Source of the DNA: an uncultured Planctomycetota bacterium
Lineage (GTDB): Bacteria; Planctomycetota; Planctomycetia; Pirellulales; PNKZ01
Direction of reading: 5' to 3'
NCBI GenBank assembly: GCA_963708675.1
Contig: CAVPTO010000003.1
Span: 3,595,477 to 3,659,476, forward strand
DNA length: 64,000 nucleotides
In this document: positions 1 to 64,000 of the stretch, one piece after another
Layout: each line of letters begins with the position of its first letter
Numbering within the stretch: the stretch's first letter is position 1
Translations under genes and position numbers: made by a program
Notes under the pieces: generated by a model
What the model saw: the letters and a program-made list of their open reading frames with translations, nothing else
Database searches by the model: none
What the model was told of the DNA's origin: nothing

Positions 1-3000
1 TTCGGAGGCAGCGGCAATCTGACGGTTACCGGCGGTGGCATCATCACGAACTCGGGAATGGCCTTCATCGGCTTTAGCGCAGGCGCAACGGGTTCAGTGG
101 CCATCGTGGGAACGAGCGCCGCCGGCGCCGCCTCGCAGTGGAATTTCATGTCGGCTTCGAATCTTTACGTCGGTTCACGAGGCAGCGGCACACTGGCGGT
201 TCTTGGTGGCGGCTCGGTGACACTGAATCCCTCCGCGTCGCTCGACGTCGGTGATTTCGCGGGATCAACGGGGACACTCACCGTTTCGGGCACTAGCAGT
301 GCCGGTGTGCCGTCCCAGGTGTCAGCGCCATTGGTAAACGTCGGGAATTCGCTCGGCGGCACGGGCTTCGTATGGATCAACAATGGCGCAACGCTCAGCG
401 TATCCGACACGCTAAGGGTCTATAGCTCTGGCACTCTCACGCTCGACACCGCCGGCGCGATCACCGCGCAATCGCTCGACACTTCGACCGGGTCGTTCAA
501 CTTCAACGATGGTACGCTGACCGTCAGCGGCGGCACGTTCACGTCGTCGCCAACGCTCACCATCAACGGCAGCACGGCGGCAGCGTCGCCGCTGCTGGTG
601 CTCAGCAATGGCGCCACCACGAGCGGGCTCACCACCGTCGTCGCCGGAAGCACGCGAACCGGGTCGCTGGCGATTCTCAGCGGCAGTGCGATGTCGATCA
701 GCTCCGCGACCTTCGGTGGAACGTCGTCGGGCAAGGGGACCGGCACCGTCAGTGGCGCGGGCTCGACCATGACGCTGAATGATCTCCGAGTCGGCGGCTC
801 AGGCACGGGCTCGATGGTGATTAGCAGCGGCGGCGTGGTGACGACGACATTCGGTTACATCGGATACGCGGCCGGCGCGCTCGGCTCGGTAACCGTCACC
901 GGCACCGGCTCGCAACTGAATATGTTGTCTGCCGGCGGGCCCGCAGCGGTGGGCTACAGCGGCACCGGAAGTTTGACCATCAGCAACGGCGGAGCGGTCT
1001 CGGCCGCCAAGCTCGACATCGGTTATCAGCCCACCAGCATCGGAACGGCCACCGTCAGTGGAACCGGGTCGAGTCTCAATGCCCCGATCCTCGAGTTGGG
1101 AGAGTTTGGCAACGGATCACTCCTCGTCAACGGTGCCGGCAGTGTGACGTCCACGACGCTGAGAATCGGAGATCACACCGGAACCGTCACCGTCAGCGAT
1201 GCCGGAAGCACCATCACCGCGACGACGCTCTACGTCGGCTACACCGGCACCGGGAGCATGACGATCACCAATGGCGCGACCTTTCGAACGGTCAATAGTT
1301 TCCTGGCTTCGTACTCCTTGAGTGGGAATGCGGCCGTTACGTTGAGCGGCGCAGGCTCGACGTGGATGAACTCGGCCAGCGTCTTCGTGGGAGGTTCAAA
1401 CACGGCCAGCGGCAGTGTCGCGTCATTGTCGGTTGCCAACAGCGCCTCGCTGAGCGTCAGCGGCACGCTAAAACTTTGGAATCAAGGCACGCTCACGCTC
1501 GACACGGGCGCAGCGATCACGGCCAAATCGTTCGACGCCTCGACCGGCAGCTTCCATTTCAACGACGGCGTCTTCACCGTCAGCGGCGGCACCTACACGC
1601 AGGCCACCGGCGCGTTGAACATCAGCGGCAGCACCGCCTCGGCCTCGCCGCTGTTCGTGTTGGCCAATGGCGCGCTGACCAGCGGCATCGCAGGCGTGAA
1701 CATTGGCAACCAGGCGGGACGTCAAGGAAGCATCTCCGTGCTGAGCGGCGCCCAACTCGTCAATGCCGGAACGGCTTCCTTGGGCGCCGTCGCCAGTTCA
1801 AGCGGCACGCTGCTCGTCAGCGGCGTCGGCTCGACGCTTTCGACTTCCGATCATCTGAACGTCGGCGATTACGGCACGGGGTCGATGACCATCGCTGCCG
1901 GTGGCGTCGTCAATAACACCGGCATCTTCACCAACGGCAACCTCGGCAACAACACGGGGTCGTTCGGCGTTGGCACGGTGAGCGGCAACAACTCGGCATG
2001 GAACATCGACGGCGAACTGCGCGTCGGTTACTACGGCACAGGAGCACTGACCGTCTCTGGCGGCGCGGCTGTGTCGATGGGTGGCCAACTATTTGTCGCT
2101 CAATACGGACTATCGAGCGGCAACCTGCAAATCCTCGCGGGCGGCACGGTCTTCAGCACGAACGATGTCTCGGTGGCTTCCGGCGACGTCACGACGAGCG
2201 GTTCGATCACCGTCGATGGCGCAGGCTCTACACTGACCAGTAGCGGCAACACTTGGGTCGGCGGTTCGCTCTTCAATGCCGGCGGCACCGCAACAATGAA
2301 CATCTCCGGCGGCGGCCAGGTGTTTAGCTCCAACGCTGCGGTAGGCAACAACGGCGTCTCCGTCGGCAACGTCACCGTCAGCGGGTCAGGCTCGCTGTGG
2401 ACAATCACGAACAGCTTCGGCGGGCTCATCGTCGGCGGCGGCGGAACCGGAACCGGCGGCACGGGAGCCATGACCATCTCCTCCGGCGGCGCCGTCGTTG
2501 ATGCCACCGGTCAAATCGGCGGCAACACTTCTTCGAACGGGCTCGTCACCGTCGGCTCGGCCGGCTTGTGGACCAACACCAACCTGCTCACGATCGGCGG
2601 CAACGGCAGCAGCAATCAGGGCGGACACGGCGCTCTCAACGTCATTGCAGGCGGCATCGTCTACAGCGCGGCGACACAGATCGGAGCCACGTCTTTTTCT
2701 AGCGGCATCGCGACCGTCTCCGGCGCCGCAGCCGTGTGGAACAACACCGGCTCACTCTACATCGGTGGGACAACAGGCAATGCCGGCGGCACCGGGTCGC
2801 TCACCGTCTCGAACAACGGCACGCTCAACGTTGGCGGCACCATCAAGCTCTGGAGTCCAGGAACGCTCACGCTCGATTCCGGCGGGTCGATCACCACTAC
2901 GAATTTCGATCGCTCGACCGGTTCGTTCAGCTTCGCCGGCGGCACGCTGACCGTCAGCGGTGGCGCGTACACGCAAGCCGGTAGCGCGCTAACGCTCAAC

Positions 3001-4701
3001 GCCGCGAACAATCCAACCTTCGTACTCGCCGGCGGCGCAACCAACGGCCTCTCCACGGTGACCGTCGGCAGCAACCTGTCCGGCAGCCTCGAAATCCTGG
3101 CCGGAACCACACTCACCGCCAGCGGCACCATCGCCGCCGCGGCCGGTTCTCAAGGCGTCGCGACCGTCAGCGGCGTTGGCGCTTTTTGGGACAACAGCAG
3201 CGGCGGAACCTTCATCGTCGGCAACTCAGGCACCGGCAGCTTGCAGATACTCAACGGCGGCGTGGTCGTCAGTCCGCATGCGGAGATCGCTGAGCACGGC
3301 AGTGGCGCGGTCACCGTCAGCGGAACGAGTTCGTCATGGACCGCCAGCAATCTCCGCTTGTTCATCGGCGATTTCGGTGGCAGCACCGGCGCCTTGAACA
3401 TCCTGGCTGGCGGCACGCTCAACTCACAGGGCGCGCTCATCGGCTCGTTCAACGGCGCCAACGGCGCAGTCACCGTTAGTGGCACGAACTCTACCTGGAA
3501 CGCTAACAATGGGTTCTCCATCACCGTCGCTCAATCCGGCACCGGCTCTCTTTCGATCCTGGCCGGTGGAAAGGTGGTCGGCCTCGGCATGACGATCGGC
3601 GCTAGCTCAACAGGTGTCGGCACGGCGACGGTCAGCGGTTCCGGGTCGACTTGGAATCTCGGCACAGCCAGCAGCTTCATCGGCGACGGCGGCATCGGCT
3701 CGCTCACGATTCAAAACAGCGGATTCGTGAACACCAGCGCGAGTGCCGCGCTCAACGTTGGCCGAACGGGCACCGGCATGTTGAGCGTCCTGTCGGGCGG
3801 CACGTTGGTCACCACCGTCACCAATCTCGCGTCCACGAATGGTTCAGCCACGGTCACCGTCAGCGGCACAAGTTCGACATGGACCAACAGCGGCAACCTC
3901 TACATCGGCGGTTCCAGTAGCGGCGCCGGAGGCACGGCAACGTTGACCGTCGCATTGGGCGGCACTGTTTACGTCGGCGGAACGGCGGAAGTCTACAGCG
4001 GATCGACCTTGAACGTCGCCCCCGGCGGAACCTTCACTGCCGCCAGCCTGCTCGCCCCCGGCGAGCTGACGAACAACGGCAACCTCTACACCAACGTCAC
4101 CGTTCCCACCGGCGGCACGCTCGCCGGCAGCGGCACGATCCACGGCGCGGTGACGTTCCAAAACGGCAGCATCATCGCGCCAGGCAACAGCCCTGGATTG
4201 CAAAGTTACAACGGTGATGTGACGTGGAACTCGCTGACCTATCAGATGCAAGTCGCCGACGCCACCGGCGCTCGCGGCACGGGATACGATTCCGTCGCCG
4301 TTCATGCCGAAGGCACCTACCTTGGCAAACTCAATATCGTGTCGGGATCAAACATTGAAGTCGATGTTTCGTCATATCCCTCTGGTTCGTCCGCCGCGCA
4401 TTTCAACAACGCATCACCGTTCGACTTTGTTCTCGTGAGCACCGATGGCGGCATCACCGGATTCGACCCATCGATGTTCACCATCAACGCCTCATCCTTC
4501 GCAGCCGACAACCCACTTAACGGCGGTCTGTTCTCCGTCATGGAATCGGCCGACAGCGACTCGATCATTCTGCACTTCAATCCCGCCGCCGTCCCCGAGC
4601 CAGGCACGCTTCTGCTGGCAGTGGTCTCCGCCTCGGGCCTCGTCTGGCGTTCGCGGCGTCAACGCCGCCGGCGCGACGCGACTCTACCTGCCAGCGGTTG
4701 A
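1..4701 (+). CDS. Giant G/S/T-rich beta-strand repeat (T5SS/PEP-CTERM-associated repeat) surface protein with C-terminal PEP-CTERM sorting signal; 5' truncated by window edge
   Basis: Frame is open from base 1 (FGGSGNLTVTGGG...). Many GxGxLxIxxGG / VTVSGxGSxW repeats. C-terminus is AAVPEPGTLLLAVVSASGLVWRSRRQRRRR (VPEP, TM helix, basic tail). Confidence 0.9.
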   Translation, partial: FGGSGNLTVTGGGIITNSGMAFIGFSAGATGSVAIVGTSAAGAASQWNFMSASNLYVGSRGSGTLAVLGGGSVTLNPSASLDVGDFAGSTGTLTVSGTSSAGVPSQVSAPLVNVGNSLGGTGFVWINNGATLSVSDTLRVYSSGTLTLDTAGAITAQSLDTSTGSFNFNDGTLTVSGGTFTSSPTLTINGSTAAASPLLVLSNGATTSGLTTVVAGSTRTGSLAILSGSAMSISSATFGGTSSGKGTGTVSGAGSTMTLNDLRVGGSGTGSMVISSGGVVTTTFGYIGYAAGALGSVTVTGTGSQLNMLSAGGPAAVGYSGTGSLTISNGGAVSAAKLDIGYQPTSIGTATVSGTGSSLNAPILELGEFGNGSLLVNGAGSVTSTTLRIGDHTGTVTVSDAGSTITATTLYVGYTGTGSMTITNGATFRTVNSFLASYSLSGNAAVTLSGAGSTWMNSASVFVGGSNTASGSVASLSVANSASLSVSGTLKLWNQGTLTLDTGAAITAKSFDASTGSFHFNDGVFTVSGGTYTQATGALNISGSTASASPLFVLANGALTSGIAGVNIGNQAGRQGSISVLSGAQLVNAGTASLGAVASSSGTLLVSGVGSTLSTSDHLNVGDYGTGSMTIAAGGVVNNTGIFTNGNLGNNTGSFGVGTVSGNNSAWNIDGELRVGYYGTGALTVSGGAAVSMGGQLFVAQYGLSSGNLQILAGGTVFSTNDVSVASGDVTTSGSITVDGAGSTLTSSGNTWVGGSLFNAGGTATMNISGGGQVFSSNAAVGNNGVSVGNVTVSGSGSLWTITNSFGGLIVGGGGTGTGGTGAMTISSGGAVVDATGQIGGNTSSNGLVTVGSAGLWTNTNLLTIGGNGSSNQGGHGALNVIAGGIVYSAATQIGATSFSSGIATVSGAAAVWNNTGSLYIGGTTGNAGGTGSLTVSNNGTLNVGGTIKLWSPGTLTLDSGGSITTTNFDRSTGSFSFAGGTLTVSGGAYTQAGSALTLNAANNPTFVLAGGATNGLSTVTVGSNLSGSLEILAGTTLTASGTIAAAAGSQGVATVSGVGAFWDNSSGGTFIVGNSGTGSLQILNGGVVVSPHAEIAEHGSGAVTVSGTSSSWTASNLRLFIGDFGGSTGALNILAGGTLNSQGALIGSFNGANGAVTVSGTNSTWNANNGFSITVAQSGTGSLSILAGGKVVGLGMTIGASSTGVGTATVSGSGSTWNLGTASSFIGDGGIGSLTIQNSGFVNTSASAALNVGRTGTGMLSVLSGGTLVTTVTNLASTNGSATVTVSGTSSTWTNSGNLYIGGSSSGAGGTATLTVALGGTVYVGGTAEVYSGSTLNVAPGGTFTAASLLAPGELTNNGNLYTNVTVPTGGTLAGSGTIHGAVTFQNGSIIAPGNSPGLQSYNGDVTWNSLTYQMQVADATGARGTGYDSVAVHAEGTYLGKLNIVSGSNIEVDVSSYPSGSSAAHFNNASPFDFVLVSTDGGITGFDPSMFTINASSFAADNPLNGGLFSVMESADSDSIILHFNPAAVPEPGTLLLAVVSASGLVWRSRRQRRRRDATLPASG

Positions 4702-4754
4702 ACGGTGTCGAGTCGAAATGCGTCGCAACCGTGGCCCCGCGAGCGGCGAGAGGT

Positions 4755-5063
4755 CTACTTCGCTGCCGGCTTTCCGCCACCGATCAGAACGCCGAGTGGG
4801 CTCAATGGCCCGATGGGGATCAGATCGAACGTCAGCAAGTTTGCTTGTCCGAGCGGCAATGCCTTCAGCAATGAGTCCGCTTCTTCGATGCTGGTGCTCA
4901 TCAGAAAGACCACTCCCTTTCCATCTTCGCGGAGCCAGAACTGTTCCATCTTGCCGTCCAGATACAGTTGGAGCGTGGCAGGCACTTCTGTGGGCAAGAA
5001 ACTTTGCAACTGCTCGGGTGATTGCGTTTTGAGCGTACCGATGGCCATCACTTTGGAGGGCAT
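4755..5063 (-). CDS. Small muconolactone-isomerase-like (dimeric alpha/beta barrel) protein
   Basis: ORF track 4755..5078, with a likely start at MPSKV. The pattern LQLYLDGKMEQFW...GVVFLM..SIEEADSLLKALPL resembles this family. Confidence 0.55.
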   Translation of the reverse strand: MPSKVMAIGTLKTQSPEQLQSFLPTEVPATLQLYLDGKMEQFWLREDGKGVVFLMSTSIEEADSLLKALPLGQANLLTFDLIPIGPLSPLGVLIGGGKPAAK

Positions 5064-5431
5064 GAACATTATTCCCAAGTTGAGAACGGATGGGTTGAAC
5101 CAGTACGGGATGCGGCGTCATTCTCGCCAATGGCAACGGCAATAGAAGACAACGAAAAGCGAAGTCAAGGGGCCGTTCGAGGGAAGGTACTCCGCAACTG
5201 AGCTGCTACGTAGCTTCGCTAAAGAACGCACCTCTCCAATGTGAAGGGTAAAGTCCGGGTTGTCAGCTTCGGCAGCGTCCATAGAGCGCCCGTATGCAGG
5301 CACTAGAATAGATCGCAAAGCGTTTCGGCTTGGCCTCACGAACGATTCGGGGGTCGCGTTCTATCACGACGTGCTGGTCGAGACCGTCATGACGCGGCGG
5401 CGCACGATACTCCGGCCCTCCGAGTCGCTGC

Positions 5432-6973
5432 ATGACCATCGCGAGTTTTCTGTCCGCGCACAAGCGTAAGATGATTCTTACGTTCGCCGTTGGGGCGGCG
5501 CTGACGTTCGTGTCGTACGCCTTGACGGCGCGTGTTTATCGCTCGGAGGCAAAGATCTTCGTGCGTCGAGGGCGCGAAAGCGTCGCGCTCGATCCGACCG
5601 CCACGACCGGAGCCTTTGTCGCTCACGGCGACCCTGCCGAGCGCGAAGTCTATGCCGTGCAAGAGATCCTTACGAGCCGCGGACTCGCTGAGAAGGTGGT
5701 CGAGCTTTTCGGCGAGGATGGGATTCTCGAAGGCGATTCTGCCGATGCCTTCGCGCCGTCGCCGCCACGTTTTGCCTGGTTGAGTTCCATCAAAAAGCTG
5801 AATCCGCTGAGTGTCGGCAGCTTACGCGACAAGGCAGTTCAAACCGTCCTCGGGAGTTTGAGCGTTGCTTCAAGAACCAAGACCACCGTGCTCGCCGTCC
5901 ACTATGAATGTGGCAATCCGCGATTCGCGCAGCGCGTTCTCGAAGCGGTGGTCAGGGTGGCAAGCGACGAGCATGTGCGCATTCACCGCACCGGTGGGTC
6001 GCAAGAGTTTTTCGTCGGCCAATCGAAGAAGCTCGAAGCGACGCTCGACCAGTTGGAAGAGCGGCTACGCAATCTGAAGAACACGTCGGGCGTCGTCTCG
6101 CTGCCGACGCAGCGGACGCTCGAACTGCAACGTCTCGGATCGCTTCAGGAAAGTCTTATTCGCGATCGTGCCGAGCGCGATGCCGTCGAAGCGGAACTAC
6201 GGCTTCGCCGAGCACATGTCGAGGCGGCGCCGGCGATGAGTGTTACCGAGCAGACAACCGGGCAATCGCAGTCGGCCGAACAACTCGTGCGTCAGCGACT
6301 GTACGACTTGGAGATCATCGAACAGGAACAGGCGGCAAAGCTCACCGACAAACATCCGCATCGCCAGATGATTCGCGATCAGTTGGCCGAGGCGCGTCGA
6401 ATTTCGCTCGACGTGAAGGCTCCGGTTCAGGTGAGAACGGGCCTCAACCCCGCGCATCAGGCGGCGCACATGGCAGTGCAGGGTCGCGAAGCGAATCTAG
6501 CCGCCTTGACGGCGCGCATCCGATCGATCGACGACGACATCGCGAAAGCACGGGAAGAGCTCACGTCGCTGAACGACTACGAATTGACGATCAATCGACT
6601 TGAGCGCGAGATCGACCTCGTTCGCGCGAACTATCGTCGCTATGCCGAGAACCTCGAGCAAGCGCGAATCAATCAGGAACTCGAAGAGGCGAAGATCTCG
6701 AGTTTGAATTTGATGCAAGCGCCGACGTTCAGCGAGACGCCCGTTCGGCCCAAGGCTGCGTTCATTCTGCCTCTCGGACTCGCTTGCTCGCTGCTCGCGA
6801 GTGTCGGCATCGCGATTCTGTTCGATCAACGGCATTCACCGCTGCCCGACGTCGACGACTCGTTCGAGGCTTTCGCGACGAGCGACGAATGTCCGGTGCT
6901 TAGGGCGCGTAACGGTAGGCATCGCAACGGCGACGCGGCACTTAGGGACGCGGCGCTCAGCGACCACGAGTAG
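5432..6973 (+). CDS. GumC/Wzz/Wzc-like polysaccharide chain-length determinant (no kinase domain)
   Basis: N-terminal TM followed by YRSEAKIFV, a long coiled-coil region, the motif LTDKHP, and QAPTFSETPVRPK before a C-terminal TM. Confidence 0.85.
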   Translation: MTIASFLSAHKRKMILTFAVGAALTFVSYALTARVYRSEAKIFVRRGRESVALDPTATTGAFVAHGDPAEREVYAVQEILTSRGLAEKVVELFGEDGILEGDSADAFAPSPPRFAWLSSIKKLNPLSVGSLRDKAVQTVLGSLSVASRTKTTVLAVHYECGNPRFAQRVLEAVVRVASDEHVRIHRTGGSQEFFVGQSKKLEATLDQLEERLRNLKNTSGVVSLPTQRTLELQRLGSLQESLIRDRAERDAVEAELRLRRAHVEAAPAMSVTEQTTGQSQSAEQLVRQRLYDLEIIEQEQAAKLTDKHPHRQMIRDQLAEARRISLDVKAPVQVRTGLNPAHQAAHMAVQGREANLAALTARIRSIDDDIAKAREELTSLNDYELTINRLEREIDLVRANYRRYAENLEQARINQELEEAKISSLNLMQAPTFSETPVRPKAAFILPLGLACSLLASVGIAILFDQRHSPLPDVDDSFEAFATSDECPVLRARNGRHRNGDAALRDAALSDHE

Positions 6974-7172
6974 CGACCATTTGCTGAGTCAGCGGGCTGT
7001 CTGCGGCGGCATCTATCAGCCGGTCCGAAGGTGCGTGATCTACCGATTTTGCTGATAGTGCTGATTATCCGCCCGCGCAAAAGCCGAGGTTGATTCAGTG
7101 CCTCGATCGACGGGAGCCCGCACTCCCTCGGTCGGGGCACCTTTCGGCAAAACTCAGCGATAGGGGCCCAGC

Positions 7173-8693
7173 ATGATTTGCAAGCATCGCCTTTTGCTAG
7201 CGGCTGCGCTGCTGGCGGCTGGGCTGTTAACGGCGACGTCGAGCACGACTCTCCACGCTCAGCTCCCGGCGTTTTATCCCACACCTGGCGCGATGCCCGT
7301 GCCAGCGCCTGGCGCTACGGGGTTCGCTGTTCCAACAACGTTGCAGCAGTTGCCTCAAGCGAGCGTCGTGACTTCGCAGGTCAGTGCGCCGCAACTCGGC
7401 GCGATGCCGCAAACGCCGCCTACAAACTTTTGGCTATCGCAACCCACGCCCCAGCAGCTCGCCACGACGCAGCCAATCGTGCAACCCGTCTTTCAGACGA
7501 GTTCCGAGATTCCGCGACCGGTCACGCAAGCCAGCGCCGTGTTCCCGCAGCCCGACGCGGTCTCGCAGCCCTCGGGCGCCGCCTTTCCATCGCAAGATGA
7601 TCCACTCGCCGAGCGCACGATTTATCAGCCAACGTACATGCCCGTGACGATCGCCGTCCCGAATCTGCCGTCGGCGTGGCAGTTCCATGCGGGGCTGCTG
7701 TATCTGCGTCCGAATGCTGACAACCTCGGCTGGGGCATCCTCACGACAGAGCAGAACTACCAGGTCGCGGTGCCGTTGGCGTCGCCTCACTGGGAAGTCG
7801 AGACGCTCAGGCCCAGCTATCAACCTGGCTTCGAGATCGGCACCGGCTACACGTTCGCCAACTCAGGGCGTGACTTTCAATTGAACTGGCAGCATCTGCG
7901 CACGTCGGACGTGCAGTATCAAGCCGTGCAGGGGCCCGGGCAATGGATCTCGCCGTTCAGTCAAACCGGCCCACCGACGGCGGACAACTTTGCCGAGCTG
8001 GATTCGCTGACGGGCGTGAAGGATCTTCTGTCGGCCAACGCGGTCGTGAACTTCCACTACGACTCGGTGACCGCCGACTTCGGGCAGTTCATCGATGTCG
8101 CGGCACGTTTGCGTTTGCGATTGTTCTCGGGCTTGAACTACGCAAACCTTTACGAACGCCTCGTGTCGTCGTTCTTCGGCAATCCGCCCACGGCAGGCCA
8201 GCCTTTCCCCTTCTCGGTGCCGATGTACATCTCGCTCAACAACACGTCGACATTCTGGGGACTCGGTCCTCGCGTGGGACTCGACTCGACCTACCAGACG
8301 CGTCGTGGGCTGACGCTCAACGGCCAGATGGCATGCGCGGGGCTGATCGGTCAAACGCAACCCGGTCAGTATCAATTCACGGCAACGGCGCCGGCACTTC
8401 AAAACTTGGGCACCAACTACGAATACGTTGCGAGCCAGCCGTACACGCACGTCGTCTTCACGGCAAACGCGAAGCTGGGTGTCGGCTATTCGCGCACGCT
8501 GTCCAACGGCATCACCCTCTCGACCGACGGCGGCTACATGGCCGTGTTCTACTCCAATCCGTTCTCGACCTACGAGACGAACGAGAACATCATCCCGCTC
8601 GATATCGGCTCGCTGTCGTCAGGCAGCATTCGTCACACGCTCAGCAACTTCACGCTCGACGGGTTCTACTGGAACGTCGGCATGCGGTGGTAA
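7173..8693 (+). CDS. Secreted outer-membrane beta-barrel protein (Lpg1974/MOMP-like) with Q/P-rich N-terminal region
   Basis: Signal peptide, a Pro/Gln-rich linker, amphipathic beta-strands, and a terminal aromatic residue (GFYWNVGMRW). Confidence 0.65.
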   Translation: MICKHRLLLAAALLAAGLLTATSSTTLHAQLPAFYPTPGAMPVPAPGATGFAVPTTLQQLPQASVVTSQVSAPQLGAMPQTPPTNFWLSQPTPQQLATTQPIVQPVFQTSSEIPRPVTQASAVFPQPDAVSQPSGAAFPSQDDPLAERTIYQPTYMPVTIAVPNLPSAWQFHAGLLYLRPNADNLGWGILTTEQNYQVAVPLASPHWEVETLRPSYQPGFEIGTGYTFANSGRDFQLNWQHLRTSDVQYQAVQGPGQWISPFSQTGPPTADNFAELDSLTGVKDLLSANAVVNFHYDSVTADFGQFIDVAARLRLRLFSGLNYANLYERLVSSFFGNPPTAGQPFPFSVPMYISLNNTSTFWGLGPRVGLDSTYQTRRGLTLNGQMACAGLIGQTQPGQYQFTATAPALQNLGTNYEYVASQPYTHVVFTANAKLGVGYSRTLSNGITLSTDGGYMAVFYSNPFSTYETNENIIPLDIGSLSSGSIRHTLSNFTLDGFYWNVGMRW

Positions 8694-8702
8694 CGTTCGA
8701 AT

Positions 8703-8829
8703 CCCTCTCCCAAAGGGAGAGGGTGGTGGCGCAGCCGCCGGGTGAGGGCGGGTTGGAGTAGTGGGCGGTTAGCAATTCAACCCGCCCTCATCCGCCGCTT
8801 CGCGGCACCTTCTCCCGAAGGGAGAAGGG
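8703..8829. repeat. CCCTCTCCC-N3-GGGAGAGGG family REPIN (copy 1), between convergent genes
   Basis: Two inverted hairpin-rich arms. A 44-nt block (caattcaacccgccctcatccgccgcttcgcggcaccttctccc) is identical to the copies at ~22.2 kb and ~27.86 kb. Confidence 0.9.
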
Positions 8830-9966
8830 TTACGTCGTCGCCACACTCACGCGCTTTCCACCCTCCGCCACCGATCGATAAATCGCCTCGACGATGCGAA
8901 TGTCGCGCAGTCCCATCTCGCCGGGGCACGCGAACGGCCGCTGGTCGCGAATCGCTGCGGCGAACGCATCGAGCAAATCGGCCAACTGCAGCGTGTCGTC
9001 AGTCTTGAACACCTTCCCCTTCGGCATGACAAGCTGCTTCGAGTTCGGCTTGCCGTTGCCCGATTGCGCGAAGGCGGTGCCTCCCGCGGGGCTGGCCGTG
9101 ATCGAGAGCATCGCCTGCTCGCAGCAGACATCGCACTGCTGGCCAGGGAACGCGTAACTCGCGCGTCCCTGCGCCACCGCGCCGCTGGGGAACTCGAGCG
9201 TGAAGCTCATCGTCTCTTCGATGTTCGACGGATAAACGTCGCGCGTGCTGGTCGCGACGCCCGAGACGTGCGTCGGCACTTCGCCGGTCGTGTAGCAGGC
9301 CGCCTGAATCGGATAGACGCCGGTGTCGAACAGCGCGCCGCCGCCGGCGAGTTTCTTGTCGAGCAGCCACGGCTTGTTGTCGCCGCGCCGCCACGAGAAC
9401 TCCGCCGTCACCGCCTTCACCGAGCCAAAGGCCTTGTCCTTCGTCAGCTTCATCAACTGCTTGTGATGCGGCTCGAAGTGCAGCCGATAACTCACTCCGA
9501 GGTACACGCCCGCTTGTTTCGCGGCGTCGATCATCGCTTGGCACTCGCTGGCCGAGGTCGCCATCGGCTTCTCGCACATCACATGTTTGCCCGCCTTCGC
9601 GGCGGCGATCGTGTGCTCGGCATGCAGCCCGTTAGGCGTGACGACGTGTACGATGTCGATGTCGCGATTCTCGGCCAAACGATCGAACTGGTCGTAGGTG
9701 TAAATGTTCTTCTCGGGAAAACCATACTGCTGTGCCCACTGGCGGCCCTTGCCATTCGGATCGCCGGTCACAACTGCCGCGAGGTACACGTTCTTCGCGT
9801 GCGGCAACTCCGGCCCGATGCTCACCGTGCTGAAGCCGCCCAGCCCCACGAGCGCGACGCCCAACTTTCCTTCACCACGTTCCTGGCCGAACGTCCGGCC
9901 GAGGCCCATTAACGCAGGAGCGGCGATGGCGGATTGAACGAGAAAGTTGCGGCGATTCGTTGGCAT
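8830..9966 (-). CDS. Gfo/Idh/MocA family oxidoreductase with Tat signal
   Basis: Tat motif RRNFL, Rossmann motif VALVGLGG, CEKPM motif and GGGALFDTGVY. Confidence 0.9.
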   Translation of the reverse strand: MPTNRRNFLVQSAIAAPALMGLGRTFGQERGEGKLGVALVGLGGFSTVSIGPELPHAKNVYLAAVVTGDPNGKGRQWAQQYGFPEKNIYTYDQFDRLAENRDIDIVHVVTPNGLHAEHTIAAAKAGKHVMCEKPMATSASECQAMIDAAKQAGVYLGVSYRLHFEPHHKQLMKLTKDKAFGSVKAVTAEFSWRRGDNKPWLLDKKLAGGGALFDTGVYPIQAACYTTGEVPTHVSGVATSTRDVYPSNIEETMSFTLEFPSGAVAQGRASYAFPGQQCDVCCEQAMLSITASPAGGTAFAQSGNGKPNSKQLVMPKGKVFKTDDTLQLADLLDAFAAAIRDQRPFACPGEMGLRDIRIVEAIYRSVAEGGKRVSVATT

Positions 9967-10023
9967 GGTTCTCACACAGGGGTTACCGACGGAGTCGGAG
10001 CACTTGATGGACGCGCGACCTTT

Positions 10024-10917
10024 CTACCGTAAATGGAGGTCAAAGAACGACGCCATCGCATCGACTGCGGCATTGAGCCACACATCGTTATTCAGAAACG
10101 AATGCGGCGCTTGCGGAATGATCGTCAGCCCCGTTGGAATGCCGAGCCGCATCAGGTCGCCACGCATGTCGTCGGCGTGAGTGCTCGGATGATCGAGCTC
10201 GCCGGTGATGAATGCCAGCGGTGTCTTGGAGCCACCGAGGTAATGGCGCGGCGAGGCGGCAGCGTAGCGGTTCGGCACGTCATCGAATGAACCTCCCAGA
10301 AACGTGCGATAGTACGGCTCATCGGGCTTGCGCGACCATTCAGCGATACGCGACGATTCCAGGTCGGACTGCGCACCCATCGCAACCGCCGCTTGTATCC
10401 AAGTGCTTTGCTCGCGATTGCCGCCGTCACCTTCAAGCTCGGTCGCGTTGGCGCTGGTGGCCAGCAACGCCGCCAGGTGTCCGCCTGCCGAAAGCCCCGT
10501 CGCGCCGATCGCTTGCGAGTCGACGCCGAATTCGTCGGCGTGAGCACGCAGCCATCGCACGGCCGCTTTGCAATCCTCAATCGCCGCCGGAAATTTCTTC
10601 TCGCCCGAGAGTCGATAACTGATCGCCGCCGCGACGAACCCGCGCTCCGCGAGCTTTCGCGCCAGCGGCGTCATCAGCGAGCGATCTCCCTTCACCCATC
10701 CTCCGCCGTGAATGCACACGATCGCCGGATGCCGCGCGGCACCGTCCTTTGGAACAAACAAGTCGAGCGCCACTTCGCGATCGCCATACTTCGCGAACGT
10801 TACATTCGCCCGATGCTCAACCTCTGCTTGCCTCTTCGCGGCGGGCGTTTGCGCCTGCACCATGACAGCCAACGCGATCGAAAATGCTGTGGCCAGCGAG
10901 AACGTCGGTAGATTCAT
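10024..10917 (-). CDS. Secreted alpha/beta hydrolase (BD-FAE/HSL-like esterase)
   Basis: Signal peptide, oxyanion motif HGGGW, nucleophile motif GLSAGGHL, and C-terminal GELD...APHSF. Confidence 0.88.
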   Translation of the reverse strand: MNLPTFSLATAFSIALAVMVQAQTPAAKRQAEVEHRANVTFAKYGDREVALDLFVPKDGAARHPAIVCIHGGGWVKGDRSLMTPLARKLAERGFVAAAISYRLSGEKKFPAAIEDCKAAVRWLRAHADEFGVDSQAIGATGLSAGGHLAALLATSANATELEGDGGNREQSTWIQAAVAMGAQSDLESSRIAEWSRKPDEPYYRTFLGGSFDDVPNRYAAASPRHYLGGSKTPLAFITGELDHPSTHADDMRGDLMRLGIPTGLTIIPQAPHSFLNNDVWLNAAVDAMASFFDLHLR

Positions 10918-11006
10918 ACGATGCGTGCGTGAGCTGAAGTCGTCGGCGTGAACGATGGATCATGTGTCGCCGCTGCCGGGAATTCAAGCGCCGCGTCCGA
11001 ATCGGG

Positions 11007-11531
11007 TCAATCGATGACGACGCCCGCAATCGCCACGATGACCATGACTGCCGAGATAACGGTTTTTGCAATCCAACCGATCAGTCGACCTTCGAAGGCC
11101 GCCGCTCCGACACGAAAACTGTGATCGAGCGGGCGGCGTTTCCAAAGTTCACCGCATATCGCCCCGAGCGCAGCACCTGCGGCGGCGCCGAGTGCCGTGC
11201 CGACAATCGGCACCGGAATGAGAACCGTACCGTAGAAGGCACCGAGGATCGATCCGATGATGGCCATCAGCGCTGCTCGGCGACTTCCGCCCAATTTCTG
11301 AGCCCCCCGCGCAGCCGTCAAGGTTTCCACGATCTCGCCGGCAATCGCCAGCATCGTCAGTCCGACGACCAGTGGCACGCTCAAATCCCAACGCAGATCG
11401 TCAGGCATCAGCCAGGCATAGATGATCGATGTGCCGACGATGATCCAGTTGCCCGGCAAGTTGAAAATGTTGAGTACGAACCCGCCGATCACCGCAGTCA
11501 CGTAGATCGCAATTTCCAGTGTGGTGGTCAC
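11007..11531 (-). CDS. DUF456 family membrane protein
   Basis: Hydrophobic 174 aa protein with LPGNWII, KLGGSRRA..AIIGSILG and GAAAGAALGAICGEL. Confidence 0.75.
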   Translation of the reverse strand: MTTTLEIAIYVTAVIGGFVLNIFNLPGNWIIVGTSIIYAWLMPDDLRWDLSVPLVVGLTMLAIAGEIVETLTAARGAQKLGGSRRAALMAIIGSILGAFYGTVLIPVPIVGTALGAAAGAALGAICGELWKRRPLDHSFRVGAAAFEGRLIGWIAKTVISAVMVIVAIAGVVID

Positions 11532-11586
11532 GTTCGTCGATTCCTTGTTGCTCTGGCGAAACGTAACCGATGCGAAGTCGAAATTC

Positions 11587-13179
11587 TCACTTCGCTTGCT
11601 CGGGATGCGTCTTCGCCCAGGCGCGATATTCGTCGAGCGTGTAGAACGTGTTATGGCGATAGAGCCGACCGCCTTCTTCGACGAGCTCGTTCGAGTTGAA
11701 CGTCCACGCGTCGCCGTTCTTGCGCATCAGTTCGGCAAGACGGCGGTCCATGTCGCTTTGAAGCACGGCATGGGCCGGATCGCCGACGAGGTTGTGCATC
11801 TGTGCCGGATCGTTCTTGTCGTCGAACAGCAGCCACGGCTCGTCCTCGAAACGCGCGTATGTGGCGTCGGCCGTGATGATGCCTCGCCACGGCTTGGCGA
11901 CCTGATCGCCAGGGTACGGCACGAAGATCTGTAGCAGCACGGCATCGGGCCCGTCGGTCGTTTCGCCTCGGGCAACGCGCGACAGATCGGCGCCTTGCAT
12001 GTTCGCTGGCACGGGTAGGCCGGCAAGCGCTAACAACGTCGGGGCCATATCGACGTGACTGAACAACGTGTCGACGACCGTGCCCTGCGGAATGCCCGCA
12101 GGCCAGCGGATGATTCCCGGCACGCGGGCTGACTCGTCGTGCGGCTTTCGCTTGCGGCGGAGGCCGTGCGAGTTGAGCATGTCGCCGTGATCGGACATGA
12201 AGAGCACGATCGTGTTTTTGTCGAACCCTTGCTCGTCGAGCGTCTTCATCAATCGGCCGACCTGATCGTCGAGGGCCGTGATGGCGGCGTAATAAGCGGC
12301 GATCTCTTCGAACGTGCCGGGTCGGATCTGTCGATTGAGCGCCGCGCGTTGCTTCGCCTTCGCGTTGGATTCGTCTCCGTCGGCCGTATCTTTCGCACGT
12401 TGCCAGTTCGCCGGCGGCGTGATGCGCTCGGGAATATACTGCCGCGTGTACTCATCCGGCGCGCCATACGGATCGTGCGGAGGCCCCATCTGCACCGTGA
12501 GAAAGAATGGCTGATCCTTCGGCTGCGATTGGAGAAACTCCACGGCGAAATCGCACGACGCTTCGGGTTCGAACTTGTGCGCCGTGATGACCTTCGGCGA
12601 GTCGCGAAAGTACGTCGGCTCGAAGTGCTTGTGATGACACTCGTAAGCGGCCCAAAACTCGAAGCCTTGTCGTCGCGGCCCCGGCGGAACGAACCCGGGA
12701 TCGCGAGGCCCGCCATCGAGGTGCCACTTGCCGACGAAGCCCGTGCGATAGCCCGCTTCGCGCAAGATTTCGGCCAGCGTGACCGTCTCCTCGCGCAGTC
12801 GCAGATCGTTGGCGATCATGCCGTTGACGTGTGGATATGTGCCCGTGAGCAGAATCGCCCGCGCGGGACAGCAGACCGGCGTGTTCGCATACGTGCGGCG
12901 AAAGCGCATCCCCTCGGCCGCGAGCCGATCAATGTTCGGTGTCTTCACGTCAACGTTGCCATCGCAGTGCATCGCGCTGCCGCGCATTTGATCGGGCAGG
13001 ATCAGCAGAATGTTCGGCCTGGCAGCGGCGGCCGCATCACTCGCAATCAGAACGAGCAAAGCGACAATCGCGAAGCCCCTGTAGGGAACGCCCTCTGTGG
13101 CGTTCCGTGAGGCGGCGTGGAACGCAATCACTGACTTCGCGGAACGCCACGGAGGGCGTTCCCTACAGGTTGAGAGCAT
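11587..13179 (-). CDS. Formylglycine-dependent (S1) sulfatase; REPIN inserted in frame in the N-terminus
   Basis: RPNILLILPDQ, catalytic CCPAR.LLTG, GKWHL and SDHG. ATG at 13179 rather than the track start at 13386. Confidence 0.92.
   Translation of the reverse strand: MLSTCRERPPWRSAKSVIAFHAASRNATEGVPYRGFAIVALLVLIASDAAAAARPNILLILPDQMRGSAMHCDGNVDVKTPNIDRLAAEGMRFRRTYANTPVCCPARAILLTGTYPHVNGMIANDLRLREETVTLAEILREAGYRTGFVGKWHLDGGPRDPGFVPPGPRRQGFEFWAAYECHHKHFEPTYFRDSPKVITAHKFEPEASCDFAVEFLQSQPKDQPFFLTVQMGPPHDPYGAPDEYTRQYIPERITPPANWQRAKDTADGDESNAKAKQRAALNRQIRPGTFEEIAAYYAAITALDDQVGRLMKTLDEQGFDKNTIVLFMSDHGDMLNSHGLRRKRKPHDESARVPGIIRWPAGIPQGTVVDTLFSHVDMAPTLLALAGLPVPANMQGADLSRVARGETTDGPDAVLLQIFVPYPGDQVAKPWRGIITADATYARFEDEPWLLFDDKNDPAQMHNLVGDPAHAVLQSDMDRRLAELMRKNGDAWTFNSNELVEEGGRLYRHNTFYTLDEYRAWAKTHPEQAK
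13079..13168. repeat. GTAG-tagged REPIN (CTGTAG-GGAACGCC-CTCYGT-GGCGTTCC inverted pair), copy 1
   Basis: Two inverted 28-nt REPs, the same as those at 31286..31374. Confidence 0.92.
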
Positions 13180-13844
13180 CGGTCGCTGGGCGGCGCGAGA
13201 ACGCCGTGAAGAATGATTTCGATCAAGGCGGTGGTCTGCTCGTCGATCGTGGTTTTGCGACCGACGAAACGGTTCGTGAACATCGTACCGTAGAGCAGGC
13301 CACTGACGGTGTCGAGCATCCCTTCGACCGGAATGTCGCTGCGGAACCGACCTTCGCCGACCATGCGCGTGTACAGCTCGCGCCACGGTGCGCGGTTGGC
13401 GTCGCGGTGCTCGAAGTAGATCGAACGCTTGCTGTCGCGGAAGATCGCACGTTCTTGAATCTGTAGCTCGACGTAGTGCGGGTTCTCGTCGAAGAACGCG
13501 AGATACGCCCGAATGCCGCGCCGCATGCGTTCGAGTGGATCGTCAGTCGCCTCGGCCGCCGCGCGAACGTGGCATTGCATCTGTGACATGCCGAGGTCGA
13601 CGCAGGCGAAGAACAGCTCCTGCTTGCCTGGGAAGTACAGGTACAGCGTCCCTTTGGCGACGCCGACCTCGGCCGCGACGCTGTCCATTTCGCAGTCGTT
13701 GTACCCCTTCTCGGCAAACAGCCGGGCCGCCGCCTCGATGATCGCCCGATGACGCACCGCTCGGCGATCTTCTTTGGGGCAGCCGTCCTTCGGGCGGTTG
13801 TCCTCAACGAGTACTTCCTTAGCAGCAGCAGTCTTCGTTTTCAT
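13128..13844 (-). CDS. TetR/AcrR family transcriptional regulator
   Basis: HTH region IIEAAARLFAEKGY...VAAEVGVAKGTLYLYFPGKQELF. Divergent from the efflux operon. The stop codon lies inside the REPIN. Confidence 0.93.
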   Translation of the reverse strand: MKTKTAAAKEVLVEDNRPKDGCPKEDRRAVRHRAIIEAAARLFAEKGYNDCEMDSVAAEVGVAKGTLYLYFPGKQELFFACVDLGMSQMQCHVRAAAEATDDPLERMRRGIRAYLAFFDENPHYVELQIQERAIFRDSKRSIYFEHRDANRAPWRELYTRMVGEGRFRSDIPVEGMLDTVSGLLYGTMFTNRFVGRKTTIDEQTTALIEIILHGVLAPPSDRCSQPVGNALRGVPRSQ

Positions 13845-13955
13845 GATTCGAGAGCCGACATGCGAACCGCCGGCGGGTGACAACTGTCTGTCTCGGCATC
13901 CCGCGGAGGGGGCATTGAAATCGTGACAATTCGCACAATAATCGAGCAATTGGCG

Positions 13956-13985
13956 CTGACTGACCGGTCAGTCATTAAGTATAAC
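13956..13985 (+). promoter_or_regulatory. Putative sigma70 promoter (-35 CTGACT, -10 TATAAC) for the efflux operon
   Basis: Near-consensus -10 at 13980..13985 with 18-nt spacing. It overlaps the operator. Confidence 0.45.
13957..13974. promoter_or_regulatory. Perfect 18-bp palindrome TGACTGACCGGTCAGTCA, probable TetR operator
   Basis: Exact inverted repeat in the tetR/MFP divergent intergenic region, 5 nt upstream of TATAAC. Confidence 0.8.
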
Positions 13986-14019
13986 GGTTTTGGGGCTCGC
14001 ATCAACCGCGGATTCGTGC

Positions 14020-15213
14020 ATGCACGCCAAAAGTAACTCCCGACTCCTCGCCCGGCCAATTCTCTGGTTCGGTTGCGCCAGCGTTGTGGTCCTTGCCGTC
14101 ATCGCCGGCTGCCATCGACCCGAGCCGAAGGCCGTCGTCACCAAGCCGCCCGATGTTTTGGTTTCTTATCCGACCGAAGAAACCATTACCGAGTATGAGG
14201 AGTTCACTGGTCGCACGATGGCGATCTCGACCGTCGAGATTCGCGCGCGCGTGAGTGGCTATCTCGATCGAAACTTTTTCGTCGACGGCGCCGACGTGAA
14301 GGCGGGCGAGCCGTTGTTTCAAATTGATCCGCGTCCGTTCCAGGCCGAGGTCGATCGCGCTGCGGCGGCGGTCGCGCAAGCAGAATCGCGCTTGGTGCGG
14401 CTCGAACGTCAGGAAGAACGCGCTCGTAAGTTGCGTGGCACCGGCGCCGTGACGGAAGAAGGTTACGACCTCGCTCGCTTCGATCGCGATGAGGCGCATG
14501 CCGCGCTGCTGGCGGCTCGAGCGATGGCCGAGACGGCGAACCTGAACCTGGGCTTCACGCACATCAACTCGCCGATCACCGGTCGCATCAGCCGTCGGCT
14601 TGTCGACCCCGGCAATTTGATTCAGGCCGACACGACGCCGCTGGCGAATATCGTCACGCAGGATCCGATCTACGGGTACTTCGACTTCGATGAACGCACG
14701 GCACTCCGCTTGCGCCGCATGATCATTGACGAAAAGCTGCCGGACATGAAGCACGCGCACTTGGACGTGAAGTTCTCGCTGGCCGATCAAGACAAGTTCA
14801 CGATTCCTGGCACGATCGATTTTCTCGACAACCAGGTCGACTCGGCAACCGGAACGCTGCGCGTGCGTGCCGTGATCAACAATAAGGACAACCTTCTGTC
14901 GCCGGGATTGTTCGTGCGTGTGCAAGTGCCGGTGAGCCAACCGCACGCCGCCATTCTTGTGCGTGAAGAAGCGCTGGGGACCGATCAGGGGCAACGTTAC
15001 GTGTACGTCGTCGATGATAAGGATGAAATCTCCTATCGGCGCGTGAAGGCTGGCTTTCTCAACGAGGGACGCCGGGTGATTGAGTCGGGTCTGAAGACGA
15101 CCGATCGCGTGGTGGTGCGTGGCCTGCAGCGCGTGCGTCCCGGCGTGAAGGTGGTTCCGAAGCCTGCCGACAGCAGCAGCGATTTGGCCGCAACGCCTGC
15201 GAATCGCGGGTAA
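14020..15213 (+). CDS. RND efflux periplasmic adaptor (MFP, AcrA/MdtA-like)
   Basis: VEIRARVSGYL, I.SPITGRISRRLVDPGNL, IDFLDNQVDSATGT and LLSPGLFVRV. Confidence 0.93.
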   Translation: MHAKSNSRLLARPILWFGCASVVVLAVIAGCHRPEPKAVVTKPPDVLVSYPTEETITEYEEFTGRTMAISTVEIRARVSGYLDRNFFVDGADVKAGEPLFQIDPRPFQAEVDRAAAAVAQAESRLVRLERQEERARKLRGTGAVTEEGYDLARFDRDEAHAALLAARAMAETANLNLGFTHINSPITGRISRRLVDPGNLIQADTTPLANIVTQDPIYGYFDFDERTALRLRRMIIDEKLPDMKHAHLDVKFSLADQDKFTIPGTIDFLDNQVDSATGTLRVRAVINNKDNLLSPGLFVRVQVPVSQPHAAILVREEALGTDQGQRYVYVVDDKDEISYRRVKAGFLNEGRRVIESGLKTTDRVVVRGLQRVRPGVKVVPKPADSSSDLAATPANRG

Positions 15214-15235
15214 AGGCCTCAGGCGGCGTCCTCCT

Positions 15236-18200
15236 ATGTTCGCGCGATTCTTCATCGATCGACCGATCTTCGCCAGCGTGCTGTCGATCTTGATCACGCT
15301 CGCTGGCGCGATCGCGGTCTTCACGCTGCCCATCGCGCAGTATCCGGCCGTCGCGCCGCCGACGGTGCAAATCGACTGCAACTACCCAGGCGCAAGCGCT
15401 CAGGTGGTCGCATCGACCGTGGCCTCGCCGATCGAGCAGCAGGTGAACGGTGTCGAGCGAATGCTCTACATGTCGAGCCAAAGCACCAGCGACGGCTCGT
15501 ACACGCTGACCGTGACGTTCGAGCCGGGCGTCGATTTGGACGTCGCGCAGGTGCTGGTGCAAAACCGCGTCAGCCTGGCGATGCCGCTGCTGCCCGACGT
15601 CGTGCGTGCGACCGGCATCACGATGCGCAAACGCTCGCCCGATATTTTGATGACGGTCAGCCTGAGCTCGCCCGACGACCGCTACGACCAGTTGTATCTC
15701 AGCAACTACGCGGTGCTCCATTGCAAAGACGAGTTGGCTCGCCTCAAGGGCATCAGCGAAGTGCTCGTCTTTGGCCAGCGCGACTACAGCATGCGCGTGT
15801 GGCTCGACCCCGATAAGCTCGCCATGCGCAACTTGTCGGTCGCCGACGTCATCAACGCTATTCGCGAGCAAAACCTGCAAGTCGCTGCGGGCCAAATCGG
15901 TCAGCCGCCCGGCGAGGCTGGCCAAGTGCTGCAAGTGCCGATGACCACGCTCGGCCGCCTGACGGATGTCGATCAGTTCGAAAACATTATCGTCCACGCG
16001 ACACACGCCGGTCAGGTGATTCGCATCAAGGACGTCGGCCGTGTCAATCTCGGCGCGCGCAGCGAAGACGTCAGCAACCGGTTCGACGGCAAGCCGACCG
16101 TCGGTCTCGCGGTGTTCATCTTGTCGGATGCCAACTCGCTCGACACCGCCGACGCAGTGAAGTCGATGATGAAGGAGCTGTCGAAAGATTTTCCCGAGGG
16201 GATGATTTATCAGACCGGCTACGACACGACGCCGTTCATTCGCGAAAGCGTGAACGAGGTGTTCAAGGCCCTCGGCGACGCGATTTTGCTGGTGTCGCTG
16301 GTGGTGTTGGTCTTCTTGCAAGGTTGGCGCGCGGCGATCATTCCGCTCATCGCGGTGCCGGTGGCGATCATTGGCACGTTCGCCGCGATGGCGGTCGTCG
16401 GTTTCAGCATCAACAACCTGACGTTGTTCGGCCTCGTGCTCGCCATCGGCATCGTCGTCGACGACGCGATCGTGGTGGTCGAAGCGGTCGAGCATCACAT
16501 CGAAAACGGCCTCAAGCCGCGTGAGGCCGCGATCGCGGCGATGCAGCAAGTCGCGGGCCCCGTGATCGCCGTCGGCTTGGTGCTCAGCGCGGTGTTCATC
16601 CCATGCGCGTTCATCACTGGCGTCGTCGGCGAGTTCTTCCGGCAGTTCGCCCTCACGATTGCCGTGTCGACGATTTTGTCGATGTTCAACTCGCTCACGC
16701 TCAGCCCGGCGCTTGCGGCGTTGTTGCTCAAGCCTCGCGATCAGAAGCCCGACCTGCTCACACGGGTCATTGATTTCACGCTCGGTTGGTTCTTCCGGCT
16801 GTTCAATTACACCTTCAAGCGATCGACCGACTTCTATGTCGGCATGGTGTCGCGGATGTTGCGAATGTCGGCCGGCGTGCTCGTTGTCTATGGCGGACTG
16901 TTGGCCCTCACGTATTGGGGCTTCTTGCAGTTGCCGACAGGTTTTATTCCGTCGCAAGACAAGGGCTATTTCATCGCCAGCGTGCAGTTGCCCGACGCGA
17001 CGGCCGCCGAACGCACGAGCGAAATCATGGCGCGCATCGAACGCATCGCTATGGAGACGCCCGGCGTCAAGAACGTGAACTCCGTGGCAGGCAACTCGTT
17101 CATGCTGTCGGCCTACGGCTCGAACTTTGGTTCGATGTTCATCATTCTCAAAGACTTCGCCGATCGAAAATCGCCCGAGATGAAGGGGGACGCCATCCTT
17201 GCCGCGATGCGAAAGCGGTACGCCAACGAAGTGCCCGAAGCGCTCGTGAACGTTTTCCCGCCGCCTGCCGTGTCGGGTCTCGGACGTTCGGGCGGTTTCA
17301 AGATCATGGTCGAAGACCGCGGCGACAACGGCCTCGACATCCTGCAAGGACAGACCGACAACCTGATCGAACAGGCGAACTTGCAGCCCGAACTGAGCGG
17401 GTTGTTCACGGTCTTCAACGCCAATTCGCCACAACTGTTCATCGATATCGACCGCACCGAGTGCATGACGCAAGGCATTAACCTCGGCGACGTGTTCAGC
17501 ACGTTGCAGGGCTACCTGGGTTCGCGGTATGTGAACGACTTCAATCGCTTTGGCCGCACGTGGCAGGTGGTGGTGCAGGCCGACTCGCAGTTTCGCGACC
17601 AGATCGAAGACGTTCGCAAGCTGCGCGTCCACAACTCGCGCGGGGGCATGGTGCCGCTCGGCTCGTTGGCGACGGTGCGGCAAGTCAGTGGGCCGCTCGT
17701 ACTCACGCGCTACAACATGTATCCCGCGGCCTCCATTCAAGGCAATGTCGCCAACGGCATCAGCACGGGGCAGGGCATCGCGGTGATGGAAAAGCTCGCG
17801 AAGCTGGAACTCCCTTCGTCGATGGCGGCCGAGTGGACCGAGATCACGTTCATCGAGCAGATGTCGCAAAACACCGGCATGATGGTGTTCGGCCTGTCGG
17901 TGGTGTTCGTGTTTCTTGTGCTCGCGGCGCTCTACGAAAGTTGGTCGCTGCCGCTGGCGGTGATTCTCGTCGTGCCGATGTGCGTGCTCAGCTCAATCGC
18001 CGGCGTGGCGTATGCCGACATGGACATCAACGTCTTCACGCAGATCGGGTTCATTGTGCTCATCGGCCTGGCGAGCAAAAACGCGATCCTCATCGTCGAG
18101 TTCGCCAAGATGAAGCACGACGCCGGCGCCAGCCGCCGCGAGGCGACGCTCGAAGCGTGTACGTTGCGATTGCGGCCGATCATGATGACGTCGTTCGCGT

Positions 18201-18637
18201 TTATTCTTGGCGTCGTGCCGCTGCTGTTTGCCGAAGGTGCAGGCGCTGAAATGCGTCGCACGCTGGGGACCGCGGTGTTTAGCGGAATGTTGGGTGTGAC
18301 GCTGTTCGGCATCTTCCTGACACCCGTGTTCTTCTTCGTCATTGAGTCGGTGGCTGAAGCTCGCGCTCACTCGAAGAGTTTCGCCACGCGCGCCTCGTCG
18401 GTCGTTCTCGACGTGATCAGCCTCGGCTTCGCGCGACGTGGCGTGATGCGCGGCTTGGCGAGCATGGCGTATGCGATGCGTCGGCCGTTCCGTTCGCGCA
18501 AACCTCCCATCGTTCATTCTCCCGCCGCTCGCGACGAGCGTTTGAACCCGCTGCCGCGCATGAGCGACAGCGGCCATCATCTCGACCTTTCCACGCGCGG
18601 CGGCCCCGGCCCTTCGCACTCGAAACGCCACGGCTAA
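15236..18637 (+). CDS. HAE1 RND efflux permease, subunit 1 (long C-terminal tail)
   Basis: FFIDRPIFASVLS, GIVVDDAIVVVE, ASKNAILIVEF and LRLRPIMMTS. Confidence 0.95.
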   Translation: MFARFFIDRPIFASVLSILITLAGAIAVFTLPIAQYPAVAPPTVQIDCNYPGASAQVVASTVASPIEQQVNGVERMLYMSSQSTSDGSYTLTVTFEPGVDLDVAQVLVQNRVSLAMPLLPDVVRATGITMRKRSPDILMTVSLSSPDDRYDQLYLSNYAVLHCKDELARLKGISEVLVFGQRDYSMRVWLDPDKLAMRNLSVADVINAIREQNLQVAAGQIGQPPGEAGQVLQVPMTTLGRLTDVDQFENIIVHATHAGQVIRIKDVGRVNLGARSEDVSNRFDGKPTVGLAVFILSDANSLDTADAVKSMMKELSKDFPEGMIYQTGYDTTPFIRESVNEVFKALGDAILLVSLVVLVFLQGWRAAIIPLIAVPVAIIGTFAAMAVVGFSINNLTLFGLVLAIGIVVDDAIVVVEAVEHHIENGLKPREAAIAAMQQVAGPVIAVGLVLSAVFIPCAFITGVVGEFFRQFALTIAVSTILSMFNSLTLSPALAALLLKPRDQKPDLLTRVIDFTLGWFFRLFNYTFKRSTDFYVGMVSRMLRMSAGVLVVYGGLLALTYWGFLQLPTGFIPSQDKGYFIASVQLPDATAAERTSEIMARIERIAMETPGVKNVNSVAGNSFMLSAYGSNFGSMFIILKDFADRKSPEMKGDAILAAMRKRYANEVPEALVNVFPPPAVSGLGRSGGFKIMVEDRGDNGLDILQGQTDNLIEQANLQPELSGLFTVFNANSPQLFIDIDRTECMTQGINLGDVFSTLQGYLGSRYVNDFNRFGRTWQVVVQADSQFRDQIEDVRKLRVHNSRGGMVPLGSLATVRQVSGPLVLTRYNMYPAASIQGNVANGISTGQGIAVMEKLAKLELPSSMAAEWTEITFIEQMSQNTGMMVFGLSVVFVFLVLAALYESWSLPLAVILVVPMCVLSSIAGVAYADMDINVFTQIGFIVLIGLASKNAILIVEFAKMKHDAGASRREATLEACTLRLRPIMMTSFAFILGVVPLLFAEGAGAEMRRTLGTAVFSGMLGVTLFGIFLTPVFFFVIESVAEARAHSKSFATRASSVVLDVISLGFARRGVMRGLASMAYAMRRPFRSRKPPIVHSPAARDERLNPLPRMSDSGHHLDLSTRGGPGPSHSKRHG

Positions 18638-18698
18638 TCACCACATTCATGAATACCACGTTGTTGATCGGACGCATTCGTTTAGCCGGCATCGCTCA

Positions 18699-18750
18699 CT
18701 TAGCCGCCGCGTCCACGCGGCGGATCCGGGTTGTGGACAACCCGGCTAAG
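18699..18750. repeat. CTTAG-tagged REP doublet (minimal non-autonomous element) between the two RND genes
   Basis: CTTAG-CCGCCGCG-TCCA-CGCGGCGG-AT-CCGGGTTG-TGGA-CAACCCGG-CTAAG, the same architecture as the RAYT-flanking REPs. Confidence 0.85.
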
Positions 18751-18810
18751 CGGTTTTGAAACACACTCGAAACGTTCGATCGGCAATCTGAAATCCACTA
18801 GCAACCCACC

Positions 18811-21800
18811 ATGTTCTCCCGATTCTTCATCGACCGACCGATCTTCGCCAGCGTGTTGTCGATCGTCATCACGCTCGCAGGCGGCATCGCGCTCTTCACG
18901 CTGCCGGTGACGCAGTATCCCGAGATCGCGCCGCCGACGGTCGAAGTGTCGGCCGTCTATCCAGGCGCCAACGCACAGGTCGTCGGCGACACGGTGGCTT
19001 CCCCGATCGAGCAGCAGGTCAACGGCGTCGAAGACATGATGTACATGTCTTCGCAATCGACGAACGACGGCAACTACGTGCTGACCGTCACGTTCCGGCC
19101 CGGCACCGACTTGGATCTCGCGCAAATTCTCGTGCAGAACCGCGTGTCGCTCGCGCAGCCGATTCTGCCGGCGATCGTCATGCGGCGTGGCGTGACGGTG
19201 AAGAAGAAATCGCCGAGCCAGTTGATGATCATCAACCTGTACTCGCCCGATAAGTCGCGAGACAATTTGTATCTGAGCAATTACGCGACGATCCAGCTGC
19301 GTGACGAGTTGTCGCGCTTGCGCGGCGTGGGCGACATCTCGTTCCTCGGCCAGCGCGATTACAGCATGCGCGTGTGGCTCGATCCGAATCAGATGTCCGC
19401 GCGTGGCCTCAGCGCCACCGACGTCGTGCACGCCATCGAGCAGCAGAACGCGCAAGTCGCCGCCGGGCAGATCGGGCAACCACCCGCGCCGACGGGTCAG
19501 GTGTTTCAGTACACGATGTCGACGCTCGGCCGGCTCACCGACCCCGAGCAGTTTGCCGACATGATCATCCGCTCCGACGCGCAAGGACGCATCATTCGCC
19601 TCAGCGATGTTGCGGATACCGAACTCGGCGCGCTGGCGTACAACCAGGAGTGCACGCTCGACGGGCAACCTTCGGTCGCGCTGTCGGTGTATCAGTTGCC
19701 GGGCTCGAACGCGCTCGACACCGCCAAGGCGGTCCGCGACAAGATGCACGAGCTGTCGAGCCGTTTTCCGGCAGGCGTCGATTACGCGATCGTCTACGAC
19801 ACGACGCCGTTCATTCAGGAATCGGTCAACGAAGTGTTCGTCGCGCTCCGCGATGCGGTCGCGCTCGTGGCGCTTGTGGTGCTCGTCTTCTTGCAAGGCT
19901 GGCGAGCGGCGATCATCCCGCTCGTCGCGGTGCCGGTGGCGATCGTCGGCACGTTCGCGGCGATGGCGGCCGCGGGCTTCAGCCTCAACACGCTCACGTT
20001 GTTCGGGCTGGTGCTGGCCATTGGCATCGTCGTCGACGACGCCATCGTGGTCGTTGAGGCGATCGAACGCCATATCGAAGACGGAATGTCGCCGCGCGAT
20101 GCGGCTTTTCAAGCGATGGAAGAAGTCGCGGGGCCCGTGGTCGCGGTCGGCCTGGTGCTTACCGCTGTGTTCGTGCCATGCACGTTCATCTCGGGCATCA
20201 TCGGTCAGTTCTTCAGGCAGTTCGCGATGACGATCGCCATCTCGACCGTCATCTCGGCGCTCAACTCGCTCACGCTTAGCCCGGCGCTGGCCGTGCTGCT
20301 GCTCAAGCCTCGCGGCGAAGGTTACACGCAACACGAAGTGCTGCCGCGATGGGGCGTCGCACTCGTCGGCGGATGGTTGGGCTACACGTTCCTGTCGCCG
20401 TATCTCGCGCCATACCTCGGCAACGTGCCGTTCGAGCGCGTGCATCTGACTCACGAGATCGGCGTTCATGTAATTGGCGGCGTGGTTGGATTCTCCGTGG
20501 CGTTGCTGATCGCGCCGATTTTGAACTACGTGCTCGGCATTGGCTTTCGCGCGTTTAATACCGTGTTCAACTGGCTCACGTCCGGGTATGTGGGCATCGT
20601 GTCGGTGTCGCTTCGCGGAAGCTTGCTCGTGCTGGCCTTGTATGGCGGGCTGCTGTATCTGACGGTCGATCTGTTCAACAAAACGCCGACCGGGTTCATC
20701 CCGGCCCAGGACAAGGGCTATCTGTTGGTGAACTTGCGGCTGCCCGACTCCGCGTCGCTCGAACGAACGGGCGAAGTCGTGCGTCATCTCGAAGCGACCG
20801 CCCGCAAGGTGCCAGGCGTCGCGCACACGGTGGCCATCGCGGGGCAGTCGATCCTGATGGGCGCCAACGCGCCGAACTTCGGCACCATGTACGTCATGCT
20901 CGACGAGTTCCATCATCGCGCACACGACGGCAACACCGGCGACTTCATCGCCAGCGAACTACAGTCGAAGTTTCAGGACGAAGTCATGGACGGCGTGGTG
21001 AACGTGTTCGGCGCGCCGCCGGTCGAAGGCTTGGGCACGGCGGGCGGCTTCAAGATCATCATCGAAGACCGCGGCGACAACGGGCTGGCCGCGCTGCAAG
21101 ACGTCAGCCAGAAGATCGTGGCCGACGGCGACAAGACGCCGGGGCTCGAAGGGTTGTTCACCAGCTTCCGCGCGAACACCACATGGCTGTACCTCGACAT
21201 CGACCGCCGGGCCGCCAAGACAATGGGCGTGCAGATCGACGAAGTTTTTAGCGTGTTGCAGGTGTACTTCGGCTCGATGTACATCAACGATTTCAACCGC
21301 TTCGGCCGAACGTGGCAGGTCAACGTGCAGGCTGACGCACAGTTCCGCAACAGGATTGACGATCTGAAGGCGCTCAAGGTGCGCAACGATCGCGGCGGCA
21401 TGGTGCCGCTGGCGTCGATCCTCAACGTGCGCGAAGTGAGCGGACCCGTGATGGTCAGCCGTTACAACCTGTATTCAGCGGCGGGCATCAACGCCAACGC
21501 CGCTCCCGGCACCAGTTCGGGCCAGGCGATCGAACGGCTACACGAAGTCGCCGACAAGAATTTGCTGCAATCGATGCGTGCCGAGTGGACCGAGTTGGCG
21601 CTGTTGCAGTTGCAGGCTGGCAGCACGGCGATGTTCGCCTTCGCGCTGGCGGTGTTGTTGGTGTTCCTCGTGCTTGCGGCGCAGTACGAAAGCTGGTCGC
21701 TGCCGTTGGCGGTGATTCTCGTCGTGCCGATGTGCTTGTTGTGTTCGATCGTCGGCGTGCGGATGGCGGGCATGGACATCAACATCTTCACGCAGATCGG

Positions 21801-22128
21801 GTTCGTCGTGCTCGTCGGCCTGGCGTGCAAGAACGCGATTCTGATCGTCGAGTTCGCACGAGCCCGGCACGAAGCAGGCGAATCGCGATGGCAAGCCACG
21901 CTCGAAGCGTGTCGTCTGCGCTTGCGGCCGATCATCATGACGTCGCTGGCGTTCATCTTGGGCGTCGTGCCTTTGATGATCGGCGTCGGCGCGGGTTCCG
22001 AGATGCGTCACGCGCTGGGGACCGCGGTGTTCGCCGGCATGTTGGGCGTGACGCTATTCGGCATCTTCCTGACGCCGGTGTTCTTCTTCGTTATTCAGTA
22101 CGTGACGGACTGGCGCGGGAAGAATTGA
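18811..22128 (+). CDS. HAE1 RND efflux permease, subunit 2 (extra hydrophobic insertion)
   Basis: Paralogous to the upstream RND, with GIVVDDAIVVVE, ACKNAIL and LRLRPIIMTS. Confidence 0.95.
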   Translation: MFSRFFIDRPIFASVLSIVITLAGGIALFTLPVTQYPEIAPPTVEVSAVYPGANAQVVGDTVASPIEQQVNGVEDMMYMSSQSTNDGNYVLTVTFRPGTDLDLAQILVQNRVSLAQPILPAIVMRRGVTVKKKSPSQLMIINLYSPDKSRDNLYLSNYATIQLRDELSRLRGVGDISFLGQRDYSMRVWLDPNQMSARGLSATDVVHAIEQQNAQVAAGQIGQPPAPTGQVFQYTMSTLGRLTDPEQFADMIIRSDAQGRIIRLSDVADTELGALAYNQECTLDGQPSVALSVYQLPGSNALDTAKAVRDKMHELSSRFPAGVDYAIVYDTTPFIQESVNEVFVALRDAVALVALVVLVFLQGWRAAIIPLVAVPVAIVGTFAAMAAAGFSLNTLTLFGLVLAIGIVVDDAIVVVEAIERHIEDGMSPRDAAFQAMEEVAGPVVAVGLVLTAVFVPCTFISGIIGQFFRQFAMTIAISTVISALNSLTLSPALAVLLLKPRGEGYTQHEVLPRWGVALVGGWLGYTFLSPYLAPYLGNVPFERVHLTHEIGVHVIGGVVGFSVALLIAPILNYVLGIGFRAFNTVFNWLTSGYVGIVSVSLRGSLLVLALYGGLLYLTVDLFNKTPTGFIPAQDKGYLLVNLRLPDSASLERTGEVVRHLEATARKVPGVAHTVAIAGQSILMGANAPNFGTMYVMLDEFHHRAHDGNTGDFIASELQSKFQDEVMDGVVNVFGAPPVEGLGTAGGFKIIIEDRGDNGLAALQDVSQKIVADGDKTPGLEGLFTSFRANTTWLYLDIDRRAAKTMGVQIDEVFSVLQVYFGSMYINDFNRFGRTWQVNVQADAQFRNRIDDLKALKVRNDRGGMVPLASILNVREVSGPVMVSRYNLYSAAGINANAAPGTSSGQAIERLHEVADKNLLQSMRAEWTELALLQLQAGSTAMFAFALAVLLVFLVLAAQYESWSLPLAVILVVPMCLLCSIVGVRMAGMDINIFTQIGFVVLVGLACKNAILIVEFARARHEAGESRWQATLEACRLRLRPIIMTSLAFILGVVPLMIGVGAGSEMRHALGTAVFAGMLGVTLFGIFLTPVFFFVIQYVTDWRGKN

Positions 22129-22139
22129 CGTTGAAATAA

Positions 22140-22272
22140 CCCCTCTCCCTTTGGGAGAGGGTGGTCCGCCGCAGGCGGGCCGGGTGAGGGCGGGTTGCAG
22201 TAGAAGGCGGTTGCCAATTCAACCCGCCCTCATCCGCCGCTTCGCGGCACCTTCTCCCAGAGGGAGAAGGGT
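22140..22272. repeat. CCCTCTCCC family REPIN (copy 2), between convergent genes
   Basis: Same arms and near-identical 22-nt spacer as copy 1. Confidence 0.9.
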
Positions 22273-22275
22273 TTG

Positions 22276-22779
22276 TTATCGCGTGACCGGCACGGTCGCC
22301 GGCTGGACACGGAATCGCAGCGACCCGACGATCGCCAGCACCACGAAGAAAATCAGCGCCGTGAGCTGCGCGATCGCGAACGGTGGCTCGCTCTGCGTCG
22401 GCGCCAACTCGTGCAACGCCGGCACCTTCAAGAACGACTGCACGATCAACACGAAGAAGTTCAGGTACTGCGCCATCACAGCCGTCAGCACGTAGGTCGC
22501 TCGCCAACCGCCCGCCATCTTGAATCGATAACGGGCGAGGATCGCGACCATGAGCACCACGAGCGAAATGATGCCGAGGATGTGCGACGGCATGATATGG
22601 TCGACCGGAAAGAAGAAGCCCGTCACGCTCGTCAGCACCGTCGTCCACAGAAAGAACTTCGTCCACGCGTCCAACCGCCTTGCGGTCAAGAAGCCGAAGA
22701 GCACGACGAAGCCAGAGGCGATTCCGGCGAGGCTAATGGCGACGTGAACGATGGTCAATGTCGTGAGTGCCAGGCTCAT
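22276..22779 (-). CDS. Conserved integral membrane protein of unknown function (~4-5 TM)
   Basis: MSLALTTLTIVHVAISLAGI...VTGFFFP...YLNFFVLIVQSFLKVPALHELAPTQSEPPF. Start ATG at 22779. Confidence 0.75.
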   Translation of the reverse strand: MSLALTTLTIVHVAISLAGIASGFVVLFGFLTARRLDAWTKFFLWTTVLTSVTGFFFPVDHIMPSHILGIISLVVLMVAILARYRFKMAGGWRATYVLTAVMAQYLNFFVLIVQSFLKVPALHELAPTQSEPPFAIAQLTALIFFVVLAIVGSLRFRVQPATVPVTR

Positions 22780-22884
22780 GGTGGTTCCCCCTACGACGAG
22801 GCGTTGTGTTCGGTCCCTTCGCACGAGGGAGTACCGCCGCCTGCGCAGTACCTTACACCACGCGCGACGAATCGCGAAATCGAA

Positions 22885-23052
22885 CCCTTCTCCCTTGGGA
22901 GAAGGTGCCGCGCAGCGGCGGATGAGGGTGCGTCGTGGCGGTGAGCGCTCTCGAATTGATTCGGCGAAGCGGGTGATGATGGCGAGTGTGTTGCAACGCA
23001 ACCCGCCCTCACCCGGCGGCTGCGCCGCCACCCTCTCCCAAAGGGAGAGGGG
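22885..23052. repeat. CCCTCTCCC family REPIN (copy 3, inverted orientation, longer spacer)
   Basis: Its arms are near reverse complements of the copy 1 arms. Confidence 0.85.
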
Positions 23053-23053
23053 T

Positions 23054-25378
23054 TTAATCGTCGACCTTCCAAATACGGACCGCTCCGTCGCGGCCGCCGG
23101 TGGCGATCAACGTGCCGTCCTGGTTGAATTGGACGGTGTGGATGCCGGTCTTGTGGCCGAGGTAGGTCGCGAGCAATTGGCCGGTCTCGACGTTCCACAC
23201 TTTCAACGCGCCGTCGGTTCCGCCGGTGGCGAGCTTAGTGCCGTCGGGCGAGAACGCGACGCCCCAAATGTCGCCGTCGTGGCCGTCCCAACTCCGCGTG
23301 AGGATGCCGCTGTCGGTGTCCCAGATGCGGACGATCTTGTCCCATCCGACCGAGGCGAGCCGCTTGCCGTCGCGATGAAATGCCAATCCAAAGATCGGCC
23401 CCGAGTGGCCGTCGAGCGCGAGTTTTTGCGTCAGCGTCGCGGCGTTCCATAGACGCACGACCTTGTCGGTGCCGGCCGTCGCCACGGTTTTGTCGTTCGG
23501 CGACACGGCGACCGTGTAGACCGCGCCGGTTTGCTGAGCTTGAGCCAAGGGCTTCATTGCGTTGCCCGCCGCGTCGGGCGTCGGGTTGATTGCCCAGACG
23601 CGAAGGTCGCCTCCGCGGTCGCCAGCGAACAGCCGCTGGCCGTCGTGCGAGAAGGCCATGCCGCGGACGGCATTGGAGTGCGTGAACGTTTCGAGCGGGG
23701 TCGACTGCGACGTCCGCCAAAGTTTGATGAGTCCTTCGTCGCCGGCCGTTGCGAGCAACTCACCTTTGGGCGCGAAGCTCACGACCCAAATGTTGCCGCG
23801 ATGGGCGTTCAAGGTTTCGATCACGCTGCGGGCCGGGAGATCCCACAAGCGCACGGTGCCGTCTTCGACCGCCATCGCCACCGTCGAACTTGCGGGGTCG
23901 AACGCGACGGACCACACCGCGCCGGCGTTGGCACTGAGAACCGCCATCGGCTCAGCCGACGAAACTTGATGCGGGGCCGACCCGCTGTGAGGCGCCAAGA
24001 ACATACCGCAGAAAAGTCCCGCCGCCAGAAACACCGCGCCGACGGCCGCCGCGATCCAACGATTGCGAATCGTGCGCTTCCGTTGTTCGATGACGCACAC
24101 GGTCGGCACGTCTTCGGACGTCGTCTTCATCAGCGCCCACTGGAACTCGAGCAGCTCGGCCAAATGAGCGGCCGACTGAATGCGGTCGGCGGGCTTCTTG
24201 GCGAGCAGCCTGTCGATCGTCATCGCCAGCCATTCGGGCACCTGCGGGTTCAGCTCGCGCACGGGGCGGTGCTTCACTTCGGAGATTTGCTTGAGAATCG
24301 CCAATGCGGAATTGCCGGTGAACGGCGGCTCGCCCGCGGACATTTCGTACAAGATGGCGCCGAGCGCGAACAAGTCACTGCGCGGGTCGGGCTCGCCCCC
24401 CATCGCTTGTTCGGGGGCCATGTACAGCGGCGTCCCCGAGACGAACCCCGTGCGCGTGAGTTTCACGTCGTCCGACACGCGGGCCAGGCCGAAGTCGGTG
24501 AGCATCACGCGATCGTGCGGCGGCTCGAGCAGAATGTTGCCAGGCTTGATGTCGCGATGGATGAGATTCTGCGCGTGTGCGGCCGTCAGACCATGCGCCG
24601 CTTGCATGCCGATCCGCACGACTTCGCGCAGCGGCAGCTTCTTTTCGCGTGCCAGTCGTTGTTCGAGCGACTCGCCTGCGATGAGCTGCATCACGAGATA
24701 CGGCAGCGTGTCGCCGGCCGACTTGTCGACCTGATGCACCGACACAACATTCTCGTGCGTCACGCTTGCGGCAGCACGCGCCTCGCGGCAGAACCGTTGT
24801 CGCGCGACTTCGTCACTCGCCAGATCGGGGTCGAGCACCTTGATCGCAACGTTGCGCTGCAACCGTGTATCGAACGCTTCAAGCACGACGCCCATGCCGC
24901 CGCGGCCGAGGACGCGCATCACGTCGAAGTGTGCGAGTCGGCCGATGTACGCGCTATCGGTGGCGGGCTGCAAAAAGCTCAAGGTTACGTCGCGCGAACG
25001 GACCGCCGGCGATGGAGTGGACGGCGACGACGCAATCGTGTGCAGTTCGCGGTTGTGCGCATTGTTGTTGGGCGTGTTACCGTTGACCGTATTACTGTTG
25101 ACCGTATTACTGTTGACCGTATTACTGTTGAGCGCGTTGTAGGCCGGCCAATAGGCCGACGTCGCCATCGGCTGGTCCTGGTCGAGGTGTTCGATCACTT
25201 GCGACAAGTTCGAGCCGTCGGTCGCGATGTTCTCGAGCTTCGACTGGCAGCAGCCGCAGGCCTCGAGGTGGCTCATGCACTCCTGCTGACGCGAGTCGGC
25301 CAGCGAACCGGTGATGAGTTGCTGCAGCTCTTGGGGTTCGGGGCAGCGGGTTTCGGTTTTGGGTGTTTGGGTTTTCAT
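23054..25378 (-). CDS. Zinc-finger anti-sigma-like domain / Hanks Ser/Thr kinase / TM / 7x WD40 protein
   Basis: CMSHLEACGCC, GRGGMGVV, VAIK, HRDIKPGNIL, DFG, GTPLYMAPEQ, TM WIAAAVGAVFLAAGLFCGMFL, then seven WD repeats. AGGAGG lies 9 nt upstream of ATG 25378. Confidence 0.93.
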   Translation of the reverse strand: MKTQTPKTETRCPEPQELQQLITGSLADSRQQECMSHLEACGCCQSKLENIATDGSNLSQVIEHLDQDQPMATSAYWPAYNALNSNTVNSNTVNSNTVNGNTPNNNAHNRELHTIASSPSTPSPAVRSRDVTLSFLQPATDSAYIGRLAHFDVMRVLGRGGMGVVLEAFDTRLQRNVAIKVLDPDLASDEVARQRFCREARAAASVTHENVVSVHQVDKSAGDTLPYLVMQLIAGESLEQRLAREKKLPLREVVRIGMQAAHGLTAAHAQNLIHRDIKPGNILLEPPHDRVMLTDFGLARVSDDVKLTRTGFVSGTPLYMAPEQAMGGEPDPRSDLFALGAILYEMSAGEPPFTGNSALAILKQISEVKHRPVRELNPQVPEWLAMTIDRLLAKKPADRIQSAAHLAELLEFQWALMKTTSEDVPTVCVIEQRKRTIRNRWIAAAVGAVFLAAGLFCGMFLAPHSGSAPHQVSSAEPMAVLSANAGAVWSVAFDPASSTVAMAVEDGTVRLWDLPARSVIETLNAHRGNIWVVSFAPKGELLATAGDEGLIKLWRTSQSTPLETFTHSNAVRGMAFSHDGQRLFAGDRGGDLRVWAINPTPDAAGNAMKPLAQAQQTGAVYTVAVSPNDKTVATAGTDKVVRLWNAATLTQKLALDGHSGPIFGLAFHRDGKRLASVGWDKIVRIWDTDSGILTRSWDGHDGDIWGVAFSPDGTKLATGGTDGALKVWNVETGQLLATYLGHKTGIHTVQFNQDGTLIATGGRDGAVRIWKVDD
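25077..25131. repeat. In-frame 15-bp tandem repeat (gttgaccgtattact x3+) encoding NSNTV repeats in the kinase linker
   Basis: Three exact units at 25082, 25097 and 25112 plus partial flanks. Confidence 0.9.
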
Positions 25379-25379
25379 G

Positions 25380-25988
25380 TTAGCCATCCTCCTGGCGCTT
25401 GAGCGTGTCGACCTCTTCCTTCAGTCGAGCCAGCACGCGGCTCTTGGCCACGTAGATGGCGCCGGCGGAAAGTCCGATCTGCTTCGCGACGTCGGCGACC
25501 GCGAGTCCTTCGACGGCCGTCATCCAAAACGCTCGCCAGGTGTTGTCCTGAAATTCGCTCTTCACGCGATCCATGGCCATCGACGCCAGCCGACGTTGGT
25601 ACTCCAGCTCCCAAACGTCGTCCGTGTCGCTGCCGTCGGGCTGCGTCTCGAGCAGTTTGTTCGTCGTGGTGTCGCCCGAACCTTGAGGGCGAATCTGCCG
25701 CGCCGAGAGAAAGTTGAACACTTTGTTCCGCGTGACCGTGAACAACCAGCCTCGAAACGTCCCTTGCTTCGGATCGTAGTCGAGCCGCGCGATCGCCGTG
25801 GAGATCGATCGCATCACGTCCTGCATCACGTCGGCTGCGTCGGCGTCCTGCAGGCCTCGTCGTCGGCAGAAGCCATACACGACCGGTCCATACAGGTGGA
25901 CGAACTCGTTCCAGGCCGTGTGATTGGCCCCATCGCGGATTTGCACCAGCAAACTGGCGCGTGTCAGCGGTGAGTCGTCGACGGGCAT
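25380..25988 (-). CDS. ECF RNA polymerase sigma factor (kinase-associated planctomycete type)
   Basis: TRASLLVQIRD..AWNEFVHLYGPVVYGF...DAADVMQDV..FRGWLFTVTRNK; region 4 ..IYVAKSRVLARL. Abuts the kinase gene. Confidence 0.92.
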   Translation of the reverse strand: MPVDDSPLTRASLLVQIRDGANHTAWNEFVHLYGPVVYGFCRRRGLQDADAADVMQDVMRSISTAIARLDYDPKQGTFRGWLFTVTRNKVFNFLSARQIRPQGSGDTTTNKLLETQPDGSDTDDVWELEYQRRLASMAMDRVKSEFQDNTWRAFWMTAVEGLAVADVAKQIGLSAGAIYVAKSRVLARLKEEVDTLKRQEDG

Positions 25989-26249
25989 GATTCGACCTTC
26001 GAGTGTCAGTCACCGATCGCAAGGCCACCACGCCGCGAGCCGGTGCCGGTACCCGCCATGATACGCCTTCGACCACCGCGAGACGATGGCCCCCGCCGTT
26101 TTGCAGCACCATCGTTGCCTCGCCCCCAAGCGCCCCACGTGCATTCGCGTTGCCGACGCTTGCCTCTTCGCGGCGGCGGTTCAAAGGCTGGTGAATGTGC
26201 GGGTACATGATTGTTAATGCTGTGTTTAAGGCGTGCGATGCTACTCAAT

Positions 26250-27701
26250 TCAGCGCTGTGCGACACTTGTTGCGACATCATGCTGGCTAACCTGTACATG
26301 CAGTCCATCAACCAGGTCATCGGTGGGGTTGATGATCAACCGCTCGTCGCCGCGGACACCTTCGACGACCACGCGAGTCCCCATGTCGCGGCCGAGGTTC
26401 ACGCGGCGGACTTCCACCTGGTTCTGATCGTTGACGACGACAATGTGCGGGCCTTCGACACGCATTTGCACCGTGTTCGTCGGAACCGTCCATGCGGCGT
26501 CATCTCCTTGCACGTTCAAACTCACCTGAGCGTAGCTGCCGGGTTGAAAGCGGCCTGCGCCGTTCTCAAGTTCGATCTCCGCAAGCATCGTGCGGTTCGT
26601 CGAGTCGACCGAGTTCGAAACACGCGTGATCGATGCCGTCACGCCTTGAGCGCTTTGTTCGGGAACTCGCACGAGCGACACGACGCCAACCTTCGCTTGG
26701 GCTGAATACGCTTGCGGCACGTTGCTCTGCACGCGAACGCGGCTCATGTCCTCGACGACGAACAGCGCGTCCTTGCTGGCCGTCACAAGCATTCCCGTCT
26801 CGGCAGCGCGACGCGTGATCGTTCCGGCGAACGGAGCGACGATGTGCTTGAAGGCTTGCAGTTCCTTGAGGCGATCGACGTTCGAGCGTCGTGCGTTCGC
26901 GGTCGCTTGTCGCGATTCGATGATGGCTTGACGTGTCGCTAGATTCGTGCGGCGACGCGAAAGGTCAGACTTGGCCGCATTCAAATCGGCCACACGAGCC
27001 TCGGCTTGCTTCTGGTACGTGTCGAACTCATCTTGCGAGATCGCTCGACTCACGAGCAGCTTCTCTCGACGAGCGAGCAGCGATGCGGCCAGTTCCGACT
27101 CCGCCTGCGCTCGCACGAGTTGCGCCTCGGCGACTTTCAAATCAGCCTCGGCCTCGCGTTGTTCAGCTTGCGATTGAACCGTCGCGGCGTTGGCTTCGAT
27201 GGCTTGGGCCTCGGCCTGCGCGACTTCTTGATCGAGCTCCGGAGTTTCGATCTCGGCGAGCACTTCGTTCGCCTCGACCGTCGCTCCGAGGTCCTTGTGC
27301 CACACCGTGAGGTAACCACTCACGCGAGCATAAACCATCGCGGTCTGCCAGGGTCGCACGGTGGCGGGCAGCACCACGTTCGACGACGTGACGCGCGACG
27401 GGCGATCGACCTTGACTGACTTCACCGTGGTCGTCGGGTGCGACGCGGCGCTGGCGGAAGGTTCTTGCATGTCGGACCATTGCTTCGCCCCTACAACGGC
27501 TGCGAAGAACACCACTGCGGCGACAAACGAGGCACCGACGAAGCGGTTCGACTTGCGTTGTCGAGTCTCAGTGAGACGCACCAGTTGCGAGCGGCGAAGT
27601 TGCAGCGACTGCCCCGTCGTGGGCTTGCCTTGAAGGTCGGACGTTTTCAGATTCGCTGTTTCCATGCCTTGCGAGGCTTGGTAGAGGGCGGCTGAGGACA
27701 T
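26250..27701 (-). CDS. RND efflux periplasmic adaptor (MFP)
   Basis: VYARVSGYL, IVAPFAGTITRR and FQPGSYAQV, with an N-terminal TM anchor. Confidence 0.9.
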   Translation of the reverse strand: MSSAALYQASQGMETANLKTSDLQGKPTTGQSLQLRRSQLVRLTETRQRKSNRFVGASFVAAVVFFAAVVGAKQWSDMQEPSASAASHPTTTVKSVKVDRPSRVTSSNVVLPATVRPWQTAMVYARVSGYLTVWHKDLGATVEANEVLAEIETPELDQEVAQAEAQAIEANAATVQSQAEQREAEADLKVAEAQLVRAQAESELAASLLARREKLLVSRAISQDEFDTYQKQAEARVADLNAAKSDLSRRRTNLATRQAIIESRQATANARRSNVDRLKELQAFKHIVAPFAGTITRRAAETGMLVTASKDALFVVEDMSRVRVQSNVPQAYSAQAKVGVVSLVRVPEQSAQGVTASITRVSNSVDSTNRTMLAEIELENGAGRFQPGSYAQVSLNVQGDDAAWTVPTNTVQMRVEGPHIVVVNDQNQVEVRRVNLGRDMGTRVVVEGVRGDERLIINPTDDLVDGLHVQVSQHDVATSVAQR

Positions 27702-27779
27702 GATCGAACTCCTTACGCTTAAATTCCCACGAGGTTCTATGGGGAATACCGGCGGAAGCGGCGGGTCTTACACGCAAAA

Positions 27780-28036
27780 CCCTCTCCCGCAAGGGGAGAG
27801 GGAGCATGAATTCACCCCGCCGGTGAGGGCGGGTTGAAGTAGATGGCGATTACCAATTCAACCCGCCCTCATCCGCCGCTTCGCGGCACCTTCTCCCGGA
27901 GGGAGAAGAGTTCGTACATTCCCTCTCCCCGTCGCGGGAGAGGGCGGTTCGCCGACGGCGAACTGGGTGAGGGGGGCGGTGCGAGTACACGCTTCTCAAC
28001 CCCTCACCCCAAGCCTCTCCCGCAAGGGGAGAGGGA
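27780..28036. repeat. Two tandem CCCTCTCCC family REPINs (copies 4 and 5) inside the RND-MFP operon
   Basis: The first unit shares the 44-nt identical arm. The second unit (27931..28036) is approximately the inverse of 33432..33545. Confidence 0.88.
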
Positions 28037-28044
28037 GTAGAAAT

Positions 28045-31000
28045 TCACACCACGGCCTTCTCGCGTCGCAGCAGGCTATAAACCACCGGCACGAACAGCA
28101 GCGTCGTCAGCGTGGCCACGAACAACCCGCCAATCACGGCTCGCCCGAGCGGGGCGTTTTGCTCGCCACCTTCGCCAAGGCCCAACGACATCGGCAACAT
28201 GCCAATGATCATCGCCGCGGCGGTCATCAACACCGGTCGCATGCGGGTGCGTCCGGCTTCGAGGGCTGCGTCGAACGCGCTCTTGCCTTCCTCACGCTGT
28301 TCGTTGGCGAACGTGACCAACAGAATGCTGTTGGCCGTCGCGACACCGATCGACATGATGGCGCCCATCAACGCGGGCACGCTGAACGTCGTGTTCCACA
28401 AGAACAACGACCAGACGATGCCCACGGCCGCGCCGGGCAGGGCGGTGATGATGATGAACGGATCGAGCCAACTTTGGAAGTTGACGACCATCAGCAGGTA
28501 CACGAGGACCGCGGCAAAGACCAGGCCGAGGCCGAGCCGCAGGAACGCCGACTCCATGCTTTCGACCTGACCACGCATGGTGATCGTGTTTCCCGGAGCG
28601 AGCTTCGCGCGGTATTCGTCGAGGATGTGGTTGATGTCGCCGGCGACGCCGCCAAGATCGCGCGCTTGCACGTTGGCGTACACGTCGAACGCGGGCTGCA
28701 CGTTGATGTGGTTGGCCACTTCGGGCGTCACGCTTCGCTGCACCGTGGCAACGTTCGACAACAACTGCACGCCGGCATTCTTTTGCGACGTCAGCGGCAG
28801 ACCGTTGATGGCGTCGATGCTATCCAGTCGGTAGCTCGGCGTGCGCGTCTCGACGAGATACGAGATGCCCATCCGCGGATCGACCCAGTAGTTCGGCTGC
28901 GTTTGACCGCTGCCAGCCAGCGCGACGAGCAGACTATCGGCCACGTCTTGCTGCGTGTAACCGAGCTCTCGGGCGCGAATCTGGTCAACGTCAACGTGCA
29001 GTTTCGGGACGTTCATCACTTGGTGCAGGTGCACGTCCTCGACGCCGCGAATCGACTTGATCCGCTGGCCAATCTCGGTCGCCATCTCGAAATTCTCTTT
29101 GCGATTGAGGCCCGCGATTTGAATGTCGATTGGCGCGGGCAAACCGAAGTTCAGAATCTGACTGACGATGTCGGCCGGCTGGAAGAAGAACGTGAGTTGC
29201 GGGAAGCGGCCCGGCAACTCGCGTCGCAGCCTCGCGATGTATTCAGGCGTCGAGTGCGAGCGATGATGCTTGAGGGCGACGAGAATCTCGCCATCAGCCA
29301 TGCCGGTCGTCGCGCTATCGCCGAAGGCCATGGCGTAGGTGCGATTCGGCAGGCCAATGTTGTCGAGCACCAACTCGACTTCTTGCTGTGGGATGATCTC
29401 GCGGATCACGTTTTCGACTTCGCCGAAGTACCGCTCGGTTTGTTCGACACGCGTTCCGGCGGGAGCACGCACGTGCAGGCGGAATTGTCCGGTATCGACC
29501 GTCGGGAAAAAGTCGCGACCGACCCACGGCAGCACAACAGCGCCACTCACAACTACCACCGCGAACAGTGCGAACACGCTGCGGCGATGCTCGAGGTTCC
29601 ACTGCAACAGCGAGGCGTAGGAATCGCGGAACTGGTCGAAACGGCGTTCGAAGGCCGCGTGGAATCGCGCGAACCAGCCGTGATGGGCGTGCTCGCCGTG
29701 TGCTTCCACCTCCGCCGGCAGCAAATAATCGACCATCGTCGGTACGATCGTTCGCGACAGTAGGTACGAAGCGAGCATCGCGAACGCCACGGCCAACGCG
29801 AGCGGCGTGAACAGATACTTCGGCGGTCCGTCGAGGAACAACACCGACACGAACACGATGCTGATCGTCAGCGTCGACACGAACGTCGGCCCCGCGATTT
29901 GCATCGCTCCATCGAGAATCGCCTGGCGCAGCGGCTTACCGAGCGCGAGGTTTCGGTGGATGTTCTCGATCTCCACCGTGGCATCGTCGACAAGGATGCC
30001 GACCGCGAGAGCCAACCCGCCCAGCGTCATCACGTTCAGCGAATGGCCGAGCAGGTACAGCAGCACGATCGACGACAGGATCGCCAGCGGAATCGACACG
30101 GCGACAATCAACGTGCTTCGCCAACTGCCCAAGAAAACGAGAATCATCGTCGCCGTCAGCAAGCCTGCGATGATGCTCTCCGTGACGACGCCGCCGATGG
30201 CTGCGGTTACGAACAGCGATTGATCGAACAGCAGGTCGATGTTCAGCCCTTTCGGCGCCGACGCCTTGACCGCGGGCATCATCGCCTTAACTTGATTGAC
30301 GATATCGAGCGTCGAGGCGTTGCCGTTCTTGAGCAGCGTGACGAGCGCTCCGCGGCTGCCGTTGCGACGCACGACGGTCGTTTGCGTCGTACTGCCGTCA
30401 CGCACCTGTGCGACGTCTCGCATGTAGATCGTCGCGCCGTCGATGACTTTGAGCGGAATGTTATTGAAGTTCTCGGGCGACAACGGCGTGTTGTTCAGCG
30501 TCACCGGGTACTCGTGCGTGTCGATTCGCGCCACGCCGGTCGGGTACGCGAGGTTGTAGGCGTTGATGGCGTTGGAGACTTCCTTCGGCGAAATGCCCTT
30601 GGCCTGCATCAGCTCGGGATCGATGTCGACCATCACCTGCCGCTCGCGACCGCCGTAGGGAGTCGGCATCGTTAGGCCTTGCACGGTCGAAAGTTGCGTC
30701 CGCAGGATGAACAGGCCGTAGTCGTAGACGGCCTCTTCCGACATCGTGTCGCTGCTCAAGCTGATTTGCAGAATCGGCACGCTCGACGCGTTGAATCGCA
30801 AAATGACCGGCGGATTGATCCCCGGCGGCATGAGTGATCGGATTGCTTGCGCCACGGCCGTCACTTGCGACAACGCGGTGCCAATCTCGACGCTCGGGTG
30901 AAAGTAGATCTTCTGCACCGCCACGCCGTTCAGCGTCTGTGACTCGATACGCTTGATGTCGTTCACGTTCGACGTGATGGCGTATTCGCTGTACGTGGTG

Positions 31001-31188
31001 ATGCGTTGCTCGACCTCGCTGGTCTCCATTCCCTTATAGGTCCAAATGACCGTGACGACCGGAATGTCGATCTCGGGGAAAATGTCGGTCCGCATCTGGC
31101 TGATCGACGTCGCGCCGAGCACGATGATCAGCAATGCCATCACGACGAAGCTGTAGCGATATTTGAGGGCGAGCTGAACGATCCACAT
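28045..31188 (-). CDS. AcrB/AcrD/AcrF (NolG/CusA-like) RND permease
   Basis: DIFPEIDIPVV, GILVDDATVEIEN, GVATANSILLV and RMRPVLMTA. Confidence 0.93.
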   Translation of the reverse strand: MWIVQLALKYRYSFVVMALLIIVLGATSISQMRTDIFPEIDIPVVTVIWTYKGMETSEVEQRITTYSEYAITSNVNDIKRIESQTLNGVAVQKIYFHPSVEIGTALSQVTAVAQAIRSLMPPGINPPVILRFNASSVPILQISLSSDTMSEEAVYDYGLFILRTQLSTVQGLTMPTPYGGRERQVMVDIDPELMQAKGISPKEVSNAINAYNLAYPTGVARIDTHEYPVTLNNTPLSPENFNNIPLKVIDGATIYMRDVAQVRDGSTTQTTVVRRNGSRGALVTLLKNGNASTLDIVNQVKAMMPAVKASAPKGLNIDLLFDQSLFVTAAIGGVVTESIIAGLLTATMILVFLGSWRSTLIVAVSIPLAILSSIVLLYLLGHSLNVMTLGGLALAVGILVDDATVEIENIHRNLALGKPLRQAILDGAMQIAGPTFVSTLTISIVFVSVLFLDGPPKYLFTPLALAVAFAMLASYLLSRTIVPTMVDYLLPAEVEAHGEHAHHGWFARFHAAFERRFDQFRDSYASLLQWNLEHRRSVFALFAVVVVSGAVVLPWVGRDFFPTVDTGQFRLHVRAPAGTRVEQTERYFGEVENVIREIIPQQEVELVLDNIGLPNRTYAMAFGDSATTGMADGEILVALKHHRSHSTPEYIARLRRELPGRFPQLTFFFQPADIVSQILNFGLPAPIDIQIAGLNRKENFEMATEIGQRIKSIRGVEDVHLHQVMNVPKLHVDVDQIRARELGYTQQDVADSLLVALAGSGQTQPNYWVDPRMGISYLVETRTPSYRLDSIDAINGLPLTSQKNAGVQLLSNVATVQRSVTPEVANHINVQPAFDVYANVQARDLGGVAGDINHILDEYRAKLAPGNTITMRGQVESMESAFLRLGLGLVFAAVLVYLLMVVNFQSWLDPFIIITALPGAAVGIVWSLFLWNTTFSVPALMGAIMSIGVATANSILLVTFANEQREEGKSAFDAALEAGRTRMRPVLMTAAAMIIGMLPMSLGLGEGGEQNAPLGRAVIGGLFVATLTTLLFVPVVYSLLRREKAVV

Positions 31189-31285
31189 GGCCGGGTCTCC
31201 TGCGAAAGAGGCATATCTGCGAAGAGATACCGGCGGGTGGCAGCAACCTTACAGCGATGTCACGGGATCAGTTCGGTGTGGCACT

Positions 31286-31374
31286 CTGTAGGGAACGCCC
31301 TCTGTGGCGTTCCGCGAGCTGCGATCGACGCCGACACGCGATTCACGGAACGCCACGGAGGGCGTTCCCTACAG
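31286..31374. repeat. GTAG-tagged REPIN, copy 2
   Basis: Both REP arms are identical to those at 13079..13168; the spacer differs. Confidence 0.92.
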
Positions 31375-31492
31375 TGACTTGCGCCGCTAACGAGAATTTT
31401 TCTTGTAAGACCTCGCCGCATGCCCGGTAATCACCCTTGGGCAGTCATCGCGACGTCCGTTCCGCGACACTCGAACACAAAGGAAACCAGCC

Positions 31493-32227
31493 ATGTCCAA
31501 CAAACTCCAAGGCAAAGTGGCCGTCGTCACCGGTGGGAACTCAGGCATCGGCCTCGCCACCGCCAAACGCTTTGTGAAGGAAGGGGCTTACGTCTTCATC
31601 ACCGGCCGACGTCAGAAAGAACTCGACGCCGCGGTGAAGCAAATCGGCTCGAACGTCACGGCCGTCCAAGGCGACGTCTCGAAGATCGAAGACATCGAGC
31701 GGCTGTATCAAACGGTCGCCAAGCAAAAAGATCGGCTCGACATCGTCTTCGCCAATGCGGGAGTCGGTGAGCTCGTGCCGTTGCCGGAAGTCACGCCCGA
31801 ACACTTCGACAAGCTGTTCAACATCAACGTCCGTGGCCTATTGTTCACGGTGCAGAAGGCGCTGCCGCTGATGCGCAACGGCGGATCGATCATCCTCACT
31901 GGCTCGGTCGCAGGCGTGAAAGGCTTTCCCGCCTTCAGCGTTTACGACGCCACGAAAGCCGCGGTCCGCTCGTTCGCACGCAGTTGGACGGCCGACCTTA
32001 AGGATCGCAAGATTCGCGTGAACGTCGTCAGCCCCGGGCCGATCGACACACCGATTCTCGCCGACGTACCGCCGGATGCCGTCGCGGGATTCGTCTCGAT
32101 GGTTCCGATGGGACGCATGGGCACGGCGGACGAGATCGCCAACGCGGCCTTGTTTCTGGCCTCCGATGAATCGAGTTACATCACGGGCGTCGACCTGTTT
32201 GTCGACGGCGGCTTGGCCCAGGTCTGA
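31493..32227 (+). CDS. Classical short-chain dehydrogenase/reductase
   Basis: [17 protein letters not shown] and [12 protein letters not shown]. Confidence 0.95.
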
Positions 32228-32426
32228 CCGTTCACCCGGCGGCTCCGGTTGACGCTGTAGATGCTTGCCTCTTCGCGGCGTGACCGTGCTTGAGGATACG
32301 CCTATCAGAAGTTGTGACGCTCCCTGCGAGATGGCGTCGCACGACTGCGGTTCTTATGATGAGTAAGCAACCGGCAGCGTGCGGCGTCATTTTTTGTTGC
32401 ATCTCTCGCCTCGCAGGATCTTCACG

Positions 32427-33419
32427 ATGAATTCGAAGTTTGCCTCGCTCCTGTTTCTGTTGATGTCGTCTTCGCTCGTTCACGCAGCCGAACTGAAGTA
32501 CACAGTACCGAAGTACAAGGCCGTCGAAGGTTGGCTCAAGCCGGGGGCGGAAGTGCAAACGCTCGGCGCGGCGCATGGCGATGTCGCCGTCAGCGAGGCG
32601 GGCGACGTGTACGTCAGCATCCTCAATGGCCCGCGCGGCGGAATTCAGGTCTTCAGCGCCGATGGCAACTATCTGCGCAACCTGCCCAGCGCACCGAACG
32701 ACTTTCACGGCTTCGTGATTCACAAAGAGAAGGACGGCGAGTTCATCTATGGCGCACGTCTGCAAGGGCAGACGATTTTGAAGATGAAGCTCGACGGCGC
32801 GGTCGTGATGGAAATCGACGGTTCGGTGATTCCGTCCGAGTATCGCACCGTCGTGAAGGAAAAGCCGACGCTGCGACTCACGGCCGTCGACGTCGCCCCC
32901 GATGGTCGCATCTTCGTCACCGACGGTTACGGCACCGACTACATTCACGTCTTCGATGCCGATGGAAAATACCTCAAGAGCTTTGGCGGCAAGACGGCTC
33001 CGTATGGTTTCAAGACGTGTCACAAGATCGCCATCGACACGCGTTTCGACCCGCCGCGTATTTTTTGTTGCGATCGTGAGAATCGCCGCGCGGTCCACTT
33101 GTCGCTCGACGGCGCAGTGTTGGGCGTGATTCCCGATTTGAAACGCCCGGCCGCCGTGGCGATCTATGGCGACTGGGCCGCGGTGGCCGAGATCGAAGGC
33201 CGCCTGAGCTTGATCGACAAGAACGGTCAGACGGTAGCCACGTTGGGCGAAAACAGCGTGGCCGAACAAACCGCGACGAACAAGGTGGCGCCCGCCGATT
33301 GGCGCACCGGCGTGCTGACGGCGCCGCACGGTGTGGACTTCGACCGCGATGGTGACATTCTTGTGAGCGAGTTCAATATGTACGGGCGGGTGCTGCGATG
33401 GGATCGCGACGGGAAATGA
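32427..33419 (+). CDS. Secreted NHL-repeat (6-bladed beta-propeller) protein
   Basis: Signal peptide, HGDVAV, DVAPDGRIFVTDGYG, TCHKIAID and PHGVDFDRDGDILVSE. Confidence 0.75.
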   Translation: MNSKFASLLFLLMSSSLVHAAELKYTVPKYKAVEGWLKPGAEVQTLGAAHGDVAVSEAGDVYVSILNGPRGGIQVFSADGNYLRNLPSAPNDFHGFVIHKEKDGEFIYGARLQGQTILKMKLDGAVVMEIDGSVIPSEYRTVVKEKPTLRLTAVDVAPDGRIFVTDGYGTDYIHVFDADGKYLKSFGGKTAPYGFKTCHKIAIDTRFDPPRIFCCDRENRRAVHLSLDGAVLGVIPDLKRPAAVAIYGDWAAVAEIEGRLSLIDKNGQTVATLGENSVAEQTATNKVAPADWRTGVLTAPHGVDFDRDGDILVSEFNMYGRVLRWDRDGK

Positions 33420-33431
33420 AGCTGCCTTTCT

Positions 33432-33545
33432 CCCTCTCCCCTTGCGGGAGAGGGTCGGGGTGAGGGGTAGGAAGTCTGTACTCGCATCGCCCCCTCACTC
33501 GATTCGCCTGCGGCGAACCACCCTCTCCCGCGATGGGGAGAGGGG
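33432..33545. repeat. CCCTCTCCC family REPIN (copy 6), between convergent genes
   Basis: ccctctccccttgcgggagagggtcggggtgagggg ... cccctcac...ccctctcccgcgatggggagagggg. Confidence 0.88.
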
Positions 33546-33562
33546 ACACTCGACGTCGATGG

Positions 33563-36124
33563 TTATCCTGCAACCGTCGTCTCCTCTCGAAACCGCGCCA
33601 AATACGGTGCGGTACGACTGCGCTTGTGCTTCGCAATCGCTTCGGGCGTCCCCTGGGCGACAATCTCGCCCCCTTCGTCGCCGGCGCCGGGGCCGACGTC
33701 GATTACCCAATCGCTGGACGCAATGACGCGCATGTCGTGCTCGACGCACAGCACCGTGTTGCCGGCATCGACGAGTCCGTGCAGTTGCGCGAGTAGCCGC
33801 TCAACGTCGGACGGATGCAAACCCGTCGTCGGCTCGTCGAGTACGTACAAACTATTGCCGCGCTGCGGTCGCTGCAGTTCGGTGGCCAGCTTGATGCGCT
33901 GCGCCTCGCCGCCTGAAAGCTCGGTCGCCGGCTGACCCAGGCGCAGATAGCCGAGGCCGACCTCGCGCAACACTTCGAGCGGCCGGAGTACCGAAGGTTC
34001 CTCGGCAAAAAAGTCGCACGCCGTTTGAACCGTCATACCCAGCACGTCGGCAATCGATTGCTCGCGATATTTCACTTCGAGCGTTTTGGCGTTGTACCGC
34101 GAGCCATGACACGTGGGGCAGGGAGCGTACACGCTCGGCAGAAACAACAGCTCGACCATCACAAAGCCCTCGCCTTCGCACGTCTCGCAACGTCCTTGAG
34201 CGACGTTGAACGAAAACCGCCCGGGTCCATAGTGGCGGGCCTTGGCCATCTTCGTCGATGCGAACAGCTTGCGAACCTGATCGAACAGGCCTGTGTACGT
34301 GGCGAGGTTCGATCGCGGTGTGCGACCGATCGGTTTCTGGTCGACACGCACGAGACGCTTGATGTTCTCCATCCCTGCGACGATCGAACCGTCCAGCGTT
34401 TCGACGGGCGTGCGTTCGAGTTCCTCGACATCGTCTTCTTCGAGCGTGACATCGTGTCCCAAGTGCCCCGCGACCAATTCGACCAGCGCCTGGCTGACGA
34501 GCGTCGACTTACCGGAACCCGAGATGCCCGTGACGGAGGTGAATACGCCGAGCGGAAACGACACGCTCAACTTGTTCAGGTTGTTGCGCGTCACGTCTTT
34601 GAGCTTGAGCCATCCCTTCGGCTCACGCGGCGTGTGCTCGGGCAGCACTTGTTCGCTGAAAAGAAACTTCCGCGTGTGCGAGGCCTTCACGTCTCGCAAT
34701 CCGTCGGGCGGGCCGCTGTAGAGAATCTCGCCGCCATGTTCGCCAGCGTCGGGGCCGACGTCGACGATCCAATCGGCATGGCGGATGACTTCGAGTTCGT
34801 GCTCGACGACGAACAACGTGTTGCCCGACGCCTTAAGCCGATCGAGCGCTCGCAGCAGGGCCTCGGTGTCGGCCGGATGCAGACCCGCGGACGGCTCGTC
34901 GAGCACGTAGATCACGCCGAACAGGTTCGATCGCACCTGCGTCGCGAGCCGCAGCCGCTGCAACTCGCCAGGCGAAAGCGTCGGCGTGCTGCGTTCGAGC
35001 GTCAGGTAGCCGAGGCCAAGCTCGAGAAGCACTTCAAGCCGCGCGATTAAATCGTGTGCGATGCGCTCGGTGACGATCGCCTTCTCGGGATGTTCGGTTT
35101 TCAGCTTCGCCCAACCCGTCGCCGTGCCGTCGGAGTACGGTCGCAGGGTTGTGGTCAATCGCTTGATCGGCAGCCGCGACATCTCGGCGATATCGAGCCC
35201 GGCCACCTTTACCGACAGCGACTCGGGCCGCAGGCGTTTGCCGTTGCACGTCGGGCACTCGCTGCTGATGAGGTATCGCGCCACACGCTTCTTCATCAGC
35301 GGGCTTTGCGTGTTGGCAAACGTGTGGAGCACGTAACGGCGTGCGCCGCTAAAAGTGCCTTGGTAGCTCGGCGACTCTTTGCGTTTGAGTGCCGAGCGAA
35401 CTTCGTGTGGTTCGTAGCCTGCGTAGACCGGCACCGTTGGTTGTTCGTCGGTGAAGAGGAGCCAATCGCGATCCTTCTTCGGCAGTTCACGCCACGGCTT
35501 ATCGATATCGAAGCCGAGCGTAACGGCTATGTCTCGCAAGTTCTGCCCATGCCACGCCGGCGGCCAGGCCGCGATCGCCCGCTCGCGAATCGTCAGCGAA
35601 TCGTCGGGGACCATCGACGCTTCGGTCGCGGTGTAGATGCGCCCTAAGCCGTGGCACTCGGGGCAGGCCCCTTCAGGCGTGTTGGTCGAAAAAGACTCGG
35701 CCTCGAGATGCGGCTGATTCTTCGGATACACGCCGGCACGCGAATACAGCATCCGCAGCAGATTCGAGAGCGTCGTCACGCTGCCGACCGACGAGCGCGT
35801 CGTCGGCGAGCCTCGCTGTTGTTGCAACGCGACCGCAGGCGGCAAGCCTTCGATCTCGTCGACTTGCGGCACGTTCATCTGGTGAAACAAGCGGCGTGCA
35901 TACGGCGCGACCGATTCGAGATAGCGACGCTGCGCTTCGGCGTAAAGTGTTCCGAAGGCCAGCGATGATTTGCCCGAGCCTGAGATGCCGGTGAAGACCA
36001 CGAGCGCGTCGCGAGGAATTTCGACGTTGACGTTCTTGAGGTTGTGCTCGCGCGCACCACGAACGCACACGAACCCTGTCTTGCCTGCGGAGTTGGTAGA
36101 TGTTCGCGCGATGTTCTGTTTCAT
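33563..36124 (-). CDS. uvrA: Class II UvrA-like ABC ATPase (UvrA2/DrrC-type)
   Basis: [10 protein letters not shown], two GxSGSGKS Walker A motifs, [11 protein letters not shown] / [11 protein letters not shown] and CxxC zinc sites. At 853 aa it is shorter than canonical UvrA1. Confidence 0.88.
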
Positions 36125-36157
36125 TCCAGCGTCGTCGCCACATTCATCCCATCATGT

Positions 36158-36197
36158 AAAGAAAAACCCCGGCCGAACATTTCGACCGGGGCTTTTC
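36158..36197 (-). terminator. Intrinsic terminator downstream of the small YG-rich gene
   Basis: Minus strand reads AAAAGCCCCGGTCGAAATGTTCGGCCGGGGTTTTTCTTT (GC stem plus U tract). Confidence 0.7.
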
Positions 36198-36219
36198 ACG
36201 ATGTTCAAAGGGCGACCAC

Positions 36220-36486
36220 TTAGTAGTACCCGCGATACGGCCGATAGCCGTTGTAACCGTAGGCGCCGTTGTAGCCTCGATAGGCTGGTGACACACCATA
36301 CGGTCGATTGTAACCCAGCGGCGCGCCGTAAGGACGCGCGACGCCCCAGCCGCGCCATGGACGAGCCACGCCAACTGTTTGAATGGGCGTTCCCGTGGGT
36401 GTGACAAAGGTTTCTTCCGCGGCCGGGGCCGAGCCGGCCAGCGTCAGAAGACCCAAAATTGCAAGACTTAGCATGAACTTTTTCAT
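36220..36486 (-). CDS. Small secreted Tyr/Gly/Arg/Pro-rich protein (88 aa)
   Basis: Signal peptide [22 protein letters not shown], then YG/RPY repeats. It has its own terminator. Confidence 0.75.
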
Positions 36487-36678
36487 CGAATCAACTCCTC
36501 TCGAAGCGATACTGTCCCCCGCCCGTGTGGCCATGCACATGGGATGCCAATCGGCATCACTGGAACCTTAAAACGTCGACATGCGTCGAAGGGCTACTTA
36601 CGATGCGTGGTATGCACCGGCCCGCAAGTTGTGGCTCGCGAATGGCTGGTGTTGGGCACTCTTTGCGGAGATTCGGCA

Positions 36679-39015
36679 ATGCGACTTGCGCCAGTTGTCA
36701 TCTCATCGATCGTGTCGTCGCTGCTTGTGCTTTCGTGGGATGTGACGCTATCACGCGCGGCCGATGACACCATCCTTTTCTCCGACGATTTCTCGACACT
36801 CAAATCCGGGTGGGGCAAGGCCGACGACACGCGCGGCGTCGAAGGCAACAAGCTGCTGATCAAGCTGAAGCCTGACCTGACGTTCCGCATTCTGTACACC
36901 ACTTCGAAGTTCGGCGACATCGACGCGCGGATGAAAGTCGCCCAACAAAGCGGCGACAACAACCAGAGCGCGGGTCTCGTCTTCTGGGGGACCGATCGCG
37001 AGAACTGCTATGCGGCCTTGATGCAGTCGGATGGCGGGTTCTACGTCGTGCGTCGCATGAACTCGCAGTGGCTGACGCCCGTCGTCATTCGAGTGCGCGA
37101 TGAAGTCACGAAAGGCGTTGGCCAAACGAACGAGATGCGCGTCGTCACCAGCGGCCGCACCGCGACGGTTTATATCAACGACAAACAGGTGACGACGTTC
37201 GTTGGCTTTCCTCCGCCGGGTGTGTGCGAAATCGGCGTGATGTGCGAATCGGGCAAGCAGCCCGCCACTTGGGCGTTCTCGGAACTCACCGTGCGTCGCG
37301 GCCCCGCGCCATCGCCGAGCGGCACACACGACGAATCGCTGCAGTTTTCCGACAACTTCCATGTGCTCGACCCGTCGTGGGGCGACCCTGGTGATTCGAA
37401 GACGGTGCGAGATGACAAGTTTTTAGTGACGCTGAAGCCGAATCTGTATCACCGCACCATCTATCAGGGATCGCTGTTCGACAACGCCGACGTTCGTCTT
37501 AAGATCACCGAAGAAAAAGGAGACGAGAACCAACCGGCCGGGATCGTGTTTTGGGCCATCGACCGTGACAACTATTACGCTGCGCTGATTCAGGCCGACG
37601 GCTCGTTCTATGTGTTGCGACAAGTCAAGGGGAAATCGTTGTTCCCCGTGTCGATGAGTATCCGCGACGAGATTCGCAAAGGCCTTGGTCAAACGAACGA
37701 GATGCGAGTCGTCACCAAGGGACGCTCGGCGATGGTCGTCGTCAACGATAAGCCCCTCGTGGCGTTCGAGGGTTTTCCGCCGTCGGGCGGCAGTCGCATT
37801 GGCATACACGGCGAGTCGGGGGCGACCGACGGCGTGTGGGCGTTCTCCGATCTCGCGGTTTACAAGGGGCCGGTGACGCCGCCTTCGACGACTCCGACAG
37901 ACGATACGGTTCTGCTCGCCGATGACTTCGCGACGCTCGATCCCGCGTGGGGCCCCGAGACAACGTCGCGCAGCGTGAGCGATCACAAGCTGATGCTCAC
38001 CGCCAACGCCAACTCCGGGTTCTCCGACATCTATCAGGGAGCGTTGTTCGGCGATGTCGACATGAGCGTCAAGGTTGCCGCCACCAAAGGTTGGACCGAC
38101 CAGCTTGTCGGGCTTGTCTTTTGGGGCGTGAGCGGGCAGGACTACGCCGCGTTTGTCGTCAATCCGGCGGGGAATGTTTACGCGGGGCGCATCGTGAAGA
38201 ACCAATGGCAAGGGATGAACGTCGTCGACAAAGCGACGAGCACATTGAAAAAAGGGGCGGGCGAGATCAACGAGCTTCGCGTCGTGACGCACGACAAGAC
38301 CGCCGTGCTGATGGTCAACAACCAGATCGTTTACACGTACAAAGGCGAGCCGGCCGAGGGTGGAAGCAAGGTAGGGTTCTTCGTCGAGGCGAACAAAGAC
38401 CCCGTGGCGTGGGCGTTCTCGGAGTTCCGTGTGCGCACGCCGTTGGTGACGCTCGAGAACAGTGCGGGCCGCGCCGATGGCTTGCTGATGACCGATGATT
38501 TTCGTGCGCTCAACACCGCTTGGGCCACGAACAATGAGATCAAGCACGTCGCCGACAACAAGTTCTACATCACGGCCGAGCCGAACAGCGGTCGCACGTT
38601 TCTGTACGACAGTCGTTTCGGCGACGCCGACATTCGCGTGACCATCAACGAGACGCAGGGCAAACCCGACCGGCCGGCCGGCATCGCGTTTTGGGCCGAC
38701 AGCTACGACGCATATTTCCTGGCGACGATTCGACCCGACGGAACGGTCGAAGTCTCGCGACTGGCTGACGGCAAGTGGACGTACCCCGTCGATCTGAAGG
38801 ACCGCGCCGAGATTCGCCCAGGCGTAGGGGCGAGCAACGAGCTACGCGTCGTGACGGTCGGGCACTCGGCCATCGTGTATGTCAACGATAAGCAAGTCGC
38901 CGCGATCGAAGGGACCCCACCCGCCGCCGGCGGGAAGCTCGGCCTCCACGGCGGCAGCGGCGCCGAGAGCTACAGTTGGGCGTTCTCGAAACTGTCGGTT
39001 CGCAAGCCGAAGTGA
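36679..39015 (+). CDS. Secreted protein made of four tandem ~190-aa beta-sandwich (ConA/DUF1080-like) domains
   Basis: Signal peptide. Each of four repeats begins xDDF..L...WG and contains AGLVFW, NE(M/L)RVVT and VYxNDKQV. Confidence 0.75.
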   Translation: MRLAPVVISSIVSSLLVLSWDVTLSRAADDTILFSDDFSTLKSGWGKADDTRGVEGNKLLIKLKPDLTFRILYTTSKFGDIDARMKVAQQSGDNNQSAGLVFWGTDRENCYAALMQSDGGFYVVRRMNSQWLTPVVIRVRDEVTKGVGQTNEMRVVTSGRTATVYINDKQVTTFVGFPPPGVCEIGVMCESGKQPATWAFSELTVRRGPAPSPSGTHDESLQFSDNFHVLDPSWGDPGDSKTVRDDKFLVTLKPNLYHRTIYQGSLFDNADVRLKITEEKGDENQPAGIVFWAIDRDNYYAALIQADGSFYVLRQVKGKSLFPVSMSIRDEIRKGLGQTNEMRVVTKGRSAMVVVNDKPLVAFEGFPPSGGSRIGIHGESGATDGVWAFSDLAVYKGPVTPPSTTPTDDTVLLADDFATLDPAWGPETTSRSVSDHKLMLTANANSGFSDIYQGALFGDVDMSVKVAATKGWTDQLVGLVFWGVSGQDYAAFVVNPAGNVYAGRIVKNQWQGMNVVDKATSTLKKGAGEINELRVVTHDKTAVLMVNNQIVYTYKGEPAEGGSKVGFFVEANKDPVAWAFSEFRVRTPLVTLENSAGRADGLLMTDDFRALNTAWATNNEIKHVADNKFYITAEPNSGRTFLYDSRFGDADIRVTINETQGKPDRPAGIAFWADSYDAYFLATIRPDGTVEVSRLADGKWTYPVDLKDRAEIRPGVGASNELRVVTVGHSAIVYVNDKQVAAIEGTPPAAGGKLGLHGGSGAESYSWAFSKLSVRKPK

Positions 39016-39020
39016 CGTTG

Positions 39021-39045
39021 CTTAGCCGGGCCGTCCACGGCCCGG
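39021..39045 (+). repeat. Left CTTAG REP flanking the RAYT
   Basis: CTTAG-CCGGGCCG-TCCA-CGGCCCGG. Confidence 0.88.
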
Positions 39046-39676
39046 TGTGGGAGGGTCACCCGTGCGATCCCATCATCGCTTATCACGTCGTCTGGGGTGC
39101 CTACGGATTTTGGCTGCCCAACGACCCGCGGGGTTCGTGGTCGAAAGACGTTTGGTCGCCGCGTCTGATGCGCTTCGGACCGCCGCGACGTGTTAATACT
39201 CGCAGCTCGCGCGCGGCCGTTTCGCATGACCTCGCGCTGCGACGAGCCGCCAAGCGCGAACTGATGCGTGAGCCGATTCGTTTCACTGGCGTCCAAGCGC
39301 GTGCCATTGGCCACGGCATTGCCGACGTCACGAGTCGCTATGCGCTTCCGGTCTATGTCGCCGCGGTCATGCCCGATCATGTGCACTTGGTGTTCGCGCG
39401 CAAGGCGGTTCATGCGGAGACGTGGGTCGGCTATTTCAAACGGGCTGCGACGAAAGCAATGGTTGCTGAAAAGTTGCACCCGTTTGCCGGTGATCGAAGA
39501 CCTGATGGCAGCCTGCCGACCGTTTGGCGCAGGGAGGTTGGAAGGTGTTTTTACATAGTGATGCCGAGATCAGCCGGGAGATTGAATACGTCGAGAAGAA
39601 TCCGAGACGCGCGGGTTTGAGGGCGCCGCACTGGTCGTTTGTTAGCCCGTATCCGCCCTGTGGACAGGGCGGCTAA
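39045..39676 (+). mobile_element. REP-associated HUH (Y1) tyrosine transposase, RAYT/IS200-like; one-base frameshift at ~39526
   Basis: IIAYHVVWGAYGFWLPNDPRGSW and MPDHVHLV (HUH). After a -1 shift it reads WAQGGWKVFL...IEYVEKNP..AGL...W.FV, with the stop inside the right REP. Confidence 0.85.
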
Positions 39677-39677
39677 G
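39653..39677 (-). repeat. Right CTTAG REP flanking the RAYT (inverted)
   Basis: Minus strand reads CTTAG-CCGCCCTG-TCCA-CAGGGCGG. Confidence 0.88.
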
Positions 39678-39776
39678 CGTTGTGTTTGGGATGGTTGTTG
39701 CGTGACAGCGCGTCACGCTTCGATTACGCTCGGCGGGACGTATTTGCTCGCCACGCCCACCTCGCGGAATCTCGCC

Positions 39777-41042
39777 ATGCCTGTCCACGTCCATAAGTTC
39801 GCGCTCGCGGCGCTTTCGGCCGTTGTTGTGTTGCATTCGATGTTCGTGCTTCCGTCGCGCGGCGCCGAAGAACTGCGGTTCTCGGTTTCGATTGATGAGT
39901 TTTTGCCTGATGGATACGTGAAAGATGGCAGCGTCGGTTATCAAGCACAATTGCAGAAGGCGATCGACGCGGCACGCGTAGGTGGAACGGTAGTCTTTCC
40001 ACCGATGGCGTATCGACTCGACACGGCGGGGCTGCGTCTGAAGTCGGACGTCACGTTGATTCTTATCGGCGCGGTGTTTCAATTCGATGAGGAGGCCGAC
40101 GAAGACGGACAGGCGTTCATCGGCGAAGACGTCGAGAACGTACAGATCGTCGGCGGCGAGATCGTGGGGCGCAACGACGTTTGGGCGGATGGCGTGAACA
40201 TTCGCGGCATCGGCCTGCACGGCGCGTGCAAGAACATTCGCATTCGCGACACGCGGTTTCGCAATCTGTCGAGCAATGGCATCGGCATTTTCGGCGCCGA
40301 AGACAAGCCGGCCAGCGACGTGTGGATCACCGACGTCGTCGTTGAGAACTGCTGCAACAAGTACGGCGACTACGTCGAGAAGAAGACCGGACCCGAGAAG
40401 GGGAGCAAGCGCGAAGATCAGGGCTCGGTCTGTTTCTACTACGTGAACGATTGGCTCGTGGAAGGTTGCCGCTTCGACGGGTCGCGTTCCGACGGGACAC
40501 ACTTCTTCAAGTCGCACCGCGGTCAGTTCGTACACAACAAGGTCTATCGCGCAAAGATGGGGGGCTACTTCATCGAGACGTGCGACGACGTGCTGGCCAG
40601 CGACAACGTGATTCTCGACAACGGTTCGCGCGGCGCGACGATCGAACGGGGCGCTCGCCGTTGCACGCTCACTTCGAACGTCATCGCCAATAGCGGTCGC
40701 GAAGGCCTGTGGGCGCCGGACTGCGTCGGCCTGATCGTGAACGGCAACGTGTTTGACAAAAACGGTCGCAAGCCCAATGGCGACACGCCGACGCGCATTT
40801 GGAATGCGAACATCACGATCAACCGCTCAGTCTCGAAGACGCCGCAGTGGCCTGACCCGGTTGATTACATCGTGGCCGATAACATCATCACCACGACCGG
40901 CGATCAGATCGCGGCGATTCGCGTCGATGCCAGCGTCTCGACCGGCATCGCGATTCATCACAACATGCTGCGCGGCGATAACCGCAAGGTGCTCGTCGAA
41001 GGCGACGCGAAGGGGCGCGTTGATGCGCACGACAACGATTGA
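39777..41042 (+). CDS. Secreted right-handed parallel beta-helix protein (pectate-lyase-like fold)
   Basis: Signal peptide, Q.AIDAA..GGTV.FP, and repeated PbH1-like strands (NIRIRDT.F.NLSSNGI; NVI.NSG.EG). Confidence 0.75.
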   Translation: MPVHVHKFALAALSAVVVLHSMFVLPSRGAEELRFSVSIDEFLPDGYVKDGSVGYQAQLQKAIDAARVGGTVVFPPMAYRLDTAGLRLKSDVTLILIGAVFQFDEEADEDGQAFIGEDVENVQIVGGEIVGRNDVWADGVNIRGIGLHGACKNIRIRDTRFRNLSSNGIGIFGAEDKPASDVWITDVVVENCCNKYGDYVEKKTGPEKGSKREDQGSVCFYYVNDWLVEGCRFDGSRSDGTHFFKSHRGQFVHNKVYRAKMGGYFIETCDDVLASDNVILDNGSRGATIERGARRCTLTSNVIANSGREGLWAPDCVGLIVNGNVFDKNGRKPNGDTPTRIWNANITINRSVSKTPQWPDPVDYIVADNIITTTGDQIAAIRVDASVSTGIAIHHNMLRGDNRKVLVEGDAKGRVDAHDND

Positions 41043-41075
41043 CAGAACGCGAAAAGAAGAGGCGATGCACAATGA

Positions 41076-41097
41076 CCCAGGGACGGCAGTCCCTGGG
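41076..41097. repeat. Single perfect hairpin CCCAGGGAC-GGCA-GTCCCTGGG between convergent genes (REP-like or terminator)
   Basis: 9-bp perfect stem; one copy in the window. Confidence 0.5.
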
Positions 41098-41118
41098 CTT
41101 CGGGGGGTTTGAGCGTGG

Positions 41119-42144
41119 TTACTTGCCGATGGCGTCGAAGATTGTGCCGTCGGTGAAGTTCGCGAGATTGTCCGATTCTTCGGTACTGAGCGTACCGACG
41201 CTCGACGGTTGCCCGTTTTGGTAGACGACGCCCGTCGAGGGGACCGTGATTCGAAGAGTTGGACTGGCCGAGGGGCCGTACATTCCATCGAGACCAGACG
41301 AAAGAATCTGGAACGTGTTGGGATTCAGCCATTGCATGGACATGCCCGTTTGCAAGTTGGCTCCAGCGTAAGGGCCGATGACGCCCCATTGCGACGCCAG
41401 GGCCGTGGTCGGTAGTGGATACATGTTGTACGAGGTGGTCGCGGCGGCCTGAGACTTGTTCGTATAAAGCGCCGCGTCGAAGTAGACGAAAGGCGGAAGA
41501 TCGATGTTCGGCGTGTACTCGAGCCAGCCATCGTTGTCGTTATCAACGAGGCGATCGTCGTCGAAGTCATAGAGCGGTGGCGTTCGCGCGGTCAGAGTTG
41601 TGTCGAGCTTGAACGGGTTGGTCGGGTCGCTGTGAAAACCGATAATCTTTCGCGACGAGACGGGTTGGCCGTTCGCCCAAGGAGTTGGAAACCCACCCAG
41701 CCAAAACACCAGCGCCTCAGCCGGGTCGAGGGTTTGGATCTTGGGCGTACCTATCGATCCCGTCGATGACCGAAAGGTGTATTGATACTGTTGTGTTCCC
41801 ATGCCGGTGACGAGGTCGTTGTAAGTGACGAGACATCGGGGGAAAGCCGAGCGTAGATACTTATTAAATCGCGTGGGAGAGTCGGCGTAGACAGAGGACG
41901 TCGTGAGCGCCGCCATACAGGGCGGGTAAACTCCCGCTTTCGACTTCACGCCTTCAATCGACGTCGCCAGCCGCGTGATTTCAAAGACGATGCCGCTCTG
42001 CTTCGCCGAGGTCATGGCCTTACGAATGCCGGTGATGAGCAGGCCCATGAGCATGGCGATGATGGCGATCGCGACGAGCAGCTCGACCATCGTGAAGCCA
42101 GCCCGACGCGCATTCCTTGCGCACATAAGTTGTCGTGAGACCAT
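41119..42144 (-). CDS. Prepilin-type N-terminal cleavage/methylation (type IV pilin/T2SS pseudopilin-like) protein
   Basis: RRAG|FTMVELLVAIAII class III signal. ATG at 42144 (track start is 42393). Confidence 0.85.
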   Translation of the reverse strand: MVSRQLMCARNARRAGFTMVELLVAIAIIAMLMGLLITGIRKAMTSAKQSGIVFEITRLATSIEGVKSKAGVYPPCMAALTTSSVYADSPTRFNKYLRSAFPRCLVTYNDLVTGMGTQQYQYTFRSSTGSIGTPKIQTLDPAEALVFWLGGFPTPWANGQPVSSRKIIGFHSDPTNPFKLDTTLTARTPPLYDFDDDRLVDNDNDGWLEYTPNIDLPPFVYFDAALYTNKSQAAATTSYNMYPLPTTALASQWGVIGPYAGANLQTGMSMQWLNPNTFQILSSGLDGMYGPSASPTLRITVPSTGVVYQNGQPSSVGTLSTEESDNLANFTDGTIFDAIGK

Positions 42145-42753
42145 GGAATAGTCCTTCCCGCGCGGCGGCGCGAAGTCTGAATACGGCAGCGCATTGCCGA
42201 AGACCGGCAGAACAAGACGAGTTGCGAAGATTAGCCTCAGGTTAGCCTTGTGTTTGCGTTTTGCAAGCAATTGATGAGCGACAAGATTGCGCCGTGACGA
42301 TGACACTGCGACAGATCGCGGGACGGCTGTCACCCGGCGGTCCATGGCGCTGAATAGTGCAAAGGGGGGAAGTCCCCCATTCCCGGAGGGCACTTAATCG
42401 CGTTGATACCATGCGTTTGAGGTGCATGGATTTATGACGCGGCTAGATCGTGCCGATCGTCGCGTCCCCTCAGGATGGCGGAACGGTAATGTGCGGCGAT
42501 TGTATTGGAAACGATTGTTGGGCAGGGTTACCATAACATAGTTACGTCAAATCGCAGACCGCGACCGTGACTCCATCAAATCTGTATGGGGGCACCGTTC
42601 GCTTCGATGCGCGATCGATGGTGGCAGCGCGATCGTCAGCCTTTTTGCCTCCGGGGCAACCCTCCCTTCATTTGTGACGGTCAGTTGCAAGGACTGAAAC
42701 GTGGCGCACCGTGATTTCGTCCCAAGGAACGAGCTTTCCTGAGGGATGATCTA

Positions 42754-45700
42754 ATGTCCAAAAACTGGCGAACTCGAACCCAAGAACCGGCTGCGATCCA
42801 TGCGCTGTGCCGACGGTTGAATCGTTGCGCGACGGCGCTGGTCATCGTCGGGTTCTTGATGTCGGTTCAAACTGCCTGTGCGACGGAATGGTATTGGGAT
42901 CCGGGCGGAATGTCGCCGATCCTGGGCGGTTCGGCCGCGTGGCAAACCCCGTCGTGGAGCGTGAGTGCAGCAGGCGGCGGAGCCTCTAGTTGGCCAAACC
43001 GCACGACCGATAACGCGCACATCACGCAAGGACTCGGCGTGATCTCATTGGTCACGGCAGATCCGATCATCGTGGGCCTCGCCTCTTTCGAAACGACGGG
43101 CTACTCGCTCGGCGCAAGTGGCACCACAGCGGCCACCTTGACTGGAACGATTTCGCTAAGCAACAACGTCACGCTGGGAATCGGGACCACGGTTGGCAAC
43201 ACGACACAAACGATCAATCTCAGCTCGACGATCAATGGTGGAACAGGCACGACTCTCCAACTGAACAACGTTCAGAATGCGACTAGTCTTCTTACGCTGA
43301 ATCTCAACGGCGCGGTCACTGTTCCCATTACCGTCAACACGACTGGCGTCCAAACGGTCTCGGGCGATATTGTCGCCGGATTCGGCAGCGCGACGTCGAC
43401 GCTGGTCGGAACGATCACCAACAACTCGGGTGCCGGCTTCTATACGGGTCTGGGAGCAACGACCGGCAACACGCTGTCGGTCGGTGGCGTCGTCTCGGGA
43501 ACGTCGGGTGTTGAGTTCACATCGGCGTTTGGCGGCGGCGGAGCGGGAACCGTGGTCCTCGGTGCAGCCAACAGCTACACCGGCGACACGCTGTTCAACT
43601 TGGCCACAACGGGCATCGTCAAGCTCGGGATCAGCAACGGCATCTCGACGCAGTCGAACCTCGTTATGGGCGGGCAAGCGGTGGGAATGGGCGGCATTTT
43701 CAACCTGAACGGCTTCAGCCAGGCGGTTCAGTCGTTGACGAGCACCGCCAACGGCGGCGGACAAATTCAGAACACTACCGGAGCCAGCACGCTCACGATC
43801 AACGGTTCCAGTTCACCGGGCAGCGCCTACGCGCTCACCATTGCTGACAACGGCGGCACGGTCAGTCTCGTTCGCGCAGGAACGGGCACTACGACGTTGA
43901 GCGGATCGAACTCCTATACCGGTGGAACGACCGTCAGCGGCGGCGTGCTCGTCATCGCCAACGGGTCGACCGGTTCAGCATTGGGCACCGGGGCGGTGAC
44001 GGTCGGCGGTGGCACGCTGGCCAGCGCAGCCGGCGGTGGCAGCGTCACGGCGAATGTCACCCTCAACTCGGGCGGCATGTTGTCGCCGGGCAACGGCAGC
44101 ATCGGCAACCTGACGATTGCCGGCAACCTCACGCTCACGGGCGGATCACTCAACTACGCGCTCGGCGCAACCAACGCCGCCAGTCTCATCGCCGGCACCG
44201 GTCAGCTCAATCTCTCGAATAGTATCACCGTCAACCTGTCGGGCACCGTCGGCACCGGACACTACTTGCTCATCAGCGGCTTCGCGGGTCATACCGGCAC
44301 TGCCAACGAGTTCACCGCGGGCACCGGGTTCGGTGTGCTGGTTTCGCAGTTCTCGTTCTCGGGTAACGACGTCTATCTTGACCTGGCAAATGGAAGAAAC
44401 CTCATCTGGTCGTCGACGGCCAACCCCACCAGCCTCGCCACCACGACCGACGGCTCGGGCACGTGGACCAACGGCGGCAACAACTTTTGGAACCCGGCGG
44501 CCGGCGCGTCGGCGAGCTGGAGTAGCACCAATCCCGACAACGTGACGTTCGGCAACAACGCCGCCGGCGGTCAAACAAGCGGCACCGTCGTGCTGGGAAG
44601 CAACATCACCGCCGGCACGATCACGTTTGCCCCGAACACCACGTACACGATCAATCGCGATGCCGGCAACGCGTTCTCGCTCACGATCGCCACAGGCATC
44701 GTCGCCAACGAAAACGCAACGATCAACGCACCGATCGTCGTCAGCAGTTCCGAATCGTGGTCGGTCGCCAGCGGCAAAACGCTCACTCTCGGCGGAACAC
44801 TTGGCGAAACCGGTGGTTCGCAAGCGCTAACGCTCAACGGTCCCGGCACATACCGGCTGCAAGGGGTCGATAGCCGCACCGGCGCGACGACGCTCAGCTC
44901 CGGCGTGCTCACGATCACCGGCTCCGGCAGCCTCGCCAACACCAGCGGCGTCACGGTCAGCGGAACCTTCAATCTGAACACGACGGGCAACGCGCTCGGC
45001 TCGACCGTGCCGGTGACCGTCAACACGGGCGCCACGATGAACGTCAGCACTAGCCAAACGATCGCATCGCTCAACGGCACAGGCGGCACAACGGCAATCG
45101 CCTCGGGTGCGATTCTGACACTCGGCGGCGGCAGCTACAGCGGCGCGCTCAATGGAAACGGCGCGGTCATCGTCGCGGCCGGCGCCAACACCGTCACCTT
45201 CGGCGGTGCGGGAGCATACGCGGGTGGCACGACGGTCAACAGCGGCGTGCTGCAAGTCCTCGCGTCAGCGACCCTCGCCTCCGGCGGCAATCTTACCATT
45301 AGCGGCTCGGCGGTTGCCGTGTTCGCAAATACGCCAACGTTGGGCACGGTCACGAACTCGAGCACGGCCGTGACAGGCTTGTCGTTCTCGTCGGCGACCA
45401 TCTCCACGCTCTCGGGCACAGGCTCAACGAGTTTCTCGACGAACGCGACGATCGGTCAGATGAGCTTCGGCGGAGTCACGGTTGCCGGTACAGCGACGAT
45501 CAACACGTTCAGTGGCGGAAGCCTCGCGCTCAACGGCGCCGTGAACAACACGATCACCTATATCAGCGGCGTCGGCATCATGAGCCTGTTGCAAGCGGGC
45601 ACGAACCTCACACTGGCCGGCGGCAGCTTCGCCGGCACTGTGCGTGGCGTGGGAAGCATCACTGCAAGCACGTCGTCCACAATCATGTTCAGCAACAACA

Positions 45701-48700
45701 ACACGTACAGTGGCGGCACCACGGTCGCGGCAGGTGCAATCGTGGCAGCCAACATAACCAACGGCAGCGCCTTCGGCACCGGGCTGGTGACCGTCAGTGC
45801 CGGCGGTACGATCGCGGCGGCTGCGGTAGGCGGCACAGTGAACGCACCCGTGACAGTCTTCAGCGGCGGCGTTGTGTCTCCCGCCTTCGCGGGTTCGGGA
45901 ACGCTTACCCTCGGCGGCAACCTGACGCTCAACTCCGGCAGCACCGTGAGCTTCGGCAACGTCACAACCACGCCGGGCTTGGTGAGCATGGTCAGCGGCT
46001 CGAACTTGATCTTCGGCTCCGGCTCCGAGACGTTTAGCTTCACGGGCACGATCAACGCGCCGACGACCATCAAGCTCTTCGGCTTCGATACGGGAACTTA
46101 CAGCGGCGCCACGGCGAACTTCGGCAACGTCGCGCTCTCCGGCCTCGCGTTGGGCTCGGGGCTGGTCGCGACCATCTCTGGCGCGCACGCCGGCGAGCTC
46201 GATCTCGTCGTCACTGCCCTAACCGGCAACCTCGTTTGGAACGGCACCGCGAACAAGACCTGGGACATCGGCACGACGGTCAACTGGCTCGACGGCACAA
46301 CGACCGTCCCCTTCGCCAACGGCAACAACGTGACGTTCACCGACACCGGCGCGGGAACGGTCAACATCGCGACCACGAGCGTCTCGCCCGGTTCGGTCAC
46401 GATCAACAACACGGGGGCGGGAACGTACACGTTCACGGGCGGCGCCATCAACGGCGCGTCGTTCAGCAAGCTCGGCGTCGGCACGTTGTTCCTCACCAAC
46501 ACGAACACCTACAGCGGCAACGCGACCATCGCCGCCGGCGTCGTCACGATCACCGGCTCCGGCAGCCTCGCGGCCAGTGGCGTGACGGTCAGTGGCACTT
46601 TCAACCTGACCACTAGCGGCAACGCACTGAGCTCGACGACGGGCGTGACGGTCACCACCGGCGGCTTGTTCAACGTGAGCACCAGTCAGACGATCGCCGC
46701 GCTCAACGGGCTTGGCACGACGAGCATCGCCAACGGCGCAACGTTGAATATCGGCAACGGCAGCTTTACCGGCGCGCTCAACGGCGCAGGCGCGTTGAAC
46801 GTGACGGCCGGCGTCAACACCGTCACGCTTGGCGGAACGATCGGCTACACCGGCGGCACGACGGTCACCAGCGGCACGCTGCAAGTCCTCAGCGGCAGCA
46901 GCCTCTCTTCAAGCAGCAACCTCACGGTCGCCGGCGGCGCCAATGCGGTGTTGGCCAACGTCGGCCAACAACTTGGCACGCTCAACAACGCGGGAACCGT
47001 GAGCTTCACGGCCGTCACCGGCACGACCACGATTGCATCGCTCACCGGCGCGGGCGCCACCAGCTTCGCCGCCAACGGCAACGTCGCACAGCTCAGCGGC
47101 AACGGCACGATCACGCTCAGCGGCACGACGACGTTGACCGTCGGCACCAGCAACTACACGGGCTCGTTCAATCAACTCAGCGGCAACGCCAGCGTGCTGA
47201 TGCTCGGCACGAGCGCCACGTTCACACTCAACGGCGCGAACAATCTCACCGGCTCGCTCGTCATCGGCACGGGTACGACGCTCGTCACGCAGACGCAAGG
47301 CGCTGGGCGCCAACCTCGGCTCGGGCGAAGCGCTGAACATCTCCGGCGGGCAACTGCACATCAACGGCACGAGCGTCACGATCGACGACCGCAACGCCAC
47401 GGTCACGCTCAGCAGCGGTGGCACGATCAATATCGACGCCGGCGACACGCTGATCCTCACCGGCGCGAACATCCACGGCAACATCACTCAAACCGGCAGC
47501 GGAACGCTCAAGATCCTCGGCTCAGGATACACCGGCAGCACCGTCGTCGGCACCGGCGGCACCTACGTGGCCGACCCCAGCAGCACCAACAACATCACGC
47601 TCGATCACGGGTCAACCCTGAGCTTCACCACGGCGGGCACGTACTCGGTGACCGCGATCATCTCGCCCGACCAGACGCACGGCACGGTGACGATCACCAA
47701 CACCACCGGCGGCGTCGTCGACTTGAAGGGGACGATCAACAAGACCGACACGAACCTCGTGATCACCGGCAGCCCCGGCAGCAGCTACCTCGTCGATGCC
47801 GTCATCAGCAACACGGCCAACAGCAACTTCGACAACGACATCACCTACAACTCGACGATGACGTTCAACGTCGCGCAGACCTACCAAGGTCCGACCACGA
47901 TCTCGAACAACGTCGTCGTCACGTCCAACGTCGCCACCAACGTCTTCGATCCCGCGACCGTCATGCACCTGGGCAGCGCCATCGACAACAGCACCGGCAG
48001 CTTCGACCTGCATGGCAATACGCAGACGCTGGCCGGCATCTTCGCCGAGGGGACGGGCACGAACAACAACATCACCAGCTCCGTGGCCGGCGGCAACCTG
48101 TTCGTGAATGTGGCGTCAGGCGTTGATACTTTCAGCGGCTCACTCACCGGGCAGATGTCGCTCGACAAGGAAGGGGCCGGCACGTTGTCGCTTTCGGGCA
48201 CGGCAAACAACTACACCGGCACGACGACCGTCAACGCCGGCACGCTGGCCCTCGGCGCTTCTTCCAACACGCTTCCCACCACGACCACGCTCTCGATGGC
48301 GGGCACGGGCACGGTCGACCTGCTTGGTCATTCGCAGCAGATCGTCGCACTGATGAGCACGCTTACGACGACGACCGTCACCGGAGCATCCGGCAGTTCG
48401 CTGACGGTGTCGCCGAGTGGAAACGTCTCGGCCGCCTTCGCCGGTGTGATCAGTGGCAGCATCGCGTTGACGATCAACGGCGGCGCGAACAGCTCGCAGC
48501 TTCTCAGCGGCGCCGAGACGTACCTCGGCGCGACGACAATTAACTCCGGAGCACTGATCGTCAACGGTTCACTGAGCGCCGGCGGCGGCACGGTCACCGT
48601 CAACAGCGGCGGCGCTCTGGAAGGCAACGGAACGATCAACCGCGCCGTGGTCGTCAACAGCGGCGGCACGATCTCACCCGGCGGCAGCACCGGCGACACG

Positions 48701-49171
48701 CAGACGTTGCACGTCGGCGGCAACCTCACCGTCGGCGGCACGTACAACTGGGAACTCAAGCAAGAGAGCACCAGCAGCGGCTTCGACCAGGTTGCCGTCA
48801 CCGGCGGCAACGTCGCAGGCAGCGGCGGCACGCTGCACCTGGCCCTCAGCGCCGCGGGCATTCCGACCAACGACGCCTTTTGGCAGACGGCGCATGAATG
48901 GTCGGTCGCCTCCGTCACCGGCGGCACGATCACCAGCTTGTTCGCCCTCAACGATCCGACCGCCGCCAACTACGCGAGCATCGGCCACTTCAGCCTCGCC
49001 AGCCTCGCCGCCGATCAAACCGCCGGCGCCGTCCTGCTCGATTGGTCACCCACCGCCGTCCCCGAACCCGGCACGCTGCTCCTCGGCACGCTCGCCACCC
49101 TCGGCCTCGGCGGTTACGGATGGCGCAAACGCAAGCATCACGCCGCGCCCACCGCCGACGAAGTCACTTAG
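42754..49171 (+). CDS. Giant autotransporter-associated beta-strand repeat protein with PEP-CTERM tail (~2138 aa); +1 frameshift at ~47299
   Basis: Signal peptide, YW/WD start, and repeated N(S/T)YTGxTxxxxGxL motifs. Removing one G at 47299-47300 gives TQTQALGANLGSGEALNISGG and joins it to the 47567..49171 frame, which ends AVPEPGTLLLG...WRKRK. Confidence 0.85.
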
Positions 49172-49174
49172 CAA

Positions 49175-49247
49175 TGGTGGGGCAAACATTCTTGTTTGCC
49201 GTCCGTCCGCTGCGGTGACTAGGCGAACAAGAATGTTCGCCCCACCA
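49175..49247. repeat. GTGG-tagged REPIN (GGCRAAC-ATTCTT-GTTYGCC inverted pair)
   Basis: TGGTGG-GGCAAAC-ATTCTT-GTTTGCC and, on the minus strand, TGGTGG-GGCGAAC-ATTCTT-GTTCGCC, with a compensatory A-T to G-C change. Confidence 0.8.
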
Positions 49248-49333
49248 GATTTACAACGCCGCCGCGGCGTGACAAACTGGGACCGAAGCGGGCCCCGTAC
49301 GCATCCCACCTTCCTTCTGTCGAGATTCTTCCC

Positions 49334-49939
49334 ATGACCGTGTCGCGCCGGCTTTGCCTCTTCGCGTTGGTTTCAATTCTCGGATTCACGCAACGTGTTC
49401 ACGCGCAAGACGCACCAAGCGTCGACGGCTGGATCACCATGTTCGACGGCAAGACGCTCGACGGGTGGGAAGCCAACGAGAACCCCGAGTGCTGGACCGT
49501 CGAGGACGGAACGCTGAAGGGATCGAAAGGGAAGAGCCATCTGTTCTACAAGAAGCGAGAGTTCACCGACTGCGAGTTCAAGGCCGACATCAAGCTCGCT
49601 GCGGGCAGCAACTCGGGCATGTACTTTCGCACCGCGTTTGGCCCCGGCTTTCCGAAGGGCTACGAAGCTCAGGTCAACAACTCGCACAAAGACCCGAAGC
49701 GCACCGGCACGCTGTACCACTTTGTCGTCGTCAGCGAGCAGCTCATTGCCGACGATACGTGGTGGAACCAGCACATCATTTGCAAAGGCAACCACATCGT
49801 CATCAAGGTGAACGACAAGACGGTCGTCGATTTCGTCGACGAGAAGAATTCCTTCACCAACGGTTACCTCGCTTTGCAGCAGCACGACCCGAACAGCACG
49901 GTGTGGTACAAGAATTTGATGGTGAAGCCGCTCGATTGA
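49334..49939 (+). CDS. 3-keto-disaccharide hydrolase (DUF1080) family protein
   Basis: Signal peptide, MFDGKTLDGW, NSGMYF, GYEAQV and GYLALQQH. Confidence 0.88.
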   Translation: MTVSRRLCLFALVSILGFTQRVHAQDAPSVDGWITMFDGKTLDGWEANENPECWTVEDGTLKGSKGKSHLFYKKREFTDCEFKADIKLAAGSNSGMYFRTAFGPGFPKGYEAQVNNSHKDPKRTGTLYHFVVVSEQLIADDTWWNQHIICKGNHIVIKVNDKTVVDFVDEKNSFTNGYLALQQHDPNSTVWYKNLMVKPLD

Positions 49940-49947
49940 AACACCCC

Positions 49948-50012
49948 GTTTAGCGGGCGATCTTGATCGCAGCGTGTGGCGGAACACGGCCTGCAAGCAG
50001 GCCGGCTAAACG
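49948..50012. repeat. TTTAG-tagged inverted REP pair with CTTG loops (variant of the RAYT-linked geometry)
   Basis: Plus strand TTTAG-CGGGCGAT-CTTG-ATCGC; minus strand TTTAG-CCGGCCTG-CTTG-CAGGCCG. Confidence 0.6.
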
Positions 50013-50114
50013 CGCGATTTCACTGCCAAATGGTTGCGTCGTCGCCCGTCGTCGTGCGACAATGCACCTTCCGCCGCCCCCCTGCCAGAACCACATCCTC
50101 TCGGATGATTGATC

Positions 50115-53045
50115 ATGCTTAACGCGATCGCCCGCGCTCATGTCCCGTCGATTGTTGCACTCGTTGCCCTTGTTATCTCGTCGAACGTTTCGCTCGCCGC
50201 GATGCCGTCCGTCCGCAGCGCCAGCGTTCGCGGCCTGACCTCGGGCGCGACAACAACGATCGTTCTCGAAGGCGGCAACCTTGGGCCGAATCCAAAGCTG
50301 CTGCTCTCGACGCCTGTCGCCGCTCAAGAGGCCAAGCTCTCAGCCAAGCGCGACCAGGTGACGTTCGACGTTACGCTCGCTGCCGACACCCCGTCGGGGA
50401 TCCACCAACTTTGGGTCGCGACCGACGCCGGCATCAGCGCGCCGATGGAAGTTGCCGTCGATCGGTTGCCAGAGCTGCCGATGAGCGACAAGATCGAAAA
50501 GCTCCCGGTCGCGCTCAACGGGCTGATCGCCGCGCGCGACGTGCTGCGAACGTCGTTCGAGGGCAAAGCCGGCCAGCCGATCGTCATCGACGTCGAAGCC
50601 CGCCGTCTCGGCAGCGCATTCAATCCGGTGGTGCGTCTCTATGATCCGCGCGGCGTGCAACTGGCTTGGGCTCAAGGACAGGATTCGATCTTCGGCGACG
50701 CGCGCATCGTCACGCAGCTCACCCACGACGGACACTACACGATCGAGTTGCACGATGCCTTGTTTACCGCCAAGGGCGCTTATCGTTTCAAGGTCGGCAG
50801 CCTCGAGTACGCCGATCTCGCGTTTCCTTTGGCGGCCAAAATCGATCAGACCCTGCCGCTCGGTTTTGTCGCCACGAACTTTCCGATGGGCACGGCCGTC
50901 GTCGCGCATCCCACGTTCACGGGCGTCACCGCCGTGCCGTGGCCAAGCCTCGCGAACCTCACCGGCGCGCGGCCGCGTCTGCTTGTCAGCGATCACGAAG
51001 AGCTTGTCGAGCAATCGTCCGCGGGTTCGCCACAGCAGCTCACGGCTCCGGTTGGAGTCAGTGGCCGTCTCGCGCAGCCGGGCGAGCAAGATCGTTACGA
51101 ACTGATCGTCGCGCCCAAGGCGAAGGTGCGACTCGACGTGATGGCGAACCGGCTCGGCTCGCCGCTCGACGGCATGTTGCGCGTGCGCACTGCCAAAGGC
51201 GACGTCATTGCATCGAACGACGATCAGCCGATGACCGCCGACCCCGGCTTGCAATTCGCTGTTCCGGCCGACGCCACGAGCGTCTTCGTTTCGCTCGAAG
51301 ATCGCATCGGACGTGGCGGCCCCGAGTTCGTGTATCACCTCAACGCCACGATCGTCGGGCAGCCTGACTTCGCGTTGAACTTGCTCAGCTCGAGCATTGC
51401 CGTCCCCGTGCAAGGCGTCGTCGTCGCGCAGATTCGTGCCACGCGCACCGCCTACAACGGGCCGATTCGCTTGGCGCTCGACCCATCGCCTGCCGGCGTG
51501 ACGATGACCGGCGTCGAGATTCCTGCGGGCGCGACCGACACGCTGTTCACCTTGTTCGTTGGCGAGCGATCGCCCGAAGCGTTGCTCACGAACCTTTTCG
51601 GACAAAGTGTCGGCCTCAAGTCCGAAATCCGCCGCAGCGTGCAAACCCCCGCGCGTGCCGTGTCCTCCGTGCAGCCGTGGCTGCGCGATCAGGTGCCCGT
51701 GGCGTTCGTCGAGCCTGCGTTGTTGCAAGTTGCCTTCGAGCCGGCCAGCGGCGATGCCGCGCTGCCACTGGGCGCGGTGCTTCCGTTGAAAGTAAAGCTC
51801 ACGCGCAGTGACTCCGCCAAAGGCCCCGTGCGCATCAGTCTGCTGACAAGCCAAATGATGCCGACCAAGCGAGTACCCAAATTCGACGCTCGAAAGAGGC
51901 CCGCTGGTGAAGAAGTCGTCGACGACGTCGATCGCGCGCTGCGTCTCAAGTATCCCGAGGACGCAAAGGAGCTGATCGTTCCTGCCGATTCCAACGAAGC
52001 AGCGGCCGAAGTCGTCGTCCCCGGCGGTCTCGTCGACATTCCTTACGATGTGACCTTCAAGGCCGAGCTGTTAGCCGCCGACGGCAAGCGCGTGATGGCC
52101 GAGGCTTACGCACCCGCGTCGCGGTTGCGGACGACGTATCCATTCACGATCGAGTTGTCCGGCCCGTCGACGATCGAAGCCAAGGCGGGCCTTGGCGACA
52201 CGGGCTCGCTCGAAGGCAAGATCGTTCGCAAGGCCGGCTTCGACGGCCCGGTGACGATCACGTTGCGAAATCTGCCCGACGAGTTTTTGGCTCCCACGGT
52301 CGCCGTCGCCGCGAAGAAAGACACCTTCGCGCTGCCGGTGGCGTTCGCCTATCACACGACGGCCGGCGAGCTGAAGGGTGCGCAGTTGGTGGCCGAGGCG
52401 AAGGGCGCGTTCGGGCCGATCGAATCGAACGCGCTGCCCGTGTCGTTGATGGTCGTCAAAGGCGAGGCTCCCCAAGGCGCGCTGCGAATCTTCGACGACG
52501 AGCCATCGTTTCTCGCGATGCTCAACGAAGGTGACGGCACCGTGAAGCTCGACGCGAAAGACCGTTTCTCAGGCAAGGCGGCGCTGAGCGTCACGCCCGA
52601 CAAGCAACGCACGCGGCTGCCAGGGCTCGGCATGAAGATCGTCGAGAACCCGAAGCCGGGCGAGTACCGCTATCTGCGTTTCGCGTGGAAGGCGCACGGC
52701 GGGCACAACATGATGTTGCGACTCTTCCAGAACAAGAACGAAATGGGCGCCGACGGCAAACGCACGTTGGCTTACGAGTCGGGCGATGCTAGTAATCGTT
52801 TGCGACTCGTCGCCGAGCGCATTGATGAGAAAGTGCCGACCGAATGGATGGTCGTGACACGCGACCTATTTGCCGATTTTGGCGCCTTCACGCTCGAAGG
52901 CCTGCAGTTCTCGCCGTGTCGCGCCGTCGGTTACCCCGACGAGAAAGGCGAGTACGGCCTGTACGATCAAATTTACCTCGGCCGCGCACTGAGCGACTTC
53001 GAGTCGCTCGAATCAAAACCCGCCGCGACGGCGAAAGCGCGTTAG
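50115..53045 (+). CDS. Planctomycete PPC (pre-peptidase C-terminal) multi-domain secreted protein
   Basis: Signal peptide, DVEARRLGS..PVVRL, RLGSPLDG.L...G..IASNDD and RGGPEFVY. C-terminal module YRYLRFAWK. Confidence 0.75.
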   Translation: MLNAIARAHVPSIVALVALVISSNVSLAAMPSVRSASVRGLTSGATTTIVLEGGNLGPNPKLLLSTPVAAQEAKLSAKRDQVTFDVTLAADTPSGIHQLWVATDAGISAPMEVAVDRLPELPMSDKIEKLPVALNGLIAARDVLRTSFEGKAGQPIVIDVEARRLGSAFNPVVRLYDPRGVQLAWAQGQDSIFGDARIVTQLTHDGHYTIELHDALFTAKGAYRFKVGSLEYADLAFPLAAKIDQTLPLGFVATNFPMGTAVVAHPTFTGVTAVPWPSLANLTGARPRLLVSDHEELVEQSSAGSPQQLTAPVGVSGRLAQPGEQDRYELIVAPKAKVRLDVMANRLGSPLDGMLRVRTAKGDVIASNDDQPMTADPGLQFAVPADATSVFVSLEDRIGRGGPEFVYHLNATIVGQPDFALNLLSSSIAVPVQGVVVAQIRATRTAYNGPIRLALDPSPAGVTMTGVEIPAGATDTLFTLFVGERSPEALLTNLFGQSVGLKSEIRRSVQTPARAVSSVQPWLRDQVPVAFVEPALLQVAFEPASGDAALPLGAVLPLKVKLTRSDSAKGPVRISLLTSQMMPTKRVPKFDARKRPAGEEVVDDVDRALRLKYPEDAKELIVPADSNEAAAEVVVPGGLVDIPYDVTFKAELLAADGKRVMAEAYAPASRLRTTYPFTIELSGPSTIEAKAGLGDTGSLEGKIVRKAGFDGPVTITLRNLPDEFLAPTVAVAAKKDTFALPVAFAYHTTAGELKGAQLVAEAKGAFGPIESNALPVSLMVVKGEAPQGALRIFDDEPSFLAMLNEGDGTVKLDAKDRFSGKAALSVTPDKQRTRLPGLGMKIVENPKPGEYRYLRFAWKAHGGHNMMLRLFQNKNEMGADGKRTLAYESGDASNRLRLVAERIDEKVPTEWMVVTRDLFADFGAFTLEGLQFSPCRAVGYPDEKGEYGLYDQIYLGRALSDFESLESKPAATAKAR

Positions 53046-53049
53046 TTCG

Positions 53050-53169
53050 CATAAAGCCGCGACCGGTGGTCGCGCTCCGCGAACCGCCCTGTGCGTGCAA
53101 TCGCCATTTGCATGCAACCGCCCCAGTGCATGCAACCGTCACCAGCGCGACCACCGGTCGCGCTTTATG
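53050..53169. repeat. CATAAAGC-GCGACC-GGT-GGTCGCGC REPIN with internal TGCATGCAACCG direct repeat
   Basis: 26-27-nt inverted arms at both ends. Confidence 0.75.
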
Positions 53170-53201
53170 AATGGGCGCGTCACGGGTATATTGCGCCCTG
53201 C

Positions 53202-54041
53202 ATGCCCGAGAACCCCGTCACGATCGGCCCGTATCGCTGCGGTCGCGGCCAGAAGCTGCTGGTCATTGCCGGCCCATGCGTGATCGAAAGCGAAAAACTC
53301 ACGCTCACGATCGCTGAGCGCTTGAAGCAACTCGCCGACGAACTCGGAGTGCAGATCGTCTTCAAGGCCTCATTCGATAAGGCCAACCGCACCAGTGTAG
53401 CGGCGTTTCGTGGCGCGGGGCTCGACGAAGGGCTCGCCGTGCTCGCGCGGGTGAAGCAAGTCACCGGCCTGCCCGTGACGACCGACATTCACGAGTCGTA
53501 TCAGGCCGCCGCCGCTGCCGAGGTGTGCGACGTGTTGCAGATTCCCGCGTTCCTCGCTCGACAGACCGACCTACTGGTCGCTGCTGCCGCCACGGGTCGG
53601 GTCGTGCACGTGAAGAAGGGGCAGTTCATGGCCCCGTGGGATATGAAGCACGTCGTGTCGAAGCTCACGAGCGCCGGCTGCCGCGGCATCATGCTCTGTG
53701 AGCGCGGCACATTTTTCGGCTACGGCCGTCTCGTGAATGATTTCCGGTCAATCTCGGAGATGCAATCGCTCGGCGTGCCCGTCATCTTCGACGCCACGCA
53801 CAGCGTTCAGGAACCGGGCGGCCTGGGCTCCGCCACGGGCGGCAATCGCGCGATGGTCGAGCCGCTTGCCCGTGCCGCCACGGTCGTCGGGGCCGACGGG
53901 TTGTTTTTCGAGACGCATCCGGACCCCGACAAGTCGCCCAGCGACGGGCCAAACATGGTACCGCTCGCCGAGTTTCCCAACGTGTTGCGGCGAATATTGG
54001 CGCTGCGTGCGGCGGTCGAATCCTTCACCAATCTCGGCTGA
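53202..54041 (+). CDS. kdsA: 3-deoxy-8-phosphooctulonate (KDO8P) synthase
   Basis: [52 protein letters not shown] and FFETHPDP...SDG. Confidence 0.95.
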
Positions 54042-54166
54042 ACGGTCGCCCCGCGCGTCACCGTGCCATCCCCGTTTGCGGTTTCGCGCTTTCCCGCCCC
54101 CGCGCTCCGCTGGCGCGTCGCGGCTAACCAAACGCACGTTGTCGCATTTCACCGTAGAATAGATGC

Positions 54167-55687
54167 ATGAAGCCCCTCGCATCGCTCGCCATTTGCCTGT
54201 CGCTCGCGATCGCCGGCTGCGCCGACTCCTCGGCCCGCGGCCCCACCGAGGCCGGCGCGACGCGCGACGTCGCTGACCGCCTGTTCGACAGCGCGTTCGC
54301 GCTGCTCAACCGCTTGAGCGAAGTCGACTCCGACGAGGCACTCTCCCAAATCGCCGATCGACTCAACCAATGGATCGAGTCGAAAAAGCTATCGAGCGAT
54401 ACAAGCGTCGATCCGCTCGTGGCGACGCTTCCCGAGACGTTACGCTCGAAGACGTTCATCGAGTCGCTCGAGGCGATGACCTTCACGACGGCCGATGCCG
54501 CGATGTTGCGCGAGTGCGTGTGGATGCGCGAGGCGGCGCGGGCGGCCGTCGGTCGACAACTCGAGCCGCTCGAACGCGCGAAGCTGCTGTTCGATTGGAC
54601 CGTGCGCAACTTGCAGCTCGAAGCCGATCCGACGCCCGACGCCTTGCGAGGTTTCCAGCCGTGGCAGACGCTGTTGCTTGGCAAGGCCACAGCGGAGGAA
54701 CGCGCGTGGGTGTTCGCGCTGTTAGCGCGGCAGCAGGGGTTGGATGTCGTATTGCTGGCGACGCCTGGCGATGGCGATCGACAGCGCGTTTGGACGGCGG
54801 CGCTCGTGCACGACAAGCAACTGTGGCTGTTCGAACCTGCGGTGGGATTGCCGATCGCAGGCGCCGACGGGCAGGGGATCGCGACGCTCGCCGAGGCTAG
54901 TGATAACACTGAAGTCCTCAAACGCCTCAACGTCGAAGGTCAGCCGCCGTATCGTGTCGCGGCAGATGACATCAAGCATGTCACGGCGCTTATCGTTGCG
55001 TCGCCGCAGAATCTTTCCAAGCGCATGGCGATCGTCGAGCGGCATCTGGTCGGCCCGTTGCGATTGGAGCTGACGGTCGACGCGACCGCCGTCGCTTCGC
55101 AGATCAAAGGTCTGCCGCATGTCGATGACGTGCAGTTGTGGACGGTGCCAATCGAGCGATCGCGCCCGGTCGCAGGCCCTTGGCAAGACGTGTGGAAACG
55201 CCAGGAGCGAGTCTTTCATTCCTCGCAAGGCGATTGGTTGTGGAAAGGACGCGTGCTCGAAGTGTGCGGCCGACTGACGGGCGAGCACGACGCGTTGGTG
55301 TGCCTGATGCACGCGCGTCCGGCGGAAGAAGAGATCGCACAAGCTCGCGAGCAGAATCAACTCAACGCCGAAACCGAGTCGGCCGTTCGCGCGGCCAAGC
55401 AAGACGCGAGCTATTGGTTGGGGATCGCATCATTCGAGCGACGCAATTACGAGGCGGCCATCGATTGGTTCAGCCAGCGAACGTTGGCCGCGTCGCCTGA
55501 CGGCCCGTGGACCGAAGGCGCTCGCTACAACCTGGCGAGAACGTATGAGGCGCTTGGCCGGAAGAACGACGCCATTCGCACGTATCGCAGCACGCGCGGG
55601 CCGCAGCGTTTGGGGAATTTGATTCGCGCAAGATTTGGCAGCACAAACCCCAGGCAACTCGCCGGGGACTCAATGACACCTAAGTGA
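54167..55687 (+). CDS. Lipoprotein with transglutaminase-like core and C-terminal TPR
   Basis: Lipobox LAIAG|C, LFDWTVRN...PWQTLLLG...RAWVFALLARQ.G, and TPR-like ASYWLG...ARYNLARTYE. Confidence 0.6.
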   Translation: MKPLASLAICLSLAIAGCADSSARGPTEAGATRDVADRLFDSAFALLNRLSEVDSDEALSQIADRLNQWIESKKLSSDTSVDPLVATLPETLRSKTFIESLEAMTFTTADAAMLRECVWMREAARAAVGRQLEPLERAKLLFDWTVRNLQLEADPTPDALRGFQPWQTLLLGKATAEERAWVFALLARQQGLDVVLLATPGDGDRQRVWTAALVHDKQLWLFEPAVGLPIAGADGQGIATLAEASDNTEVLKRLNVEGQPPYRVAADDIKHVTALIVASPQNLSKRMAIVERHLVGPLRLELTVDATAVASQIKGLPHVDDVQLWTVPIERSRPVAGPWQDVWKRQERVFHSSQGDWLWKGRVLEVCGRLTGEHDALVCLMHARPAEEEIAQAREQNQLNAETESAVRAAKQDASYWLGIASFERRNYEAAIDWFSQRTLAASPDGPWTEGARYNLARTYEALGRKNDAIRTYRSTRGPQRLGNLIRARFGSTNPRQLAGDSMTPK

Positions 55688-56973
55688 ACAACTCGGCGAC
55701 GGGCGTGCCGCCGTCGACGACGCGAATCGGCCGGCCGATGGGGCTCATGTTCTCTTTCTGTGCGTCGATGCCCAACGATTTGTAGATCGTCTGGAACAAG
55801 TCCTTCTCGCTGACGGGGCGATCGGCGATCTCCTCGCCCGCGGCGTCGGTCGCGCCGAGCACTTGTCCGCCTCGAATGCCACCGCCGGAAAGCACAGCGC
55901 TAAACGCCGCGCGGGAAATGGTCACGGCCTCCGCGCGGGTTGATGCGTGGCGTGCGACCGAACTCGCCCATCCACACGACCAGCGTGCTGTCCAACATGC
56001 CACGGTCACGCAGATCCTCGACGAGCGCTGCATACGGCTGATCGAACTGCTCGCACAGCGAACGCGATTTGTTGAAGTTGTCGAAGTGCGTGTCCCAGTT
56101 GCCGAGGCTCACCTCGACGAACGTCACGCCGCTTTCGATCAACCGACGCGCCAACAGGCAACCGCTGGCAAACTCGCCTTGACCGTAGGCCGCGCGTGTC
56201 TTCTCGGATTCTTGTTCCAGGTCGAATGTTTTCATTTGCGGACTGAGCACCATTCGTGATGTGTGCTCGTACAGCTTGCGATGATCGTGGGTCGTGGTGG
56301 CGGCGATCGACGCATTGCCCGCGACTTCGAGTTTGTCCAACAGCGCGAGCCGCTGCTGATAGCGATCGGCGTCGACGGTCAGACGTATGTTGTCGGGAAT
56401 CCTGCCAGCCGCTGGCACGACGAATGGATCGTACTCGTTGCCGAGTAGTCCGCCGCCTGCCGCGTTCGAGAAGTTGCGACCTACGCGAACGAACGACGGC
56501 AACTGACAGGCGGTGTCGCGAAGCTCCTTCGACACGATGGCGCCAAGCGTCGGGTGGTGCACCGTTGCTGTCGGCACGTGCGACGTGTGCATAAGGAACG
56601 TCGCACGTTGGTGGTTGCCTTCCTTCGTGGTCATCGAGCGGACGACGGCCAACTGATCGGCAATGTTCGCGAGCTTCGGCAGATTGTCGGCGAACTTCAC
56701 GCCCGACAGCCGCGTGTCGATCGCCTTCGTCTCGCCGGCGTTGTCGCCCATTTTCGGATCGAACGTTTCGAACTGGCTCGGCCCGCCTTGCATCCAAAGC
56801 AGAATGCACGCGCGGCCTTGGCGACGCAGTTCGCTGGCGTTGAGACTGACCACATCAGTCCAATTCATCGCCCCGGCAGCAAGCCCGGCGGCCGAAACGC
56901 CGCGCAGGAAGTGACGTCGGCCGATGACATGATCGCGACGCAGGCTGACGTTGAGTTGATGTTGGTAGTTCAT
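55680..56973 (-). CDS. DUF1501 family protein (Tat signal); +1 frameshift at ~55907
   Basis: RRHFL, WMQGGPSQFETFDPK, WDTH and GEFGRTPRIN..GRDHFP. It continues AFSAVLSGGGIRGGQVLGATD in the next frame. Confidence 0.9.
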
Positions 56974-57009
56974 GGTCGTGATGACTCTTAATGACGTGAT
57001 GACCGCGGC

Positions 57010-58710
57010 TTAGTTGCGATACAAAAACTCGGTGCGATTCACGAGCGTCCACTGCAGATCCTCGAACGCTGCCGCGCGGTCGGCCGATGAACCGAGGTGA
57101 TCGAGCGATACGTTCAATTCCTGCTCGTTCGGCTCGCGTGCCAGACAACGCAAGTACAGCTCGACCACGGCTTCACGATTGTCGCCAATGTCGGCGAGCA
57201 TCTTGCCAAGCATCGTTTCGTGGTTGCGGCCGTTGATGACCGCGTTCAGTTGTGGGCCGTTCATGAGCATGAGAGCCTGCGGGATCGAGCCGGCGATCTC
57301 GTCGCGGCGCACGCTCGGGTCGTAGCCGAACGTGGCGCCGAAGAACATGCGTGGGGACCCGAACAGCCGTCCGATGCCTTGCCCGCCGTTGCCCGGGTTG
57401 ACCAACGTTGTCGTGCCCAATGCCTGTTCGAGGTTGTCGTACACCTGATCGCTACGCAGCCGGTGCGAGCAGTTGGCCAAGAACGGCGTCTCATTCGGCA
57501 GACGTCGCGGGCGGCTTTCGCGTTGGTAGGCGTCGGTCGCCATGATCGTTCGCAGCAGCCACTTCACGTCGTAGCGATGCGAGACGAACTGCTGCGCGAG
57601 ATAATCGAGCGTCTTCGGCGCGGTGCACGGACGGTCGGGCCCCAGGTCGTCAACGGGCTCGTAGAACCCTTCGCCGACAAGCTCCGCCCACATGCGATTC
57701 ACAAACGCCTTGGCGAACCAGCCGTCTTTCGACGACGTGATCCAGTTGGCGATCGTCGCGCGGCGATCGGCGTCGACGGTGCCGGTCGGAAGAGTTTGGC
57801 CTGTGACGAAGAAGGCAGGCGTCATGAGTTTGCCTTCGGCACTCGGGTCTTTCAGGTCGGGCATATGATGTTCGAGCGAACCACGACCTTGCTGACCGGG
57901 ACGACTGAGCCCGCCGAAGTCGCGGCCCACGAGCTCGAACGAACGGACGCGACCATCGCCATAGACGGGGCGTATCGCCAAGCGCGGAAAGAAGGCGGCA
58001 AACTCGTGGAACTGCTCGCGCTTCCAGCGATCGGTAGGATGGTCGTGGCACTGGGCGCAAGAGATTTGCACTCCCATGAAGATTCGCGATACCTCGGCGG
58101 CCACATCGTTCACCTCGGCCATCTGCGACATGTAGAGCAGCGTGTTGCCGGAGGTGTAGACGTCGCCGCTCGATTCGAGGATGGAACGTGTGATTTGGTC
58201 CCAACCGACGTTGTTGTTGAACGCTTCGGTGAAGAACTCCTCGGCTGCCCGCGAGCCAAGGAGTGCGCGATCTTCCGCACGGCGGTAGAGAATCACGTCG
58301 CGCCAGTAGCGGGCCCAGGTGCGGCCATAACGTTCGTCGGCCAATAGCGATTCGACCAAGCGTGTACGCTTGTCAGCCGCCGGATCGAGGGCGAAGGCGG
58401 CGATGTCGGTCGGGGTCGGAAGTCGCCCGACCAGGTCGAGGCTCAGGCGCCGCAGGTAGGCGTTGTCGTCGACCATGGGGGCCAGGCCGGCGCTGCCGGT
58501 GGCCGTCGAGTGCAAATTCAGTTCTTGGGCGAGAAGGAAATCGACGTGCTGGGCGGGGCTGTCGCTCGGCTTGTCGCCGCTAGCTGCGTCAACGTTGCTC
58601 GTGCTAACTCCCAGTGCCGCAGCGACCAATGCCACGGCAGCCGTCGCCATTCCCGCCCACACCGCTCGCCGAGGAGATGCCATTGCAGCGTCCTTCTCGA
58701 AAATGCCCAT
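57010..58710 (-). CDS. DUF1549/DUF1553 (PSD1/PSD2) planctomycete protein without cytochrome c domain
   Basis: YLRRLSLDLVGRLPT, SCAQCHDHP.D.WK..QF, FVNRMW..L.G.G and QAL.LMN. Start is 58710 or 58683. Confidence 0.9.
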   Translation of the reverse strand: MGIFEKDAAMASPRRAVWAGMATAAVALVAAALGVSTSNVDAASGDKPSDSPAQHVDFLLAQELNLHSTATGSAGLAPMVDDNAYLRRLSLDLVGRLPTPTDIAAFALDPAADKRTRLVESLLADERYGRTWARYWRDVILYRRAEDRALLGSRAAEEFFTEAFNNNVGWDQITRSILESSGDVYTSGNTLLYMSQMAEVNDVAAEVSRIFMGVQISCAQCHDHPTDRWKREQFHEFAAFFPRLAIRPVYGDGRVRSFELVGRDFGGLSRPGQQGRGSLEHHMPDLKDPSAEGKLMTPAFFVTGQTLPTGTVDADRRATIANWITSSKDGWFAKAFVNRMWAELVGEGFYEPVDDLGPDRPCTAPKTLDYLAQQFVSHRYDVKWLLRTIMATDAYQRESRPRRLPNETPFLANCSHRLRSDQVYDNLEQALGTTTLVNPGNGGQGIGRLFGSPRMFFGATFGYDPSVRRDEIAGSIPQALMLMNGPQLNAVINGRNHETMLGKMLADIGDNREAVVELYLRCLAREPNEQELNVSLDHLGSSADRAAAFEDLQWTLVNRTEFLYRN

Positions 58711-58830
58711 CGGTTCTGCGTTCCGTTCCACCATTATTAACCCGCAAACTGGCAATAGGTTTCGATGGTGAGGACAAAATATGTGATGGGCGTGTAACCG
58801 CAAAGCGCTGGGAGGTTTAGCCAGCGAGCG

Positions 58831-59145
58831 CTATTTGCCGCTGAGCGGGATGATCGCGAACGGGCGGCCGTTAATCTCGTCTCGGCCCCAGGTGCGGTTT
58901 GACGGCGCGGGACGCGGCGGGTCGGCAACGCGCAGAGGGGGTCGCTGCGGCGAGGTTTGCTGCTCGAGCCTTGCAACGCGCAGCGAGAGCGTGATGACCT
59001 GATCTTGCAGCGAAGCGACGAGCTGCCGCAGTTCCTTCTCGACGGCAACGCGGCGATCGTCCTCAGTCGTTGGCTCGTCAGCCAGCGAGGTCCATGACAC
59101 GCCGATGACGGCGATCGCAACGACAATCCACGTAACACGTCGCAT
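58831..59145 (-). CDS. Small secreted coiled-coil protein with C-terminal INGRPFAIIPL motif
   Basis: Signal peptide, heptad region LRQLVASLQDQVITLSLRVARLE, and a Pro-rich linker. Confidence 0.65.
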   Translation of the reverse strand: MRRVTWIVVAIAVIGVSWTSLADEPTTEDDRRVAVEKELRQLVASLQDQVITLSLRVARLEQQTSPQRPPLRVADPPRPAPSNRTWGRDEINGRPFAIIPLSGK

Positions 59146-59223
59146 GATGTCTGGCTCCGCGAGATGCAAAGTAGTTCCGAGCGTGAACTCGGAACTATCT
59201 TACACCTTCGCCGGAACCAATCG

Positions 59224-61158
59224 TCAGCGACCGGCCGGCAACTCGACCACGCTACGGCTGACGACGCCGTTTTCATTCGCCTTCATCTGCGACACACCGA
59301 CGCCGAGAGCGCCGTCGAGCTCGCTTTCGCTGGGGAGCAGCTCGAGCAACTTGTCGATCATCTCGGGGTTCAGTTTGTCGAAGGCGGAGTTCAACTCGTT
59401 GTCGTCGTCGTCATCGCCTGCTTGTTGATGTTTCTTGATTAACTCAAGCGTGTTCACGACGATTTGCCGCGCGGCCTTCATGTTGCGATTGTTGTCGGTG
59501 AGCTGATACGTCAGACAGGCCTCGGGAGCAAGCAACTCGCAAGCGCGTCGATAGATCGAACTCCCGGTCAGCGACGCCTCGCCGGCCGGCGGGCTACGCA
59601 ACATCGACAACAGCGATTCGATCGCCGAGTCGCCAGCGCCGACGACGAGAAACCCGCGACCGAGAAACACGCCCCCCTGGAACTGCGGCTGTTGGATGCG
59701 CAGGCCCATAAAGCCTTGCTCTTCGAGAGGATCCTGACCGGTCATGGTCGCGCCGATTTGCATTACACGCCTTAGCAAAGTTTCGTCCTTCACTTCCCAC
59801 ACCATGCCCGAGCGGCCCGTCGACATTTCGCCTTCGTCGTCGGGTTTGGCTTCGGTGCGCGGCATGAGGCCGATGGCGATGTGCCGCGTGCCGAGTGCTC
59901 CCAACAGCGATGCGGGGTCGGCCTGCACGGTGCGCGTCACTTGGCTTTCGATGAAGTCGATGCCAGCCCGCGATTGATCGCCGACGAGTTCGATCACCAT
60001 GCTCTTGATGCGCGCGTACGCCTTGGCCAGATCGAAGCTGAACTGCTCGTAACTGACGACATCGGCCGAGACCCAAGCGGGCGGTTCGGCGGCGATCGGC
60101 GTTTGATCGACCAGCGAAAAGATGCCCGATCGCGGCGACGGAACCGAGGCAAAGATGCCTGCTCCGAGCAGGTTGCCGTCGAGCGCCATCCGCCACCCCA
60201 ACGGTCCGAGCGTGTCGAGGCCGAGGCCTTTGACAAGCTTCACGGTGCGTTGAGCACTCTCGCGCTGCGGCTCTTCGACTTTGTTCGCCATTGCGAGAAA
60301 CCACGTCACTAGCGGACGCGGATCGGCAAACACCTCGAACAACGGAATTCCCGACGGCAGCGCTGCCGACAGGCCCGGCGTCTTGAGAATCTCGGGCTGC
60401 TCGGCGGCCGAGCGATGATGGGCATCAAGAAACTTGCCGAAGCCTTGCTGCAGCCGGTCGGCAATTTCGTTGGCGTGTTCCTTGGCATCCTGCATCGACG
60501 TAACAGCGAACGACGCGAACAGCCGCGAGCCGATCTGCGACAAGAACAGAAAGTCTTCGGTCTCGTCGTCGCCTTCCGTGTTCTTCGTTGTTAAACGCAT
60601 AACGTCGACACCGGCGAGCTCCATATCGGAGCGCACGACCTTGTCGCCGTTTTCGTCGCTGGCCTTCATGGCTGCGTCGACAATGCGCGTACTCAGTTCT
60701 TCTTCGGGTTCGATCCATCCGAAGACCTGCGCCATCGGCGCCATGCCCCAGCCGGGACTGATTGCGACGGCGAAGCCCATCTCGCCCGTGAACAAGTTGG
60801 CGTAATCGTCGGGGCGAAGGTTGTAGCGTCCGAGCTCTTTGACGAGCTCGTCCCACTTGCCTTGGCTTTCGTCGGTGCTTTGTAGCAACTTGACGAGTCG
60901 CGCGATGCGCTGTGGATCGCCGAGCACGGCCCCGAGCTTAGTTCGCTCCTTCAACGCCTTGCCAACTGCCGCGCCGTCGGGAACACGGCTGATGAGCACG
61001 GTGTTCTCAGGCAGGCAGGTGATTGAGGACGGAAGCTTGTCGGCAGCGCTGGCCGAGGTAGTGATGGCCGAGGCGATGAAGGTCCCGGTGAAGATTGCGG
61101 CGGCTGTCCACCCGACGATTCCTACTCTCCGTAGCAGTGCGATCCGTCTCACGGTCAT
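59224..61158 (-). CDS. Secreted hypothetical protein (DUF3352-like architecture)
   Basis: Signal peptide and SD AAGGGAG. Ends ...GVGVSQMKANENGVVSRSVV, typical of this class. ATGA-coupled to the upstream protease. Confidence 0.55.
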   Translation of the reverse strand: MTVRRIALLRRVGIVGWTAAAIFTGTFIASAITTSASAADKLPSSITCLPENTVLISRVPDGAAVGKALKERTKLGAVLGDPQRIARLVKLLQSTDESQGKWDELVKELGRYNLRPDDYANLFTGEMGFAVAISPGWGMAPMAQVFGWIEPEEELSTRIVDAAMKASDENGDKVVRSDMELAGVDVMRLTTKNTEGDDETEDFLFLSQIGSRLFASFAVTSMQDAKEHANEIADRLQQGFGKFLDAHHRSAAEQPEILKTPGLSAALPSGIPLFEVFADPRPLVTWFLAMANKVEEPQRESAQRTVKLVKGLGLDTLGPLGWRMALDGNLLGAGIFASVPSPRSGIFSLVDQTPIAAEPPAWVSADVVSYEQFSFDLAKAYARIKSMVIELVGDQSRAGIDFIESQVTRTVQADPASLLGALGTRHIAIGLMPRTEAKPDDEGEMSTGRSGMVWEVKDETLLRRVMQIGATMTGQDPLEEQGFMGLRIQQPQFQGGVFLGRGFLVVGAGDSAIESLLSMLRSPPAGEASLTGSSIYRRACELLAPEACLTYQLTDNNRNMKAARQIVVNTLELIKKHQQAGDDDDDNELNSAFDKLNPEMIDKLLELLPSESELDGALGVGVSQMKANENGVVSRSVVELPAGR

Positions 61159-62219
61159 TCTCCCTTAGATGTTTTCGATCGGGCGGTGTGCGGGTTCTTG
61201 GTCCCTTGGTTTTCTTGCTCGGCCGAGGCGCGTGCAGCGGCGGCGTCCTTGTCGGTCGTGTTGTCTTTGTCGGAAGCGGTAGTGCTTTCGGCGGCACGGA
61301 ACGGCGGCGCGAGATACGTCACGCCGTTTTGTGGTTGGGCAGCATCGTATAGGTACGTTTCGCGATGCAGCAGAAAGTCGACCAGATCACTGGCGGGAAT
61401 GCCGAACGCAAGGCCGTCGAAACTCGTGGCGCCGGCGCACACGACGCCGACGATTTCGCCGCGAGCGTTGAACAGCGGGCCACCGCTGTTGCCGGGATTG
61501 ATCGAGGCGTCGGTTTGAATCAGCCGCAGATGGCCAATCGTGCGAGTGGTTGAGCTCACGATGCCTTGCGTGACCGAGCGTTCGAGGCCGAGCGGATTGC
61601 CGATGGCGAAGATCAGATCGCCGACCGTCAGGTCGTCGCGATCGTCGATGACGCACGGCGTTGGCATGTTGCCAGGAATTTCGTCGACGTCGAGTTGCAG
61701 CAATGCGAGATCACGCAGCGGCTGCAAGGCGATGATCTTCACCTTCTTGAGCTCGTGCTTCTCGTAGCCGCTGTCGGTGCGGCGGAACATGGTGACGACG
61801 AGCTTCGTCTGCCCTTCGACGACGTGATAGTTCGTGATCAGGTGCCCTTGCTTGCTGATGATGAACCCGCTGCCGCGGCCGACGGCGTTCTTCACCATGA
61901 CGACCGCGTCGCCGTAGTTCTTGACGAGCGTTGGCAGATCGGCCGGCTCGAGCTTTCCGGTGCTGAAGATGCCGCGATCGGTGGCTGCTTTGCTCTTGGC
62001 CTTCTTCGCCTGGCGATCGATGGCGAGGATCCGCTTTGTCGGCAGGTTGACGACATCGGTGCCGAGGTCGAGCACAAGCCCGTCGTCGTTCTCGCGCAAC
62101 AATGTTGCCGTGATCTTCGCTCCGCCGACGAGCGTGACGGTTACTTGTTCTGCGGCTTGCGCCGTAGCCGCGAAGAGGCAAGCGATGCACAGCGAAAGAA
62201 TGAATTGGAAACGTTTCAT
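61155..62219 (-). CDS. Secreted S1C trypsin-like serine protease lacking PDZ
   Basis: GSGFII, TNYHVV, DLALL and DASINPGNSGGPL. Signal peptide MKRFQFILSLCIACLFAATAQA. Confidence 0.9.
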   Translation of the reverse strand: MKRFQFILSLCIACLFAATAQAAEQVTVTLVGGAKITATLLRENDDGLVLDLGTDVVNLPTKRILAIDRQAKKAKSKAATDRGIFSTGKLEPADLPTLVKNYGDAVVMVKNAVGRGSGFIISKQGHLITNYHVVEGQTKLVVTMFRRTDSGYEKHELKKVKIIALQPLRDLALLQLDVDEIPGNMPTPCVIDDRDDLTVGDLIFAIGNPLGLERSVTQGIVSSTTRTIGHLRLIQTDASINPGNSGGPLFNARGEIVGVVCAGATSFDGLAFGIPASDLVDFLLHRETYLYDAAQPQNGVTYLAPPFRAAESTTASDKDNTTDKDAAAARASAEQENQGTKNPHTARSKTSKGE

Positions 62220-64000
62220 TTCCGGTCCTCGGCCATGTAGATGAGTAGCCGATCTTGCGAGAGCAGGGCGAGGTCGCGCTTGCCGTCGCCGTCGGCATCG
62301 AGCGCGATCACGCCACGCGGCTCGGTGACGAGCGCGTCGCCTTGACCGCCGTAGGGATACGTCGTGTCTTCGAACACAGGCCACGACAGTGCCGACTTCA
62401 GCTCCTTGTCGGTCCGCACGAGGACGGTGAGCTGATGCCGGCGATCGTCGGCGAGGATCACCTCGTCGGTTCCGTCGCCGTCGATGTCGGTCGTGAAGAA
62501 GCGGTGGATCGTTGCCTCCTTCACGCCGCTGGGTCGGCCGACGCGGCTATCGACGCTGTCGATCAACTTCAATTCGAACGGCGAACCCTTCGCGAGTCGC
62601 ACCACACGATCGGTGTCGATGAGCACGAGGCCCAACACCGAATCGGCGCGCAGACTGCCGCCGTGCGGAGGCTTGATGCTTTCCTTGACTCGCAGCACGC
62701 CGCCATCGTCGGGTTTCAATCGGTGAATGAATTCACCGCCGGCCTCAAGCGCCCATGCTTCGTCCCCTTTCAGCGGTACGAAGCTCACGAGCTTCTGGCC
62801 ATCGGGAAGCATCGTTTGATCGGTCGGATGCAGGTCGTCGCCCAGCCATTGCAGCACACCGTCGGTCAGTCGCCCAACACGCAATGACTTCTTCTTGCCC
62901 GTGCCCCTCTCGTATAGGCTGAACTCGGCGAGATCGACTTTTGCAAGGTGTGAAGGCTCGGTGATCTTCGGCTTGGCGTCTTCTGCTTTCGCATCGCCCT
63001 CTGCCTTGGAATTACTGTCGAGCGTCACCAACTTCGCCGTCGAGGCGTAGGCTTCTTGCACGAGCAGCCGCTTGCCGCCGAGCCACACGACCTTGTCGAC
63101 CTTCGCGCCCAGATCTTTGAAGCGTGTCACTTCGGGCTTTGCGGCGTCGGCCGACCACACGTACAGATCGACGTGCGATCCCACACGCTGCGCCCACCAC
63201 GTCGTATCTCCTACCATTTCGAGCGCGAGAATGCGACGTGTCGCGGCGGCGTCCTCGGCTGACATCGGTTGCGGATAGCTCAGCCGGCCTGATTCCCATT
63301 TGCTCGTGTAAAGGTCGGCGGCATCCTTGACCCACACTAGCAGCGTGCCGGGTTCGGCCACCGGAGCCGACAACGCGCGAATGTTGCTGACGGTCGGATA
63401 GCTTTGCTCGGCCAACCAGCCGTTCTCGCCGAGTTCGTGAACTCGCAACCGCGGCTGAGCCGAGTCAGCGGCGACGATCGTTGCCTTGCCGTTGATCTTC
63501 GCGCCGCACCACGCGGCCTTCGCGCCGCCGGGCATCGGCAAGGCATCGCGTCGGCCGAGATCGCTCTCTTCGCCGCGCGACATTTGATAACGACGCAACA
63601 TGCCGTCGCGCGTGCCTCCCAGTAGCAGCAACTCGGTCGCCGCGTCGGGTCGCTGCAACACGCCGAAGCCCTGCACGCTGTGTTCGTGCAAAGCCTGGGC
63701 GGGCAGCAACACGCCTTGCGAACATTCGTACCATCGCACGTCCTGCCGCGCGACGCTCGACCACTCCACGAGGTCATCGTTTCCGTCGCCGTCCAAGTCG
63801 GCCAAGGCCCAATCTCGCCGGCCTCGCGCCTTGCGCGGCGACAGCCAACTTGCCCGGCTCGACTCGTCGAGATCCAGCACCTGGATGCCTTGCTCGTAAC
63901 TGATGAGCAGTTCGTGCTCGCTGCCGTCTTTCTTTTCGCTTTTCTTGTGACGCAACAGCATCACGTGCCCTTTGCCAGCCGGCGAACCGGCCAACAAGTC
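62216..64000 (-). CDS. FG-GAP/VCBS repeat beta-propeller protein, 5' truncated by window edge
   Basis: ADLDGDGNDDL, TDIDGDGTDEV and LDADGDGKRDL. The frame runs off the window. Confidence 0.75.
   Translation of the reverse strand, partial: DLLAGSPAGKGHVMLLRHKKSEKKDGSEHELLISYEQGIQVLDLDESSRASWLSPRKARGRRDWALADLDGDGNDDLVEWSSVARQDVRWYECSQGVLLPAQALHEHSVQGFGVLQRPDAATELLLLGGTRDGMLRRYQMSRGEESDLGRRDALPMPGGAKAAWCGAKINGKATIVAADSAQPRLRVHELGENGWLAEQSYPTVSNIRALSAPVAEPGTLLVWVKDAADLYTSKWESGRLSYPQPMSAEDAAATRRILALEMVGDTTWWAQRVGSHVDLYVWSADAAKPEVTRFKDLGAKVDKVVWLGGKRLLVQEAYASTAKLVTLDSNSKAEGDAKAEDAKPKITEPSHLAKVDLAEFSLYERGTGKKKSLRVGRLTDGVLQWLGDDLHPTDQTMLPDGQKLVSFVPLKGDEAWALEAGGEFIHRLKPDDGGVLRVKESIKPPHGGSLRADSVLGLVLIDTDRVVRLAKGSPFELKLIDSVDSRVGRPSGVKEATIHRFFTTDIDGDGTDEVILADDRRHQLTVLVRTDKELKSALSWPVFEDTTYPYGGQGDALVTEPRGVIALDADGDGKRDLALLSQDRLLIYMAEDRK

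Follow-up and report, generated by a model that had tools for sequence, protein, structure and literature searches.

A GTAG-tagged REP doublet at the overlap of a TetR-family regulator gene and a sulfatase gene in a planctomycete: a probable insertion

The locus described here lies at the junction of two co-directional genes, one encoding a TetR-family regulator and the other a sulfatase, in a planctomycete genome of 6.7 Mb (60.6% G+C, 97% complete). The closest named relatives are Planctomycetaceae/Schlesneria-like MAGs. The window, that is, the whole 64-kb stretch of DNA that was analysed, corresponds to C3:3595477-3659476 of this genome. Both genes are read on the minus strand, and the 3' end of the regulator gene meets the 5' end of the sulfatase gene within a palindromic repeat. 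The relevant features, by position in the window, are the following.

11587..13179, minus strand: sulfatase gene (PF00884, E = 1.6e-61), 530 aa from the upstream ATG, 514 aa from the GTG at 13131-13129
13021..13077, minus strand: predicted remainder of the signal peptide without the repeat, composed of G, the core FAIVALLVLIA and the c-region SDAAAAA (from the translation)
13079..13168, no strand assigned: REPIN-like GTAG-tagged REP doublet of 90 nt, CTGTAG...CTACAG (from the hairpin, the genomic family and the CT/AG flanks)
13079-80 and 13167-68: conserved CT/AG flanks of the doublet
13081..13107, plus strand: left REP, with the GTAG tag and its own 8-bp stem (GGAACGCC / GGCGTTCC, 6-nt loop), read directly from the sequence
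13108..13139, no strand assigned: variable loop of 32 nt, with GTGA (13131-13128) on the minus strand (loops vary among copies, arms are conserved)
13128..13844, minus strand: TetR-family regulator gene (PF00440, E = 9.4e-18), with its TGA stop (13130-13128) within the repeat loop
13129..13131, minus strand: GTG of the loop, in frame with the sulfatase and sharing the bases GTGA with the TetR stop, a candidate re-initiation start (sequence reading)
13140..13166, minus strand: right REP, an inverted copy with 0 mismatches (consensus comparison)
13177..13179, minus strand: ATG at which the sulfatase probably started before the insertion, located 10 nt ahead of the base of the hairpin (from excision of 90 nt)
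13978..14005, minus strand: the only sigma-70-like promoter match upstream of the TetR gene (consensus scan)
31286..31374, no strand assigned: second copy of the junction repeat, intergenic (15-mer search of the window)

The sulfatase carries the Cys-x-Pro-x-Arg motif in the form CCPAR and is, by sequence, a formylglycine-dependent sulfatase. The conserved RPNILLILPDQ comes directly after the SDAAAAA c-region. Read by eye, FAIVALLVLIA and SDAAAAA before RPNILL form the layout of a Sec-type signal peptide, and the leaders of the orthologues are laid out alike. The TetR gene and an MFP-RND efflux operon are arranged divergently; this layout is conserved in about 75 related loci and in keeping with the assignment of the gene to the TetR family. 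Homology to relatives stops near residue 217; after the last conserved TetR helix, the tails found among relatives measure 3-65 aa and are unconserved. In a sigma-70 consensus scan, of limited value in planctomycetes, nothing promoter-like turned up from the TetR start to the sulfatase, which makes a single transcript plausible.

The junction repeat is laid out as CT-GTAGGGAACGCCCTCTGTGGCGTTCCG, the 32-nt loop and CGGAACGCCACGGAGGGCGTTCCCTAC-AG. Its arms follow the formula GTAG-GGAACGCC-CTCYGT-GGCGTTCC-G, that is, a short GTAG-tagged palindrome with an 8-bp stem and a 6-nt loop. A stem-loop arm tagged with GTAG is the classical REP layout. The left REP (13081-13107) differs at 1 position from the 27-nt family consensus. 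Folded as RNA, the inverted pair gives a near-perfect hairpin at -73.2 kcal/mol, compared with -40.8 +/- 4.0 for shuffled sequences (z = -8.2), and none of 200 dinucleotide shuffles was equally stable. The 15-mer core GTAGGGAACGCCCTC occurs four times in the 64-kb window, where 0.13 occurrences are expected. An intrinsic terminator was considered as a role for this hairpin and rejected, on finding neither a terminator-like match nor a U-tract. By analogy with other REP-type elements, a contribution to mRNA stability or polarity between TetR and the sulfatase is possible.

Genome-wide, there are 56 such doublets, located on two contigs, a copy number toward the low end for REPs. Their arms show a mean of 0.86 mismatches to the 27-nt consensus and their loops are variable. 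CT precedes GTAG in 48 of the 56 copies and AG follows CTAC in 51, positions further out being unconserved, so that the unit is to be read as CTGTAG...CTACAG. This unit is 88-90 nt long in 49 of the 56 copies, the junction copy being of 90 nt, and the span from GTAG to CTAC is 79-90 nt in all copies except one (126 nt). An earlier note on this DNA, made from the sequence alone, had recognized the GTAG-tagged REP doublet, and the hairpin and the dispersed genomic family bear this out. It had also measured the insert at 87 nt. The 29 codons that it read stand, but the family alignment gives a mobile unit of 90 nt; both lengths are multiples of three.

The position of the copies relative to genes was established with gene calls from a crude self-trained codon model, which separates real genes from antisense shadow ORFs. 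According to these calls, the family is dispersed and mostly extragenic, with 48 of the 56 copies being intergenic. In seven copies (7/56), the TAG of the terminal GTAG is the stop codon of the upstream gene. By the same calls, the junction copy is the only one of the 56 that combines a stop in the loop with a downstream gene starting in or before the repeat. Another copy of 90 nt (C4:382975-383064) lies in frame within the N-terminal leader of an HtrA/DegP-like protease. There, MNMLRRSVKRLIHNSGP is followed by 30 residues encoded by the repeat, whose loop contains an in-frame ATG, and the protein continues with LFVYAFAALLGFVSSSSAQE; the repeat-encoded residues are missing from orthologues of this protease. 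The ORFs between adjacent repeat copies are ordinary genes.

An open frame across the repeat was considered as a sign of translation and discarded as weak. Indeed, 44% of the combinations of copy, orientation and frame are stop-free (15% are stop-free and a multiple of three), and stop-to-stop ORFs also run through several plainly extragenic copies.

The family can be compared with several known systems. Like REPINs (Bertels and Rainey, 2011; Ton-Hoang et al., 2012), it consists of REP doublets forming a long hairpin, in tens of dispersed copies. In E. coli, the cleavage sites of TnpA-REP map to C|T (PMC3333891), which the repeat ends CT/GTAG and CC|TACAG resemble, as a resemblance only. In contrast with RAYT-linked REPINs, neither the source genome nor three repeat-rich relatives yielded a Y1 transposase gene with the same REP on its flanks. 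The source genome contains four matches to PF01797, none with a junction-type REP within 1.5 kb, and the 17 matches in the repeat-rich relatives G010, G015 and G022 are likewise not flanked by such a repeat. Hence, the name "REPIN" used in the earlier note holds for the doublet and its hairpin, and is putative in the strict, RAYT-linked sense. REPtron loss has been documented in other species (PMC3733652).

The closest parallels are the GTAG REPs, which have been reported in Planctomycetes, in R. baltica (Di Nocera et al., 2013, BMC Genomics 14:522, PMC3733652). In that work, the GTAG termini often supply TAG stops to flanking ORFs, and REP dimers located inside ORFs encode 20-30 aa; many of these are N-terminal, where they are possibly extragenic. 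The present family shares with them the GTAG beside a short stem-loop, the inverted doublets, the mainly intergenic location and the use of terminal TAGs as stops of flanking genes, and the junction copy resembles the in-ORF dimers in being N-terminal and, as read here, coding. The family is absent from the R. baltica GTAG-20/21 families of the supplements to PMC3733652. Two further differences concern the junction itself: the stop comes from the variable loop and not from a terminal TAG, and a single copy serves two overlapping genes.

Both reading frames enter the repeat. The TetR frame passes the first arm as CT GTA GGG AAC ... and ends as ...APPSDRCSQPVGNALRGVPRSQ, followed by TGA in the loop. 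The last 13 TetR codons (PVGNALRGVPRSQ) and the stop are made of repeat sequence, in agreement with the earlier proposal that the repeat is the source of the final residues of the regulator and of its stop. On the sulfatase side, the minus strand reads ATG CTC TCA ACC (13179-13168), 29 codons CRERPPWRSAKSVIAFHAASRNATEGVPY (13167-13081), then RGFAIVALLVLIASDAAAAARPN. From the ATG, the predicted protein starts with MLST, continues with 29-30 repeat-encoded residues, and goes on with (R)GFAIVALLVLIASDAAAAARPNILLILPDQ. An in-frame insert in the 5' end of the sulfatase had been proposed, and the 90 nt are indeed a multiple of three with no stop from ATG 13179. The in-frame GTG that had been pointed out within the repeat is also present, sharing GTGA with the TetR stop.

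A sulfatase start downstream of the repeat was considered and rejected. Because the hydrophobic core begins three codons past the repeat, no usable start follows it; the sole in-frame candidate is a TTG inside the core, which would leave no signal peptide. Export of the sulfatase, as in its relatives, would thus require the 3' half of the repeat, at least, to be coding. For the same reason, namely that there is no start downstream of the repeat, the caveat of a possibly extragenic position raised for N-terminal dimers (PMC3733652) does not apply at the junction.

The sulfatase was compared with 116 orthologues of 67-78% identity, the leader being taken to extend from the start codon as called up to the PNI anchor, which is conserved. 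The orthologue leaders have a median length of 25 aa (n=116). The leader of the source sulfatase measures 54 aa when counted from the ATG and 38 aa when counted from the GTG; without the 90 nt it would measure 24 aa. Leaders as long as 54 aa occur in 5 of the 116 orthologues, and leaders of at least 38 aa in 16. Excision of the 90 nt gives MLSTGFAIVALLVLIASDAAAAARPN, with the 24-aa leader and a protein of 500 aa, which is the typical length of the family; the compact signal peptide anticipated after deletion of the insert is thus recovered. Excision of 86 or 88 nt instead breaks both frames, which supports a unit of 90 nt. None of the 116 orthologues carries the insert, and repeat-like residues are absent from those orthologue leaders that were inspected. 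Neither of the two observations that would have counted against the earlier note is thus seen: no usable start lies past the repeat, and orthologues without the repeat do not have the extension. After excision, the pre-insertion TetR would end as ...DRCSQRASRLSLCSF and would overlap the sulfatase start by about 41 nt (counted on the excised sequence), so that the repeat would have landed within a pre-existing gene overlap.

Taken together, we consider it likely, with a probability of roughly 0.7, that a 90-nt REP doublet inserted where the 3' end of the TetR gene overlapped the 5' end of the co-directional sulfatase gene. We infer this event rather than observe it directly, and the sequence comparisons make it well supported. 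In the TetR frame, the first arm is open and the loop provides a TGA, such that an unconserved tail of about 10 residues would have given way to a new stop preceded by 13 residues of repeat origin. For the sulfatase, the unit contains no stop and its length is divisible by three, so that the old ATG 13179 still leads into the gene; the n-region of a Sec-type signal peptide would thereby be lengthened by 30 residues. The loop GTG overlapping the TetR stop would provide a second start, the use of which would be coupled to translation of TetR. Whichever start is used, the residues encoded by the repeat would be located upstream of the hydrophobic core and would therefore be removed with the signal peptide, leaving the mature sulfatase unchanged. 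The TetR tail is variable and cleavage of the leader is expected, so that an insertion there was probably tolerated; these two properties would explain how a single event could change two genes and inactivate neither. It is plausible from the sequences that neither protein is broken by the repeat.

Several points speak against the insertion. First, the 54-aa leader exceeds 111 of the 116 orthologue leaders. Second, MLST(G), the n-region recovered on excision, lacks a positive charge. Third, a 40-bp hairpin located 10 nt past the ATG might hinder initiation or elongation. Finally, there is no empty site among the relatives; the closest sulfatase in a search of 5.8 billion proteins is 78% identical, and no relative of the TetR exceeds 67% identity (the best tblastn segment reaching up to 68%). 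An empty site, that is, the same junction without the repeat, was found neither in 40 related genomes nor in a contig database nor among the 5.8 billion proteins.

A rearrangement could instead have produced the junction, for instance by deletion or recombination between two REP doublets, or by the gain of a sulfatase block beside an existing repeat; the repeat would then mark a breakpoint and MLST would not be the ancestral N-terminus. The repeat does sit exactly on a synteny breakpoint. The TetR-MFP-RND block is found in about 75 loci, yet nothing downstream of TetR is common with the relatives, none of whose TetR genes is followed by an orthologous sulfatase. Moreover, no match to the sulfatase at E <= 1e-100 was obtained in any of the 40 related genomes, its best matches elsewhere (67-78% identical) coming from Planctomycetota and Verrucomicrobiota MAGs. 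Copies of the repeat also cluster regionally, with 8 copies within 69 kb, about 100-170 kb upstream of the junction. However, when exactly the family unit is excised, the leader returns to the modal length and has its start codon four codons ahead of the junction, which is not expected of a random breakpoint, and we regard a rearrangement as unlikely. Whether the junction arose by rearrangement or by insertion, the repeat, as its frames read, is still coding in both genes today.

Insertion could also have damaged the sulfatase, leaving an incipient pseudogene whose translation is limited by the hairpin, or which starts at the TTG without export. The hairpin is very stable, as its folding energy indicates, and planctomycete genomes are rich in sulfatase paralogues (195 first-look candidates here), so that the loss of one could be tolerable. 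However, the ORF is intact over 500 residues with 78% identity to orthologues, CCPAR is kept, and the coding score of the gene is typical for the genome. In addition, two in-frame upstream starts retain the full hydrophobic core and the c-region. Such damage appears very improbable.

If, as we favor, the doublet inserted into the gene overlap, the start codon in use in the sulfatase has to be considered. From sequence and folding estimates, we give the upstream ATG an even chance, hold the GTG to be a tentative candidate, and think it unlikely that both or another start are used. The normal leader restored by excision begins at ATG 13179. The energy needed to open the ATG region (-15 to +15) is 8.6 kcal/mol, versus a genome median of 13.3. 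By chance, the ATG frame would be free of stops and the repeat a multiple of three with a probability of about 0.15, and continued use of the ATG is therefore mildly favored.

Alternatively, the start would have been replaced. Through termination-reinitiation after the TetR TGA, the loop GTG 13131 would be the sole start of the sulfatase; the 5' arm would code for TetR alone, and the upstream in-frame ATG would be a leftover or a coincidence. Only the 3' half of the repeat would then be coding in the sulfatase, the N-terminus of which would be replaced and not interrupted. Four-nucleotide stop/start overlaps (ATGA/GTGA) are a sign of translational coupling in bacterial operons. As in these operons, the TetR TGA and the sulfatase GTG share GTGA, and the genes are co-directional with no promoter-like site between them; in contrast with the usual overlaps, this GTGA is supplied by a repeat and lies in the loop of a 40-bp hairpin, and its use is putative. 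Replacement of the start agrees with the GTGA overlap, with the absence of an internal promoter-like match in the scan, with a 38-aa leader that is inside the orthologue range, and with a stem that a TetR ribosome would already have melted when it terminates. The GTG is also the start chosen by the public gene call (P0003, 514 aa), which is a prediction and not evidence. Conversely, without coupling the GTG region costs 26.2 kcal/mol to open, above the 95th percentile of the genome (21.7). The open, in-phase ATG frame would have to be fortuitous, and, once a GTG is present, an A after it (TGA in the +1 frame) arises by chance with a probability of about 1/4 to 1/5. We therefore hold replacement of the start to be possible, at a clearly tentative level. 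Overall, everything that the earlier note reads in the sequence stands, and its interpretation is largely right for the DNA and tentative as regards translation.

A more speculative extension, which we consider improbable as it stands, would make the repeat a translational gate. The GTGA in the loop and the 40-bp stem would expose the sulfatase start only after a ribosome translating the TetR tail has melted the 5' arm and terminated in the loop, and the n-regions of signal peptides would be a preferred safe landing zone for the repeat. In connection with such a landing zone, the HtrA-like protease leader provides a second in-frame copy, and the REP is widely shared in planctomycetes. If the gate exists, the synthesis of the sulfatase would now be coupled to the translation of an efflux-pump repressor.

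Palindromic repeats lying in frame in proteins are best known from Rickettsia, where RPEs of about 150 nt have been described as "selfish DNA in protein-coding genes", nearly half of the copies being intragenic in some families (PMC10969869). As with RPEs, a palindromic mobile repeat is found here in frame in a part of a conserved gene that would accommodate additional residues. However, the junction element is of 90 nt and of the REP type, only 1-2 of the 56 copies are intragenic, and the mature protein is spared, the insert being confined to a leader for which cleavage is expected. Since the phenomenon is already documented in other bacteria, the value of the present case is illustrative and not conceptual. 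What is distinctive at the junction is the combination of one copy shared by two overlapping genes, a stop derived from the loop, and a GTGA overlap that may act as a start.

The junction provides a natural example of a selfish hairpin repeat that lands in coding DNA and survives, having struck a variable C-terminal tail and a signal peptide for which cleavage is expected, both among the least-constrained parts of proteins. It indicates that repeats of the REP type can donate stop codons and possibly start codons. Finally, gene callers will set the starts of exported proteins inconsistently around such repeats, which matters for the annotation of genomes that carry them.

The GTAG REP doublet, a 90-nt repeat present in 56 copies in the source genome (G000), also lies in frame in a second protein leader of that genome, on contig C4:

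C4:382975-383064, outside the window: second in-frame copy, 90 nt, within the leader at the N-terminus of a protease of HtrA/DegP-like type

In this leader, MNMLRRSVKRLIHNSGP is followed by 30 repeat-encoded residues and then by LFVYAFAALLGFVSSSSAQE, and the loop of the repeat carries an in-frame ATG. The repeat-encoded residues are missing from nine orthologues of the protease. Repeats also end genes: in seven G000 copies (for example at C3:4104243, C3:4513973, C4:412779, and C4:434539), the TAG of the terminal GTAG is the stop codon of the upstream gene, as described for GTAG REPs of other phyla.

Against a genome mean of about one copy per 120 kb, the copies are grouped by region, with two clusters on contig C3:

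C3:3435465-3504694: 8 copies in 69 kb
C3:4067735-4104328: 5 copies in 37 kb

The genome holds two copies of a Y1-transposase-like gene (229 aa):

C3:2959242-2959448: first copy
C3:5292521-5292856: second copy

About 87 N-terminal residues are identical in both, after which the frame of the first copy shifts; it is a frameshifted duplicate. The GTAG REP was not found flanking either copy.

Within the window, a long open frame faces a transporter gene:

15236-18637, plus strand: RND transporter gene
15059-17869, minus strand: stop-free ORF of 936 aa, antisense to it

Because its codon score is negative and its G+C content peaks at codon position 1, not position 3, this frame was rejected as a gene and is a shadow ORF, a reminder that ORF length in G000 is no evidence for a gene.

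With up to three mismatches permitted, the 26-nt REP GTAGGGAACGCCCTCCGTGGCGTTCC was found in 12 of 41 genomes, G000 counted in both figures. The 11 relatives, among them G006, G007, G010, G014-G017, G022, G023, and G027, represent seven genera and four families of the order; among the matches listed, exact copies occur in G007, G022, and G023, and doublets are most numerous in G022 (up to about 240). At the same tolerance, the REP is absent from the two genomes of the same genus as G000. Such patchy scattering of a near-identical REP over several families is unusual among REP families, and it suggests either strong constraint or horizontal spread.

Follow-up and report, generated by a model that had tools for sequence, protein, structure and literature searches.

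Among the described systems, the closest to the one presented here is that of Escherichia coli, in which REPs of two types (Y and Z) are paired in inverted orientation through a short linker into extragenic, multi-copy BIMEs, and in which the same REPs, carrying a conserved tag at the hairpin foot, bracket a single HUH/Y1 gene in the unit called the REPtron (PMC3333891, Ton-Hoang et al. 2012; PMC3479197, Messing et al. 2012). The roles of REPs were summarised in the same two papers (PMC3479197, PMC3333891). In the REPIN-RAYT systems of Pseudomonas and Enterobacteria, it is the doublet of inverted REPs that replicates, and each family has one cognate RAYT (Bertels and Rainey 2011, PMC3116915; RAREFAN, 10.1101/2022.05.22.493013). 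The REPs of Stenotrophomonas maltophilia and Marinomonas are perfect palindromes placed after a conserved tag, which was proposed to be an IS200/IS605-like guide choosing the cleavage site (Corneloup et al. 2021, PMC8266576). In the survey of Di Nocera et al., GTAG and CGTC are the sole superfamilies listed, and the string TTAG is absent from that survey.

In this work, a 64,000-nt stretch of DNA (referred to as the window; C3:3595477-3659476) of a Pirellulales genome (6.7 Mb, 60.6% GC, five contigs) was analyzed, in which a 52-bp doublet of hairpins separates two RND permease genes and a RAYT-like gene is bracketed by hairpins of the same kinds. In our opinion, this doublet is probably a BIME/REPIN-type non-autonomous element, composed of the two end hairpins of the RAYT cassette joined by 2-4 nt. 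As in E. coli, two kinds of REP lie inverted to each other on either side of a short linker, the units are extragenic and multi-copy, and the same REPs, with a conserved tag at the hairpin foot, flank a single HUH/Y1 gene. Unlike in E. coli, the planctomycete tag is (C)TTAG(CC) and not GTAG, the perfect 8-9-bp stems lack the bulge required by E. coli TnpA-REP, and the genome holds about 50 REPs instead of hundreds; the RAYT gene itself differs in having its stop and last 7 codons within the right REP, in scoring 46 bits against an 80-bit NCBIfam cut-off, and in its planctomycete host. In place of GTAG or CGTC, CTTAG/TTAGCC was found both here and at the RAYT ends of the relatives.

The presence of several RAYT paralogs in one genome, each tied to its own repeat family, is a feature common to this genome and the REPIN-RAYT systems. 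The classical REPIN, however, is one long hairpin with near-identical arms, whereas here the A and B arms differ and fold on themselves, with only the 5-bp tags pairing between them, and the fullest copies additionally possess an outer pair of 21-nt inverted arms. With the REPs of Stenotrophomonas and Marinomonas, the units share perfect palindromes following a conserved tag; the tag sequence and the protein subclass are different. Miniature elements derived from IS200/IS605 have, on one strand, subterminal hairpins in the same orientation, and their left and right cleavage sites differ; in the units described below, the two ends are instead inverted repeats proper, with loops of CC and GG on the same strand and with tags facing outward.

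The doublet and the RND junction

The doublet occupies positions 18699-18750 of an RND efflux locus, whose features are as follows:

13128..13949, minus strand: TetR-family regulator, divergent
13990..15213, plus strand: RND periplasmic adaptor (membrane-fusion protein)
15236..18637, plus strand: RND permease 1 (RND1; HAE1, AcrB/OqxB-like), with its stop 61 nt before the doublet
18625..18637, unstranded: candidate relic of an A-type REP tail and tag, ACGCCACGGCTAA (inverted repeat), holding the RND1 stop TAA
18679..18689, plus strand: candidate relic of a B-type REP head, cgTTTAGCCGG (inverted repeat, RNA fold, 8-mer frequency)
18692..18698, unstranded: left flank TCGCTCA, common to other copies (consensus TCGCTCG directly before the A tag)
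18699..18723, plus strand: REP of type A, tag CTTAG and hairpin CCGCCGCGT-cc-ACGCGGCGG, of the RAYT right-end type
18724..18725, unstranded: AT spacer of the window doublet
18726..18750, minus strand: REP of type B, read on the minus strand as CTTAG and CCGGGTTGT-cc-ACAACCCGG, of the RAYT left-end type
18751..18773, unstranded: remnant of the B-side outer arm, beginning with CGGTTTTGAAACAC, the terminal TTAGC being missing in the window copy
18811..22128, plus strand: RND permease 2 (RND2; HAE1), with its start 60 nt after the doublet

On the plus strand, positions 18699-18750 read CTTAG-CCGCCGCGT-CC-ACGCGGCGG-AT-CCGGGTTGT-GG-ACAACCCGG-CTAAG. The earlier note had described the element as two CTTAG/TCCA hairpins placed head-to-head between the RND genes with only AT separating them, and both the sequence and a repeat search bore this out: two perfect 9-nt inverted repeats with a 2-nt gap between their arms were found (18704-18712/18715-18723 and 18726-18734/18737-18745), and the 52-bp doublet as a whole is a 71% palindrome. 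In each arm, effectively 8 bp are paired and the loop is TCCA or TGGA; for either of the 25-nt arms the number of occurrences expected in shuffles of the window was 0. A REP unit has 25 nt, in which the tag, (G)CTTAG(CC), is followed by a GC-rich, perfectly paired stem of 8-9 bp; within the tag, T3, G5, C6, and C7 are invariant, and T2, A4, and G8 are conserved in at least 90%.

The RND1-RND2 spacer of the window has 173 nt. In a metagenomic ortholog (L037), in which RND2 is 86% identical over 500 aa and the core of RND1 aligns, the stop and start codons overlap (TGATG); in a congener (G001) the junction is a 24-nt spacer without the doublet, and the spacers of other members of the RND family have roughly 9-95 nt. 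When the orthologous RND1-RND2 spacers were compared across relatives, the doublet was absent at every orthologous junction examined. Another relative (G002) was not used as a junction ortholog, its best RND2 match having no RND gene in front of it. Since the relatives with tandem RND genes have a compact, doublet-less junction, the 173-nt spacer is the derived state.

Two further segments of this spacer resemble parts of REPs. The candidate A-type relic matches a REP half at 12 of 15 positions (p ~0.01-0.03 in controls), while the candidate B-type relic, with its core TTTAGCCGG at 18681-18689, can pair with CCGGCTAAGCG at 18742-18752, as indicated by the inverted repeat and the RNA fold. The presence of these putative relics suggests repeated REP activity at the RND junction.

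An exact 11-nt direct repeat, CACTCGAAACG, is present at 18617-18627 and 18764-18774 (147 nt start to start), and this pair encloses the doublet together with the putative REP relics and the end of RND1 with its stop codon. Its interpretation as a target duplication was not adopted, as RND1 would have no stop codon close by once the interval is removed.

Other repeats were noticed in the same locus. The TetR regulator gene has a different, GTAG-tagged REPIN (CCTGTAGGGAACGCCCTCTGTGGCGTTCC ... GGAACGCCACGGAGGGCGTTCCCTACAGG) at its 3' end (13079-13179), and the stretch just past RND2 (22141-22161, 22185-22235, and 22250-22270) carries hairpins belonging to a third repeat family, with the sequences CCCTCTCCC-nnn-GGGAGAGGG and GGTGAGGGCGGG...CCCGCCCTCATCC, found also near C3:2590837, 4444906, and 5826212. 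Together with the doublet, they make the efflux operon one punctuated by three different repeat families. The minimum of the cumulative GC skew falls at C3 ~3.54 Mb, ~50 kb upstream of the window; therefore, the replication origin is probably located near the window.

The RAYT cassette

When the tag was searched for in combination with the loop, a RAYT-like cassette was located at 39021-39677:

39021..39045, plus strand: RAYT left REP, B-like, CTTAG-CCGGGCCGT-cc-ACGGCCCGG
39045..39673, plus strand: RAYT-like HUH/Y1 gene with motifs DHVH and YVEKNP and a 1-nt frameshift near 39525-39530
39653..39677, minus strand: RAYT right REP, A-like, read on the minus strand as CTTAG-CCGCCCTGT-cc-ACAGGGCGG

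The open reading frame starts with GTG at 39045, and the DHVH (HUH) and YVEKNP (catalytic Tyr) motifs are located in two different frames, shifted by one base. As the shift lies within a short G run, it could be an assembly or sequencing error; a programmed frameshift is unlikely, the slippery site not having been seen at this position. The stop codon TAA (39671-39673) sits within the right-hand CTAAG tag, and together with the last 7 codons it overlaps the right REP. The joined protein (~210 aa) matched the NCBIfam REP_Tyr_transpos family NF047646 with an E-value of 4e-12 and 46.2 bits, the cut-off being 80 bits; the match with Pfam Y1_Tnp was weak (17.9-23.2 against a cut-off of 23), and the PDB matches were marginal and limited to the ISDra2 transposase. 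By its HUH motif DHVH and its Y-x-x-x-NP motif (YVEKNP), the protein resembles TnpA-Y1 class 2, i.e., the RAYT type (Quentin et al. 2018, PMC6006769). Its length is near that of subclass 2.7, though none of the listed subclasses agrees exactly with its W motif, GW-K (PMC6006769). Class 3, which is rich in planctomycete proteins, differs from it in having a Y-x-x-x-x-Q motif and a CnGA foot (PMC6006769).

In the same genome, three RAYT paralogs with 32-36% identity were found (C3:1463526-1464080, C3:4600368-4600913, and C3:5620906-5621457), each flanked by its own distinct type of repeat; two of these types have (C/T)TTAGC-like or TAAGCG feet.

The ends of the cassette correspond to the arms of the doublet. 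Each RAYT end hairpin is one compensated base pair away from a variant of the doublet, and the right end differs from the A arm of the window copy by two compensated base pairs. On the plus strand, the right end (39651-39679) reads AT-CCGCCCTGT-GG-ACAGGGCGG-CTAAG-CG, and the context AT-hairpin-CTAAG-CG, to which the earlier note had drawn attention, is literally common to it and to the right arm of the doublet. By stem type, though, the resemblance is swapped: it is the left arm (CCGCC..., type A) that corresponds to the RAYT right end, and the right arm (CCGGG..., type B) that corresponds to the RAYT left end, so that, judged from the stems, the window doublet is inverted relative to the cassette. 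The shared context holds in the inverted orientation because AT is its own reverse complement. As the layout of the cassette (B on the left, A on the right) matches that of the doublet, the latter can be described as the two ends of the cassette without the gene.

RAYT homologs and REPs in relatives

Among 40 relatives, the REP pattern was patchy, with 4 matches in each of G001 and G002, 17 in G007, 7 in G010, and 11 in G029. Homologs of the RAYT were found in 11 other genomes, and each of them has, at both ends, its own hairpins with a TTAGCC foot and with differing stems. The nearest named relative of the RAYT comes from a Pirellulales MAG. The homolog of G010 is intact, consists of one open frame, and aligns to residues 8-210 of the joined RAYT protein. 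Another intact homolog (58% identity) is carried by the Pirellulales MAG JBGSSS010000025.1 (locus L027); at its 3' end (L027:2076-2106) it has CCGCCGCGTGGACGCGGCGG-CTAAG, a hairpin and tag in complete identity with the A arm of the window doublet, which is thereby closer to this end than to the right end of the RAYT in the window. Both of these intact genes end within the right-hand hairpin and tag, which is the same layout as in the window cassette.

In G001, G002, and G007, a cognate RAYT was not detected, though a few REPs or doublets of the family are present. For two congeners, both flanks of a doublet could be placed on one contig at 4 loci (6 comparisons with a concatenated-flank search), and the doublet was absent in 6 of 6; the few doublets of the congeners occupy other places. 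Exact empty sites were not recovered, the genes of the congeners being ~80% identical and their intergenic DNA too diverged, and what these comparisons demonstrate is absence.

Genome census of the doublets

Copies in the genome were counted with a mismatch-tolerant scan for CTTAGCCGSSNNGTCCACNNSSCGG, allowing up to 3 mismatches, which superseded a fuzzy regex census that had missed mismatched copies. The ~58 matches resolved into 23 doublets, a few singlets, and the two RAYT ends, i.e., ~50 REPs in total for the doublets and singlets. All 23 doublets are composed of one A (CCGCC...) and one B (CCGGG...) hairpin with tags pointing outward and a linker of 2-4 nt. A linker of 3 nt (AAT, ATT, etc.) is the rule, being present in 20 of the 23 copies; of the other three, two have 2 nt and one has 4 nt. 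The cores have 52-54 bp, usually 53 bp, and are 85-98% identical to the window copy, which, with its 52 bp, has a spacer 1 nt below the usual one. Its closest relative, at C3:5771021, is identical at 52 of 53 positions.

The distribution of the copies is clearly extragenic: in a genome that is ~87% coding, 23/23 cores are intergenic (20 wholly outside ORFs and 3 touched by ORF ends alone), and most doublets lie within 30 nt of a gene 3' end. Their contexts are varied and include convergent and divergent gene pairs. No orientation bias with respect to the replication direction was seen (8+/4- vs 5+/6- by replichore), although such a bias might be predicted if single-stranded DNA of the lagging strand were targeted; the power of this comparison is low with n=23.

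The census also bears on another explanation, in which the doublet has no relation to the RAYT and is either a GC-rich palindrome that arose by chance or a common intrinsic terminator. In a genome of 60.6% GC, short GC hairpins are common, and a TTTT run is found 8 nt past the second hairpin. An independent whole-genome pattern search, however, gave 43 REP matches against 0 for the reversed-pattern control. The 23 near-identical copies refute this explanation, which is also at odds with the match between the doublet ends and the RAYT cassette; the T run belongs to a conserved outer arm (see below) and is not a terminator tail, and a scan of the site did not call a terminator. We regard its probability as negligible. 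The doublet is thus neither unique in the genome nor at chance level against the reversed-pattern control; the earlier note would have abandoned its reading had the doublet been unique and its resemblance no better than chance.

The doublet as part of a larger unit

The homology of the window copy to other copies, as determined by BLAST, extends over 18692-18773, i.e., beyond the core. In the alignment of copies, many have outer inverted arms, CTAAGAAGgtGTTTCAGAACC ... GGTTCTGAAACacCTTCTTAG, forming a 21-nt inverted pair; in the fullest copies, a nested palindrome of ~120 bp results, in which another pair of tags lies outside the first. The family consensus of the B-side outer arm is C(A/G)GTT(C/T)TGAAAC..CTTCTTAGC. 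The outer arms were found nowhere but next to a doublet or to a solitary B-type REP, with 0 matches for the reversed control, which indicates that the ~120-bp composite is one unit; the same occurrence ruled out the outer arms as an independent repeat family. The window copy has kept 7 nt of the left flank, has lost the left outer arm, and has the right outer arm shortened at its end.

The doublet had been called the minimal non-autonomous partner of the RAYT. That it is a transposase-less derivative with the end hairpins of the RAYT is sustained by the uniform A+B composition of the copies, by the TTAGCC hairpins that the RAYTs of relatives have at their own ends, by the identity of the L027 hairpin, and by the absence of the doublets at the congener sites; the word "minimal" is overstated, considering that the fullest copies reach ~120 bp.

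Selection on the hairpins and the state of the family

Among 37 distinct REP variants of this genome and the relatives, 92.9% of the stem cells pair. Double-sided changes occur in 4 of 8 stem positions and account for 48 cells, whereas shuffles gave 18.6 +/- 3.0 and none of the 500 shuffles reached the observed value; when the partner column was slid, pairing fell to 38-54%. Such covariation indicates that the REP hairpin is under selection.

It is possible, though in our judgement somewhat doubtful, that the whole family is a fossil, i.e., that the RAYT spread the doublets once and is now dead, and that the window copy is immobile and neutral, with no role in the operon. This would agree with the 1-nt frameshift of the RAYT, for which the genome has no second cognate copy, with the internal TGA stop of the second paralog (C3:4600368-4600913), and with the truncation of the window copy on both sides. 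Several copies are moreover degraded, having mismatched stems or lost tags; at C3:2590837-2590875 an internal deletion has fused the A stem to the B hairpin (CTTAGCCGCCCCGTCCGGGTCGTGGACGACCCGG), and the B-side tag is lost. On the other hand, the 94-98% identity among subfamily copies points to a recent spread, most stems are still perfectly paired, and the frameshift, lying in a G run, may be a sequencing error.

Returning to the reading of the doublet as a non-autonomous REPIN-type element, we infer, by analogy with the known systems, that it was mobilised in trans by the RAYT; given that the gene is frameshifted in the assembly, such mobilisation may be impossible at present. By analogy with E. 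coli TnpA-REP and the IS200/IS605 enzymes, each hairpin, folded on single-stranded DNA, would be bound by the RAYT, which would pick a nearby cleavage site with the help of the tag and would then cut and rejoin the strand. Units of A+B would thereby be excised or copied and re-inserted into intergenic DNA.

Possible effects on the efflux operon

In the window, the element, accompanied by what appears to be older REP debris, occupies a junction which in the closest relatives is overlapping or has 9-24 nt. In the transcript of the operon, the core is predicted to fold into a stable Y-shaped structure, in which two separate hairpins are closed by the 5-bp tag stem (-31.8 kcal/mol); the z-score of the predicted fold of the whole spacer was -4.85, and the two arms of the doublet are 71% complementary to one another. 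The promoter and terminator scan called no promoter-like or terminator-like site at the doublet, and an Rfam search of the spacer gave no match. Judged by its sequence, i.e., a GC hairpin without an immediate U tract, the doublet is not a canonical intrinsic terminator.

Intercistronic REPs and BIMEs of E. coli, e.g., in the mal and his transport operons, stabilise the upstream mRNA and attenuate transcription. By analogy with REP precedents, the window copy would most plausibly uncouple the translation of RND2 from that of RND1 and hinder 3'-exonucleases, favouring the upstream mRNA of the membrane-fusion protein and RND1. The window copy may equally be neutral.

A stronger version of this idea is that the doublet is an RNA element selected by the host, whose hairpins set the RND1/RND2 ratio through mRNA stabilisation, partial attenuation, or uncoupling of translation. 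The doublet lies on the sense strand of the operon with co-oriented genes 61 and 60 nt away, its predicted fold is very stable, RND1 and RND2 overlap or are closely spaced in relatives, which means that the insertion must have changed the coupling, and the E. coli intercistronic REPs and BIMEs provide a precedent. We nevertheless find host selection unlikely: the absence of the doublet at the orthologous junctions means that it is not a conserved regulatory feature, a U-tract terminator was not called, and the same doublet occurs in all sorts of intergenic contexts.

Stop codons within the tags

A separate observation concerns the positions of stop codons. In six host genes, the stop codon lies precisely within the terminal T(A/T)AG tag of an outer arm; in a seventh gene, it lies within an inner tag (examples are C3:655936-655956, 2292953-2292973, 3197530-3197550, 3561254-3561274, 4112468-4112488, and 1375526-1375560). 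The RAYT and its homologs in G010 and L027 stop inside the right-hand CTAAG, and RND1 ends in a REP-like relic. These coincidences might mean that the presence of TAG or TAA in the tags is not incidental, and that the element may insert at or beside stop codons, or supply them; this is a conjecture to which we assign a rather small chance. If it were true, a tag-guided transposase acting on single-stranded DNA, with a stop codon contained in its target, would home to gene ends, which would account for the location of REPs directly behind genes, and the element could rewrite C-terminal tails and break translational coupling in operons such as RND1-RND2.

Significance of the planctomycete system

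The system is of a known type, and nothing in it overturns the current understanding. REPs, BIMEs, and RAYTs are well studied in Proteobacteria and hardly in Planctomycetota, for which this locus provides a clean, small example. As the gene-less unit consists of the two ends of the gene-bearing one, it speaks for an origin of such repeats from a domesticated Y1 transposase, on which they would also depend. The insertion of such a unit between two efflux permease genes that are otherwise tightly coupled makes the locus a convenient natural test of whether hairpins of this kind change gene expression in an operon.

What the first reader, a model, noticed from the sequence alone, without database searches (positions are those of the whole stretch)
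39021..39677. Compact RAYT-like HUH transposase bracketed by CTTAG hairpins with fully covarying stems
A 657-bp unit has the form CTTAG-hairpin > transposase < hairpin-CTAAG. The transposase's first in-frame GTG and its stop codon both overlap the REPs. All four hairpins of this family in the window share a CTTAG tag, an 8-bp stem with fixed CCG/CGG base and G-C closing pair, and a TCCA loop. The middle 4 bp differ in every copy (GGCC, CCCT, CCGC, GGTT) yet always pair. This suggests recognition by shape plus tag and loop rather than by stem sequence. Well-studied RAYT-linked REPs carry GTAG/GTGG tags and near-invariant stems, so a TTAG-tagged, sequence-free-stem system in a planctomycete may be an undescribed RAYT/REP class. 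It also looks more like an autonomous IS200-like cassette than a domesticated locus.
Basis: partly seen in the sequence, partly recalled or inferred. Interest (0 to 1): 0.82.

Follow-up and report, generated by a model that had tools for sequence, protein, structure and literature searches.

The report
Planctomycete REP hairpins with their RAYT gene
This is a real but fairly ordinary "REP/RAYT" system: one small (and here apparently broken) DNA-cutting enzyme gene bracketed by two short hairpin repeats, of which about 24 gene-less pairs are scattered in the genome. Its only unusual feature is a TTAG rather than GTAG recognition tag, shared by a large planctomycete branch of this enzyme family.

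Summary
Four exact CTTAGCCG-N4-GTCCAC-N4'-CGG hairpins lie in the window (0 expected). Two of them, inverted, bracket a Y1 HUH transposase gene at 39021-39677.

Genome-wide there is one such cassette plus 24 gene-less head-to-head doublets, almost all between genes. This is the RAYT/REPIN pattern, not an autonomous IS200-like element.

The stems are not sequence-free. They fall into two classes, A (CCGCC[G/C]C) and B (CCGGGT[C/T]), one on each side of the gene and of every doublet. Across genomes, however, four of the eight stem pairs covary while tag and loop stay fixed.

Orthologues at 55-65% identity keep the same architecture. Their right hairpin is often translated as the C-terminal PPRGRGG*.

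The wider clade has more than 3,800 homologues, which JGI names RayT, and scores below the NCBIfam and Pfam cut-offs. It is usually flanked by TTAGC-tagged hairpins (14 of 20 loci against a 6.6% background). I found this tag in neither of the two published REP/Y1-transposase surveys that I read.

The window's gene carries two frameshifts that related Illumina contigs lack, and a 93%-identical relative has a nonsense codon. The copy may therefore be dead or mis-assembled.

Verdict: a new tag variant of a known kind of system, of moderate interest.

The parts
39021..39045 (+). Left REP hairpin of the cassette, class B, unique variant GGCC. Tag CTTAG 39021-39025; stem 39026-39033 pairs with 39038-39045; loop TCCA 39034-39037.
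   Evidence: Exact pattern match. ssDNA fold -11.5 kcal/mol, z -4.2. The same hairpin sits at the same place in relative L036.
39062..39676 (+). RAYT-like Y1 HUH transposase gene, about 205 codons once the two indels are allowed for. As assembled it is split between frame 0 (open from 38976, to about 39527) and the frame of 39524-39676.
   Evidence: ORFs. NCBIfam REP_Tyr_transpos 46 bits, IS200 16.5 bits; Pfam Y1_Tnp 19 bits. Full-length homologues of about 200 aa cover 93-96% of the joined protein. Native start inferred from L036 and Illumina contigs.
39063..39064 (+). First indel. The window lacks a GC dinucleotide directly after the native start codon (GTG-CGC-GAT in relatives).
   Evidence: 'GC put in behind 39063' in contigs of three metagenome runs, one of them otherwise identical to the window. 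L036 alignment.
39378..39386 (+). HUH motif (His-Val-His, within MPDHVHLV).
   Evidence: Translation. H106 and H108 are invariant in 79 homologues. The motif aligns with the HUH of ISDra2 TnpA and of E. coli RayT.
39525..39527 (+). Second indel. The window has TTTGGCGC where relatives have TTTGGGCGC. The missing G shifts the frame upstream of the catalytic Tyr.
   Evidence: 'G put in behind 39525'. L036 has GGG. Homologues read ...VWAxGGWKV... across this site.
39587..39604 (+). Catalytic tyrosine motif Y-V-E-K-N-P (Tyr codon 39587-39589), in the post-frameshift frame.
   Evidence: Translation. Y176, N180 and P181 are invariant in 79 homologues. The motif aligns with the Y115...N119 region of E. 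coli RayT. Y-x-x-x-N-P is the class 2 (RAYT) signature in Table 1 of PMC6006769.
39653..39677 (-). Right REP hairpin of the cassette, class A, unique variant CCCT. It encodes the last residues PPCGQGG, and the stop TAA (39674-39676) lies inside the CTAAG tag.
   Evidence: Exact pattern match. Fold -10.0 kcal/mol. The equivalent hairpin is translated as PPRGRGG* in 11 of 79 close homologues and is seen in the DNA of L001, L004, L033 and L035.
18699..18750 (.). Gene-less REP doublet: class A (CCGC) on the + strand, AT spacer, class B (GGTT) on the - strand. It is one of 24 in the genome.
   Evidence: It folds as a Y-shaped ssDNA structure at -21 kcal/mol, z -5.8. A 92%-identical relative carries the REP at the same place.

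Best explanation
**What it is.** The 657-bp unit is the RAYT gene of a REP/RAYT system (a 'REPtron') in a Pirellulales planctomycete. It is a single-copy Y1 HUH/tyrosine single-strand DNA endonuclease gene sitting between two inverted REP hairpins, class B on the 5' side and class A on the 3' side.

**The dispersed repeats.** The same two hairpins, joined head to head by a 2-3-nt spacer, occur at 24 other, mostly intergenic places. These 53-nt doublets have the form of REPINs or BIMEs. About half extend to an approximately 110-nt nested palindrome. They are the non-autonomous units that the enzyme is expected to mobilise.

**Inferred mechanism, by analogy with E. coli TnpA-REP (PMC3479197).**
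1. On single-stranded DNA the enzyme binds a folded hairpin together with its 5' tag.
2. The tag here is (C)TTAGCC instead of GTAG, but it keeps the A and G that in E. coli specify cleavage at a CT dinucleotide. A CT is present at the outer edge of every CTTAG.
3. The Tyr of YVEKNP then makes a 5'-phosphotyrosine link at a metal site built by His-Val-His.
4. Recognition is by tag, loop and hairpin shape. Stem letters are free to covary, but in any one genome they are fixed as two classes.

**State of this copy.** As assembled, the window's gene is inactivated by two frameshifts. Either the system is decaying in this strain, or the assembly has indel errors there.

**Shown:** the anatomy, copy numbers, covariation, family relationship and conservation of the architecture in orthologues. 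**Inferred:** binding, the cleavage site and mobilisation.
For: **Anatomy and copy number**
- Four exact hairpins in the window, none expected.
- 35 strict copies genome-wide, which make 24 doublets plus one cassette. Nearly every apparent singleton has a degenerate partner.
- The cassette read on the minus strand is A(+)-gene-B(-), the same order as every doublet, A(+)-NNN-B(-).
- On a crude ORF map, 16 of the 24 doublets overlap no long open frame. Most of the other eight only touch a frame's edge, and two (C3:1375498, C3:5826238) lie well inside one.

**Protein**
- HUH and Y-x-x-x-N-P motifs are present.
- All 79 close homologues hit NCBIfam REP_Tyr_transpos (best 1.5e-16), more strongly than IS200 (best 2.6e-8).
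- An AlphaFold model of orthologue P0002 (pLDDT 86.9) matches only IS200/IS605 TnpA structures and TnpA-REP 4ER8.
- hhalign against E. coli RayT aligns the HUH, W and Y motifs.
- There is a single gene of this type in the genome. Three paralogues at 32-36% identity each have different flanking repeats.

**Orthologues**
- Orthologues at 55-65% identity (L001, L004, L033, L035) and the syntenic relative L036 keep the architecture CTTAGCC-hairpin > gene < hairpin-GGCTAAG, with loop G(T/G)CCAC and different, compensated B stems.
- The right hairpin is translated as PPRGRGG* in 11 of 79 homologues. These are clustered on the tree: 7 changes against 11.4 in shuffles, 0 of 500 shuffles as low.

**Covariation and tag**
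- Four of eight stem pairs have changes on both sides. The covariation score is 0.411, against 0.135 shuffled (0 of 500) and at most 0.164 when slid.
- TTAGC lies within 200 nt upstream in 14 of 20 loci of the clade, and GCTAA downstream in 14 of 20. The background is 6.6%.
- In this genome TTAG is followed by a perfect hairpin 295 times, 33.6 per 1000 occurrences against about 2 per 1000 for control words.

**Phyletic link**
- Six of 41 related genomes have at least 5 copies of the REP family (G000, G001, G002, G007, G010, G029). Three more have a single match, as does the backwards control in several genomes.
- In G000 and G010 a close orthologue bracketed by CTTAG hairpins is present.
Against: - No biochemical evidence exists for this clade. 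Binding, the cleavage site and mobilisation are all by analogy.
- The protein scores below every curated cut-off: NF047646 46-48 bits against 80, PF01797 19 bits against 23. The fold search does not separate RAYT from IS200.
- The residues that contact GTAG in E. coli are only partly conserved. W94 and W99 are kept, while Q95, E100 and H101 are replaced (compared with PMC6006769 and PMC3479197).
- The gene is broken in this assembly. It carries an in-frame TGA in the nearest relative, L036. The REP population is small (24 doublets), and about half of the doublets have a degenerate arm. The system may therefore be inactive here.
- The gene-repeat link is imperfect. G029 has 22 REP copies, but its best homologue is flanked by a different hairpin family. 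G002, a complete genome of the same genus, has 5 copies and no orthologue.
- No clean empty site was found for any doublet.
Confidence: 0.82

Rival explanations
1. This is an autonomous IS200/IS605-type insertion sequence. The 657-bp cassette itself transposes, using its two end hairpins as left and right ends. The doublets are MITE-like deletion derivatives of it.
For: - The doublets have exactly the order of the cassette's ends with the gene removed.
- The fold is shared with IS608, ISDra2 and IS200 TnpA.
- Orthologues in other genera are not in the same gene neighbourhood, and same-genus genomes lack the gene. That could mean horizontal movement.
Against: - There is only one cassette per genome against 24 doublets.
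- The end hairpins are inverted, not in direct orientation on one strand as in IS200/IS605.
- The Tyr motif is Y-x-x-x-N-P (class 2, RAYT), not Y-x-x-x-Q (class 1, IS200).
- The IS200 model scores 16-28 bits against a cut-off of 55, while the genome's true IS200 scores 83.9.
- There is no tnpB next to the gene.
- There are no copies on 72,556 plasmids.
- The locus is syntenic in the 93%-identical relative L036.
Confidence: 0.07
2. This is a dead relic. The RAYT gene is a pseudogene in this lineage, and the hairpin doublets are a decaying or host-co-opted population that no longer moves. They might serve, for example, as mRNA 3' stabilisers or protein-binding sites. This differs from the main explanation only on present activity.
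For: - The window's gene has two frameshifts.
- Three of the four indels seen against Illumina contigs over 12 kb fall within 700 bp at this gene, as expected under relaxed selection.
- The nearest relative, L036, has TGA in the invariant GFWLPNDPRGS motif.
- Only 24 doublets exist, about half with one degenerate arm.
- The doublet at 18699 is shared with a 92% relative, so it is old.
- Genomes G001, G002 and G007 keep a few REPs without an orthologue.
Against: - Near-identical metagenome contigs carry the intact frame at both indel sites. The breaks may therefore be assembly errors of a long-read-like MAG with 5 contigs.
- Several doublets, with their flanks, are identical to each other, for example C3:369355, 513306 and 3473755. 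That suggests fairly recent copying.
- A doublet is present or absent next to the cassette between the window and L036.
Confidence: 0.4
3. The hairpins are RNA-level or protein-binding regulatory palindromes, such as terminators or attenuators, that merely happen to flank a transposase-like gene. There is no enzymatic relation between gene and repeats.
For: Many doublets sit 9-30 nt after the 3' end of a gene, some between convergent genes. REPs in enterobacteria are known to have such secondary roles (abstract of PMC3479197, listed).
Against: - The gene-hairpin architecture is conserved in orthologues down to 55% identity, with the hairpin even inside the coding end.
- Different subclades of the enzyme carry different hairpin families that all bear the TTAGC tag.
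- No T-run follows the hairpins.
- No Rfam family matches anywhere in the window.
Confidence: 0.04

Closest known systems
E. coli REPtron: RayT/TnpA-REP (yafM, PDB 4ER8) with GTAG-tagged Y and Z REPs organised in BIMEs
   Same: - A single-copy Y1 HUH/Tyr enzyme gene flanked by inverted REP hairpins.
- Hairpins carry a 5' unpaired tag.
- Two stem classes alternate in inverted pairs.
- The Tyr motif is Y-x-x-x-N-P.
- The tag keeps the A-G that dictates CT cleavage in E. coli (PMC3479197).
- The fold matches 4ER8, and the motifs align by hhalign.
   Different: - The tag is (C)TTAGCC, not GTAG.
- The hairpins are short, perfect 8-bp stems without the bulge of E. coli REPs.
- The protein has an insertion of about 50 residues after strand 1, with an invariant YGFWLPNDPRGS motif.
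- Q95, E100 and H101 of E. coli are replaced.
- The score against NCBIfam NF047646 is 46-48 bits, below the cut-off of 80.
- The right REP lies inside the coding end.
- The population is only about 24 doublets.
REPIN/RAYT systems of Pseudomonas (Bertels and Rainey 2011; PMC3116915, PMC3337134)
   Same: The repeats occur as inverted doublets rather than singlets. There is one cognate single-copy RAYT per REPIN family. Several RAYT/REP pairs coexist in one genome. A long form folds into one long hairpin.
   Different: The spacer between the two REPs is only 2-3 nt. The two REPs of a doublet belong to different stem classes. The population is tens of copies, not hundreds. The phylum and the tag are different.
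GTAG- and CGTC-tagged REP superfamilies (Di Nocera et al. 2013, PMC3733652), including GTAG-20 and GTAG-21 of Rhodopirellula baltica
   Same: These are short tagged stem-loops, mostly paired in opposite orientation. Several families occur per genome. Some sit inside larger palindromes or at ORF ends. Planctomycetes are already known to hold many tyrosine transposase genes with flanking repeats.
   Different: That survey reports variation of GTAG at positions 2-3 and GTGG. It does not report a T at position 1, and 'TTAG' occurs neither in its text nor in its held supplements. This genome also has a canonical GTAG family, CTGTAG-GGAACGCC..., with about 90 copies, separate from the TTAG families.
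Class 3 TnpA-Y1 of Quentin et al. 2018 (PMC6006769): Planctomycetes, Acidobacteria and Proteobacteria, with 'atypical secondary structures' bearing a CnGA foot
   Same: It is a planctomycete-rich, REPtron-like set of Y1 genes flanked by non-canonical hairpins. The W motif is W[TA] (here W-A, W-T or W-S).
   Different: Class 3 has Y-x-x-x-x-Q and NHVH with a CnGA foot. Here the motifs are Y-x-x-x-N-P and DHVH with a TTAG foot. The defining features are therefore not met.
IS200/IS605 family (IS200, IS608, ISDra2)
   Same: They share the HUH/Tyr fold, single-strand hairpin ends with a short 5' guide, and the same chemistry.
   Different: In IS200/IS605 the ends are in direct orientation, copies are multiple and identical, the motif is Y-x-x-x-Q, and tnpB is often present. 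None of these holds here.

Membership tests
RAYT / TnpA-REP (class 2 TnpA-Y1) | HUH motif plus a catalytic Tyr in a Y-[IV]-x-x-N-P motif | tested here: met
   DHVH at 39375-39386. YVEKNP at 39587-39604, in the post-frameshift frame. H106, H108, Y176, N180 and P181 are invariant in 79 homologues. Class 2 signatures are in Table 1 of PMC6006769.
RAYT / TnpA-REP (class 2 TnpA-Y1) | Score at or above the curated cut-off of NCBIfam NF047646 (80 bits) or Pfam PF01797 (23 bits) | tested here: not met
   46.2 bits (joined protein) and 48.5 bits (P0002) against NF047646. 19.1 bits against PF01797. All 79 homologues do hit NF047646 better than IS200.
RAYT / TnpA-REP (class 2 TnpA-Y1) | Single copy per genome, flanked by REPs in inverted orientation | tested here: met
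   There is one gene of this type in G000. Its paralogues are at most 36% identical and have other flanks. The inverted hairpins lie at 39021(+) and 39677(-). The arrangement is the same in L001, L004, L033, L035 and L036.
RAYT / TnpA-REP (class 2 TnpA-Y1) | The cognate REPs carry a 5' GTAG or GTGG tetranucleotide | tested here: not met
   The tag is CTTAG(CC) in all 35 copies. The clade-wide tag is TTAGC. Only positions 2-4 (TAG) agree with GTAG.
RAYT / TnpA-REP (class 2 TnpA-Y1) | The enzyme binds and cleaves its REP as single-stranded DNA | not testable with these tools
   This needs purified protein and oligonucleotides.
REPIN / BIME-type repeat population | Dispersed, mostly extragenic copies that occur mainly as inverted pairs of REPs | tested here: met
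   24 loci, all of them doublets of A(+) and B(-) with a 2-3-nt spacer. On a crude ORF map, 16 of 24 overlap no long open frame and most of the rest only touch a frame's edge.
IS200/IS605 insertion sequence | TnpA above the NF033573 cut-off, with a Y-x-x-x-Q motif | tested here: not met
   16.5 bits against a cut-off of 55, and the motif is Y-x-x-x-N-P. The genome's real IS200 at C3:3125650-3125997 scores 83.9 bits.
IS200/IS605 insertion sequence | Several near-identical full-length copies, with left and right end hairpins on the same strand | tested here: not met
   There is one cassette only, and its hairpins are on opposite strands.
Class 3 TnpA-Y1 (Quentin et al. 2018) | Y-x-x-x-x-Q motif, NHVH, and flanking structures with a CnGA foot | tested here: not met
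   Here the features are YVEKNP, DHVH and a TTAG foot. The class 3 definition is taken.

The most novel reading that the evidence does not exclude
The window's gene belongs to a large RAYT clade centred on the Planctomycetota: at least 3,800 sequences, marked by a roughly 50-residue insertion with an invariant YGFWLPNDPRGS loop directly after strand 1.

In this reading the clade has switched its guide from GTAG to TTAGC(C). Within that shared tag it has radiated into many mutually exclusive hairpin specificities. At least four TTAGC-tagged families, plus a separate GTAG family, coexist in this one genome.

The loop would be the tag reader, since it lies just after strand 1, the N-terminal region that holds R21 of E. 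coli TnpA-REP. If so, the clade is an unstudied, naturally diversified set of sequence- and shape-specific single-strand DNA endonucleases. It would also form a third or fourth REP superfamily beside GTAG, CGTC and CnGA.
Probability: 0.45. Interest if true: 0.55.

Novelty: new variant of a known kind. Interest (0 to 1): 0.4.

Why it matters
REP/RAYT systems have been worked out almost entirely in gamma-proteobacteria, with the GTAG tag.

This case shows the same organisation in Pirellulales with a one-base-different tag (TTAGCC). The hairpins are perfect and short, and their stems covary between genomes. The hairpin forms the last codons of the gene. The enzyme subfamily falls below current annotation cut-offs.

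That gives a natural experiment on how Y1 HUH enzymes read tag, loop and shape. HUH endonucleases are used as sequence-specific tags that link proteins covalently to single-stranded DNA. It would also explain a good share of the short palindromic repeats that fill intergenic spacers in planctomycete genomes.

It does not reveal a new kind of mobile element.

Tried and rejected
1. **A gene-less allele that was not one.** I first read a 151-nt metagenome contig joining 39045 to 39652 as a RAYT-less allele of the locus. The alignment with the syntenic relative L036 showed instead that it is an extra REP doublet. That doublet lies between the upstream gene and the cassette's left hairpin in related strains.
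2. **Empty sites.** Same-genus genomes G001 and G002 do not keep the left-hand synteny. The doublet at 18699 is also present in a 92% relative. No clean empty site was obtained.
3. **Fold search.** The PDB search confirms the Y1 fold, but ISDra2, IS608, IS200 and TnpA-REP score alike. It cannot decide between RAYT and IS200.
4. **A sequence search of PDB chains** gave only E about 0.3 to ISDra2.
5. **Small tree.** The tree with E. coli RayT, the genome's IS200 and its TIR-flanked paralogue was poorly resolved, with long branches. Three loci had also been translated on the wrong strand. It supports only one point: the GTTAGCCGCGACGCGCAGCGG-flanked genes form a clade.
6. **The outer module TWAGAAGGNGTTTCAGAAC as an insertion target.** No copies without a doublet were found. 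It is therefore part of a long form of the element.
7. **Plasmids.** No homologue was found among 72,556 records.
8. **Rfam.** There is no match in the window.
9. **Supplements of PMC6006769.** They hold no planctomycete names, so the published subclass of this clade could not be read off.
Full report
**Observation**

The pattern CTTAGCCG-N4-GTCCAC-N4-CGG occurs four times in the window, each without mismatch. The sites are 18699-18723(+), 18726-18750(-), 39021-39045(+) and 39653-39677(-). None occurred in 100 dinucleotide-preserving shuffles. In all four the middle four bases pair.

As single-stranded DNA the two hairpins around the gene fold at -11.5 and -10.0 kcal/mol (z -4.2 and -4.5). The doublet at 18699 folds into a Y-shaped structure at -21 kcal/mol, in which the two tags also pair.

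Between 39045 and 39677 lies a transposase-like reading frame whose stop, TAA at 39674-39676, is inside the CTAAG tag.

**The gene**

As assembled, the gene is split. Frame 0 carries MPDHVHLV, with the HUH motif at 39378-39386, and runs to about 39527. The catalytic part, EIEYVEKNPRRAGL (Tyr codon 39587-39589), is in the frame of 39524-39676.

Joining the two parts at TTTGG|GCGC gives a protein of about 205 residues. Full-length homologues of about 200 residues cover 93-96% of it.

Contigs of moss-metagenome runs differ from the window in two ways. They carry an extra G behind 39525, which restores the frame. They also carry an extra GC behind 39063, in three runs. One of these contigs is otherwise identical to the window.

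Scaffold L036 is 93% identical and syntenic, with the same 3-keto-disaccharide-hydrolase-like gene upstream. It agrees with those contigs at both sites and starts the protein with ATG-CGC-GAT, giving MRDPIIAYH.

Over 12 kb there are only four indels between the window and these contigs, and three of them lie in 39063-39743. The contigs cover the region only patchily, so this contrast is rough. L036 in turn has an in-frame TGA in the invariant GFWLPNDPRGS motif.

So this gene is decaying in at least one member of the species group. In the window it is either decaying too or locally mis-assembled. I cannot tell which without the reads.

**Genome-wide picture**

The whole genome (6.7 Mb, 5 contigs) holds 35 strict copies and 45 with one mismatch. 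Printed with their flanks, nearly every apparent singleton has a degenerate partner. There are 24 head-to-head doublets and one gene-bearing cassette.

The hairpins fall into two classes:
- Class A is CCGCC(G/C)C...
- Class B is CCGGGT(C/T)...
- Every doublet is A(+), a 2-3-nt spacer, then B(-).
- The cassette read on the minus strand is A(+), gene, B(-). It carries private variants, CCCT for A and GGCC for B.

The stems are therefore not sequence-free. Six perfect variants exist in two classes, arranged like the Y and Z REPs of enterobacterial BIMEs.

About half of the doublets extend outwards by an inverted module, CT(A/T)AGAAGGNGTTTCAGAACCTG. This gives a nested palindrome of about 110 nt that folds at -38.8 kcal/mol (z -8.4). 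Good matches to this module almost all lie next to these REPs, a few lie beside another repeat, and none forms an empty palindrome. I take it as part of a long form, not a pre-existing target.

On a crude ORF map, 16 of the 24 doublets overlap no long open frame, and many sit 9-30 nt after a gene end. Most of the other eight only touch a frame's edge, and two lie well inside one.

**Protein family**

The joined protein scores as follows:

| Model | Score (bits) | Curated cut-off (bits) |
|---|---|---|
| NCBIfam REP_Tyr_transpos | 46 | 80 |
| NCBIfam IS200 | 16.5 | 55 |
| Pfam Y1_Tnp | 19 | 23 |

All 79 close homologues hit the RAYT model, with a best E-value of 1.5e-16. Of these, 74 hit the IS200 model, with a best of 2.6e-8.

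An AlphaFold model of orthologue P0002 (pLDDT 86.9) matches only IS200/IS605 TnpA structures and E. coli TnpA-REP 4ER8. The fold is right, but it does not separate the two families. Profile alignment with E. coli RayT lines up the HUH, W and Y motifs.

The Tyr motif Y-[VI]-x-x-N-P is the class 2 (RAYT) signature of Quentin et al. 2018. Class 1 (IS200) has Y-x-x-x-Q. Their planctomycete-rich class 3 has Y-x-x-x-x-Q with a CnGA foot. Neither fits here.

What sets the clade apart is an insertion of about 50 residues after strand 1. It contains an invariant Y-G-F-(W)-L-P-(N-D-P)-R-G-S motif and is modelled with low confidence.

The database search found 3,845 homologues. Many are named 'REP element-mobilizing transposase RayT' by JGI. 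The few with organism names are Pirellulales, Gemmataceae or other Planctomycetota. None lies on any of 72,556 plasmids.

**Other Y1 genes in the same genome**
- Three paralogues of this clade, at 32-36% identity, each with its own flanking repeat.
- One real IS200, scoring 83.9 bits.
- A TIR-flanked RAYT-like gene in two copies, one of them frameshifted.

**Link between gene and hairpins**

Orthologues at 55-65% identity keep the architecture. These are L001 (a Pirellulales MAG), L004 (G010), L033 (P0002) and L035 (P0015). Each has CTTAGCC-hairpin, gene, hairpin-GGCTAAG, with loop G(T/G)CCAC. Their left stems differ but are compensated, for example CCGCTCC/GAGCGGG.

The right hairpin CCGCCGCGTGGACGCGGCGGCTAA reads Pro-Pro-Arg-Gly-Arg-Gly-Gly-stop. 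Eleven of the 79 best homologues end in PRGRGG. They are clustered on a tree built without those residues: 7 changes against 11.4 in shuffles, with 0 of 500 shuffles as low.

More distant members are flanked by other hairpin families, such as GTTAGCCGCGACGCGCAGCGGAGCG and GTTTAGCCGCC..GCTTGC... Most of these also carry TTAGC. TTAGC lies within 200 nt upstream in 14 of 20 loci, and GCTAA downstream in 14 of 20. The background is 6.6%. The genes flanked by the GTTAGCCGCGACG family form a clade.

Among 41 related genomes, six hold at least 5 copies of the CTTAG/GTCCAC family. G007 has the loop variant GTCCTC. The link to a close orthologue is clear in G000 and G010. It is not clear in G029, G001, G002 or G007, where the genomes are incomplete or the gene may have been lost.

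On 46 distinct hairpin sequences from 10 genomes, four of the eight stem pairs show changes on both sides. The covariation score is 0.411, against 0.135 in shuffles (0 of 500) and at most 0.164 when the partner is slid. Tag and loop are nearly invariant.

**The tag in context**

In this genome TTAG is followed by a perfect hairpin of at least 7 bp 295 times. That is 33.6 per 1000 occurrences, against about 2 per 1000 for control words. These hairpins belong to at least four families, including GTTTAGC-CGGCGAGCTTGCTCGCCG with at least 47 copies.

The genome also has a canonical GTAG family, CTGTAG-GGAACGCC-CTCCGT-GGCGTTCC, with about 90 copies.

Di Nocera et al. 2013 describe the GTAG and CGTC superfamilies, including GTAG-20 and GTAG-21 in Rhodopirellula baltica. 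They report variation at tag positions 2-3. 'TTAG' does not occur in their text or held supplements.

In E. coli TnpA-REP only A3 and G4 of GTAG are free to pair, and they dictate cleavage at a CT (PMC3479197). TTAG keeps both bases, and each CTTAG offers a CT at the outer edge of the element. I therefore predict cleavage at CT. This is inference only.

**Mechanism and status**

The best reading is a RAYT/REP system. The enzyme binds tag plus hairpin on single-stranded DNA and moves the 53-110-nt doublets. It is not itself multiplied.

It is also how RAYTs are already thought to work.

The idea of an autonomous IS200-like cassette is not supported. There is one cassette against 24 doublets, the ends are inverted, the Tyr motif is the RAYT type, and there is no tnpB.

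Whether the system is alive in this strain is open. I put about 0.4 on the gene being truly dead here.

One sign of recent change was found. L036 has an extra doublet of about 66 bp next to the cassette that the window lacks.

**Novelty**

This is a new tag variant and an under-annotated subfamily of a known kind of system, so the interest is moderate.

Noticed in passing
L036:3660-3760 compared with window 39015-39021: The 93%-identical syntenic relative has an extra REP doublet (hairpin B, ATT, hairpin A) plus 'ctgaaacaaatcg' between the upstream gene and the cassette's left hairpin. The window lacks these ~66 bp, so a doublet has been gained or lost between close relatives. A 151-nt metagenome contig shows the same form.
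   Followed up: yes
G000 genome-wide (no copy checked in the window): A canonical GTAG-tagged REP family, CTGTAG-GGAACGCC-CTCCGT-GGCGTTCC, has about 90 perfect copies. Its enzyme was not identified. The only strong RAYT-model hit, at C3:5292473, is flanked by TIR-like repeats, not by these REPs.
   Followed up: partly
G000 genome-wide; window 18680-18690 holds one GTTTAGCCGGC next to the doublet: At least three further TTAGC-tagged hairpin families are present: GTTTAGC-CGGCGAGCTTGCTCGCCG with at least 47 copies, (G/C/T)GTTAGC-CGCGTCGCTTGCGACGCG with about 54, and long GGTTAG-CCGCGACGCGCCAGCGGAGCG palindromes with at least 26. None flanks a RAYT gene in this genome, but similar hairpins flank RAYT homologues in relatives (L005-L008, L012, L014). 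They may be orphan REP populations.
   Followed up: partly
G000:C3:5292473-5292838 and C3:2959260-2959624: There are two copies of a 232-aa RAYT-like gene (NHWH, YVERNA), one of them frameshifted. They are flanked by the inverted repeats GGCATCTAAACGGGACAGGTCTAA / TTAGACCTGTCCCGTTTA. This is an IS-like, TIR-flanked ('TIRYT'/group 1-like) element, distinct from the finding.
   Followed up: partly
G000:C3:3125650-3125997: A single bona fide IS200 transposase gene (83.9 bits, motif Y-I-D-Q-Q) is followed by the hairpin CCCAGGCCTAAAGGCCTGGG.
   Followed up: no
G000:C3:1463526-1464080, 4600368-4600913, 5620906-5621457: Three paralogues of the window's RAYT (32-36% identity) each have their own flanking repeats: CGCTTGCGGCTTAGC palindromes, TAAGCGCGAAACCGCAAGCGG long palindromes, and the direct repeat TCGCTTGCCTNTTCGCGG. 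The second has an in-frame TGA.
   Followed up: partly
window 36544-39015: The upstream gene encodes an 823-aa secreted-looking protein built of four tandem repeats of about 190 aa. Its counterpart in L036 carries a faint Pfam hit to 3-keto-disaccharide hydrolase (PF06439).
   Followed up: no
window 42166 and 39743: There are two further single-base indels between the window and near-identical Illumina contigs. The assembly may carry residual indel errors, so apparent frameshifts in this genome need read-level checking.
   Followed up: partly
G000:C3:5818928, 163268, 3231197, 3549485: The outer module of the long-form element (AGAAGGNGTTTCAGAAC) also lies next to a different repeat (cttctccc-ttcg-ggagaagg, the BoxC-like family noted by earlier agents). 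This hints at clusters of repeats or a shared flanking module.
   Followed up: no
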